From Acidobacteriota bacterium (GTDB taxonomy: Bacteria; Acidobacteriota; Vicinamibacteria; Vicinamibacterales; Fen-181): a stretch of DNA of 39,129 bases. The stretch lies in assembly GCA_003157675.1 (NCBI GenBank), contig PMKG01000469.1, forward strand, positions 2,262-41,390. The letters run 5' to 3'. The number at the start of each line of letters is the position of its first letter. The stretch's first letter is position 1. The position numbers and the translations under genes were made by a program. The notes beneath the pieces were generated by a model. It was given only the letters and a program-made list of their open reading frames with translations, searched no databases and was not told where the DNA came from. Below are positions 1 through 39,129 of this stretch, piece by piece.

Positions 1-1410
1 GATGGCCTCGTCGGCCCGGCCTTGTGCCGCCAGCCGGCCCGCCTCGAAATAGCGGTTGGCCACTGGCGCGAGATCCTTGGGGTCCGGCAGTTGACCGCCG
101 GGAACGTCCGGCGCCGCGTCCGGCAGGCCCGTCACGCGGCCCAGGGCCTCCAGCCGCTCCCGACCCGGCTCCGGCACGGGCGCCGGGACAGGCACCGGTG
201 TGTTCCCGACGAGCGCCTCGAGCGCCGCCCGCATCTCCTCCGCCGTCTTCGGATCGCTCGCGGCCAGGTTCACGCGTTCCTTCGGATCCTGCGCCAGGTC
301 GTACAATTCTGGGCGCGCCGAATTGATGTAGCGATACCGCCGCGTGGTCAGCGACGTGACCTCGCTCCAGCCGAAGAGAAACCGTGGCGCGAACGACTCG
401 GCGTACAGCTGCCGGTCGGGGAGGATCGCCGAGGGCGAGTCGAGCACGTGACGAAGCGTTCGCCCGCCGATCTTCGAGGGTCTCGGCGCGCCGACCAGGT
501 CGAGCACCGTCGGGGCGACGTCGATCTGCTCGACGAGCGCGTCCGAGTGACGGCCGCCACCGTCCCGGCGCGGGAGCTTGACGATGAGCGGCGTCCGGAT
601 GGCCTGCTCGTACAGGAACAGGCCGTGCCCCTGCTCGCCGTGATCGCCGAGGCCGTCGCCGTGGTCGGCCGTGAGGATCACGACGCCGCCGGTGTAGAGC
701 CCGCGCTTCTTCAGAAACGCGACCAGCTGTCCGACCAGGCCGTCCGCGTAAGCGACGCGCGCGTCGTAGGGGGACAGGCGCTTCGATCCTCCGGGCGCCC
801 CGGTCGCCGCCGCGGGCTCGTCGATCTGCAGGAACAGGAAGAAACGCGACGTGCCGATCGACTCGATCCAGTGCTCGGCCACCTGGAGCGACTTCGCGCC
901 GTCCCTCGCGCACGGCGCCGCCTCGTCCGCCGTGCCGGCGTCGCCCGTCCCGTCGTCGAAGAAGCCGAACGCCGCCCCGAGTCCCGTGCTGCTCCGAAGC
1001 AAACAGCTCGATACCACGCCGCCGGTCTTGAAGCCGCGCCGGTGCAGCCACTGGGGCAGCAGCGCCACGCCGGCCGGGACGGGAAACCCGGCGTCGTCAC
1101 GGACGCCGCTCTGAAACGGCAGGAGGCCGGCCAGCAGCGACACGTTCGAGGGGAGCGTGAGCGGCGAATGCGCGTAAGCTCGGTCGAAGATGACCGAGTC
1201 GGCCGCCAGCGCGTCGATGGCCGGCGTGCGGACCCGCTGGTAGCCGTAGACCGGCAGATGGTCGGCCCGCAGCGATTCAATCGAGACCAGGATGACCGGG
1301 CCGTAGGCCGGGCCGGACTCGCGGGCGTAGAACCACCCGGCGAGGGCGGCGGCCAGCACCGCGATCCAGATCAGGCCGACGACGAAGCGGTAGCGCCACC
1401 GGGAAGTCAT
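1..1410 (-). CDS. Sulfatase-like (alkaline-phosphatase superfamily) hydrolase/transferase with an N-terminal TM anchor. The 3' end runs off the window.
   Basis: Absent from the ORF track because there is no stop in the window. The minus strand from ATG 1410..1408 stays open to position 1 (470 codons). It reads MTSRWRYRFVVGLIWIAVLAAALAGWFY...VILVSIESLRADHLPVYGY...AYAHSPLTLPSNVSLLAGLLP...ILTADHGDGLGDHGEQGHG. These are the metal-ligand, nucleophile and DHG motifs of the sulfatase fold. The listed 22..1467(+) ORF is its Arg-rich antisense shadow. Confidence 0.8.
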   Translation of the reverse strand, partial: MTSRWRYRFVVGLIWIAVLAAALAGWFYARESGPAYGPVILVSIESLRADHLPVYGYQRVRTPAIDALAADSVIFDRAYAHSPLTLPSNVSLLAGLLPFQSGVRDDAGFPVPAGVALLPQWLHRRGFKTGGVVSSCLLRSSTGLGAAFGFFDDGTGDAGTADEAAPCARDGAKSLQVAEHWIESIGTSRFFLFLQIDEPAAATGAPGGSKRLSPYDARVAYADGLVGQLVAFLKKRGLYTGGVVILTADHGDGLGDHGEQGHGLFLYEQAIRTPLIVKLPRRDGGGRHSDALVEQIDVAPTVLDLVGAPRPSKIGGRTLRHVLDSPSAILPDRQLYAESFAPRFLFGWSEVTSLTTRRYRYINSARPELYDLAQDPKERVNLAASDPKTAEEMRAALEALVGNTPVPVPAPVPEPGRERLEALGRVTGLPDAAPDVPGGQLPDPKDLAPVANRYFEAGRLAAQGRADEAI

Positions 1411-1492
1411 CTCAGGATGCGCCGCGAGAACCGGTCGCGCCGGCTCGCGCCGAATCCTCTATTATAGTGTCCGCCTCAAGAAGGAGTGAGCC

Positions 1493-3901
1493 GTGAAGCA
1501 TCGGCTGTGTCTCGCCCTCGTCCTGGCGGCGATCGTTCTCACCGGGTCCGCGCGGCCGGGCGCCCAGGCGCCGGCGCCGCCACCCGCGGCCGGCCTCGAC
1601 ACCGCCCGCCTCGCCCGCATCGCGGACCTCGCGAACGAGGCGATCGCGGCGAAACAGACGCCCGGCGCCGTCGTCCTCGTCGGGAGGGGCGACCACATCG
1701 CCTACCGCCAGGCGTTCGGCCATCGAGCGATCGAGCCGGTCGTCGAGACGATGACGACCGACACGATCTTCGACCTCGCCTCGCTGACCAAGGTCGTGGC
1801 CACGACGACGGCCGTGATGATGCTGGTCGAGGACGGGCGCATCCGGCTGAACGACCGCGTGGCGGCCTACATCAAGGGGTTCGAGCGCTACGGCAAGGGC
1901 GACATCACGATCCGGCACCTGATGACGCATGTGTCCGGTCTGAGGCCCGACCTCGACATGTCCCTGGAGTTCGCGAGCTACGACGAGGGGATCGCCAGGG
2001 CCATCGACGAGGTGCCCGACTCCCCCCCGGGCCAGCGCTTCGTCTACAGCGACATCAACTTCGTCCTGCTCGGCGAGATCGTCCATCGCGTGAGCGGGCA
2101 GATGCTCGACGAGTTCTGCCGGGCGCGTATCTTCGAGCCGCTCGGGATGCGCGACACGATGTTCAAGCCGCCCGCCGCGCTCCTGCCGCGCATCGCGCCG
2201 ACCGAGACGTGCACGCAGTACGGCTGGCCGTGCGACCAGCCGGGCGGCGCCATCCTCCGAGGCGTCGTTCACGACCCGACCGCCCGGCGGATGCTGGGCG
2301 TGGCCGGGCACGCCGGGCTCTTCAGCACGGCGGCCGACCTCGGCGTCTTCTGTCGCATGCTGCTCGGCGGCGGGCGCGTGGGGAACGTGCGCATCCTCTC
2401 GCCGCTGACGGTGGCGAAGATGACCAGTCCGATCGCCCTCCCCGGCGGCCAGGTGCGCGGCCTCGGTTGGGACATCGACTCGTCCTACTCGTCCAACCGT
2501 GGCGAGCTGCTGCCGCTCGGTTCGTTCGGCCACACCGGCTTCACCGGTACGTCGATCTGGATCGACCCGCTGACGAAGACCTGGATCGTGTTCCTCTCGA
2601 ACCGCGTCCACCCGGACGGCAAGGGGGACGTGACGCCGCTGCGCGCGAAGATCGCCACCGTGGTCGGCTCGGCCATCCTCGACCCGCCGGCCGACGCGCT
2701 CAGGACCGCGCGCCTGACGGGCGGCGACTTCGGGGCATCGGGCGCCGCGCCCCGCGCGGCGGAGGCGGCCGCGCCGGTGCTGAACGGCATCGACGTGCTG
2801 AAGGCGGAAGGCTTCAAGTCGCTGCAGGGGCGGAAGGTCGGCCTCCTGACCAACCATACCGGCATCGCCCTGACCGGCGAATCGACCATCGACCTGCTCG
2901 CTCACGCCCCGGGCGTGAAGCTGGTGGCGCTGCTCAGCCCGGAGCACGGCATCCGCGGCGACGTGGACGAGTCGGTCCCCCAGTCGCGCGACGAGAAGAC
3001 GGGGCTGCCCGTCTACTCGCTCTACGGCGCGACGAATCGGCCCACCGACGAGATGCTGGCCGGCATCGACACGATCGTCTTCGACATCCAGGACGTCGGC
3101 GTCCGCTTCTACACCTACGAGACGACGATGGCCTACGTGATGGAGGAGGCGGCGAAGCGCAAGATCAAGATGGTCGTGCTCGACCGCGTGAACCCGATCG
3201 ACGGCTTCACCGTCGAGGGGCCGACGCTCGAGAAGACGCGACTCTCCTTCGTGGGCTACTTCCCGCTGCCGATCCGCCACGGCCTGACGATGGGCGAGCT
3301 GGCGAGGCTGTTCAACGCCGAGAACAGGATCGGCGCCGACTTGGCGGTGGTGCCGGTCAAGGGATGGAAGCGCGACCAGTGGTTCGACGAGACGGGCCTG
3401 CAGTGGGTCAACCCGTCACCCAACATGCGCAACATGAACGCGGCGGCGCTCTATCCCGGCGTGGCCGTCATCGAAGGGACCAACGTGTCGGTCGGCCGAG
3501 GCACCGACTCGCCGTTCGAGCAGTTCGGCGCGCCGTGGCTCGACGGCCCGAGACTGGCCTCGACGCTCAACGCGCGGCGCCTGCCGGGCGTCCGCTTCTA
3601 CCCGACGTCGTTCACGCCGGCGGCGGGCACCTTCAAAGGGGAGCGGTGCGGCGGCGTGTTCATCATCGTGACCGACCGTGAGGCGCTCCCGACGGCGAGG
3701 CTCGGCGTGGAGATCGCGTCGGCTCTCTACCGGCAGCACGGGGCGACGTGGCAGATCGACAGGATGCTGCCGCTTCTCGGATCGGCGAAGGCGCTCGAGC
3801 AGGTCAAGGCGCTCGAAGATCCCGCGTGCATCGCGGCCTCGTTTGCCCAGGACGAAGGACGATTTCGCCTGTTACGCGCGAAATACCTGATCTACAACTA
3901 G
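1493..3901 (+). CDS. Secreted fusion protein: N-terminal beta-lactamase-fold serine hydrolase plus C-terminal DUF1343/NamZ-type (exo-beta-N-acetylmuramidase family) domain
   Basis: GTG 1493 is preceded by AAGGAG (1481-1486). The signal peptide is MKHRLCLALVLAAIVLTGSARPGAQA. The S-x-x-K motif is FDLASLTKVV. From about aa 425 the sequence reads NGIDVLKAEGFKSLQGRKVGLLTNHTGI...LLSPEHGIRGD...VFDIQDVGVRFYTY, which is typical of DUF1343. Confidence 0.8.
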   Translation: MKHRLCLALVLAAIVLTGSARPGAQAPAPPPAAGLDTARLARIADLANEAIAAKQTPGAVVLVGRGDHIAYRQAFGHRAIEPVVETMTTDTIFDLASLTKVVATTTAVMMLVEDGRIRLNDRVAAYIKGFERYGKGDITIRHLMTHVSGLRPDLDMSLEFASYDEGIARAIDEVPDSPPGQRFVYSDINFVLLGEIVHRVSGQMLDEFCRARIFEPLGMRDTMFKPPAALLPRIAPTETCTQYGWPCDQPGGAILRGVVHDPTARRMLGVAGHAGLFSTAADLGVFCRMLLGGGRVGNVRILSPLTVAKMTSPIALPGGQVRGLGWDIDSSYSSNRGELLPLGSFGHTGFTGTSIWIDPLTKTWIVFLSNRVHPDGKGDVTPLRAKIATVVGSAILDPPADALRTARLTGGDFGASGAAPRAAEAAAPVLNGIDVLKAEGFKSLQGRKVGLLTNHTGIALTGESTIDLLAHAPGVKLVALLSPEHGIRGDVDESVPQSRDEKTGLPVYSLYGATNRPTDEMLAGIDTIVFDIQDVGVRFYTYETTMAYVMEEAAKRKIKMVVLDRVNPIDGFTVEGPTLEKTRLSFVGYFPLPIRHGLTMGELARLFNAENRIGADLAVVPVKGWKRDQWFDETGLQWVNPSPNMRNMNAAALYPGVAVIEGTNVSVGRGTDSPFEQFGAPWLDGPRLASTLNARRLPGVRFYPTSFTPAAGTFKGERCGGVFIIVTDREALPTARLGVEIASALYRQHGATWQIDRMLPLLGSAKALEQVKALEDPACIAASFAQDEGRFRLLRAKYLIYN

Positions 3902-3904
3902 ACC

Positions 3905-5560
3905 ATGAAGAGAATCCTCTGCACGTTCGTCACGAGCGTCATCGTCGTCGTCGGATTCGTCGCGCTCGAGGGCCGCCAGGCCAAACGGCCGGACGAAGCG
4001 GCCATCGACAAGGTCTTCGCCAGGTGGTCCACGGCTTCGCCGGGATGCGCCGTGGGCGTGTCGGAAGGCGGCAAGGTCGTCCTCCGAAAAGCCTACGGGA
4101 TGGCCGATCTCGAGCACGACGTGCCGAACTCGCCCGACACGATCTTCGAGGCCGGCTCGGTGTCGAAGCAGTTCACCGCCGCGGCCGTCCTGCTCCTCGC
4201 GGGCGAAGGCAAGCTGTCGCTCGACGACCCGGTCAGGAAGTACATCCCCGAGCTGCCCGACTACGGCAAGCCGCTGCTCATCCGACACATGCTGCAGCAC
4301 ACGAGCGGCCTGCGCGATTGGGGCGAGGTCGAGGGCGTCGCCGGCTGGCCCCGCACCACCCGCGTCTACACCCACGCCCGCGTCCTCGACATCGTCTCGC
4401 GGCAGAAAGCACTCAACTTCGAGCCGGGGACCAACTGGTCTTACAGCAATACCGGATACAACCTGGCCGCCATCATCGTGTCAAGGGTGAGCGGCCAGAG
4501 CTTCGCCGAGTTCTGCCGGCTCCGGATCTTCGAGCCGCTCGGCATGACGCACACCTCGTGGCGCGATGACTTCCGGCGGATCGTCAGGGGCCGGGCCATC
4601 GCGTACGAGGCGGTGAAGAACGGCTACGAGCAGGACATGCCGTTCGAGAACGTGTATGGCAACGGCGGCCTGCTGACGACGGTCGGCGACCTGCTGAAGT
4701 GGAACGAGAACGCCGTGGACCAGAAGGTGGGCGACGCGGAGTTCCTGCGCGTGGAGGTCGCCCCCGGGCGCTTCAGCAACGGCAAGCCGCACAACTACGC
4801 GATGGGGCTGTTCATCGGGACCTTCGCCGGCCTGCCCGAGGTGTACCACAGCGGATCGACGGCCGGCTACCGCGCCTTCCTCACGCGGTTCCCGAAGCAG
4901 CACCTATCGGTGGCCGTGCTGTGCAACGCGTCGAACGGGACGGCCGAGCGGGACGCGCACACGGTGGCGGAGATGTACCTGGCGGACGCAGTCAACGCCC
5001 CGCATGGAATGATGGACCTGGGCCACGACGACATCCTGGTGCCGTCGCTCTCGTCGTTCGTTGGCCTCTATCGCAACACGGTTACTGGCGTTCCCCTATC
5101 TCTCGTGACAGGTAAGGCCGAGCTTCTGATCGAGGGCGCCAGCAATCCGTCGAACATCGTCCTATTCCAGCACGACTCCGCGTTCCAGTCGTTCGACGGA
5201 ACCCGGACCTTCCACTTCGACGGCAAGGGCGGTCTCCACATCGCCAATGCGAACGGCATGTCGGAGACCTACCAGCGGGTCGACCCCTGGAAGCCGGTCG
5301 CCGGGCAGCTGAATGCGTTCGCCGGCAGGTACACCAGCGACGAAGCGGAGACGGAACTGAAGGTCGTGGCCTCCGGCCCGGATTTGAAGATCACGCGGCG
5401 CCCGGACACGACGCTGACGCTCAGGCCGGTCTACAAGGACGCGTTCCAGGCGGAGGGTCTCGGCCTCGTCCGCTTCCGCCGCGACACGTCGGGACGGGTC
5501 ATCGGCTTCAGCGTGACGATGGACAGGGTGTGGGACTTGCGGTTCGACAGGAAGCAGTGA
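3905..5560 (+). CDS. Secreted beta-lactamase-family serine hydrolase
   Basis: ATG 3905 lies 3 nt after the upstream stop. The N-terminus is hydrophobic. The S-x-x-K motif is FEAGSVSKQFTA and the Y-x-N motif is WSYSNTGYN. The C-terminal roughly 180 aa are an extra domain of unknown type. Confidence 0.8.
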   Translation: MKRILCTFVTSVIVVVGFVALEGRQAKRPDEAAIDKVFARWSTASPGCAVGVSEGGKVVLRKAYGMADLEHDVPNSPDTIFEAGSVSKQFTAAAVLLLAGEGKLSLDDPVRKYIPELPDYGKPLLIRHMLQHTSGLRDWGEVEGVAGWPRTTRVYTHARVLDIVSRQKALNFEPGTNWSYSNTGYNLAAIIVSRVSGQSFAEFCRLRIFEPLGMTHTSWRDDFRRIVRGRAIAYEAVKNGYEQDMPFENVYGNGGLLTTVGDLLKWNENAVDQKVGDAEFLRVEVAPGRFSNGKPHNYAMGLFIGTFAGLPEVYHSGSTAGYRAFLTRFPKQHLSVAVLCNASNGTAERDAHTVAEMYLADAVNAPHGMMDLGHDDILVPSLSSFVGLYRNTVTGVPLSLVTGKAELLIEGASNPSNIVLFQHDSAFQSFDGTRTFHFDGKGGLHIANANGMSETYQRVDPWKPVAGQLNAFAGRYTSDEAETELKVVASGPDLKITRRPDTTLTLRPVYKDAFQAEGLGLVRFRRDTSGRVIGFSVTMDRVWDLRFDRKQ

Positions 5561-5602
5561 CGGCCGGCCTGCGGCTCGTGGCTTGCGGCTTACGGCGATC
5601 AG

Positions 5603-5660
5603 TACGTAGGGCGGGGCTTCAGCCCCGCCAGCAAGCCGGGCCTGAAGGCCCGGCCTACGT
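5603..5660. repeat. Tail-to-tail pair of the 25-nt GTAGGGCG-hairpin repeat, nested inside a larger imperfect palindrome (about 5568-5712)
   Basis: GTAGGGCGGGGCTTCAGCCCCGCC (5606-5629) is followed by the reverse complement of GTAGGCCGGGCCTTCAGGCCCGGC (5635-5658). The outer arms are ACGTAGG/CCTACGT. The pair lies between convergent gene ends. Confidence 0.8.
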
Positions 5661-5719
5661 TCGGACGTGCCTCGGCGTGACACCGCCGCAAGCCGTCAGT
5701 CGCGAGCCGCAAGTCGGCG

Positions 5720-6127
5720 TCAGAGCCGGTAGAGCATCACGTAGACCACCACCCCCGTCACCGACACGTAAATCCACAGCGGCAAGGTTCGGCGCGCCAG
5801 GCGGGCGTGGGCGGGGAAGCGGCCGCCGAGCGCCCGCGCCAGCGTCACGAGCGCCATCGGCAGGATGACGATCGCCAGGATCACGTGCGAGACCAGGATC
5901 GGGTAGTAGACCACCGGCGCCGAGCCGTAGTACGGGCGGTGGCCTCCGATCGCGTGGTAGACGGTGTAAGACGCGAGGAACAGCATGGAGGTGACCCACG
6001 CCGAGAGCATCGCCGCGCGGTGCCAGGCGATCCGGCGCTTCCGGATCATCGCGTAGCCGGTCGCGAGCAGCACGGCCGAGATCCCGTTGAGGGTCGCGTT
6101 GAGAGTCGGAAGGTCGGCAACCGTCAC
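5720..6127 (-). CDS. DUF420 family membrane protein (CtaM-like, usually linked to heme-copper oxidase genes)
   Basis: The sequence VADLPTLNATLNGISAVLLATGYAMIRKRRIAWHRAAML plus 4 TM segments is typical of DUF420. I prefer GTG 6127, which has GGGAGA 6 nt upstream. The track start at 6145 is a TTG lying inside a repeat element. Confidence 0.7.
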   Translation of the reverse strand: MTVADLPTLNATLNGISAVLLATGYAMIRKRRIAWHRAAMLSAWVTSMLFLASYTVYHAIGGHRPYYGSAPVVYYPILVSHVILAIVILPMALVTLARALGGRFPAHARLARRTLPLWIYVSVTGVVVYVMLYRL

Positions 6128-6140
6128 GTCGTCTCTCCCA

Positions 6141-6198
6141 GGCAACCCTAAAGGGTCGCCCTACAAGACCGTGTGTAGGGCGGGTCTTTAGACCTGCC
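6141..6198. repeat. Head-to-head inverted pair of the 25-nt hairpin repeat
   Basis: GGCAACCCTAAAGGGTCGCCCTACA (6141-6165, reverse orientation), spacer AGACCGTG, then TGTAGGGCGGGTCTTTAGACCTGCC (6174-6198). Confidence 0.85.
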
Positions 6199-6210
6199 GA
6201 ACGCGCGCAC

Positions 6211-6984
6211 TCACCGCGTCCGGCGAACCGCGATCGTACCGGCCGCGGCCATCGCCACGCCGAACCCTACAACGACCGCGAGCGACACCGCGAACGACGG
6301 CTCGCCCGGCAGGGCCTGGTCGTAGAAGAACCACCGCAATCCCGACACGCCGTAGGTCATCGGGTTGACGAACATCAACCCGCGCACCCAGCCGGCCGCG
6401 CCCGCCGCGGGGAACAGCGCGCCCGAGAGGATCCACAGCGGGATGAGAAAGATGTTCATCACGGCGTGGAACCCCTGCGTGGAGTCCAGCCACCACGCCA
6501 CCAGGAAGCCGAGGCCGGCGAGGCCGAACGAGACGAGCGTCAGCATGCCGATGAGCGCCGGCACGTCCAGCAGATGGATCCGTACGTGCGCCAGCGGCGC
6601 CAGCAGCAGGAACACGGTTCCCTGCATCACCGCGATCGTCGTCGCGCCCGCGATCTTGCCGACCACGATCGCGGCGCGCGGAACGGGGGCCACCAGCACC
6701 CCCTGGAGAAACCCCTCCTGCCGGTCCTCGACGATCGAGATGGTCGCGAAGATTGCGGTGAACAGCACGATGAGCGCGAGCGTTCCCGGATAGAAGTACT
6801 CGAGGTACCCGCCCTGGAGCGCCATCTCCGGGCTGCCCTTGAACGACCGGTTGAGGCCGGATCCAATCAGGAACCAGAACACGAGCGGCGACCCGAGCGC
6901 GCCCACGATCCGGCTGCGCTGCCGGTGGAACCGCACGATCTCCCGGAGCCAGAGCGTGTAACACGCGAGAAGGACGCGCCTCAT
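6211..6984 (-). CDS. ABC-2 type transporter permease
   Basis: Six predicted TM segments; MRRVLLACYTLWLREIVRFHRQRSRIVGALGSPLVFWFLIGSG. ATG 6984 overlaps the stop of the upstream ATPase gene (ATGA). The 107 Arg-rich residues upstream in the track ORF overlap the ATPase gene and are rejected. Confidence 0.8.
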   Translation of the reverse strand: MRRVLLACYTLWLREIVRFHRQRSRIVGALGSPLVFWFLIGSGLNRSFKGSPEMALQGGYLEYFYPGTLALIVLFTAIFATISIVEDRQEGFLQGVLVAPVPRAAIVVGKIAGATTIAVMQGTVFLLLAPLAHVRIHLLDVPALIGMLTLVSFGLAGLGFLVAWWLDSTQGFHAVMNIFLIPLWILSGALFPAAGAAGWVRGLMFVNPMTYGVSGLRWFFYDQALPGEPSFAVSLAVVVGFGVAMAAAGTIAVRRTR

Positions 6985-7922
6985 ACGCCCTCCGCCAGCC
7001 GCCGTCCGGTGAAGTGCACGAAGACGTCCTCGAGCGTCGGCTTGCCGAACGTCACCGCGTCGATCTCGCCGGGGAAGCTCTCGACCAGCTCCGCGATGAA
7101 CTCGTGGGCCCGGTCCCGCTCGATGTGCACCTTGCCGTCGACGACCTCCGCGCGGACGCCGAAGCGCGCGGCCACGCGCCCGGCGAGATCCTGCGGGTCG
7201 CGCGTCGTCACCTGCACGACGTCGCCGCCGATCGCCGAGGTGAGCGTCGTCGGCGTGCCGAGGGCAACCAGCCGGCCGAGATCCAGGATGGCCACGCGGT
7301 CGCACGCCGCGGCTTCATCCATCAGGTGCGTCGTCAGGATGACGGACGTGCCTTCCTGCCGGCGAAGGGACGAGAGATCCTGCCAGATGTCGCGCCGTGC
7401 GGCCGGGTCGAGGCCCGTGCTCGGCTCGTCGAGCACAAGGAGCTCGGGCCGGTGCAGCAGCGCCTTGGCCACCTCGGCCCGTCGCTGGAGGCCTCCCGAC
7501 AGCGTGGCCACGAGATCGCGCCGCCGATCCTCGACCCGCACGCGCGCGAGCACCTCGCCGATCCGACCGGTGAGCGTCCGTCCGCTCAGTCCGTAGAGAT
7601 GCCCCTGGTGCCTGAGGTTCTCCTCGACCGTCAGCCTCCCGTCGAGCGCCGGGTGCTGAAAGACCACGCCCAGCCGGCGGCGCACCGCGGCCGGGTCGCG
7701 GACGACGTCGTCGCCGAACACGCGGACCGTGCCCTCGGTGGGGAAGAGCAGCGTCGAGACGATCTTGAAGAGCGTTGTCTTTCCGCCGCCGTTCGGGCCG
7801 AGCAGCCCGAAGATCTCGCCCGACGCGACGGCGAAACTCACGTCGTCGAGCGCCACGCGCTCGCCGTAGCGGTGGCGGAGATGGTCGACTTCGACGGCGG
7901 GGGAAGTCAGCGGCATAGACAC
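6981..7922 (-). CDS. ABC transporter ATP-binding protein (ABC-2 exporter type)
   Basis: Walker A is GPNGGGKTT, the signature is LSGGLQRR and Walker B is LLVLDEPSTGLD. The start is either GTG 7922 or ATG 7916; no clear SD precedes either. Confidence 0.85.
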   Translation of the reverse strand: MSMPLTSPAVEVDHLRHRYGERVALDDVSFAVASGEIFGLLGPNGGGKTTLFKIVSTLLFPTEGTVRVFGDDVVRDPAAVRRRLGVVFQHPALDGRLTVEENLRHQGHLYGLSGRTLTGRIGEVLARVRVEDRRRDLVATLSGGLQRRAEVAKALLHRPELLVLDEPSTGLDPAARRDIWQDLSSLRRQEGTSVILTTHLMDEAAACDRVAILDLGRLVALGTPTTLTSAIGGDVVQVTTRDPQDLAGRVAARFGVRAEVVDGKVHIERDRAHEFIAELVESFPGEIDAVTFGKPTLEDVFVHFTGRRLAEGV

Positions 7923-7962
7923 GGGACAGAGACTGGCTTTCGGCCTACGCCTTACGCCGGCA

Positions 7963-8871
7963 TCAATGGTTCAAGAGCATCAACGCCCACAGCGCCGGCA
8001 GATACGCGATCGAGCCGAGAAAGAGCCGCCTCGCTGCGGCGTTCGTCCGCCGCCGGGCGAACTGGACGCCGAGCGCCAGGAACACGAGGCCGAGGAGCAG
8101 CACGCCGGCAAAATAGACCCGGCCCGCCAGCCCCACGAGAGTCGGCGCCAGGCTGATCGGAATCAGCACCGACCCGTACAGTACCACCAGGCGCGCCGTG
8201 CTCCGGCCGTCGGGCTCGACGACGGGCAGCAGCGGCAGGCCCGCCTTCGCGTAGTCGTCGCGGCAGAGCCACCCGATCGCCAGGAAGTGCGGCATCTGCC
8301 AGAGGAACACGATGGCGAACAGCACCCACGCGGGGAGCGAGAGCGTGCCGGTCGCAGCGGCCCAGCCGATCATCGGCGGCAGGCCGCCCGGGATGCCGCC
8401 CACGAGCGTCGCGAGCGGCGTCCGGCTCTTGAGCGGCGTGTAGACGAGGACGTACGACAGCAGCGTGACCGCCGCCACGCCGGCCGCGAGCGGTGTGGCG
8501 CCCGCGGCAAGGAGGGCCAGTCCGCCCGCCGAGAGCGCCACCGCGAACCACGTCGCCGGCGCCGCGCGCACCCGGCCCCCGGGAAGCGGGCGCGTCATCG
8601 TGCGACGCATGAGCGAGTCGGTGTTCCGCTCGAGAACCTCGTTGAACGCCGCGGCGCTCCCCGCCACGAGCGCCGTGCCGACGGCCGTGGCCAGGAGCCG
8701 CGTGAGGTCGAACCGGTCGGCACCGAGGTAATACCCGGCCAGGGTCGTGGCGACGACGAGCAGGTTGAGTCGGGGCTTGGTCAGGGCGAGGAAGTCGACG
8801 ACCCGGGCCGACGCGCTCGGCCAGGGCTGCGACAACGCGACGGTGCGGATGCTGTTCGTGGACAATTGCAC
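7963..8871 (-). CDS. ctaB: Protoheme IX farnesyltransferase (heme O synthase), UbiA family
   Basis: FLALTKPRLNLLVVATTLAGYYL...AAFNEVLERNTDSLMRRT...YTPLKSRTPLATLVGGIPGGLPPMIGW matches the CtaB/CyoE pattern. GTG start, 12 nt after the stop of the M23 gene. Confidence 0.85.
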   Translation of the reverse strand: MQLSTNSIRTVALSQPWPSASARVVDFLALTKPRLNLLVVATTLAGYYLGADRFDLTRLLATAVGTALVAGSAAAFNEVLERNTDSLMRRTMTRPLPGGRVRAAPATWFAVALSAGGLALLAAGATPLAAGVAAVTLLSYVLVYTPLKSRTPLATLVGGIPGGLPPMIGWAAATGTLSLPAWVLFAIVFLWQMPHFLAIGWLCRDDYAKAGLPLLPVVEPDGRSTARLVVLYGSVLIPISLAPTLVGLAGRVYFAGVLLLGLVFLALGVQFARRRTNAAARRLFLGSIAYLPALWALMLLNH

Positions 8872-8883
8872 AGCTGGATCCTA

Positions 8884-10248
8884 CTACTCTCGCAGCTTGC
8901 GCATCACCCGGTCTTCAATCCAGTGCGGATCCCACCACTCCACCGGGTTGACCGGGTTGCCCTGCAGCAGGATCGAGAAGTGCAAGTGGTCGCCCGCCGC
9001 AAGGCCGGTCATGCCGCTGCGACCGATCTGCTGGCCCCTGGTCACGGTGTCGCCCGGCTTCACGCCGATCGACGACAGGTGGCCGTAGAGCGACTGCACC
9101 CCCATGCCGTGGTCGATGATGACGCAATTCCCGTAGATGCCCAGGTAGTCGGCGTAGACGACCTTTCCGTCGTTGCCGGCCAGCACCGGGATCTGCTTGG
9201 TGACGGCAAGATCGAACCCGAGGTGGACCTGCTGGTCGACTTCCTTCTTCTCGTAGTAATACGTCCGGTGATCGGCGAACTTCGACTCCACCTTCGCGTT
9301 GCCGAGCGGGATGAACGGGCCCTTCCACAGCATCTCGGGCGCGGTCTGCCTGGCGAGCGCCACGATCTTCTCGGCGTCGATGCGGCGAAGGGTCCGGTTG
9401 ATCTCGAGGAAGGCCGGCAGGTAGTCCTCGTCGGTGCGGACGGCGACCTTGAGCTCGGGCGAGTGCTCCAGGATCTCGGGGACGACGCGGTGGAGGAACG
9501 CGTCGTTCAGCTCGACGCGCCCCTTGGTGAACTTCTTCGTGAACGGCTTGTAGTCGAACGACGTCTGCGTGTGGTTGCCCGCTTCGTCCTGGGCCATCAA
9601 GCGGACCGGCGTCATCAGGTCCTGATCGTAGAGCAGCGCGAAGAAGGCCACGCGCAGCCCCGGGTCGGAGGACTTCACGCCCGCGCCGGACGCGGGGAAC
9701 CCCGGGTAGAACATGTCGCCGACCAGCACGCCGGACGTGACGTCCGGCGGCGACACGGTGTAGACGACCATCTCGGACCCGCCGAGGTTCACGTAATGAT
9801 GGGTCGAGACGGCGGCAACCCGCGGCGGGTTGAAGCGGGCCGTCACCTCGCGAATCGCGCTCGCTTCCTTCGTCCTGAGGCCGAACAGCGTCGTCCGGGC
9901 GGCGGTCACGACGATCCGCGCCGCGCCCGCCTGCAAGTCGGGGAGGGCGCGCTTGCCGATGGGCCGGCTGATCCGGATCTGGTCCGGCGTCTCCTGCTTG
10001 AGCGTGGCCGAGCCGGGCGCCGCCAGCGAGAACAGCGGCGTGCTCTTGCCGTTCTGTTCGAGGGTGATGTCGAGGCGGGAGAAGCGGGCCTTTGGCGTTT
10101 CGATCGTGACGTCGAGCACGGCGTCGACGCCGATCGCCTTCGCGGGCTGAAGCACCTGTATGGACGGCGCGGCGCCGCGGCTCGCGACGACGAAGACGAT
10201 GCCGGCGGCGACGGCGAGGATCACGAGGAAGCCGAGGAAGTAGCGCAT
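8884..10248 (-). CDS. Membrane-anchored M23 (LytM-type) metallopeptidase
   Basis: N-terminal TM segment MRYFLGFLVILAVAAGIVFVV. The C-terminal LytM motifs are IDHGMGVQSLYGHLSSIGVKPGDTVTRGQQIGRSGMTGLAAGDHLHFSILLQGNPVNPVEWW. Confidence 0.85.
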   Translation of the reverse strand: MRYFLGFLVILAVAAGIVFVVASRGAAPSIQVLQPAKAIGVDAVLDVTIETPKARFSRLDITLEQNGKSTPLFSLAAPGSATLKQETPDQIRISRPIGKRALPDLQAGAARIVVTAARTTLFGLRTKEASAIREVTARFNPPRVAAVSTHHYVNLGGSEMVVYTVSPPDVTSGVLVGDMFYPGFPASGAGVKSSDPGLRVAFFALLYDQDLMTPVRLMAQDEAGNHTQTSFDYKPFTKKFTKGRVELNDAFLHRVVPEILEHSPELKVAVRTDEDYLPAFLEINRTLRRIDAEKIVALARQTAPEMLWKGPFIPLGNAKVESKFADHRTYYYEKKEVDQQVHLGFDLAVTKQIPVLAGNDGKVVYADYLGIYGNCVIIDHGMGVQSLYGHLSSIGVKPGDTVTRGQQIGRSGMTGLAAGDHLHFSILLQGNPVNPVEWWDPHWIEDRVMRKLRE

Positions 10249-10277
10249 CCCTCAATGATACCCGCGGCGCAACTGGC

Positions 10278-10318
10278 GATCGTGCGATCTTGTGATCGTG
10301 CGATCTTGTGATCGTGCC
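10278..10318. repeat. Tandem repeat of GATCGTGCGATCTTGT, 2.5 copies (equivalently about 5 copies of the octamer GATCKTGY)
   Basis: Read directly: copies at 10278-10293 and 10294-10309 are identical, and 10310-10318 is a partial copy. It is related to the GCGATC-rich palindromes at 28861-28962 and 36860-36972. Confidence 0.9.
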
Positions 10319-10392
10319 GACTCGGCTGAGGGCTGATGGCCGAGGGCCTGTTCACGCCGCCACGCGCGACAATGCCCTCAGTCGTCAGCCTT

Positions 10393-10448
10393 CAGCCCTG
10401 AAGGGCCCGCCTACAAGACCGAGTGTAGGGCGGGGCTTCAGCCCTGCC
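10393..10448. repeat. Head-to-head inverted pair of the 25-nt hairpin repeat
   Basis: CAGCCCTGAAGGGCCCGCCTACA (10393-10415, reverse orientation, one base shorter), spacer AGACCGAG, then TGTAGGGCGGGGCTTCAGCCCTGCC (10424-10448). Confidence 0.85.
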
Positions 10449-10477
10449 TTGACCGGGCCTTGATGCGTTGGTATCAT
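10449..10477 (+). promoter_or_regulatory. Candidate sigma-70 promoter for tRNA-Glu
   Basis: TTGACC (10449-10454), a 17-nt spacer, then TATCAT (10472-10477). The tRNA 5' end is 24 nt further downstream. Confidence 0.5.
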
Positions 10478-10500
10478 CAAAAGCTCGTACGACCTCGGGC

Positions 10501-10575
10501 GGCGGTATCGTCTAACGGTTAGGACGGATGGTTCTCAACCATCAAATCGGGGTTCGATTCCCCGTACCGCTACCA
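10501..10575 (+). tRNA. tRNA-Glu (anticodon CUC), CCA encoded
   Basis: Manual cloverleaf fold. The acceptor stem is GGCGGTA/TACCGCT (G1.U72) and the D arm is GTCT-AACGGTTA-GGAC. The anticodon arm is GATGG-TTCTCAA-CCATC, giving anticodon CTC. The variable loop is AAAT, the T arm is CGGGG-TTCGATT-CCCCG, and the 3' end is discriminator A plus CCA. Confidence 0.9.
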
Positions 10576-10609
10576 ACTTCCAATCCACAATCCGCCAGTC
10601 GTTTCTGGG

Positions 10610-10744
10610 CGTCTTCGCGGCGACGGTCATCGAGAGCCGCAAGGCGGGCAAGACGTCTTCACGCAGGATCTCGCCTGGATGGACGGGTGGCGACTGGACG
10701 GGCCGCCGCACCGGATACTCCCTCGCCATCTCGGATCTCCTCAC
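10610..10744 (-). pseudogene. higA: 5' fragment of a HigA-family (XRE HTH) antitoxin gene, truncated about 35 bp from the tRNA 3' end
   Basis: The minus-strand ORF begins MRRSEMAREYPVRRPVQSPPVHPGEILREDVLPALRLSMTVAAKT. This matches the HigA N-terminus (hPGEiLrEe.l.pLgLs...AAk) and then reads into tRNA antisense sequence. The rest of the HTH domain is missing. Confidence 0.55.
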
Positions 10745-10858
10745 GTGGGTGCCGGCTTATCGCTTCCATCGATGAGGACAGCCGCAGTTCCCAGACTTCC
10801 GGATCCTCGTCCTGCTTTCGGTTCGGCATTCCAGTGTCTCCCTGACGGCCGGCCGGGT

Positions 10859-12286
10859 CTACGTCTGCTGACCGACGCGGGCCAGCGTGAAGCCCTCCGA
10901 GGTCAGCTCGTACTTCCGCGCCTGGTTCGAGTGCGCGATCCCGCGGGACTTGATGATCGTGAGCACCCGCTGCCGGTCTCCCCCGACCTCCCGGTTCCGG
11001 AGCGAGATCCACGTGTCGACGAGCGAGGACATCGCGACGCTCGATCGGTCGAACGCTTCATCCTCGTGCGCCAACGTGGTGCACAAGAAGGTTGCCAGGT
11101 TGCCCTTCAGAAAATCGACCAGTCGGGACATCATGGCCCGCACGTCGTCGCCGGATCCCTGGCTGATCATCGCCGTGACCGAATCCACGATGACCGCGTG
11201 TGGTTTGAAGGAATTTGCGAGGGCCTGCATTCCCACCAGGTGCGTTTCGAGGCCGGTGAGCGTCGGCCTCACGGCGTGGATCTGGAGCAGCCCCGCGTCC
11301 ACCCACTGCTTGAGGTCGATCCCGACCGACCTCATGTTCCGCACGACCTGGGACGAGGATTCCTCGAACGCCATGTAGACGCACCGCTCCCCCCGCCGGC
11401 ACGTGGCGTCGGCGAAGTGGGCGGCGAGCGTGCTCTTGCCCGTTCCGGCCGACCCGGAGACCATGATGCTGCTGCCGCGATACCAGCCCTTCCCGTCGAA
11501 CATTGCGTCCAGCCGCGCCACCCCGGTCGAGACACGCTCGTCGCTCGTCGCGTAGTCGGCCCGGATCGACGTGATGGGCATGATCGAGATGCCGCGCTCG
11601 TCGATGACGAACGGGTACTCGTTCGTTCCGTGCGCCGACCCGCGGTACTTCGCGATCCGCAGCCGCCTCGTGGAGAGCTGCCCGGTCACCCGGTGGTCGA
11701 GGACAATCACGCAGTCCGAGATGTACTCCTCGAGGCCCTGGCGGGTGAAGTTCGGGCTCTCGCCGGCCTCGCCCGTGATGATGGCTGTCACCCCGCGGTC
11801 CTTGAGGAACTGGAACAGGCGGCGGAGTTCCGCGCGGAGGATCGCCGCGTTCGCGAGGCCCGCGAAGAGGGATTCGATCGTGTCGAGCACGACGCGCCTG
11901 GCCCCGATGGAATCGATCGCGCTGCCGAGGCGGACGAAGATCCTCTCGAGGTCGTAGTCGCCCGTCTCCTCGATCTCGCTGCGCTCGATGCGCACGTGAT
12001 CGATCACCAGGAGCTTCCGGGCGACGAGGTCCACCACGTCGAATCCGAGCGACGCGAAGTTCTTCTGCAGGTCGGCGGCGGTTTCCTCGAACGTCATGAA
12101 CACGCCGGGGTCGCCGTGATCGACCGCCCCTCGCACCAGGAACTCCATCGCCAGGACCGTCTTGCCGCACCCGGCGCGTCCCGTCACGAGGATCGGCCGG
12201 CCCTTCGGCAGTCCGCCCTCGGTGATCTGGTCCAATCCTGCGACGCCAGAGGGGAGCTTCTCCAGCCTCGACAGAATGTCCGGCAT
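10859..12286 (-). CDS. kaiC: KaiC-family double RecA-like ATPase (orphan; no kaiA or kaiB nearby)
   Basis: Two Walker A motifs are present (GRAGCGKTVLAMEF and GSAGTGKSTLAAHF). Paired catalytic Glu follow each (MTFEET, MAFEES). The C-terminal segment is AMSSLVDTWISL...IIKSRGIAHS. I prefer ATG 12286, which has GGAGG 5 nt upstream, over the track start at 12361. Confidence 0.85.
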   Translation of the reverse strand: MPDILSRLEKLPSGVAGLDQITEGGLPKGRPILVTGRAGCGKTVLAMEFLVRGAVDHGDPGVFMTFEETAADLQKNFASLGFDVVDLVARKLLVIDHVRIERSEIEETGDYDLERIFVRLGSAIDSIGARRVVLDTIESLFAGLANAAILRAELRRLFQFLKDRGVTAIITGEAGESPNFTRQGLEEYISDCVIVLDHRVTGQLSTRRLRIAKYRGSAHGTNEYPFVIDERGISIMPITSIRADYATSDERVSTGVARLDAMFDGKGWYRGSSIMVSGSAGTGKSTLAAHFADATCRRGERCVYMAFEESSSQVVRNMRSVGIDLKQWVDAGLLQIHAVRPTLTGLETHLVGMQALANSFKPHAVIVDSVTAMISQGSGDDVRAMMSRLVDFLKGNLATFLCTTLAHEDEAFDRSSVAMSSLVDTWISLRNREVGGDRQRVLTIIKSRGIAHSNQARKYELTSEGFTLARVGQQT

Positions 12287-12506
12287 GAGTGCCTCCGCGA
12301 TTTGGCTTGCTGGGGGGACGAAAGGACCTGTGTCGAGCCGATTATGGCCTGAGCCGGGCATTTGTCAACCGAGGGGCGGGGCGGGCCAGCACGCAGGGCG
12401 ACCGGGAGTTCGGCCTGCGACGGCTGCCCGCGGCGCGCCGGGCGGGGGTCCGGTCGAGGGTCTGCCGATTGCGCTATACTCCGCGTCACCTGACGAGGAG
12501 GACTCG

Positions 12507-13478
12507 ATGGACCAGTCCGTGAGCGGGGCACCCGGGGGATTCAAGGACCGGCAGCGTGCCATCGTCGTGGTTGGCGTTCTGGTGGTCGCGGTCGGCTGCG
12601 TCTGCGCCCTGTTCGCGGGCCTCGTCGGCCTGGTCGCGCTGGTGGTCCCGGCATCGGTCGCGTCGCCACGCGCCAGGGTTCTGCCGCGCGTACTGATGTA
12701 CGCCGCGCTGGCGGTGATGTTCATCTGGCTCGGGATCGGGTCCATCAGGCTGCGGCGTTGGGCACGCGCGCTGCTGCTGATCCTGTCCTGGTTCTGGTTG
12801 CTGTCGGGCGTCGTCGGCGTGGCGGCGATGGCCGTACTCATGCCGAAGGCTCTTGCCGCCCGCCCGCCAGGTGGGCAAGGGATGCCGCCGGGATTTGCGA
12901 CGGCGTTCATGGTGGGCATGCTGGTCGTGATGTCGGTGATCTTCGTCCTGCTGCCGGGCCTGCTGGTCCTGTTCTATCGGAGTCGGCACGTCAAGGCGAC
13001 GTGCGAGGCCCGCGACCCGGTCACGCGCTGGACCGATGCCTGCCCGTTGCCCGTCCTGGCCGTGAGCCTGACGCTCGCGTTCGGGGCGGTGTCGATGCTG
13101 GCCATGGTGGTGCCCTATCACGGCGTGGTGCCGCTCTTCGGCCGCCTGGTGAACGGCATTCCCGGGGGCGCGATCCTGATCGCGATGGCGGCGCTCTGGG
13201 CGTATGCCGCGCGAGCCACGTATCGTCTCGAGCCGAGGGGCTGGTGGATCGTCCTGATCGGCTTTGGGGTGTGGGCGATTTCCGCGGTCGTGACCTTCGC
13301 GCGGGTGGACCCGCTGGAGATGTACCGGATGATGGGCTACTCGGCCGAGGAGCTTGCCCAATTGGAACAGTTCGGCGGCCTGTTCGGGCACGGCATGCTC
13401 CTGCTCGTCTCGGTGGCCGCCGTGCCGTGGCTCGGGTATCTGCTTTTCGTGAAGAGATACTTCCGGCGGCCGGCGTGA
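12507..13478 (+). CDS. Polytopic membrane protein of unknown function
   Basis: ATG 12507 is preceded by GAGGAGG (12495-12501). About 8 hydrophobic helices; no motif recognised. The 115 codons upstream in the track ORF are non-coding in character. Confidence 0.6.
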   Translation: MDQSVSGAPGGFKDRQRAIVVVGVLVVAVGCVCALFAGLVGLVALVVPASVASPRARVLPRVLMYAALAVMFIWLGIGSIRLRRWARALLLILSWFWLLSGVVGVAAMAVLMPKALAARPPGGQGMPPGFATAFMVGMLVVMSVIFVLLPGLLVLFYRSRHVKATCEARDPVTRWTDACPLPVLAVSLTLAFGAVSMLAMVVPYHGVVPLFGRLVNGIPGGAILIAMAALWAYAARATYRLEPRGWWIVLIGFGVWAISAVVTFARVDPLEMYRMMGYSAEELAQLEQFGGLFGHGMLLLVSVAAVPWLGYLLFVKRYFRRPA

Positions 13479-13507
13479 TCGCCGGCCGGTGATTCACTCC
13501 GGCGCTC

Positions 13508-14005
13508 TCACTCCGTCCATACCAGCAGCCGGCTCTCGCGCGAGGTGGTCCAGAGCACGATCAGGCCGGGCCCGCGACGATCGATCTCCTCGGGCGTCAC
13601 GTGCAGCGCCACGCCGTTCATCTCTCCCGCATTGACCGTAAACGACTTGTTGCCGCCGAGCCGCATCAGCCAGAACGGCAGGTCGACCCGCGCGAGCTTC
13701 TTCTGGGCCGGGGACCACACGCGGATGTGCACGGTCGAGATCGACCCGGTGTCGTGCGTCTCGAGCTCGCGGTGCACGACCGCGAGGCCGTCCGAGTCCG
13801 GGGCGGGCAGCTCGATGAACGGCTTCTGACCGGCCATCTTCGCGACGAGCCGGTCGAACTCGGCCTGCCCCTCCTCGGTCGTCACCGTCTGCACTTTCAC
13901 CTGGCGTGACACGACGTAGGCAAGGGTGCCGACGAGGCCGACCCCGATCAGCACCACGAAGATCACGATGCCGACGACGATTGGAACCCACTTCCTGGTG
14001 GCCAT
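13508..14005 (-). CDS. Hypothetical membrane-anchored protein
   Basis: ATG 14005 is preceded by GGGAGG. It has an N-terminal TM segment (WVPIVVGIVIFVVLIGVGLVGTLAYVV) and good GC3 coding bias. It lies 15 nt downstream of the TPR gene on the same strand. Confidence 0.6.
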   Translation of the reverse strand: MATRKWVPIVVGIVIFVVLIGVGLVGTLAYVVSRQVKVQTVTTEEGQAEFDRLVAKMAGQKPFIELPAPDSDGLAVVHRELETHDTGSISTVHIRVWSPAQKKLARVDLPFWLMRLGGNKSFTVNAGEMNGVALHVTPEEIDRRGPGLIVLWTTSRESRLLVWTE

Positions 14006-14020
14006 CGCGCGACCTCCCGG

Positions 14021-15223
14021 TTACTGCTTGTACGCCTTTGCCAGGAACTGTGTCGCCTGGCTCTCCGCCTCATCGTCTTTCGCCGTCTGGCCGATCGCGA
14101 TCGCCGCCCGATACTCGCGCTGGGCCGCGGCCCGGTCGCCGCGAACGTCAGCCAGCTTGCCCAGCTCGACGTGGATCCTCGCCAGGACCCAGCCACGAAC
14201 GTCCGGCGCCGCGAGCGCCGCCTTCAGGTCCTCGTCGGCCTCGTTGAGCCTGCCGAGCAGCAGGCGCGCCGCGCCCCGCTTGAAGTGCCACCGCCCGTCC
14301 TCGCCAGGCATCCGCGGCCGCGTGTCCTGCGCGAGCCGGGCCATGCCGTCCTCGAGCACCTTGTTCGCCTCGGCCGCCTTGTTCCCGCGCAAGAGGGTGC
14401 TCCCCTCCTCCAGCAGGAAGAGCCGGTTCTGCGGATACGAGCGTTCCAGGCTGTGCAGCACGTTCACCGCGTCGTCGAACCGCCGCTCGCGGTTGTAGAT
14501 GAGCACGAGAGCGGCCTTCGCGTCGGTCTGCACCTCGCTCGGGGCGGCGGCGGCCTTCTCGATGAGCCGCAGCCCTTCCTCCTTGCCCCCGCCGAAGCCG
14601 ACGATGTAGGCCATGACGCGGACGGCCATCGGCAGCGTGGACACGAGGTACCGGTATGTCCCGGCCACCATGCCGGCCTGCGTCTCGTGCGGATCGAGCT
14701 CGAGCGCCAGCTCGCTCTCGCTGAACGCCCGCCGCGCCAGCCGCATCGCCCCGAACACCTTCCCCTCCACCGAGCCGGCGTACGACGCGTGGATGCCCAG
14801 CGCCGCGCCCAGGTCGGAGTGCGACGAGGCGTCGTTGTAGCGCTTGTCCACCGCCTTCTCGGCGAGGGCGATCGCCCGGTCGATGTTCTGGTGGAAGGCA
14901 GTGTCGAGATCGGCCGGCGGCGCGGGCATCGGCACGTCGGACGCGCTCTTGAGGTGGCCCAGGTAGTCCTCGACGAGGACCGTTCCGCGCAGGAAGAGCA
15001 CGCGCAGCCAGCAGAGGCTGGCCGCACCGCGATAGGCGCCGTCGTCGTTCGGGTCGGCGGTAATGGCCTGCGCGAACAGGTCCTTCGCGCGGTCGTAGTC
15101 CAGGCTGTAGGCGGCGTCGTACCCCTCGCGCCGGAGCGCCTCGGAGCGCGGGTTGGCGGCCGCGGAGGCGCCCGCGAGGACGGTGATCGCGAGCATGAGC
15201 GCGGCGTTTCCGGACAGGCGCAT
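14021..15223 (-). CDS. Secreted TPR-repeat protein
   Basis: The signal peptide is MRLSGNAALMLAITVLAGASAAA. Repeated A/Y/L-rich helical pairs follow, with a C-terminal LGKLADVRGDRAAAQREYRAAIAIGQ TPR-like unit. Confidence 0.65.
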   Translation of the reverse strand: MRLSGNAALMLAITVLAGASAAANPRSEALRREGYDAAYSLDYDRAKDLFAQAITADPNDDGAYRGAASLCWLRVLFLRGTVLVEDYLGHLKSASDVPMPAPPADLDTAFHQNIDRAIALAEKAVDKRYNDASSHSDLGAALGIHASYAGSVEGKVFGAMRLARRAFSESELALELDPHETQAGMVAGTYRYLVSTLPMAVRVMAYIVGFGGGKEEGLRLIEKAAAAPSEVQTDAKAALVLIYNRERRFDDAVNVLHSLERSYPQNRLFLLEEGSTLLRGNKAAEANKVLEDGMARLAQDTRPRMPGEDGRWHFKRGAARLLLGRLNEADEDLKAALAAPDVRGWVLARIHVELGKLADVRGDRAAAQREYRAAIAIGQTAKDDEAESQATQFLAKAYKQ

Positions 15224-15246
15224 GACGGTGAACTCTCTTAAGCGCT

Positions 15247-16239
15247 TTACAGCGTCAGCTCTACTCCGAGTCCTCTTGCCTCCGCGCGCCGGGCAGCCAG
15301 GGCACCGGCCGCGACGTCCTCCACCGCGAGCCCGAGCGACTTGAAGATCGTCACTTCGTCGGCCCGCGTCCGGCCGGGTACGAGGCCGGCCACCACCGAG
15401 CCGAGCTCGCCGACGAGGTGATCCCGGCCGAAGCGGCCCTCGGCCAGGCCCGAAACGATGTCGCCCGACTCCACGGACGCGGCCTCGATCGAGTCGACGA
15501 CGAGACGGCCGCGCGCGACGAGCGCCGGATCCATCTCGCGCTGGTGCGGCCGGCAGGCGCCAACGGATACGACGTGGGCGCCGTCGGCAATCCAGTCGCT
15601 CTCGACGACCGGCTGGTCGGACGAGGTGGCGAGCACCACGAGGTCGGCGTCTCGGACGGCGCTCGCGGCCGAGGCCGCGCGTCCGATGTCGAGGTCGAGC
15701 GCCCGGGACATGTCACGCACGAACGCGGCGACCTGCGGCGCGTCGGGGCTCCACACGCAGACGCGTGAGATGGGCCGCGTCGCCGCGAACACCTCGAGAT
15801 GGCTCCGGGCCTGGACGCCCGCGCCGACCAGGCCGAGACGCGAGGCGTCGGGACGCGCCATGTGTCGCACCGACACGGCCGACACCGCCGCGGTCCGGAC
15901 CTCGGTGATGTAGCGCGCGTCCATGACGGCGCGCAGCGCCCCGGTTTCGGCGTCGAACAGGGCGATGATCCCCAAGTGGCTCGATAGTCCGCGCGCGACG
16001 TTCGAGGGCACGACGCTGACCAGCTTCGCGCCGAGCGCGCCGGTCGCGGGGATGAAGCCAGGCATGACGCCGAGGTACTGTCCGGGCGGGCCGACGGGCA
16101 CGGCGGTGCGAACCGGCTGCGCCACGCGGCCCGCCGAGAAGTCGGCGAGCGTCGCGGCCATCAGGTCGACCAGCGCCGGGAATTCCGACGCGGGCAGCAG
16201 CTCACGCACCTGCGCTTCGGTCAGGAACCGAAACCCCAT
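15247..16239 (-). CDS. Ornithine cyclodeaminase / mu-crystallin family protein
   Basis: The length and pattern fit the family: LGVMPGFIPATGALGAKLVSVVPSN...ITEVRTAAVSAVSVRHMA...LGLVGAGVQARSHLE (Rossmann G-x-G-x-x-A). Confidence 0.75.
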   Translation of the reverse strand: MGFRFLTEAQVRELLPASEFPALVDLMAATLADFSAGRVAQPVRTAVPVGPPGQYLGVMPGFIPATGALGAKLVSVVPSNVARGLSSHLGIIALFDAETGALRAVMDARYITEVRTAAVSAVSVRHMARPDASRLGLVGAGVQARSHLEVFAATRPISRVCVWSPDAPQVAAFVRDMSRALDLDIGRAASAASAVRDADLVVLATSSDQPVVESDWIADGAHVVSVGACRPHQREMDPALVARGRLVVDSIEAASVESGDIVSGLAEGRFGRDHLVGELGSVVAGLVPGRTRADEVTIFKSLGLAVEDVAAGALAARRAEARGLGVELTL

Positions 16240-16368
16240 CGCACCATCCTATCTCAGCGCCGGCTCGCGGCCTGAGGCCTGCGACTCGCGGCCGCGCACG
16301 GAACGACCCGCGTGACAATGCCGCAAGTCGCGGGTCGCAAGCCGGCTGCTCGGCTCACGCCTTACGCC

Positions 16369-18042
16369 TCAAAACCCAATCGCCAAACCGTCCTTGCGCG
16401 GGTCGGAACCGCCCATCAGCACGCCGGTCCGGCGATCGATCCCGATCCCCTGGAATCCGCCGAACACGCCTCGCGACTCGAAGACGCGGTGGCCGCGCGC
16501 CATCAGGCCGGCGCGCGCCTCCGGGTCGATTCCCGATTCGACGGCGAGGCCGTCGGCCGAGTGGCGGATCCGCGCCGCCTCTCCCGCTTCCTGCACCGTC
16601 ATGCCGAACTCCAGCATGTTGAGCAGCACCTGCACATGCCCCTGCGGCTGGAGGTCTCCACCCATTACGCCGAACGAGAGAAACGGCAGACCGTCGCGGA
16701 GGACCATCGCCGGAATGAGCGTGTGCAGCGGGCGTTTGCCGGGGCCGAGGCGATTGGGGTGGCGCGGGTCGAGCACGAACAGGCTGCCGCGGTTCTGCAG
16801 GGCGATGCCGGTCCCGGGAGGAACGACCGCCGAGCCGAACGACTCGAAGAGGGACTGGATGAGCGAGACCGCCATGCCGCGACCGTCGACGACGGAGAGG
16901 CAAACCGTGTCGCCCGAGCCGGTCGGGGGAGCGCCGTGCGTCCTCTCTCCCGCCTCCGGCGGGCGCACGGGCAGGGCGCCGCAGGCGACCTCACTCGCGG
17001 CGCGCTCGGGATCGATCGACCGGCGGCGATCTGACGCGTACTCCTTCGACACCAGGGCGGCCAGGGCCGAGGCCTCGACGCAATCGGGATCGGCCAGGTA
17101 GGCGTCGCGGTCGGCGAACGCGAGGCGCTTGGCCTCGGCGATCGCGTGCAGGTACGGGGCGGTGTTGTGGCCCAACGCGCGAAGGTCGAACGCCTCGAGG
17201 ATGTTGAGCATCTCGAGGACGACGAACCCCTGCGTGTTGGGCGACATCTCGCACACTTCGCACCCGCGGAACGTGGTGCGGAGCGGCTCGACCCACCGCG
17301 CGGAGTAGGCAGCGAGATCCGCGTCGTCGATCAGGCCGCCGCGCGAGGCGAGGTGGGCGCCAATGGCGCGGGCGAGCGGGCCGCGGTAGAACGCGTCGCG
17401 CCCGCCCGAGGCGATCTGCTCGAGCGATCGGGAGAGCGACGGATTGCGGAACATCTCGCCGGCGCGCGGCGCGCGGCCGCCCGGCAGGAACACCTCGGCC
17501 GCGGTGGCGTCGGCGGCGAGGGCCGCCTCGACGTCGCGCCACTGGCCCGCGACGATCTCGCAGACGGGAAAGCCGTCTCTCGCATACCCGATGGCCGGCT
17601 GCAACGCGTCGGCGAGCGCGATCGTGCCGTGGCGGGAGAGGAGCTCGGACCACCCGTCCACCGCGCCCGGAACGGTGACCGCCAGGGCGCCGCGCGACGG
17701 GATGCGCGTATGGCCGGCGCGAACGAGCGACTCGCACGAGGCCCCTCGGCCGGTCGGGCCGCTCGCATTCAGGCCGTGCAGCCGGCCGTCCGGTTCGCAC
17801 ACGATGGCGAACAGGTCGCCGCCGATGCCGGTCATCGTCGGCTCGATGACGGCGAGCACGGCGGCCGCGGTGACAGCGGCGTCGACGGCATTGCCGCCGC
17901 GGCGGAGCACGTCGAGGCCGGCCGAGGAGGCGAGCGGCTGGCTGGTGGCGATCATGCCGCCGCGCGCGAGCGACACCGAGCGCGTGCCGCGCGGGTTGCC
18001 CGACGGGCGGTCGCCGGGGATGATGGGCCGGGGATCAGCCAT
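16369..18042 (-). CDS. ggt: Gamma-glutamyltransferase family protein, with no signal peptide
   Basis: GGMIATSQPLASSAGLDVLRRGGNAVDAAV is present, with the autoprocessing/nucleophile region GSGDTVCLSVVDGRGMAVSLIQSLFESFGS and GVMGGDLQPQGHVQ. I prefer ATG 18042 (MADPRP...) over the track start at 18117. Confidence 0.8.
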   Translation of the reverse strand: MADPRPIIPGDRPSGNPRGTRSVSLARGGMIATSQPLASSAGLDVLRRGGNAVDAAVTAAAVLAVIEPTMTGIGGDLFAIVCEPDGRLHGLNASGPTGRGASCESLVRAGHTRIPSRGALAVTVPGAVDGWSELLSRHGTIALADALQPAIGYARDGFPVCEIVAGQWRDVEAALAADATAAEVFLPGGRAPRAGEMFRNPSLSRSLEQIASGGRDAFYRGPLARAIGAHLASRGGLIDDADLAAYSARWVEPLRTTFRGCEVCEMSPNTQGFVVLEMLNILEAFDLRALGHNTAPYLHAIAEAKRLAFADRDAYLADPDCVEASALAALVSKEYASDRRRSIDPERAASEVACGALPVRPPEAGERTHGAPPTGSGDTVCLSVVDGRGMAVSLIQSLFESFGSAVVPPGTGIALQNRGSLFVLDPRHPNRLGPGKRPLHTLIPAMVLRDGLPFLSFGVMGGDLQPQGHVQVLLNMLEFGMTVQEAGEAARIRHSADGLAVESGIDPEARAGLMARGHRVFESRGVFGGFQGIGIDRRTGVLMGGSDPRKDGLAIGF

Positions 18043-18163
18043 GCGAACCGGATTGTACCAGGCCGCAAGCCGGATCTGGCATCCGCCCCCATTTCGTTGT
18101 ATACCGTGTGTGAACATCGCCGACAGCTTGTTGCCCGGTCACCTTCGATCCGGGGAGGAACCG

Positions 18164-18685
18164 ATGGTCTGGGTGCTCTCGCTCCTGGTCGCCGTCCTCG
18201 TCGCGGTCACCGCGGTCGCTCTGGGTCGCCGGTATGTCGCGTTGCGGGGCGCGAGAATTGTCGAGTGCCCGGAGACCAAGGCCCCGGCCGCCGTGAGCCT
18301 CCGCGCCGCGCGCGCCGCGGTGGGGGGGTCGTTCTCGCTCTCCGAGTGCTCGCGCTGGCCCGAGCGAAGGACGTGCGGCCAGCAGTGCCTGGCGCAGATC
18401 GAACGCGCGCCCGCCGACTGCCTCGTCCGGACGATCGTCACCAACTGGTACGCGGGGAAGACGTGCGCCGTCTGCCGCAGGCCGCTCGACGCGATCGACT
18501 GGTTCGAGCGGAAGCCCGGGTTCATCGACGGGGCCGGCAGGGCCCGGTCGTGGGTGGACCTCCCGCCCGACGAACTGCCCGCCGTGCTGGCGCACGAGCA
18601 ACCGATCTGCTTCGACTGTTACGTCGCCGCCTCGTTCAGGCAGGAGCACGCGGACCTGGTGATCGACAACCCCTGGAAGCGGTGA
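18164..18685 (+). CDS. Hypothetical membrane-anchored Cys-rich protein (9 Cys, including CAVC and CFDC pairs)
   Basis: ATG 18164 is preceded by GGGGAGGA. It has one N-terminal TM segment followed by a soluble domain containing ECPETK, ECSRWPERRTCGQQC, KTCAVCRRP and PICFDCY. The upstream part of the 413-aa track ORF is a shadow of ggt. Confidence 0.55.
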   Translation: MVWVLSLLVAVLVAVTAVALGRRYVALRGARIVECPETKAPAAVSLRAARAAVGGSFSLSECSRWPERRTCGQQCLAQIERAPADCLVRTIVTNWYAGKTCAVCRRPLDAIDWFERKPGFIDGAGRARSWVDLPPDELPAVLAHEQPICFDCYVAASFRQEHADLVIDNPWKR

Positions 18686-18865
18686 GGCGAACCCGCAGGC
18701 CCCTCTTTCCGTCTATCGATCATGGAAAGGGGCCGTGCGATGTTCAGTGCCATCTACGACAAGGCGGACTGGGGTGTCGGCGTACTGCTGCTCGCCGCGA
18801 TCGCCTGCGCCGTGTTCCTCTGAGTACGAAAGCCATCCGTAGGACGACCGTTCGGAGTTGCCTGA

Positions 18866-18960
18866 GGCAAGGCTAAAGCCTCGCCCTACACACGGTCCTG
18901 CATCGTCCGTGCGTGGGGCGACCGTCTGGTTCGTATGTAGGGCGACCCTTCAGGGTTGCC
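18866..18960. repeat. Inverted pair of the 25-nt hairpin repeat with a 45-nt spacer
   Basis: GGCAAGGCTAAAGCCTCGCCCTACA (18866-18890, reverse orientation) pairs with TGTAGGGCGACCCTTCAGGGTTGCC (18936-18960). The latter is identical to the copy at 33154-33178. Confidence 0.85.
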
Positions 18961-18973
18961 TCATGCGACATGC

Positions 18974-19891
18974 TCACGATGCGATGTAGGTCTTCCGTGC
19001 GCGGGCCGTCATACCCGGCCGCTTGACCCGTACCTCGAGCTTGTGCGTCTTGCCGTCGCGCGCGTCGGCCGAGAAGCCGAGCAGGTACTGGCTGTGCAAC
19101 TCGAGGGCGACGCGCGTGAAGGTGGACGTCAGCTGGTCGGTACTCTTCAGCTCGAAGTACCCGCCGCCGGTGGCCTCCGCCAGCCTCTTCAAGCTCCTGT
19201 CGGGCATCGTCCGCACGTGCCTGCCGTTGACGACGTCCTGCCCCTGCAGGCCGATCGCATAGACCATCACCTCCTCGACCTGCGCGCGGTCGAGCACGGT
19301 GCCGAACCGCGTCCGGCTCTGATTGTCGGCGCCGTCGGTGAACACGAGGACGACCTTCCGTCCCTCGACCTCCCGCAGCTCGTTCAGCCCTTCGGCGATC
19401 GCGTCGTAGAGACGCGTGGGATTCCCGAAATCGATGTTGGGGAGCGAAGCGATCAGCTCATCACGGTCGCCGCTCATCGGCGAGAACATCTGGATCTTGT
19501 CGTTGAAGTCGCCGACGCGCGCGCGGTCCCCGGGGAGTAGGCGCAGCAGGAACTGTTCGGCCCCCTGCTTGAGGAATTCGAGGTTGCCCGTCATGCTGCC
19601 GGAGGTGTCGAGCATCACGACGACGGTGATCGGCAGGATCTCGCTGCTGAATACCGTCAGCGGCTGCGGCTTGTCGTTGTCGAGGACCTCGAACTCATCG
19701 CGCGCCAGGCCGGGGACGAGGCGCCCGGCCTCGGTCACCGTCGTGTACAGCGAGACGGTCTTGACTCCGGCGCGAAACGTGGACGGCGGCTGGACCTGCG
19801 CCAGAGCCGGCACGACGGCCAGGAGGGCGGCGGCGACGACCAGGGCGCGTTGAGCTGGAGCCATGGACCGAGAGTAGCACGGCTGGTACAT
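18974..19891 (-). CDS. Secreted VWA-domain protein (acidobacterial VWFA-related type)
   Basis: The signal peptide is ALVVAAALLAVVPALAQ. The N-terminal FRAGVKTVSLYTTVTEAGRLVPGLARDEFEVLDNDKPQPL module is followed by the MIDAS motif VVVMLDTSGSM. An alternative start is ATG 19864. Confidence 0.75.
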   Translation of the reverse strand: MYQPCYSRSMAPAQRALVVAAALLAVVPALAQVQPPSTFRAGVKTVSLYTTVTEAGRLVPGLARDEFEVLDNDKPQPLTVFSSEILPITVVVMLDTSGSMTGNLEFLKQGAEQFLLRLLPGDRARVGDFNDKIQMFSPMSGDRDELIASLPNIDFGNPTRLYDAIAEGLNELREVEGRKVVLVFTDGADNQSRTRFGTVLDRAQVEEVMVYAIGLQGQDVVNGRHVRTMPDRSLKRLAEATGGGYFELKSTDQLTSTFTRVALELHSQYLLGFSADARDGKTHKLEVRVKRPGMTARARKTYIAS

Positions 19892-20047
19892 CGGAAGGCG
19901 GCCCGCGGCGACCCTCTGGCCGCCAGTCGCAAGTCGCGAGCCGCCCCTCGACGTGGCTCGGGACGGCCCTGAGCCAGTCGAAGGGCCTCGAGCCGCCGTA
20001 TACTGTGGGGGCCCCGCGCCTGGTCCGTCTTCCCCGAGGAGCGCTCG

Positions 20048-20497
20048 ATGTCAGAACCGCGTCCGCCGCTCGTGGCCACGCTCGAATGGGATGGTGAGCA
20101 GCAGTTCACCGGCGAGGTCGGCAAGCACTCCGTCGGCATGGACGGGTCGGCCAACTCCGCGCCGACGCCCGTGCAGCTGCTGGCGCTCTCGCTGGCCGGG
20201 TGCATGGCGATCGACCTCGTGCACATCCTGACCAGGGGACGCCACCCCGTCCGTTCGCTGCAGACGACGATGACCGTCCATCGCGCCGCCGAGGAGCCCC
20301 GGCGGTTCACCCGCGTGCACCTGGACTTCACGCTGGCCGGCGAGATGCTGCCCGAGCACGTGGAGCGGGCGATCGACCTGTCGCGCGAGAAGTATTGCTC
20401 GGTCTGGAACACCCTCCGGCAGGACATCGAGCTCGTGGTGGCCTTCACGATCGAAGGGCCGGCGTCAGCGTCCGAGGCCGCGCCGAAGGGGCGATGA
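20048..20497 (+). CDS. OsmC/Ohr-family peroxiredoxin-like protein
   Basis: GAGGAG lies 6 nt upstream of the ATG. PTPVQLLALSLAGCMAIDL and REKYCSVWNTL carry the two family Cys motifs. Confidence 0.75.
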   Translation: MSEPRPPLVATLEWDGEQQFTGEVGKHSVGMDGSANSAPTPVQLLALSLAGCMAIDLVHILTRGRHPVRSLQTTMTVHRAAEEPRRFTRVHLDFTLAGEMLPEHVERAIDLSREKYCSVWNTLRQDIELVVAFTIEGPASASEAAPKGR

Positions 20498-21612
20498 CGG
20501 TCCCGGGTCGCGGCACTGTCGGCCGGCTGAGCTACGTCGACTGGATGCGGGGGCTCGCCATCCTCATCATGATCGAGGCCCACGTGCTCGACGCGTGGAT
20601 CCGGCCGGAGGACCGCCAGACGCTGGCCTTCAACCTGTCCTCGATCCTGGCCGGCTTTGCCGCCCCGATGTTCCTGTTCCTGGCCGGCGTCTCCGTCGCG
20701 CTGGCTTCGGGTTCCGGCGAGAGGAGGACCGGCAGCGCCGCCGGCGCCGCCGCGCGCGTGCGCCGTCGCGGCTGGGAGATCTTCGGCCTCGCCTACCTGT
20801 TCCGCCTCCAGGCTTACATCCTCAACCCGAAGGCGATGCTGGCCGGTGTGTTCAAGGTCGACATCCTCAACATCATGGGGCCGTCGATTGTCGCGGCAAC
20901 CATGCTGTGGCAGGCGGCGGGGCGCACCCGGCGTCGGCTGCTCGTCCTCGGCGGCGCCGCGCTGGCCGTCGGGCTCGTCACGCCGCTCGTCCGGACCGCG
21001 TCGTGGATCGGCGCGCTGCCGCCGGTCGTGCAGTGGTACCTGCGCCCGATGCCCGGCCGGAACAACTTCACTTTCTTCCCGTGGGGAGGGTTCGTGCTCG
21101 CCGGCGCCCTGGTCGGGGTCGTCATCGACCGGGGGCGAGACGAGGACGCCGCCCGCCGGCTGCACGCGTGGATGGCCCCCGGAGCCCTGCTGTTCGCCGC
21201 CGCCTGTTACGCCGGGTCGTACCTGCCGTCGGTGTACGCCGACTCGCAGTTCTGGACCAGCTCCCCGATGTTCTTCCTGCTGCGCATCGGCGTCGCGACT
21301 TCGATGCTGTCGGTCCTGTATTTCTACGAGCGCCGCCCGCGCCTGTTGGGCGCGGCGTGGCCATGGGCATCGCCGATGGTGCGCTTCGGGCAGGCGTCGC
21401 TGTTCGTTTACTGGGTGCACGTCGAGCTGGTGTACGGGGTGCTCAGCCAGCCGCTCCACCGGAGGCTGCCGTTCCCGACGATGGTCGCGGCGTTTGTCGT
21501 CTTCAGCCTGGCGATGTTCGGCCTGGCGATGGGGAAGAACGCGACGGTCGCGCGCTGGAGGCAGTGGCGCGCCGAGGTGGCCGCCCCGCCGTCGATGGCC
21601 GAGAAGGCCTGA
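20494..21612 (+). CDS. DUF1624 / heparan-alpha-glucosaminide N-acetyltransferase-like membrane acyltransferase
   Basis: ATG 20494 overlaps the OsmC-family gene's stop (ATGA). It reads RLSYVDWMRGLAILIMIEAHVLDAW and has about 9 TM helices. Confidence 0.65.
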   Translation: MTVPGRGTVGRLSYVDWMRGLAILIMIEAHVLDAWIRPEDRQTLAFNLSSILAGFAAPMFLFLAGVSVALASGSGERRTGSAAGAAARVRRRGWEIFGLAYLFRLQAYILNPKAMLAGVFKVDILNIMGPSIVAATMLWQAAGRTRRRLLVLGGAALAVGLVTPLVRTASWIGALPPVVQWYLRPMPGRNNFTFFPWGGFVLAGALVGVVIDRGRDEDAARRLHAWMAPGALLFAAACYAGSYLPSVYADSQFWTSSPMFFLLRIGVATSMLSVLYFYERRPRLLGAAWPWASPMVRFGQASLFVYWVHVELVYGVLSQPLHRRLPFPTMVAAFVVFSLAMFGLAMGKNATVARWRQWRAEVAAPPSMAEKA

Positions 21613-21888
21613 CCGCGCCAAGGCACCTGTCCCTACCGCGCGGGAACGAAATCGTGTAAAGTATCCTTACCTCCCCGTGTGGTCCGGACGCTCTCTCCGG
21701 GGTTTCTCACCCGCGGTTATAGGGGAGGCGGGCGCTCGACTCGGCACCCGGCCGGCTCCTGGATCCGGCTTCGTTCATCATCGCCACGCACGTCCGTCTG
21801 GCCCGCGTTACGGCCCGGCGACGGGGCGGGGCTCGACAACAAACGTAGTGATCGTCCAATCCCGCCAGCGAGTTCTTCGGGGGCTCTC

Positions 21889-22632
21889 ATGCAACAGCGC
21901 CGGCCTAGGCTCGGTGACATCGTAGACGACTATTGTCCGCGCGAACGCCGCCTCACCAACCACGCCATCGTCGCGATGGTCGAGGATGACGTCAAGCAGA
22001 CGCGGTGCGCGACGTGCGACACCGAGCACGAGTTCAAGCACGGAAGGATGCCGACGCTCAGGCGGAAGAAGGACTCCGTCTCGGCGGCGTACAAAGAGGT
22101 TCTCGCGGCCGTGACGTCGGACCCGGCGATGGCCGTCCCGCACGTGGTGGCGGCGCCGCGTGATGAGGCCCAGCCCGTCGAGCCGCCGGCCGAATCGACC
22201 GGCCTGGCGCCGGACGTCGCCGACGCCGCAGCGGAGGTTTCCGAGCCCCGCGAGCCGCTGGGTGAAGACCCGGCCCTCGCGGCCAGCGGTTCGGCGGAGC
22301 CGGTCGAGTCGGACCAGTCGGAAGGCGGCCGCGTGCACCGCCGGCTGATCCGCGCGACGCTGCCCCGGTCCGAGAGCCAGCCGGTCGTGCGCCCGATTCC
22401 CGAGTTCACGATGCACCAGCCCCAGGGCCGACCCGGCAAGTTCCGCGGCCCGATGGGGCGCGGCGCGGGGCCCAGACCCGTCGGCGGGCGCGGCGGCCAC
22501 GCCGGCGCCGTCTCGCGCGGCCCGGTCTTCGGGCGCCAGGCCGGAACCCGAACCGGGGCCGGCCGGAACGAGATGCCCCGGCATAGCCGGGGCCCCCAGC
22601 CGGCCCGGCACGGCAAGAAACACTCGAAGTAA
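21889..22632 (+). CDS. Hypothetical protein: small N-terminal Cys/His domain (C-x23-C-x2-C-x3-H) plus a long disordered acidic then Gly/Arg/Pro-rich tail
   Basis: ATG 21889. MQQRRPRLGDIVDDYCPRERRLTNHAIVAMVEDDVKQTRCATCDTEHEF is followed by low-complexity sequence. It lies 24 nt upstream of fabI. Confidence 0.5.
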   Translation: MQQRRPRLGDIVDDYCPRERRLTNHAIVAMVEDDVKQTRCATCDTEHEFKHGRMPTLRRKKDSVSAAYKEVLAAVTSDPAMAVPHVVAAPRDEAQPVEPPAESTGLAPDVADAAAEVSEPREPLGEDPALAASGSAEPVESDQSEGGRVHRRLIRATLPRSESQPVVRPIPEFTMHQPQGRPGKFRGPMGRGAGPRPVGGRGGHAGAVSRGPVFGRQAGTRTGAGRNEMPRHSRGPQPARHGKKHSK

Positions 22633-22656
22633 GCGCGGCGGCTGACCGAAACCAGG

Positions 22657-23430
22657 ATGAGCGATCTCTCCGGCCAATTCGGCGTCGTCGTCGGCATCGC
22701 GAACAGGCGGTCGATCGCGTGGGCCATCGCGCAGGCCGCCTCTCAGGCCGGGGCGCGGCTCGCGCTGACCTACCAGGACGACCGCCTCCGGGAGAACGTC
22801 GAGGAACTGGCCGCGCTGACCCGCGATCCGCTGGTGCTGCCCTGCGACGTCGCCCATGACCAGGCCCTCGACGAACTGTTCGAGACGATCGACCGCGAGT
22901 TCGGCGGTCTCGACTTCGTCGTGCACGGCGCCGCGTTCGCGCCGAAGGCCGAGCTCGCCGACCGGTTCGTCCGGACCTCGCGCGACGGGTTTCGGATCGC
23001 TCTCGACGTCAGCGCGTATTCGCTCGTCGCCATGGCCCGCCGCGCCCATCCGCTGATGGTGCGGCGCGGCGGCGGCAGCATCGTGACGCTGACCTATCTC
23101 GGCAGCCAGCGCGTGTTCCCCAACTACAACGTGATGGGCGTCGCCAAGGCCGCGCTCGAGGCAAGCGTCCGCTACCTGGCGCACGACCTCGGACCCGACA
23201 ACATCCGCGTCAACGCCATCTCGGCCGGGCCGATCCGCACGCTCGCCGCCACGGGCATCGCGGGGTTCGGCGACATCCTGGGCATCTACCGCGACCGGGC
23301 GCCGCTCAGGCGGAACATCGCGGCCGAGGAAGTCGCCGCCGCCGCCATGTTCCTCATCGGCGCCGAGAGCCGCGGGGTGACTGGCGAGATTCTCTTCGTG
23401 GACGCGGGATTCCACACGGCTGGGATCTGA
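22657..23430 (+). CDS. fabI: Enoyl-[acyl-carrier-protein] reductase (NADH)
   Basis: GVVVGIANRRSIAWAIAQAASQAGARLALTYQ...LTYLGSQRVFPNYNVMGVAKAALEASVRYLA...RVNAISAGPIRTLAA contains the Y-x6-K FabI signature. Confidence 0.9.
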   Translation: MSDLSGQFGVVVGIANRRSIAWAIAQAASQAGARLALTYQDDRLRENVEELAALTRDPLVLPCDVAHDQALDELFETIDREFGGLDFVVHGAAFAPKAELADRFVRTSRDGFRIALDVSAYSLVAMARRAHPLMVRRGGGSIVTLTYLGSQRVFPNYNVMGVAKAALEASVRYLAHDLGPDNIRVNAISAGPIRTLAATGIAGFGDILGIYRDRAPLRRNIAAEEVAAAAMFLIGAESRGVTGEILFVDAGFHTAGI

Positions 23431-23461
23431 CGGTCGCAGGTTTACGTCTTACGCCGGTTGC

Positions 23462-25513
23462 CTAGCCGACCGGTGTCACGCTGTGGATGGCGCGCAGGGT
23501 GGACGCCCGGCCGGGGAACTGGCCGGCGATGACGGGGACGGCGGCGACGGCCGCAGCCAGAGCCGGCTTGCGCGTCTTCTTGTCGCGGTACATCCGGCTG
23601 TCGGCTGCCGCAAGCAGGATCTCGTACGTCTCGCCGTCGGACGGGAACACGGCGGCGCCCGCGCTCATGCTGACGTGCAGCATCCGGCCGGCGACCACCT
23701 CGAGGGCGATGTCGCTCACGGCCTGCTGAAGCTCCACGCGCTTGGCCTCGGCCTCCTGGATCCCGCACCCGGGCAGAACGATGATGAACTCGTCGCCCGC
23801 GTACCGGGCGCAGACGTCGTAGTGGCGCACCGTGTCGCGCAGCATGCGCGCCACGGCCTGCAGCGCCCGGTCGCCGGCCTGGTGACCGAACGTGTCGTTG
23901 ATTTGCTTGAACTCGTCGAGGTCGAGCACGAGGACGGCGACCTCGGCGCCAAGCCGCTGGGCCCGCGCGAGCTCGCGCGTCAGGTGCGTGAAGATGTAGC
24001 GCGTGTTCGGAAGCCCCGTCAGCGCGTCGCGGAGCGAGTCGTCGCGCGTCCGCTCGAACACGATCGAGTTGGAGATGGCCGCTGCCGTCTGATCGGAAAT
24101 CTGATCGAGCAGGCGGCGATGCTCCTCCGTGTAGAAGCCCGCGACGGCGTGATAGAGCGCCAGCGCGCCCACGATCCGGTCGCCTGAAATCAGCGGGCAG
24201 ACCAGCGCCGACTGCAGGTCGGTCCCGGCCGCCGGAAGCGCGCACGCCTCGAAGTCGGCCGCCGGCTTGCCGTTGACGAGCGACCTCCGGTTGCGGATGA
24301 CCCACCCGACGAGGCCGCTGCCCTCGTCGAGGATCATCTGCCGGAGGTCGTCCTCCCGGACCCCCGACGCGAACCGGCACCGAGCCGTCCCGTCGTCGTC
24401 GCCGATGAAGAGGGCGCAGCTCGAGAACGGGATGAGCGTGGTCAGCTTGCCGGCGATGAGCGACATCGTGTCGGCCAGGCCCAGGCTCGAGCCGATCGCT
24501 TGTGCGATCTCGTACAAGGAGTAGATTTCCTGGTGGGCCTTGGCGATGTTCTCGAACGCTGTCCTCTCGCCGTTGTGGGACGGGCGGGACAATCGCACGA
24601 GCTCCTGGTGCTCGCGCGAGCCGGCCCCGGCCGCGACGACGCCCGCGAGCGGCCGCGTCGCCAGCAGGCCGAGGAAGACCGACACGAGATGCGGATCGAA
24701 CGCCCGGCCCGACTCCTCCCGCAGCGACAGCGCCGCCAGCTCGCTCGACACCCCCTTGTTGTAGGGGCGGTCGCGCATCACCGAGTCGAAGTAGTCGGCC
24801 ACGGCGAGCACCCGGGCCCCCAGCGGAATGTCGTCGGCGCGGAGGCCCAGCGGGTAGCCCGAGCCGTCCCAACGTTCGTGGTGGCAGAGGACCAGTGGGG
24901 CGACCGGGCACGGGAACGGCACGTGCTCGATGATCTCGAACCCCACCTGCGGATGGATCTTGATCCGCTCGAACTCCTCGTCGGTGAGCGGCCCGGGCTT
25001 CGACAGGATGTGCTCGGGCACGGCCAGCTTGCCCACGTCGTGCAGGAGGGCGGCGGTGGCGATGGCCTCGACCTCGTCCTCATCGAGTTGAATCTCCCGC
25101 GCCAGGGCCCGCGCCAATTTCTGCACGTGGCGGATGTGCGCGGCCGAAGTCTTGTCCTTGGCGTCGATCGCCGAGGCGAGTGCCTCGATGGTGGCCATGT
25201 TCAGGCCGGACAACTGCCGCTGCTCGGCGGCGGTCCGGGCCAGCGCCTGACTGCGCCGGTGCCCCGTCCACCACGCGACGGCGGCCACCAGGGCGAGCAG
25301 GGCGCTCCAGGACGCGGAGCCGCGCAGCGCCAGTACCGAGGCCCAGGCGGTGGCAGAGAGCGCCGCCGGATACGTGACGCCGGGAGAGAGCACGAAGGAA
25401 ACGGCCGGTCGCTTCCAGGAGACGATCGTGGCGCCGATGCCCCGCAGCAGGTCGAAGACCGCGAGGCGGGGTGGCCGAACGTGAGCGATCAGACGCGTGG
25501 AAGACGGTGTCAC
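23462..25513 (-). CDS. Membrane-anchored c-di-GMP turnover protein: TM region, HD-GYP, GAF, then GGDEF (AGDEF variant)
   Basis: The HD-GYP domain reads LLHDVGKLAVPEHIL...CHHERWDGSGYPLGL. The GAF segment is LVGWVIRNRRSLVNG. The GGDEF domain is DALTGLPNTRYI...LVLDLDEFKQINDTFGHQAGD...RHYDVCARYAGDEFIIVLPG. GTG start at 25513; the exact start is uncertain. Confidence 0.85.
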   Translation of the reverse strand: MTPSSTRLIAHVRPPRLAVFDLLRGIGATIVSWKRPAVSFVLSPGVTYPAALSATAWASVLALRGSASWSALLALVAAVAWWTGHRRSQALARTAAEQRQLSGLNMATIEALASAIDAKDKTSAAHIRHVQKLARALAREIQLDEDEVEAIATAALLHDVGKLAVPEHILSKPGPLTDEEFERIKIHPQVGFEIIEHVPFPCPVAPLVLCHHERWDGSGYPLGLRADDIPLGARVLAVADYFDSVMRDRPYNKGVSSELAALSLREESGRAFDPHLVSVFLGLLATRPLAGVVAAGAGSREHQELVRLSRPSHNGERTAFENIAKAHQEIYSLYEIAQAIGSSLGLADTMSLIAGKLTTLIPFSSCALFIGDDDGTARCRFASGVREDDLRQMILDEGSGLVGWVIRNRRSLVNGKPAADFEACALPAAGTDLQSALVCPLISGDRIVGALALYHAVAGFYTEEHRRLLDQISDQTAAAISNSIVFERTRDDSLRDALTGLPNTRYIFTHLTRELARAQRLGAEVAVLVLDLDEFKQINDTFGHQAGDRALQAVARMLRDTVRHYDVCARYAGDEFIIVLPGCGIQEAEAKRVELQQAVSDIALEVVAGRMLHVSMSAGAAVFPSDGETYEILLAAADSRMYRDKKTRKPALAAAVAAVPVIAGQFPGRASTLRAIHSVTPVG

Positions 25514-25527
25514 TGCCGGGCTCTATC

Positions 25528-25542
25528 GCAAAAGCACTGCCG
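25528..25542 (-). promoter_or_regulatory. Candidate sigma-54 (-24/-12) promoter upstream of the c-di-GMP gene
   Basis: The minus strand reads CGGCAGTGCTTTTGC, against the consensus TGGCACG-N4-TTGC. GG and GC are at the exact canonical spacing, and GGCA and TTGC both match. It lies only about 15 nt upstream of the annotated GTG. Confidence 0.3.
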
Positions 25543-25788
25543 TAGCGACACGCCGAACAGGAAAACATGTTAACCACTTGTATCACTTGAGTTTAGCTGC
25601 ATTAAGCGCGCGGATGTCGGCCTCCGGTGGCGCCCCGCGTTGTTCCACAATGAAACACAAGTGACAGAATTGTCCGACTAAGCGTAACAGGGCCAATGAC
25701 TTAGCGGCCGTGCCCCGATGTCTCAATATGCGATCACTGGAAATAGCGATAAGGCGGGTAAAAATTAGCGGCAAACCCGACGGGCCCG

Positions 25789-27144
25789 CTAGAGTGTGTC
25801 TATTTGATGCAACGAGGATCTGGCGGGGGCGAGGTCGTACTCGTCGATTTTGCGGTAGAGCGTTCCGCGGCTGATGTCGAGGATCTGGGCCGCTTCCTTC
25901 TTGTTCCAGCCGACGGCCTCGAGGACCTTGGCGATGTGCGTGCGCTCGGTCTCGCGCAGCGACGGAAGGCGCTCCTGCACGGGTTCGGCCGGCATCGCCG
26001 ACTGGTGGAGGAAGTCGATGTCCGACGCGCGGATGGCGCGCCCCGGCGCCGACAGCGCGGCCCTCGACACGGTGCTCTCGAGCTCCCGGATGTTGCCGGG
26101 CCACGGGTAGACCATCAACTGGTCCAGGGCCTCCCGCGCGAAGACCTTGCTGTCGATCGGCAGGCCGTTGGCCGCGCAGTACCGTGCCAGGAACCGCTGC
26201 GCCAGCACCGGGATGTCCACCTGACGTTCCTTGAGCGACGGCAGGCGGATCGAGAAGGCGTTGACGCGGTAGTAGAGATCTTCGCGGAACCGGCTCTCCC
26301 GCACGAACTGCTCGAGCGGCCGGTTGGTCGCCGAGATCAGCCGGAAGTCCACCTCGATCGACCGGTTGCCGCCCAGGCGCTCGAATCGCCGTTCTTCGAG
26401 GACGCGCAGCAGTTTGGCCTGCGCCACGAGCGACATGTCGCCGATCTCGTCGAGAAACAGCGTGCCGTGGTTGGCCAGCTCGAGCCGGCCCGGCTTCCGA
26501 TCGTGCGCCCCGGTGTAGGCGCCCTTCTCGTGGCCGAAGATCTCGGATTCGAACAGCGTGTCGGGCAGCGCGGCGCAGTTGACCGCCTGGAATTTGCTGT
26601 CCCCGCGGCGGCTCAGCTCGTGGATCATCCGGGCCACGACTTCCTTGCCCGACCCGGTCGGCCCGAGAATGAGCACCGAGATGTCCGACTTGGCTGCCGT
26701 CCGGATCCACTCGAAGACGACCATCATCTTCTCGTCGCGGCCGATCATCTCCCGGAAGCGCTGCACCGACGGCGACTGGTCCTCCATGCTGACCGTCGCA
26801 CGGCGATCCAGGAAGTCCGCCAGCAGCCCGACGACGGCGCTGGACTCGGGCCGGCAGGCCGTGTATTTGGGCGGCGTGCCGGGCAGCCGCCGGGCCAGTC
26901 CAAACCCCGCCAGCTCTGCCACGCAGTTGTCCACGTCGAGGCGCATCCGTCCGAAGACGCCCATCAGCGAGTCGACGTCGAATGGCTCGGGCTCGCGCGA
27001 GAACAGGTACCGGAGGATGCCGGCGCGCAGCGGCGATTGCACGAGCGTGCGGAAGCGCGCCTGCAGATCGGCGCCACCCGGCGTCGTGCGCGGGGCGGGC
27101 TCGCTAGCGAGTCGCGAAGGCAGGGAGGTCAGCTGGTCGCTCAC
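25789..27144 (-). CDS. Sigma-54-dependent transcriptional activator (bEBP) with a non-receiver N-terminal domain
   Basis: The AAA+ core is VLILGPTGSGKEVVARMIHELS...ESEIFGHEKGAYTGA (GAFTGA variant)...TLFLDEIGDMS. The C-terminal Fis-type HTH is NKKEAAQILDISRGTLYRKI. I prefer GTG 27144, because the track TTG 27306 extension has poor GC3. Confidence 0.8.
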   Translation of the reverse strand: MSDQLTSLPSRLASEPAPRTTPGGADLQARFRTLVQSPLRAGILRYLFSREPEPFDVDSLMGVFGRMRLDVDNCVAELAGFGLARRLPGTPPKYTACRPESSAVVGLLADFLDRRATVSMEDQSPSVQRFREMIGRDEKMMVVFEWIRTAAKSDISVLILGPTGSGKEVVARMIHELSRRGDSKFQAVNCAALPDTLFESEIFGHEKGAYTGAHDRKPGRLELANHGTLFLDEIGDMSLVAQAKLLRVLEERRFERLGGNRSIEVDFRLISATNRPLEQFVRESRFREDLYYRVNAFSIRLPSLKERQVDIPVLAQRFLARYCAANGLPIDSKVFAREALDQLMVYPWPGNIRELESTVSRAALSAPGRAIRASDIDFLHQSAMPAEPVQERLPSLRETERTHIAKVLEAVGWNKKEAAQILDISRGTLYRKIDEYDLAPARSSLHQIDTL

Positions 27145-27261
27145 GTCAGGTCCGGATGGCCGGAAACGCCCGGCTATTTGTCTATCGGTTCGGGCCGGGC
27201 GGCTCGACAGTCCCGCCCCGATCCCGTTCCGCCGGGCCCCCCCGGCCGGCCATCCTGACGC

Positions 27262-27348
27262 GAGCTCAGACGTCTTGAAGGGCGAAAGTCGTTGCGAATG
27301 AGTCAAGTTCTATCGAGGTCACTCGTGCCCTTCAAGACGTCTAGAGCC
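27262..27348. repeat. Long inverted repeat: perfect 16-bp arms, about 20 bp with one bulge, around a 43-nt spacer
   Basis: AGACGTCTTGAAGGGC (27268-27283) pairs with GCCCTTCAAGACGTCT (27327-27342). It lies in the leader/promoter region of the bEBP gene. Confidence 0.85.
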
Positions 27349-27382
27349 CCGCGCACTCGCGGGGCCAGTCAACAGCGTTTCC

Positions 27383-27433
27383 GGGCTAGCGAGGCGGGCA
27401 AGCTCGGCGGTCTGAGGCCCGCCTCGCTAGCCC
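27383..27433 (-). terminator. Perfect 17-bp stem with a 17-nt loop, overlapping the stop codon of the bPH gene (terminator-like, no U tract)
   Basis: GGGCTAGCGAGGCGGGC (27383-27399) pairs with GCCCGCCTCGCTAGCCC (27417-27433). The TAG stop (27429..27427) lies in the stem. A second hairpin, CCCCGCG-CACT-CGCGGGG, sits at 27347-27364. Confidence 0.4.
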
Positions 27434-27867
27434 AGCGTCGGCACCCTCGGCCGGGTATCGGGCGCCGCCGGCCTGAAGTAGTCGGACTGGTACCGGTCAA
27501 TCAGCGCCTTGATGCGCACGGCGTCCTTTTTGTGGTGGCCGTAGCAGCTGATCGGGCTCACGCCGCCGCTGGTCTCGATGAAGATGTCCGAGAAGAACAG
27601 CTTCGTGTCGATCCGGACTGACGCGACGTGGGCGATGTGGATCGTGTGCTCGAGCCGTCCGACCCACTGCGGCGTGTAGTGCACCACCGAGGTCGGCGAG
27701 ACCATCACCTGGGTCGGGAACAGGCGGTTTCCGCGGCTCCACCGGCTGGCCCTGAACACGTCGCCGGTCGTGAACGGCTTCCCCTTCCGCACGATGATGG
27801 CGACAAGCAGGACGACGGCCAGGAGGGCGACCACGGAGGCAATGACGAGGGCGGTCGTGGTGGTCAT
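27427..27867 (-). CDS. Membrane-anchored bacterial PH (bPH_2/YdbS-like) domain protein
   Basis: The N-terminal TM segment is ALVIASVVALLAVVLLVAIIV. It is followed by FRASRWSRGNRLFPTQVMVSPTSVVHYTPQWVGRLEHTIHIAHVASVRIDTKLFFSDIFIETSGG, which resembles bPH_2 topology. Confidence 0.55.
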   Translation of the reverse strand: MTTTTALVIASVVALLAVVLLVAIIVRKGKPFTTGDVFRASRWSRGNRLFPTQVMVSPTSVVHYTPQWVGRLEHTIHIAHVASVRIDTKLFFSDIFIETSGGVSPISCYGHHKKDAVRIKALIDRYQSDYFRPAAPDTRPRVPTLG

Positions 27868-27947
27868 GGCGCGTATTGTAGCCGCTCGCGCGGCCCGGGT
27901 TGAACCTTTGGCCGAGCCGGGCCGTCTAACGCCAGCAAGGGGGACGT

Positions 27948-28859
27948 GTGGTGATCCATCAAGCGCTTCGCTGGTCGGTGTCTCTGGCCGTCGTCGCGGC
28001 CGCCGCGCTCGTCGGGTCAGCCTGCGAGATTACGGTCGACGCGGGCCCGTATTCCGCTCACGAGGACAAGCGGTTCCAGGTCACCGGCACCCCCGACCTG
28101 TCGCTGACGACGTTCGACGGGTCGGTGGTGGTGCGGTCGTGGGACCGGCCCGAAGTGCTCGTCGAGATCGAGAAGCGGTCGTCGGACAAGACGCAGGCCG
28201 AGGCCATCCGGGTCACGGCCGAGCAGTCCGGCAACACCATCACGATCGAGGTCCGCAAGCCCGACGGCCCGCAGGCGTCGCTCGGCTTCCGCGTCTCGCC
28301 CTCCGCCCGCATCGTCGCCACCGTGCCGGCGCACTGCAACCTGATCGTGCGCAGCGAGGACGGCTCGATCCGGATCGAGCGCGTCGACGGGAAGATCGAC
28401 CTGCGCAGCGGCGACGGCAGCCTCACGGGGATCGACCTCGCCGGGGCGGTCCGCGCGCACACCGGCGACGGGTCGATGCGGTTCGACAACATGTCGGGCG
28501 CGCTCGACCTCGACAGCGGCGACGGCGGAGCGCGGGTGTCGGGCCGGCTCCAGGCGGTGAAGGTGCGGACCGGCGACGGGTCGGTCGAGGTGCGGGCCGC
28601 CGACGGCAGCGCGATGACCGACGACTGGGAAGTCCGCACCGGCGACGGCGGCGTGAGGCTGGAGCTGCCCGCGTCGTTCGGCGCCGTGCTCGACGCGGAG
28701 ACGGGTGACGGCACGGTGCGCGTCCGCGGATTCGGCGAGCCGACCGGCTCCGGCAAGCAAGGCGCGTCCCGTGGCGAGATGAAGCGCCAACTGGGCAGCG
28801 GCGGGAAGCTGCTGCGCCTGCGCAGCAACGGAGGGTCGATCGTGATCAGGACGCTCTAA
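27948..28859 (+). CDS. Secreted/lipoprotein-like DUF4097 (toastrack-type) beta-repeat protein
   Basis: GTG start with GGGGGA upstream and a signal sequence ending LVGSAC. It carries repeated xxGDGSxxV strands (RSGDGSLTGI, HTGDGSMRF, DSGDGGARV, RTGDGSVEV, RTGDGGVRL, ETGDGTVRV). Confidence 0.6.
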   Translation: MVIHQALRWSVSLAVVAAAALVGSACEITVDAGPYSAHEDKRFQVTGTPDLSLTTFDGSVVVRSWDRPEVLVEIEKRSSDKTQAEAIRVTAEQSGNTITIEVRKPDGPQASLGFRVSPSARIVATVPAHCNLIVRSEDGSIRIERVDGKIDLRSGDGSLTGIDLAGAVRAHTGDGSMRFDNMSGALDLDSGDGGARVSGRLQAVKVRTGDGSVEVRAADGSAMTDDWEVRTGDGGVRLELPASFGAVLDAETGDGTVRVRGFGEPTGSGKQGASRGEMKRQLGSGGKLLRLRSNGGSIVIRTL

Positions 28860-28860
28860 C

Positions 28861-28962
28861 TCGCATCTTGCGATCTCGCGATCGCGCGATCGTGCGAAGT
28901 ACGGCTACTGGCGCCACCCGTGCTTCAGATCGCAAGAGCGCCACATCGCAAGATCGCCAGAT
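28861..28962. repeat. GCGATC-rich composite palindrome (octamer-periodic arms in inverted orientation)
   Basis: The left arm is TCGCATCTTGCGATCTCGCGATCGCGCGATCGTGCGAAG. The right arm is CTTCAGATCGCAAGAGCGCCACATCGCAAGATCGCCAGATG. It lies between convergent gene ends. A related element is at 36860-36972. Confidence 0.8.
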
Positions 28963-28976
28963 GTCGGCCGTCCCCT

Positions 28977-29657
28977 TCACGGCCGGCTCAATCGCGGCGA
29001 CGGGGCGAGGTACTCCGTCGGATCCTCAACCCCCGCCGCCTCGAAGCCGTCCCTCCGCTCCCGGCACTTGCTGCACAGCCCGCAATGCCGTCCCCTCGAC
29101 GGCTTCATGCACGACATCGTCAGATCGAACCTCACGCCGAGCGACGCGCCCAGCCTGATGACGTCCTCCTTGTGCATGGAGGCGAACGGCGTCTCGATCG
29201 TCAACCCGTGATCGAGGCCGAGCGATAGCGCCCCCGCCATCGACGCGAAGAACTCCGGCGTCGCGTCGGGAAACGGGTTGCCGGCGAGCGGGCCGATCGC
29301 CAGCCGGTGGATCCCCCGCAGCGCGCAGAGCACGCCGGCCTTCGAGAGCAGCAGGACATTGCGTCCGGGCAGGTACACGTCCTCGTCCGGCGTATCGTAG
29401 GCGGGCGGCTCTCCGCGCCGCGCCCAGTGCGTCTCGGGGTAGAGATCGGACGCGTCGACCAGGATCCGGGCGAGCGGCAGGACGTTCGACGCGTAGGCGG
29501 GCGACGCGAGCAGGCGCCCGAGGAGCGCCACCTCCTCGGCCTCCCACGCGAGGCCCGCGCTCACGTAGATCGGCTGCACGAGGGCGGACCTGGCGGTCCG
29601 CGCCGCGAGCACCGCGCTGTCGAGCCCGCCGGAAAGCAGCACCGCCACGTCGGCCAT
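28977..29657 (-). CDS. queC: 7-cyano-7-deazaguanine synthase (PP-loop ATPase)
   Basis: The PP-loop is VAVLLSGGLDSAV. YLPGRNVLLLSKAG is present, and the C-terminal Zn cluster is CMKPSRGRHCGLCSKCRERRDGF. Confidence 0.8.
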   Translation of the reverse strand: MADVAVLLSGGLDSAVLAARTARSALVQPIYVSAGLAWEAEEVALLGRLLASPAYASNVLPLARILVDASDLYPETHWARRGEPPAYDTPDEDVYLPGRNVLLLSKAGVLCALRGIHRLAIGPLAGNPFPDATPEFFASMAGALSLGLDHGLTIETPFASMHKEDVIRLGASLGVRFDLTMSCMKPSRGRHCGLCSKCRERRDGFEAAGVEDPTEYLAPSPRLSRP

Positions 29658-29667
29658 GGGAACCGCC

Positions 29668-29716
29668 CTGAGTTCTGAGTCTTGAGTCTTGAGTCTTGAG
29701 CCTTGAGCCTTGAGCC
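29668..29716. repeat. Seven tandem heptamers (CTGAGTT CTGAGTC TTGAGTC TTGAGTC TTGAGCC TTGAGCC TTGAGCC) in the queC/queD divergent promoter
   Basis: Read directly from the sequence. The array occupies 49 of the 89 bp between the two start codons. Confidence 0.95.
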
Positions 29717-29746
29717 GCCGTGAATGTCCTACTGTACAATCGCAGC

Positions 29747-30151
29747 ATGTACTCCGTCACCAAGCGGATCGATTTCTGTTACGGCCACCGCCTTCTCGAC
29801 TACGGCGGGATCTGCAAGCACCCGCATGGGCACAACGCCGTTGCCGAGATCGAGGTCCGGACCGAGTCGCTCGACACGCGCAACATGGTGTGCGATTTCA
29901 GCGACATCAAGCGGATCGTCAAGGGGTGGATTGACGGCGAGTTCGATCACAAGATGATCCTGCGCCGCGACGACCCGCTGGTGGCGCCGCTCCTGGCGCT
30001 CGGCGAGCCGGTCTACCTGGTCGACTCGAACCCGACGGTCGAACTGATCGCGCGCCTCATCTTCACGCACGCGAAGGAACAGGGGTTCCACGTCGTCAAG
30101 GTCCGCGTGTGGGAGACGCCCACCTCGTTCGCCACCTACATGGGCGAGTAG
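29747..30151 (+). CDS. queD: 6-carboxy-5,6,7,8-tetrahydropterin synthase
   Basis: MYSVTKRIDFCYGHRLLDYGGICKHPHGHNAVAEIEV...DHKMIL matches the QueD/PTPS Cys-His-His pattern. I prefer ATG 29747, which lies 6 nt after TACAAT, over the track GTG at 29720. Confidence 0.85.
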   Translation: MYSVTKRIDFCYGHRLLDYGGICKHPHGHNAVAEIEVRTESLDTRNMVCDFSDIKRIVKGWIDGEFDHKMILRRDDPLVAPLLALGEPVYLVDSNPTVELIARLIFTHAKEQGFHVVKVRVWETPTSFATYMGE

Positions 30152-30154
30152 CGC

Positions 30155-30850
30155 GTGAACGCGACACCGTCCGCCGCGGGCCGGCCGTCCTTCGTCGTCT
30201 TCGACCTGGACGGCACGCTCATCGACTCGATCGCCGACCTCGCCGTGGCGGTGAACCGGCTGGTCGGGGAACGGGGAGGACGGTATCTCGAGACCGGCCG
30301 GGTGGTCGGGATGGTGGGCGAAGGGGCGGCGCTGCTCATCGCCCGCGCGTTCGAAGCCTCCGGCGCGAGCGGGGACCCGCGCGAGGCGATGGCGCGGTTC
30401 CTCGAGATCTACGACTCGCTCCTGCCCGGGACGACGCGGCCGTATTCGGGCGTGCCGGAGATGGTCCGCGCCCTGGCAGCCGTCGTGCCGCTGGCCGTGC
30501 TGACCAACAAGCCGGCGGGCGCGGCCACGAAGATCCTGTCGCTTTTGGGCCTCGCGCCGAGCTTCCGCCAGGTAGTCGGCGGCGACGGCCCGTACCGACG
30601 GAAGCCGGACCCTGACGGCCTGCGGCACCTGATGGCCGAGGCGGGCGTCGAGGCGCGAGACACCCTGATGGTCGGCGACTCCACGATCGACTTCCTGACC
30701 GCGCGGGCCGCCGGCGCGCGCGCGTGCCTCGTGCGATACGGCTTCGGCTTCGCTGCCCTGGACCGGAGCAAGTTCGGCGGCGGCGAGGTGTTCGCGGATG
30801 CTCCGTCGGACGTCGTGGCCCTGGTCTTGGAGGGCCGACATGCCGGTTGA
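30155..30850 (+). CDS. HAD-superfamily hydrolase (phosphoglycolate-phosphatase-like)
   Basis: Motif I is FVVFDLDGTLIDS, motif II is LAVLTNKP, and motifs III/IV are KPDPDGL...MVGDSTIDFLTARAAG. GTG start 3 nt after the queD stop. Confidence 0.8.
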   Translation: MNATPSAAGRPSFVVFDLDGTLIDSIADLAVAVNRLVGERGGRYLETGRVVGMVGEGAALLIARAFEASGASGDPREAMARFLEIYDSLLPGTTRPYSGVPEMVRALAAVVPLAVLTNKPAGAATKILSLLGLAPSFRQVVGGDGPYRRKPDPDGLRHLMAEAGVEARDTLMVGDSTIDFLTARAAGARACLVRYGFGFAALDRSKFGGGEVFADAPSDVVALVLEGRHAG

Positions 30851-31277
30851 GCGCGAGGGCTGGTCCGGCGACGGCGACTTCACGATCCAGCTGCTCGGGT
30901 GGCTCGAGCGGGTCGAGGAGATCGCGCGGCTGCGCGTCGAGGACGCGCCGGCCAGCCGGTCGGGCGCCGGCTACGTCCTGGTGGAGAACGAGATCTTCGT
31001 GACCTTCGCCACCGAGTCTCGCCGGGTTCCCGCCCGGTGGCTGGGCATCCTCCCGCGAACACGGACCATCGAGACGCCGCGCCTGACGCTCTCGGGCCTC
31101 GAGGCGCGCGTGGCTGCCGATGCCGACATCGGCCCGCCCGACTACGCCGACGAGGCAATGCTCCAGTACATGAGGACCGAGCGGATCGTCGCGTCCTACC
31201 AGACCAGGGGCTACAAGCTCGTGGAACTGGTTCGCCTCTATGAAGTTAAAGACTTTCGGGCCTCCGGCCGACACTGA
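30840..31277 (+). CDS. Hypothetical protein (145 aa)
   Basis: ATG 30840 overlaps the HAD gene end by 11 nt. It shows coding GC3 bias, and I recognise no motif. Confidence 0.5.
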   Translation: MPVEREGWSGDGDFTIQLLGWLERVEEIARLRVEDAPASRSGAGYVLVENEIFVTFATESRRVPARWLGILPRTRTIETPRLTLSGLEARVAADADIGPPDYADEAMLQYMRTERIVASYQTRGYKLVELVRLYEVKDFRASGRH

Positions 31278-31336
31278 CTCTGGGAGGCGCGTGTGATCTC
31301 GCGCCCCTCGCCTGTGGCGCAAGGAGAGCCACGCAC

Positions 31337-33124
31337 GTGGTCAACTCGCTGTTGACCGCCATCGTCCGGGCAGATGGCGACGCACTCGTGATGCACGTCG
31401 GCGAGAAGCCGTACGTGGTGGCGCCTTCGGGGCCCGTCGAGCTATCCTCGCGTCCGCTCACCTTCGAGGCTGTCGCCGGGATGCTGGGGCAGCTGCTGCC
31501 GGCCGACCACCGCCGCGCCCTCGACGAGCTGGGGGCGATCGAGCACGACCTGCCGAAGTCTCCCGTGGCCGGCGGAGAGCGGTTCACCGTGGTGGCGGCC
31601 CGGGGTGGCAACGACATCTGGATCGAAATCCGGCGCCATCGGGCGGCGGGGCCTGGCGAGGCCCGCACGGCCGCGCCGCCTGCGCCGCCTGTTCCGACAG
31701 TCTCGCAGCCTCCCGCCGTCGCACCGACGACCGAAGTCGAAGTGCCGCTCGAGCTCGAAGAGCCCGGCGCGCGGCGCGGCCCCACTGCGCCGCCGCCGTC
31801 CACCTCCCCGCGGCCCGGGCCCGTGTCGCCGACGCCCGTACTGCCTTCGCCTTCGCTGGCTGGCTTTGCCGCGTCGCGCCCGGTCGCGGCGCCCGAGTCG
31901 TCGTTCCCGCACGCGGCCGGGGACCACCGGGCAACGGCCCCGACCGAATCCGTCCCGGCCGTGATTCTGCCGCTGGCCCGCAGCCCCATCCGCGCCGAAG
32001 CCGCGTCGCAGCCCGCGCCGTCGGCGCAGATCGCCGGCCTCGAGCGTCTGCTCCGGCTGGCCACCGCGCGGGGCGCGAACACGCTGTACCTGATGTCCGG
32101 GCTTCGGCCTTCAATCCGCCTCGACGGCGAGATCTCGGCGTTCGACGGGGAGCCGGTGCTGACGGCGCCCGAGGTCGAATCGCTCCTGCTCGACCTGGCG
32201 CCGGAAAGGACGCGCGAAGCGCTCGAGAAGGGGCTCGACACCGAGTGGATGTCCGACGTCCCGAACGTCGGGCGGTTCCGCTGCCAGAGTTTCCGCGACC
32301 ACCGCGGCCCGGGCGGGATGTTCCGCCTGATCTCGTCGCGGCCCGCGACGGTCGAACAGCTCGGGCTGTCGCGCGAGCTCCAGTCGCTCTGCGCCGAGCC
32401 CGAAGGGCTCATCCTCGTCGCCGGCCCGCGGTCGAGCGGCAAGTCGACGCTCATCTCGGCGTTCGTCGACCTCATCAACCGCACGCGCAGCGACTACGTG
32501 GTCACGATCGAGAGCCAGGTGGGATGCGCCCACGAGAGCCGCGGCTGCCTGGTCAGCCAGCGCGAAGTGCGCGGCGACGCCGGCGAGGTCGCGGCCGCGG
32601 TGAGCGCAGCGCTGCGCGAGAACCCCGACGTGCTCGTCATCGAGGACCTCCGGTCGCCGGACGTCGTGGCCCTCGCGCTCGACGCGATGGAGGCGGGCCG
32701 GCTCGTGATCGGCGCCGTGCCGGCGCACACGGCCACCGAGGCGATCGGCCGGATCCTCGACCAGTACCCGGCGGGCCGTCGCGACCGCGTCCAGCTGATG
32801 CTCGCCGAGGGGCTTCGCGGCGTCGTGTCGCAGGTGCTCGTGCGGAAGACCGGCGGCGGCCGCGTTGCCGCGCGCGAGGTGCTGCTGAACACCCCCGCCA
32901 TCGCCACCCTGATCGCCGAGGGTCGGGTCAGCCAGTTGCCGGCGGCGATCGACAGCGGCCGCAAGCTCGGGATGGTGCCGCTCAACGACGCCCTCGCCGC
33001 CTTCGTGCAGAACGGGATCGTCGACGTGAAGGACGCGTATCGGAAGGCGGCCGACCGGCAGGGGTTCCTGGCCGTACTGAAACGCGACGGGGTGGACACG
33101 TCGTTCGTCGAACGTCGCGCGTAG
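31337..33124 (+). CDS. Divergent PilT/GspE-family secretion-type ATPase with a duplicated N-terminal domain and a Pro-rich linker
   Basis: AAGGAG lies 10 nt upstream of GTG 31337. The C-terminal 370 aa align residue by residue with PilT: LYLMSGLRPSIRLDG, VGRFRCQSF, Walker A GPRSSGKST, HESRGCLVSQREV, ALRENPDVLVIEDLRS and GGGRVAAREVLLNTPAI. Confidence 0.8.
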   Translation: MVNSLLTAIVRADGDALVMHVGEKPYVVAPSGPVELSSRPLTFEAVAGMLGQLLPADHRRALDELGAIEHDLPKSPVAGGERFTVVAARGGNDIWIEIRRHRAAGPGEARTAAPPAPPVPTVSQPPAVAPTTEVEVPLELEEPGARRGPTAPPPSTSPRPGPVSPTPVLPSPSLAGFAASRPVAAPESSFPHAAGDHRATAPTESVPAVILPLARSPIRAEAASQPAPSAQIAGLERLLRLATARGANTLYLMSGLRPSIRLDGEISAFDGEPVLTAPEVESLLLDLAPERTREALEKGLDTEWMSDVPNVGRFRCQSFRDHRGPGGMFRLISSRPATVEQLGLSRELQSLCAEPEGLILVAGPRSSGKSTLISAFVDLINRTRSDYVVTIESQVGCAHESRGCLVSQREVRGDAGEVAAAVSAALRENPDVLVIEDLRSPDVVALALDAMEAGRLVIGAVPAHTATEAIGRILDQYPAGRRDRVQLMLAEGLRGVVSQVLVRKTGGGRVAAREVLLNTPAIATLIAEGRVSQLPAAIDSGRKLGMVPLNDALAAFVQNGIVDVKDAYRKAADRQGFLAVLKRDGVDTSFVERRA

Positions 33125-33146
33125 AAGAGGCTCAAGGCTCAGGCAG

Positions 33147-33178
33147 GACCGTGTGTAGGGCGACCCTTCAGGGTTGCC
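33147..33178. repeat. Single copy of the hairpin repeat (GACCGTG + TGTAGGGCGACCCTTCAGGGTTGCC), preceded by two GGCTCAR heptamers (33129-33142)
   Basis: The 25-nt core is identical to the copy at 18936-18960. Confidence 0.85.
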
Positions 33179-33184
33179 TGAACC

Positions 33185-33613
33185 TCAGCGCTCGACGAGC
33201 GGGCCGATGTTCGCCAGCAGGAACGCGAACACGTCTTCGTCGGTGAGACCGTTGATCGGCGCCTCCGCCCTCAGCAGTCCCTCCTTCATCGTCAGATCGC
33301 GCCCGCGCTGCCGGCTCACCCGCGTCGCGACCTGCGGCGGATCGAGCGAGGCGTCGAGCCAGACCTCCATGAAATCGTCGGCGTGCCGCTCGGAGGCGAG
33401 CCGCACGGCGCCCTCCGGCGTGAAGATCGCGAAGGCGTGCCCCTCGGCCTTGGCCACGTTGGCGAACATCCGGAAGACGGGCGTCGCGACGTCGCGGAGA
33501 AACGCCTGGTAGGCGGTCGCCGCCAGGTCGGCCCGCGCGCGCCGTTCCGCCGAGTCCTTCTTGGCTTGTTCGAGCGCGTGCCGCAACTGGCGTCTGATGT
33601 CGGGTATTTCCAT
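33185..33613 (-). CDS. Hypothetical protein (142 aa)
   Basis: ATG start and good GC3 bias. MEIPDIRRQLRHALEQAKKDSAERRARADLAATAYQAFLRDVATPVFRMFANVAKAEGHAF; no family recognised. Confidence 0.5.
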   Translation of the reverse strand: MEIPDIRRQLRHALEQAKKDSAERRARADLAATAYQAFLRDVATPVFRMFANVAKAEGHAFAIFTPEGAVRLASERHADDFMEVWLDASLDPPQVATRVSRQRGRDLTMKEGLLRAEAPINGLTDEDVFAFLLANIGPLVER

Positions 33614-33665
33614 GACGTTTGGAATCGTACAATGGATCGCGTTCCGACACCATGAGGAGGCACGC

Positions 33666-33896
33666 TTGGCGATCGCGGTCTACTCGGGATCACATTGACA
33701 CGCCTGCACGAAGGTGAAGGAGTTTCTTTCACGAGCCGGGCGGGAGTTCACGGTGAAGGACGTCGACGAGGACCCGGCCGCGTTCGCCGAACTGGTCGCG
33801 CTCGGCCTGATGACGATCCCGGTGACGGTCATCGACCACCGGATCGTGCGCGGCTTCGACGAGAAGGCGCTTCGCGAGGCGATCGGGAACCTCTGA
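33666..33896 (+). CDS. Glutaredoxin/NrdH-like thioredoxin-fold protein (76 aa) with an in-frame TGA at the first redox Cys: candidate selenoprotein (U-H-A-C)
   Basis: SD GAGGAGG (33654-33660), a 5-nt spacer, then TTG 33666. The translation is MAIAVYSGSH-[TGA 33696-33698]-HACTKVKEFLSRAGREFTVKDVDEDPAAFAELVALGLMTIPVTVIDHRIVRGFDEKALREAIGNL. This is the canonical Grx-like layout (beta1, CxxC, helix, cis-Pro TIPV, GFD). The track lists only the 60-aa tail from GTG 33714. Confidence 0.6.
33703..33744 (+). promoter_or_regulatory. SECIS-like stem-loop downstream of the in-frame TGA
   Basis: The upper stem is GTGAAGG/CTTTCAC (33714-33720 / 33726-33732; 7 bp including one G.U). The apical loop is AGTTT (33721-33725) and contains GU. 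A possible lower stem is CCTGC/GCGGG (33703-33707 / 33740-33744). The stem starts 15 nt after the TGA. Confidence 0.45.
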
Positions 33897-33900
33897 GCAA

Positions 33901-34974
33901 TCAGCCGCGCCGCGCGAGGGCCACCAGGTCCGCGACCAGCGCGTAAGCCGTCTGCGTCAGTCCTCCGCCGAGCTGCACGACCGAGAACTCGCCGAGCAGG
34001 TCGGTCTCGAGGACGAGCGCGTTCTGCTGGCCCACGAGCGTGGCGAACAGGTGATCGGCCGGCACCTCCTCGACGCCCACCCGGACGCTCACGCCTGCCT
34101 CGCGCCGCTTGCCGCGCGCCACCAGCTTCACCCGCCTGCCGCGGGCCACGGCCTCCTGGACGATCTCGGCCGTGAGGCGGCCGATGCCGGTCCGATCGAC
34201 CTCGCGCGGCGTAATGGTCGCGCCCAGCAGCACGTTGGCGAGCGCGGCCGCCTTGGCCGCCGCGTCCCATCCGTCAACGTCGAGCGAGGCGTCGGCCTCC
34301 GCGATGCCGGCCGCCTGCATTTCGGCCAGCGCTTCGGCGAACGCCTGTCCCCCCTCCATCGCCGTGATGATGAAGTTGGTCGTGCTGTTGACGACGCCCG
34401 AGAAGCCGGAGATATGCACGGCGGGCAGTGTCTCGCGCACGAGGTTGAAGATCGGGATCCCGTCCATCACCGCGCCCTCGAACAGGAACCGGCGGCCGGC
34501 GGCGCGGGCGAGCGCCTCGAGTTCGGCGTAAGCGAAGGCCACCGGCCCCTTGTTGGCGGTGATGACGTGCGCCCCCTCTGAGAGCGCCGCGCGGACGTGA
34601 TCGATCGCCGGCTGACCGGCCGCGACGTCGAGCACCGTCGTTTCGACAACGACCAGGGGACGCGTGCTGCCCGCCGCGCAGGCGGCCTGGCGGATCACGT
34701 CGACGCCAGCGACTGGAGCCGACGACGGGCCGTTGTCGTCTGGCGTCGTGTCGAGCGATGCCAGCGACCCGCCCCGTTCCACGAGGTCCAGCGCGCGAGC
34801 GATGTCGAGGCCGCGCACGTCGCGGGCCACGCCGTGGCGCGCGGTGGCGATGGCGACGACGCGCGGCTCGAGACTGTGGTCGCGCCGAAGCTCCTCTGCG
34901 CGCTCGTCGAGCAGGCGGAGAAAGCGCCGCGCCACATTGCCGAAGCCGATCAGGACGAGGTCGGGACGAAACAT
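33901..34974 (-). CDS. hom: Homoserine dehydrogenase (short form, no ACT domain)
   Basis: The NAD-binding N-terminus is LVLIGFGNVARRF. The catalytic region is GAHVITANKGPVAFAYAELEALARAAGRRFLFEGAVMDGIPIFNLVRE...GFSGVVNSTTNFIIT. Confidence 0.8.
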   Translation of the reverse strand: MFRPDLVLIGFGNVARRFLRLLDERAEELRRDHSLEPRVVAIATARHGVARDVRGLDIARALDLVERGGSLASLDTTPDDNGPSSAPVAGVDVIRQAACAAGSTRPLVVVETTVLDVAAGQPAIDHVRAALSEGAHVITANKGPVAFAYAELEALARAAGRRFLFEGAVMDGIPIFNLVRETLPAVHISGFSGVVNSTTNFIITAMEGGQAFAEALAEMQAAGIAEADASLDVDGWDAAAKAAALANVLLGATITPREVDRTGIGRLTAEIVQEAVARGRRVKLVARGKRREAGVSVRVGVEEVPADHLFATLVGQQNALVLETDLLGEFSVVQLGGGLTQTAYALVADLVALARRG

Positions 34975-34978
34975 AGGC

Positions 34979-36106
34979 TCAAGGCTCAGGGCTCAGGGTG
35001 CGCAGCAGCGACTCGAGCCGTGCCAATCCATCGAACAACTCGTGCGCCGGTCCGCCGAAGCCGATCCTGAGATACCCGTCCATCCCGAACTGGTCGCCCG
35101 GCACGAGGAGCACGCCCTTCTCGACCCGGAGTCTCTCCACGAGCCGGCCGGAGCCAATCGGCCGGTGGAACCTGGCGTAGACGATGGCGCCGGCCTCGGG
35201 GGGAATGAAGGAGAACAGGTCGGCGCGGGCGGCGAGCCACGCCGTGAGCGCCGCGAAGTTGGTGTTGAGGATGCCACGGGTGCGCTGCAGGATCCGCGCG
35301 CGGGTGGCCGGCGCGAGCGCGGCAAGGGCCAGCCGATCGTTGATGGCGCCGGGGGCGATGCTCGTGTAGTCGTGATACGCCCAGGTGCCGGCGACAAACG
35401 ACGGCGGCCCGACGATCCAGCCGATGCGGAGGCCCGGCAGGCCGTAGGCCTTCGACAGGCCGCACGTGACGATCGCCCGCTCGTAGCGTCCCCAGATCGA
35501 CGGCGTCTCGAGGCCGGCGAGCTCGGCGCCGCGGTAGATCTCGTCGGAGATGATCCACGTGCCGTGGCGCGCGGCCTCGCGGCAGATCGCGTCGAGCGTC
35601 GCAGCGTCGAAGCAGGCGCCCGTCGGGTTGTTCGGGTTGCAGATGAGCAGCAGCTTCGTGCGCGACGTCAGCAGCGCGCGGAGGGCCTCGATGTCCGGGC
35701 GCCAGCGGCCGCCCGTCTCGCGAAGCGGCCACGAGCGCACCGACCCGGCGAACGCCTGCGCGATCCCCCAGGTCTGCATGTAGTTGGGCGCCATCATCAC
35801 GACCTCGTCGGCGGGCTCGAGGAGGCTCCAGCAGCTGCAGAAGTTCGCCTCCGATCCGCCGTTGGTGACGTGGACGTGGTCGGGCGTCGCCCCGGGGTAC
35901 ATCGCGGCGATGGCCGTGCGGAGCGGGATCGTGCCGTTGGTCTGCGGGTAGCCAAGCGCGAGGCCGAGCAGGCGCTCACGGTCTTCGGCCCGACCGAGCA
36001 GCTCGCCGACCGTGAGCGGGTGGACGCCGCTCTCCGACAGGTTGATCTCCACCTGGTTCTCCCAGATGGATTGCATGCGCTCCATCTCGAATGGCACGAT
36101 CTTCAC
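34979..36106 (-). CDS. Class I/II pyridoxal-phosphate-dependent aminotransferase
   Basis: GTG 36106 has GGGAGG 6 nt upstream. The sequence reads VKIVPFEMERMQSIWENQVEINLSESGVHPL...LLICNPNNPTG...SDEIYRG...GLSKAYGLPGLRIGWIVGP, with the PLP Lys in SKAYG. The 234 codons upstream in the 609-aa track ORF are rejected. Confidence 0.85.
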   Translation of the reverse strand: MKIVPFEMERMQSIWENQVEINLSESGVHPLTVGELLGRAEDRERLLGLALGYPQTNGTIPLRTAIAAMYPGATPDHVHVTNGGSEANFCSCWSLLEPADEVVMMAPNYMQTWGIAQAFAGSVRSWPLRETGGRWRPDIEALRALLTSRTKLLLICNPNNPTGACFDAATLDAICREAARHGTWIISDEIYRGAELAGLETPSIWGRYERAIVTCGLSKAYGLPGLRIGWIVGPPSFVAGTWAYHDYTSIAPGAINDRLALAALAPATRARILQRTRGILNTNFAALTAWLAARADLFSFIPPEAGAIVYARFHRPIGSGRLVERLRVEKGVLLVPGDQFGMDGYLRIGFGGPAHELFDGLARLESLLRTLSPEP

Positions 36107-36163
36107 GGGCAGCCTCCCGCGCGGCCGTCCGGCCGCATCGCCGTCGCAGTATATGCTACCGCC

Positions 36164-36832
36164 ATGCTGACTTCCGTCGACGCCGTTCTCTTCGATCTCG
36201 ATGGCACCCTGGTCGATACCATCCCGCTGATCGTCGCGTGCTACCAGCACACGCTCCTCGCCCACGTCCCGGGCTACGACCCGGGACGCCGCGTCCTCAT
36301 CGGCAACCTCGGGCGATCGCTCGACGACATCCTGTTCGACTACGCGCAGGCGGCCGGCGTACCCGACCCGACGTCGACCTCGCGGGAGATGCTGCACACC
36401 TACCGGGCGTTCCAGCGAATCCATCTGCCGCTGCTCATCCGCCCCTACGAAGGGATTCGCGAAATGCTCGAGGGGCTTCGCGCACGCGGCCTGACGCTCG
36501 GTGTCGTGACGAGCAAGGTGGAGTGGGCGGCCCGCGAGACGTACGGGCGCTACGGGCTCGCGGAGTTCCTCTCGGTCGAGGTCTTCCACGACGACACCGA
36601 GCGACACAAGCCGGACCCGGAGCCGCTGCTGCACGCGGCCGCGAAGGCCGGGCTCGATGCCGCGCGGACCGTCTACGTCGGCGACGCCGTCCACGACATG
36701 GCGGCCGGCAAGGCGGCGGGGATGCGGACGATCGGGGCGCTGTGGGGGCCGAGCGGGAGGGAAGAGCTTTCGGCCGCCGGCGCCGACGAAGTGGCCGAGA
36801 CGCCACACGATCTGCTTCGCCTCATCGGCTGA
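36164..36832 (+). CDS. HAD-superfamily hydrolase (PpaX/phosphoglycolate-phosphatase-like)
   Basis: The motifs are AVLFDLDGTLVDT, GVVTSK, and KPDPEPLL...VGDAVHDMAAGKAAG. This is only the last 222 aa of the 722-aa track ORF. Confidence 0.8.
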   Translation: MLTSVDAVLFDLDGTLVDTIPLIVACYQHTLLAHVPGYDPGRRVLIGNLGRSLDDILFDYAQAAGVPDPTSTSREMLHTYRAFQRIHLPLLIRPYEGIREMLEGLRARGLTLGVVTSKVEWAARETYGRYGLAEFLSVEVFHDDTERHKPDPEPLLHAAAKAGLDAARTVYVGDAVHDMAAGKAAGMRTIGALWGPSGREELSAAGADEVAETPHDLLRLIG

Positions 36833-36859
36833 TTCCCGGCGGGTCTGACGACCCGCGCT

Positions 36860-36972
36860 GAATCGTGCGATTTTGCGATCTAGGGATCTTGCGATCTGGG
36901 AACCTGGCGACCCTGTGGCCGTGACGCCGCCCGTTCTTCACTTCGCAAGATCGCCAAATCGCCAGATGAGCG
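36860..36972. repeat. Second copy of the GCGATC-rich composite palindrome
   Basis: The left arm is GAATCGTGCGATTTTGCGATCTAGGGATCTTGCGATCTGGGAA. The right arm is CTTCACTTCGCAAGATCGCCAAATCGCCAGATG. Its right end matches ...GCAAGATCGCCAGATG of the copy at 28861-28962. Confidence 0.8.
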
Positions 36973-37005
36973 CGTCGTGCGGCAAATCGCGCTAATATTT
37001 CTCGC

Positions 37006-38172
37006 ATGGTGCAAGAGAGCCGACCAGGCCCGGCCAGTCTCTCGCCCGACGAGATCCGGCGTTACAGCCGCCACCTCGTGCTGCCCGAGGTCGGCCTCGA
37101 AGGCCAGCAGGCCTTCAAGGCGGCGAAGGTGCTCTGCGTGGGCGCCGGCGGCCTCGGGTCCCCGGCCGCCATGTACCTCGCGGCGGCCGGCGTCGGCACC
37201 ATCGGGATCGTCGACTTCGATGTCGTCGACTTCAGCAACCTGCAGCGCCAGCTCCTGCACATGACGCACGACGTCGGCCGGCTGAAGGTCGACTCAGCCC
37301 GCGAACGGCTGATGGCGATCAATCCGGAGGTCCGCGTCGCGACGCACGAGGTCGCGCTCTCGTCGGCCAACGCGCTCGATCTGCTCTCGCGCTACGACGT
37401 GATCGTCGATGGCACCGACAACTTTCCGACGCGGTACCTGGTGAACGACGCCTGCGTGCTGACGCGGCGGCCGTACATCTACGGGAGCGTCTTCCGTTTC
37501 GAAGGGCAGGTGTCGATCTTCGCGACCGCGGGGGGACCCTGCTACCGGTGCCTCTACCCGGAGCCGCCGCCGGCCGGGCTCGTCCCGAGCTGCGCGGAAG
37601 GCGGCGTGCTCGGCGTGCTGCCAGGCATCATCGGGACGATCCAGGCGACCGAGGCGCTCAAGCAGATCCTCGGGGCGGGTGACTCGCTCGCCGGCCGGCT
37701 GCTGATCCTCGACGCGCTCGCCATGAAGTTCCGCGAGGTCCGCGTGCGCCGCGACCCCGAGTGCCCGGTGTGCGGCGACCACCCCACGATCCGCGAGCTC
37801 CAGGACTACGAGCAGTTCTGCGGCACCTCGATCGCCGCCCGGTCGTCTTTGCCCGCGGATTTCGACATTTCACCGGTGGAACTCTCGCACGCGCTCGATT
37901 GCCGCGACGCGCCGCTGCTGCTGGACGTGCGCGAGCCGATGGAATTCAAGATTAATCGACTCCCGAATTCCGTGCTGATCCCGTTCGGCAACCTCCCGGA
38001 CCGCCTGGGCGAAATCGACGCTACCCGGGACGTGGTGGTGTACTGCCATTACGGCATCCGGAGCGTTCGCGCGGTTGAGCTCCTGCGCGCCGCCGGGTTC
38101 CGCGCGAGAAACCTGCACGGAGGCATCGCGGCGTGGATCGACCAGGTCGACCCCACGATGTCCCGCTACTGA
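37006..38172 (+). CDS. moeZ: MoeB/ThiF-type adenylyltransferase with a C-terminal rhodanese domain (MoeZ-type sulfur-carrier activating enzyme)
   Basis: The N-terminal domain reads RYSRHLVLPEVGLEGQQAFKAAKVLCVGAGGLGSPAAMYLAAAGVGTIGIVDFDVVDFSNLQRQ, with CYRC...CPVC Zn motifs. The rhodanese active-site loop is VVYCHYGIRS. Confidence 0.85.
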   Translation: MVQESRPGPASLSPDEIRRYSRHLVLPEVGLEGQQAFKAAKVLCVGAGGLGSPAAMYLAAAGVGTIGIVDFDVVDFSNLQRQLLHMTHDVGRLKVDSARERLMAINPEVRVATHEVALSSANALDLLSRYDVIVDGTDNFPTRYLVNDACVLTRRPYIYGSVFRFEGQVSIFATAGGPCYRCLYPEPPPAGLVPSCAEGGVLGVLPGIIGTIQATEALKQILGAGDSLAGRLLILDALAMKFREVRVRRDPECPVCGDHPTIRELQDYEQFCGTSIAARSSLPADFDISPVELSHALDCRDAPLLLDVREPMEFKINRLPNSVLIPFGNLPDRLGEIDATRDVVVYCHYGIRSVRAVELLRAAGFRARNLHGGIAAWIDQVDPTMSRY

Positions 38173-38185
38173 AGCGCCCGGTCAT

Positions 38186-38233
38186 TTGATCTTCTGGCAG
38201 CAGAGGCATAAAATACGACTTGTGAGGTCGTAT
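38186..38233 (+). promoter_or_regulatory. Candidate sigma-70 promoter with an overlapping palindromic operator upstream of iscR
   Basis: TTGATC (38186-38191), a 17-nt spacer, then TAAAAT (38209-38214). The inverted repeat ATACGAC-N7-GTCGTAT (38213-38233) overlaps the -10 and the expected start site. Its half-sites resemble ATA...GACT / AGTC...TAT of Rrf2/IscR type-1 sites. Confidence 0.4.
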
Positions 38234-38271
38234 ATGTGCCCCGCGCCGTCTCGCGGGGCAGGTCGAGGTTT

Positions 38272-38736
38272 ATGCTCAGGCTGTCGAAAAAAGCCGATTA
38301 CGCACTGATTGCAATGAAGCACCTCGCGCTGCGCGAGGGCCATGGTTCGTCGAGCGCCCGCGAGATCGCCGAGCAGTATTCGATTCCCGTCGAGTTGATG
38401 GCGAAGGTCCTGCAGCGGCTGGCCCGGCGCGGGCTGCTGTCGTCGCAGCAGGGCACGCGCGGCGGGTATCACCTGTCCCGGGATTCGGAGACCATTTCGG
38501 TCGCCGACGTCATCCAGGCCATCGACGGGCCGCTCACGGTCACGGCCTGCTCGGCTCACGACGAGCGTTGCGGGCAGTTTGCGACCTGCAACGTCCGCGA
38601 CCCGCTCTGGAAGATCCGGGAACGCATCGTCACGGCGCTCGCCACCTGCAGCGTGTCGGAGATGGCATCGGAGAGCCCGGTGCCGGCCGTCGCCGCGCAC
38701 GCGTCGCCGCTCTCGAGCCTCCCGGACGCCCGTTAG
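38272..38736 (+). CDS. iscR: Rrf2-family transcriptional regulator (IscR-like, with a three-Cys cluster)
   Basis: [19 protein letters not shown]...[40 protein letters not shown] is the Rrf2 wHTH. The Cys ligand region is [17 protein letters not shown] prefer ATG 38272 over the track start at 38236. Confidence 0.8.
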
Positions 38737-38749
38737 GTCAAGTGTCATC

Positions 38750-39129
38750 ATGCTGAAACTGCCGATTTACATGGACAACCACGCCACCACGCCGGTCGAT
38801 CCGCGCGTGCTCGAGGCGATGTTGCCGTATTTCACCGACCGGTTCGGCAACGCGGCCAGCCGGAACCACTCGTTCGGGTGGCAGGCCGAGGAGGCCGTCG
38901 AGGTCGGGCGCAAGCAGGTGGCGGATCTGATTGGCGCGACGGCGAAGGAGATCGTCTTCACGAGCGGCGCCACCGAGTCGGACAACCTCGCGATCAAGGG
39001 CGCGGCGCTCATGTATCGCGAGAAGGGCAATCACATCGTCACGGTCGTCACCGAGCACAAGGCGGTGCTCGACACGTGCAAGCACCTCGAGAAGGACGGC
39101 TTCGAGGTGACCTACCTGCCGGTGGAACG
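38750..39129 (+). CDS. iscS: Cysteine desulfurase, N-terminal 126 codons (runs off the window)
   Basis: Not in the ORF track because there is no stop. From ATG 38750 it reads [86 protein letters not shown]...[23 protein letters not shown]. As far as I recall the E. coli IscS N-terminus, this is nearly colinear with it. Confidence 0.9.

Follow-up and report, generated by a model that had tools for sequence, protein, structure and literature searches.

A predicted selenocysteine-containing glutaredoxin gene with a conserved in-frame TGA and coding-region hairpin in Vicinamibacterales (Acidobacteriota)

The locus at the centre of this study, located in the analyzed stretch of DNA (39,129 nt; hereafter the window), is with high probability a genuine selenoprotein gene, in which selenocysteine (Sec) is encoded by an in-frame TGA that is read with the help of a downstream RNA hairpin. 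In all likelihood, it specifies a 76-residue glutaredoxin-like thiol/selenol-disulfide oxidoreductase with a U-H-A-C active site, whose Sec derives from this TGA. The initial annotation had proposed precisely such recoding of a UxxC glutaredoxin accompanied by a SECIS-like hairpin, and the proposal is supported by (i) the presence of TGA in 64 of 64 orthologs, (ii) a hairpin with a frozen nucleotide sequence and (iii) the Sec-bearing homolog represented by PDB entry 7C10.

According to the proposed mechanism, translation would begin at TTG 33666 and Sec would be inserted at the internal UGA in place of termination, while the second TGA (33894), which is followed by no such element, would terminate translation normally. 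In the protein, Sec11, predicted to lie at the N-terminus of helix α1, would attack as the nucleophile and Cys14 would resolve the resulting selenenylsulfide, as in Grx1 of Clostridium oremlandii. This species is also named Clostridium (Alkaliphilus) oremlandii.

Gene structure and protein family

The genetic organization of the locus is summarized in Table 1. The frame starting at TTG 33666 translates as LAIAVYSGSH*HACTKVKEFLSR, and the N-terminus of the complete CDS, with U placed at the TGA, reads M-A-I-A-V-Y-S-G-S-H-U-H-A-C. The translation of the window copy shows no further disabling changes. The Shine-Dalgarno (SD) sequence, its 5-nt spacer, the TTG codon, the TGA and the hairpin had all been placed correctly, to the base, by the initial annotation, which had also noted that the ORF list contains only the 60-aa GTG frame at this locus, as is indeed the case.

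Table 1. Features of the predicted Sec-glutaredoxin locus (positions are those of the window).
Feature	Position	Strand	Remarks
Shine-Dalgarno sequence GAGGAGG	33654..33660	+	5-nt spacer to the start codon; direct sequence reading
TTG start codon	33666..33668	+	22 orthologs have ATG at the aligned codon (-10), 7 others TTG/GTG
Predicted full-length selenoprotein glutaredoxin CDS	33666..33896	+	76 codons plus stop; predicted Sec is codon 11
In-frame TGA, predicted Sec codon (U11)	33696..33698	+	first position of U-H-A-C
TGC, resolving Cys (C14) of UxxC	33705..33707	+	Cys invariant (TGC 55, TGT 8)
Nucleotide-invariant block G-GTG-AAR-GAG-TTY-CTT-TCA-CG	33713..33733	+	encodes V-K-E-F-L-S-R
Predicted bSECIS core	33714..33732	+	7-bp stem GUGAAGG/CUUUCAC (33714-33720/33726-33732), loop AGUUU (33721-33725)
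60-aa GTG ORF of gene callers (annotation artefact)	33714..33896	+	C-terminal four fifths of the real gene
T-I-P-V, cis-proline loop of the thioredoxin/glutaredoxin fold	33813..33824	+	aligned with A-V-P-V of 7C10
Terminator TGA, genuine end of the gene	33894..33896	+	direct sequence reading

When U is treated as C, the 76-aa protein matches the Pfam glutaredoxin model PF00462 over model positions 1–59 of 60 (E = 1.9e-12), with a score of 47.7 bits against a gathering threshold of 22.9. A phmmer search of the PDB identified Grx1 of C. oremlandii (7C10) as the nearest solved relative (E = 7.8e-14, residues 3–74). The native form of this protein is a selenoprotein; for crystallography, its catalytic Sec was changed to Cys (PMC7642778). 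The phmmer alignment places the TGA column at the first Cys of the CPHC motif of 7C10, bearing out the earlier assignment of the TGA to the first-Cys column of a glutaredoxin CxxC motif. Both hallmarks of the family, C/U-x-x-C and the cis-Pro, were found: U11-H-A-C14 is aligned with CPHC of 7C10, and T-I-P52-V with its A-V-P-V. Residues P52, V53 and T54 do not vary in the family-wide protein alignment. The match to solved glutaredoxin structures over residues 3–74, made at the level of sequence, settles the predicted fold.

The best NCBIfam matches were to redoxins of the YruB (TIGR02196; 59.6 bits, curated cutoff 88.55) and NrdH types (TIGR02194, 42.4 bits, cutoff 85.75; NF007657, 26.9 bits, cutoff 131). 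The Uxx-star models NF041212, NF041114, NF041211 and NF047338 gave 31.5, 24, 19.1 and 16.9 bits against cutoffs of 66, 97, 100 and 72, respectively. Membership in the YruB, NrdH and Uxx-star NCBIfam families was ruled out by these scores, all of which lie under the curated cutoffs. The predicted protein shares with YruB/NrdH a size of ~75 aa, an N-terminal motif at the CxxC site and a C-terminal G-F-(D/R), but it differs from them in having Sec for Cys, as well as V-R-G-F-D-E in place of the W-S-G-F-R-P of NrdH. The reductant of YruB/NrdH-type redoxins, which the sequence resembles, may not be glutathione.

Conservation of the in-frame TGA and of the adjacent hairpin

The ortholog set (n = 64) consisted of the window copy and 63 loci of GTDB species representatives, almost all of them MAGs of Vicinamibacterales/Acidobacteriota. 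This analysis revealed that the active-site column is TGA in every ortholog and never TAA, TAG or a Cys codon, at protein identities ranging from 80% down to ~41%. The possibility that the 63 loci are contaminating copies of one sequence was excluded by their divergence and by their different flanks. Unlike the internal TGA, the terminal stop drifts between TGA (48 orthologs), TAA (8) and TAG (7), which indicates that these codons are interchangeable at that position.

In the β1 strand, encoded 5′ of the TGA, the residues are kept while the synonymous sites vary (Ile, ATC/ATT 33/20; Tyr, TAC/TAT 27/14; four codons each for Val and for the invariant Gly), which shows that this frame is translated. 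Purifying selection at the amino-acid level thus acts on both sides of the TGA in one frame. Since TGA is also the commonest regular stop codon of the window, terminating 15 of the 25 other genes, a genome-wide reassignment of this codon is not indicated. A crude scan of ~1.1 Mb of related DNA for further coding-like in-frame TGAs yielded same-frame gene junctions only. An ortholog alignment had been suggested by the initial annotation as a check, and its outcome, a TGA kept in all orthologs and followed by a conserved hairpin, favours recoding.

The gap between the TGA and the stem of the hairpin is 15 nt (33699–33713), and the distance from the UGA to the apical loop is 22 nt (33699–33720). 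The latter does not differ between orthologs, as their alignment contains no gaps. An extra A-U pair can extend the stem to 8 bp, leaving a GUU loop. The nucleotide-invariant block containing the hairpin spans +17 to +37, counted from the T of the TGA. Within it, the codons GTG, GAG, CTT and TCA were each found in 63/63 cases, TTT in 53/62, and AAA/AAG in 31/32, while the background usage in the same genes is 35% for GTG, 8% for CTT, 6% for TCA, 16% for TTT and 3% for AAA. The hairpin is therefore under RNA-level constraint: its synonymous sites are frozen (63/63) on codons seldom used in the rest of these genes.

The folding energy of the 71-nt region is −26.7 kcal/mol, compared to −18.3±2.5 kcal/mol for 200 dinucleotide shuffles (z = −3.4), none of which folded as well. 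Within the window, the 19-nt sequence of the hairpin occurs only once, and the number of chance occurrences expected is 0 even if 3 mismatches are allowed. The RNAalifold consensus of the 64 sequences retains exactly the 7-bp helix (98% paired across the family), and the loop is A-G-U-U-Y in 64/64, with an invariant G-U. Apart from one frequent change (G/A opposite U), which keeps the pairing, the helix never varies, and this is why no compensatory covariation was found in it among the 64 sequences.

The published model of bacterial SECIS (bSECIS) elements specifies a loop of 3–9 nt, a stem of 4–16 bp, the loop sequence N1-G-[G|U]-N-N2, a spacing of 16–37 nt and a minimum free energy (MFE) of ≤ −7.5 kcal/mol (PMC13188914). 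The hairpin has either a 5-nt loop on a 7-bp stem or a 3-nt loop on an 8-bp stem, its loop A-G-U-U-U fits the model sequence and its spacing is 22 nt; the SECIS-like geometry claimed previously is thus consistent with the published ranges for loop, stem and spacing. The energy of the bare 19-nt hairpin (−6.0 to −7.1 kcal/mol; −6.8 kcal/mol for the predicted element) is slightly weaker than the model value, which is reached only when flanking sequence is included. In a 57-nt context (−13.9 to −27.3 kcal/mol) the hairpin is kept in 61 of the 64 MFE structures, with flanking pairs that are not conserved.

An extended lower stem was rejected as part of the SECIS, since it is only 53% paired over the 64 orthologs, which is no better than in shuffles; the 5-bp lower stem mentioned as a possibility in the initial annotation exists in the window sequence but is not conserved. 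No other conserved structure was detected at the locus across the 64 orthologs. Searches of Rfam yielded no SECIS or other relevant match, either at gathering thresholds (whole window) or at E ≤ 10 (positions 33640–33800).

In its location directly 3′ of the UGA within the CDS, its small loop and its G-U at loop positions 2–3, the predicted element resembles the bSECISearch model and the fdhF and fdnG elements of Escherichia coli. It differs from a typical bSECIS in being a minimal hairpin of 7–8 bp that lacks a conserved lower stem. It also has no bulged U of the kind present in the fdhF element of E. coli.

Cys-type relatives and alternative explanations

One of 49 homologous database proteins (P0002) proved to be a Cys ortholog, with C-H-A-C and 76% identity, and its called neighbours resemble the layout of the window (an opposite-strand 142-aa gene upstream and an opposite-strand gene downstream). 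P0002, the first Cys of 7C10 and Cys-type loci including L066 and L096 all align at the TGA column, forming Sec/Cys pairs. In 25 Cys-type genes encoding the V-K-E-F-L peptide the codons vary, the stem is not formed in 19 and the loop G is gone in 8. The remaining six (L066, L072, L088, L091, L094 and L096) keep the 7-bp stem without a TGA, one of them with a U-A to U-G change that retains the pair, which means that the hairpin does not depend strictly on Sec. The 7-bp stem (GUGAAR/CUUUC[AG]C) is thus found in Cys-type relatives with CP[YFA]C, which come from metagenomes of unrelated origin. V-K-E-F-L-S is a protein-level trait of this glutaredoxin subfamily as well.

It is conceivable, if rather unlikely, that the hairpin is older than the TGA or independent of it; the subfamily may have carried it in the coding region ancestrally, with later exaptation as a SECIS. 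Alternatively, the stems of the Cys forms would be fossil SECIS elements. Exaptation, if true, would provide a concrete case of a Cys protein becoming a selenoprotein in one step, while fossil elements would be a record of repeated Sec-to-Cys reversions.

Considerably less probable is read-through of the UGA, stimulated by the hairpin, with an amino acid other than Sec (near-cognate Trp, Cys or Arg, or dedicated Cys insertion). Structures 3′ of a stop codon are generally able to promote its read-through, and it is in keeping with such a reading that the Sec machinery of this genome (selA, selB, selC and selD) is a prediction, as are Sec insertion and SelB binding. A tblastn search with the E. 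coli proteins identified no selA, selB or selD in the window or in loci L001–L063, and ARAGORN found no tRNA-Sec in the window (where it detected tRNA-Glu only) or in L001–L060. Since these stretches (the 39-kb window and 63 loci of ~20 kb) are small fractions of the genomes, the absences are uninformative rather than negative. Neither sel genes nor tRNA-Sec appear in the gene table of ~9 kb of additional source-scaffold flank, and Pfam analysis of ~30 window genes revealed neither sel genes nor any other recognised selenoprotein family. Acidobacteria are known to include Sec users (PMC1794560, Table 2; PMC12013277, Table 2). Against non-Sec read-through stands the fact that the site is that of the catalytic nucleophile, where only Cys or Sec would be functional; a TGC codon would be the simpler way to specify Cys, but TGA is found in all 64 orthologs. 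Moreover, the loop fits the SelB-type N1-G-U-N-N2 of the published model, and the nearest characterised homolog has Sec at the same site.

It is highly improbable that the hairpin is maintained for a reason other than Sec (mRNA stability, a folding pause or a regulator site) and follows the TGA incidentally. Such a role would be consistent with the six stem-keeping Cys-type relatives and with the lack of covariation, which would have proved that selection acts on the structure itself in the TGA forms. However, the loop G and the synonymous sites are frozen in 64/64 TGA forms, whereas the loop G is lost in 8 and the stem in 19 of the 25 Cys forms, and the hairpin agrees with the bSECIS model in geometry and loop sequence. 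Retention of the TGA over such evolutionary depth would need a decoding signal, and the locus offers no other conserved structure for this role.

Equally improbable is the reading in which the real product is the 60-aa protein initiated at GTG 33714, with the upstream 10 codons and TGA serving as a leader peptide (uORF) or 5′ UTR element. This agrees with public gene calls, in which 48 of 49 database homologs, mostly ~60 aa long, start at (M/V)KEFLSR or later, and the hairpin, which overlaps the GTG, could then be regulatory. Nevertheless, an SD core precedes the equivalent of this GTG in 0/64 orthologs, and a start codon inside an invariant 7-bp stem would be unfavourable for initiation. The short product would also be missing the initial 25% or so of the Pfam domain; the upstream peptide comprises, in the same frame, the β1 strand and the active-site x-x-C, matching solved glutaredoxin structures residue for residue.

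An in-frame start is present 7–14 codons before the TGA in 55/64 orthologs, most commonly an ATG at −10, i.e. the position of the window TTG, and no obvious start was found in this interval in the other 9. SD-like motifs were detected in no more than 18/64; the nearest orthologs (L001, L002 and L004) have GGAGG before the equivalent start. The expectation that standard callers would mis-annotate the gene held for almost every database homolog. The annotation of the source scaffold has a 47-aa fragment at this position, and public entries are "glutaredoxin" or hypothetical-protein fragments without the active site, most of them 47–67 aa long.

That the locus is a dead gene, i.e. a CxxC glutaredoxin decaying after a single TGC-to-TGA nonsense mutation, as the initial annotation had allowed, would account for a TGA one mutation away from TGC and for the detection of only a fragment by gene callers, but it is excluded for practical purposes by the same TGA in 64/64 orthologs over ~41–80% identity, by amino-acid-level purifying selection on either side of it in a copy free of other disabling changes, and by an internal stop that is never TAA or TAG even though the terminal stop drifts.

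Relationship to known selenoproteins and genomic context

Sec-glutaredoxins are already established, with Sec-Grx (PF00462, UxxC) constituting an experimentally verified selenoprotein family (PMC13188914), and the window gene is consequently not of a new kind. What is new is a systematically mis-annotated gene, and not a mechanism or a protein class. The predicted protein resembles cGrx1 of C. oremlandii OhILAs (PDB 7C10, 7C12 and 7C13) in its PF00462 domain, similar size and ~43% identity over 72 aligned residues; in both, Sec comes first in U-x-x-C and is followed by V-K-E-F-L-S, and both have the cis-Pro loop and G-F-D. The two differ in that (i) cGrx1 has U-P-H-C, whereas the window protein has U-H-A-C, without Pro, (ii) cGrx1 comes from an anaerobic Firmicute and the window gene from an aerobic soil Acidobacteriota, and (iii) the window gene, unlike that of cGrx1, has no adjoining selenoprotein MsrA or other partner.

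Like the surveyed Sec-glutaredoxins (Geobacter sulfurreducens WP_010943784.1 and the "Grx" and "Grx-like" proteins of the Sargasso/GOS data), the predicted product combines a thioredoxin fold, UxxC and a Sec/Cys pair with a stem-loop inside the CDS that carries a G in a small apical loop. The surveys describe this family from a limited number of species, whereas in the present clade almost all members have the Sec form (64/64 loci). Similarity to Uxx-star selenoproteins is limited to the glutaredoxin-like fold and a weak match (31.5 bits to NF041212). Family 1 of the latter has a UxxT motif and two Sec residues (PMC13188914), unlike the window protein with its single predicted Sec in an N-terminal UxxC.

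No mention of a Sec-glutaredoxin in this Vicinamibacterales clade, or of selenocysteine in Vicinamibacter or Luteitalea, was found in the searchable literature, and the main text of BSepDB mentions neither Acidobacteria nor Grx. No NCBIfam or Rfam model captures this glutaredoxin clade or its SECIS. Recognition of the full-length gene corrects a systematic error, by which gene callers routinely truncate it across an order of soil Acidobacteria. The comparative sequence data indicate that the Vicinamibacterales, a widespread order of soil Acidobacteriota, probably decode Sec and keep a Sec-glutaredoxin almost universally, which bears on the selenium demand and redox biology of soil. If this is true, an entire order of soil bacteria, abundant and for the most part aerobic, relies on a Sec-glutaredoxin that is invisible in current annotation. 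The frozen-codon hairpin provides a clean training and test case for predictors of bacterial SECIS elements and selenoproteins, and the hairpin-keeping Cys-type relatives offer a way into the rise or decay of SECIS elements within coding sequences.

The glutaredoxin gene is monocistronic and lies between opposite-strand genes, with no nrd genes near it in the annotations of the window and scaffold flank. Its syntenic 142-aa neighbour (hyp142) has no NCBIfam or Pfam match. In most relatives an opposite-strand gene, which is not an operon partner, is located between hyp142 and the glutaredoxin gene; from its sequence, we take it to encode a family III CoA-transferase.

The glutaredoxin-like gene and its protein family

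Inspection of the raw sequence, its translation and the ORF list placed the Shine-Dalgarno (SD) sequence, TTG start, in-frame TGA, hairpin and 60-aa ORF exactly where they had been located by the initial annotation, which proposed selenocysteine (Sec) recoding of a glutaredoxin (Grx)-like gene. The frame reads (M)AIAVYSGSH-TGA-HACTKVKEFLSR..., with 15 nt between the TGA and the hairpin stem.

Positions of the features of the window and of related loci (L numbers)
Feature	Position	Strand	Remark
142-aa gene (hyp142)	33185-33613	-	upstream, divergent from Grx gene
SD sequence GAGGAGG	33654-33660	+	read from sequence; 5-nt spacer to start
TTG start codon	33666	+	read from sequence
In-frame TGA	33696-33698	+	read from sequence
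Hairpin stem GUGAAGG/CUUUCAC	33714-33720/33726-33732	+	loop AGUUU in between
GTG ORF, 60 aa	33714..33896	+	sole ORF at locus in mechanical ORF list
Terminal TGA	33894-33896	+	read from sequence
Homoserine-dehydrogenase-like gene	33901-34974	-	downstream, convergent with Grx gene
MoeB/MoeZ-like adenylyltransferase with rhodanese domain, Rrf2/IscR-like regulator, ISC operon	36970-38736 and beyond (L112:1-8000, scaffold matching the window)		3-15 kb from Grx gene
~395-aa gene, examples	L025:8795-9982; L038:8810-10000	-	
Cys-form hairpins	L066:9980-10017; L072:1672-1709; L088:803-840; L091:6750-6787; L096:2690-2727		
Cys-form hairpin	L094 match 527-564	-	

Translated with U as C, the 76-aa product matched the Pfam Glutaredoxin model end to end (E=1.9e-12; 47.7 bits, cutoff 22.9). 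Its top PDB sequence match was 7C10 (E=7.8e-14, residues 3-74), whose C-P-H-C aligns by its first Cys with the TGA column and whose cis-Pro loop aligns with T-I-P-V. The 7C10 entry shows glutaredoxin-1 of Clostridium oremlandii, in nature a selenoprotein; its catalytic Sec was replaced by Cys in the structure work (PMC7642778). The closest solved relative thus carries Sec exactly at the TGA column, although its natural motif is U-P-X-C and not U-H-A-C. A review (PMC13188914) counts Grx (PF00462, UxxC) as an experimentally verified family of prokaryotic selenoproteins, and the family is also listed in PMC2398784 and PMC1794560. No NCBIfam model reached its cutoff with the 76-aa product (YruB family, 59.6 bits vs 88.55; NrdH, 42.4 vs 85.75; Uxx-star selenoprotein models, 16.9-31.5 vs 66-100), and this clade thus lacks an annotation model of its own.

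Conservation of the TGA and of the hairpin

A search of 5.8 billion proteins retrieved 49 homologs, 48 of which were called as fragments, mostly of ~60 aa, beginning at or past (M/V)KEFLSR, i.e. truncated just 3' of the TGA. The only full-length homolog, P0002 (74 aa), is a Cys ortholog with the motif C-H-A-C. Scanning the species-representative genomes of GTDB yielded 63 loci, with few exceptions from MAGs labelled Vicinamibacterales, Vicinamibacteria or Acidobacteriota, whose products share from 80% down to ~41% identity with that of the window. The choice between TGA and Cys in relatives, on which the Sec proposal had been made to depend in part, favours recoding: TGA occupies the column in 63/63 loci and the window, TAA, TAG or a Cys codon in none.

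In the codons that precede the TGA, the same frame preserves the beta1 strand [IV]-x-V-[YF]-[SAT]-G while synonymous sites vary freely (Ile, ATC 33 and ATT 20; Tyr, TAC 27 and TAT 14; four codons each for Val and the invariant Gly), which is the signature of translated sequence. An in-frame start lies 7-14 codons upstream in 55 of the 64 sequences, most commonly ATG at codon -10 relative to the TGA, the position of the window TTG. Ortholog terminal stops are TGA (48), TAA (8) and TAG (7), hence interchangeable, in contrast to the internal TGA. Since TGA ends 15/25 Pfam-supported window genes, the codon has not undergone genome-wide reassignment.

Three TGA-form loci, L015, L055 and L057, are labelled Actinomycetes, Bifidobacteriaceae and Betaproteobacteria MAGs; we suspect mis-binned contigs rather than true occurrence beyond Acidobacteriota. 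Two orthologs look damaged, L063 (~10022-10217) by a frameshift ~30 residues past the TGA and L015 (~10001-10201) by a premature stop close to its C-terminus (RGFDRRTR*); the cause is assembly error or genuine decay of the gene in the lineages concerned.

The alignment of the 64 sequences needs no gap between -6 and +62, and positions +17 to +37 from the T of the TGA (G-GTG-AAR-GAG-TTY-CTT-TCA-CG) are near invariant, synonymous third positions included. GTG (Val), GAG (Glu), CTT (Leu) and TCA (Ser) are each used in 63/63 TGA forms, compared with 35%, 71%, 8% and 6% of the codons for the same amino acid elsewhere in these genes; the values for TTT (Phe) are 53/62 and 16%, and for AAA (Lys) 31/63 and 3%. 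The RNAalifold consensus is a single helix, the 7-bp stem with an A-G-U-U-Y loop. The sole common substitution, G/A at +23, faces U (G-U in 32, A-U in 32), and no compensatory covariation was detected in the 64 hairpins; since the helix never changes, it is the codon freeze that provides the RNA-level evidence. The possible 5-bp lower stem of the initial annotation lies outside the element: the longer helix is predicted in the window alone and is 53% paired across the family, no better than shuffles.

Folding of 71 nt spanning the hairpin gave -26.7 kcal/mol, against -18.3 +/- 2.5 for shuffles (z=-3.4), and the hairpin 19-mer occurs once in the window (0 expected by chance). In its loop, stem and spacing the element fits the bacterial SECIS (bSECIS) criteria given in the legend to Fig. 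2 of PMC13188914: the loop has 5 nt (3-9 allowed), the upper stem 7 bp (4-16), and the UGA-to-loop distance is 22 nt (16-37). The loop A-G-U-U-U follows the pattern N1-G-[G|U]-N-N2, with G within the first two positions. The folding energy is borderline (-7.5 kcal/mol or lower required), at -6.0 to -7.1 for the bare hairpin and -13.9 to -27.3 in a 57-nt context, where 61/64 MFE structures retain the hairpin. No Rfam model matched the window at gathering thresholds or the hairpin region in a permissive search.

In nearly all 64 sequences the UGA can also pair with a conserved UCA/UCG ~50 nt downstream (33748-33750; alignment A2 columns 7-9 with 59-61; U-A 38, U-G 24; G-C 57, G-U 6; A-U 61). This recalls long SECIS structures, which hold the UGA at the helix base, but probably results incidentally from conservation of the Phe codon (TTC and the base after it).

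As a control, a metagenome scan for TGY-x-x-TGY-x-x with V-K-E-F-L, however encoded, directly after it supplied 25 distinct CxxC Grx-like genes. These use four Val codons, GAG (17) or GAA (8) for Glu and six Leu codons; the 7-bp stem is possible in only 6/25, and the loop G is missing from 8/25. The peptide therefore does not compel the hairpin; it is the TGA that the freeze accompanies. A caveat, and at the same time a lead, are the stem-keeping forms, which comprise five members of one CPYC clade (L066, L072, L088, L091, L094) and L096 (CPAC), which has the exact hairpin sequence on a contig of 73% GC. In L088 a pair is kept despite a U-A to U-G change, and in L072 and L091 the loop G is absent (GAA). 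These hairpins without a TGA (GUGAAR...CUUUC[AG]C in CP[YFA]C genes) could be fossil SECIS elements left by Sec-to-Cys reversion, or could derive from an earlier hairpin exapted as a SECIS.

Probable selenocysteine insertion and its alternatives

Hairpin- and SelB-directed Sec insertion at UGA 33696 is, with high confidence, the most likely mechanism at this locus. The sequence comparisons show the fold, the place of the TGA in the active site, the conservation of TGA and frame, the constraint on the RNA and the fit to the SECIS model; SelB dependence and selenium incorporation are inferred. Translation would begin at TTG 33666; at the UGA, the apical-loop G-U of the invariant minimal hairpin would be presented to SelB with Sec-tRNA(Sec), and Sec would be inserted. 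The predicted product is a glutaredoxin-like oxidoreductase of 76 aa with the motif U-H-A-C, in which Sec11 is the nucleophile and Cys14 the resolving residue; at the terminal TGA, which has no such hairpin, translation would stop.

Of the alternatives, read-through without Sec is improbable. Even less probable is a hairpin with an unrelated function, a reading to which the stems of some Cys forms lend themselves and against which stands the tie of the codon freeze to the TGA. We give as little weight to the annotated 60-aa protein preceded by a leader peptide; it is what gene callers report, but the SD core before the internal GTG occurs in 0/64 orthologs. A pseudogene is scarcely credible, the recent TGC-to-TGA nonsense mutation originally offered as the alternative being excluded by the comparative data on the TGA.

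Sec-glutaredoxins are already established and experimentally characterised, and the hairpin is compatible with the bSECIS model; the gene is thus a new member, not a new kind. What would be new, and modest but useful, is a Grx almost always of the Sec type across the Vicinamibacterales clade, mis-called everywhere and without a curated model, with an unusually rigid SECIS sequence also found without TGA in some Cys-type relatives.

Genes for SelA, SelB, SelD and tRNA-Sec were not found in the window or the 63 loci (60 of them for tRNA-Sec), which are small parts of multi-megabase genomes, nor in the gene table of the extra scaffold flank. Sec decoding in the lineage is indirectly supported by the conservation pattern and by precedent in the phylum: three selenoprotein families were assigned to Acidobacteria in a 2006 survey (PMC1794560), and Occallatibacter riparius, with three selenoprotein genes, counts as a Sec user in PMC12013277. 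The searchable literature held nothing on Vicinamibacterales selenoproteins.

Genomic neighbourhood

The window matches a metagenome scaffold of 48 kb (WOOD18-1...scaffold_541), on which the Grx gene is annotated as a fragment of 47 aa. The gene is monocistronic. Across the 63 related loci, the homoserine-dehydrogenase gene lies downstream in 53, hyp142 (no Pfam or NCBIfam match) upstream in 58 and a PilT-like ATPase gene upstream in 38; no neighbour points to a specific substrate or reductant. Most relatives carry an opposite-strand ~395-aa gene between hyp142 and the Grx gene, which from the look of its sequence we take to encode a family III CoA-transferase. It is missing from the window (~33614-33665) and its closest relatives (L001, L002, L004 and L043), leaving a 52-nt divergent intergenic region.

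The more distant ISC Fe-S cluster operon is complete, with IscS, IscU, IscA, HscB, HscA, Fdx and IscX. On the matching scaffold the IscS-like cysteine desulfurase gene (L112:4955-6225) is split into two overlapping pieces of 159 and 271 aa, probably by a frameshift error in one assembly; a near-identical contig of another sample has a single 397-aa gene (L113:5032-6225).
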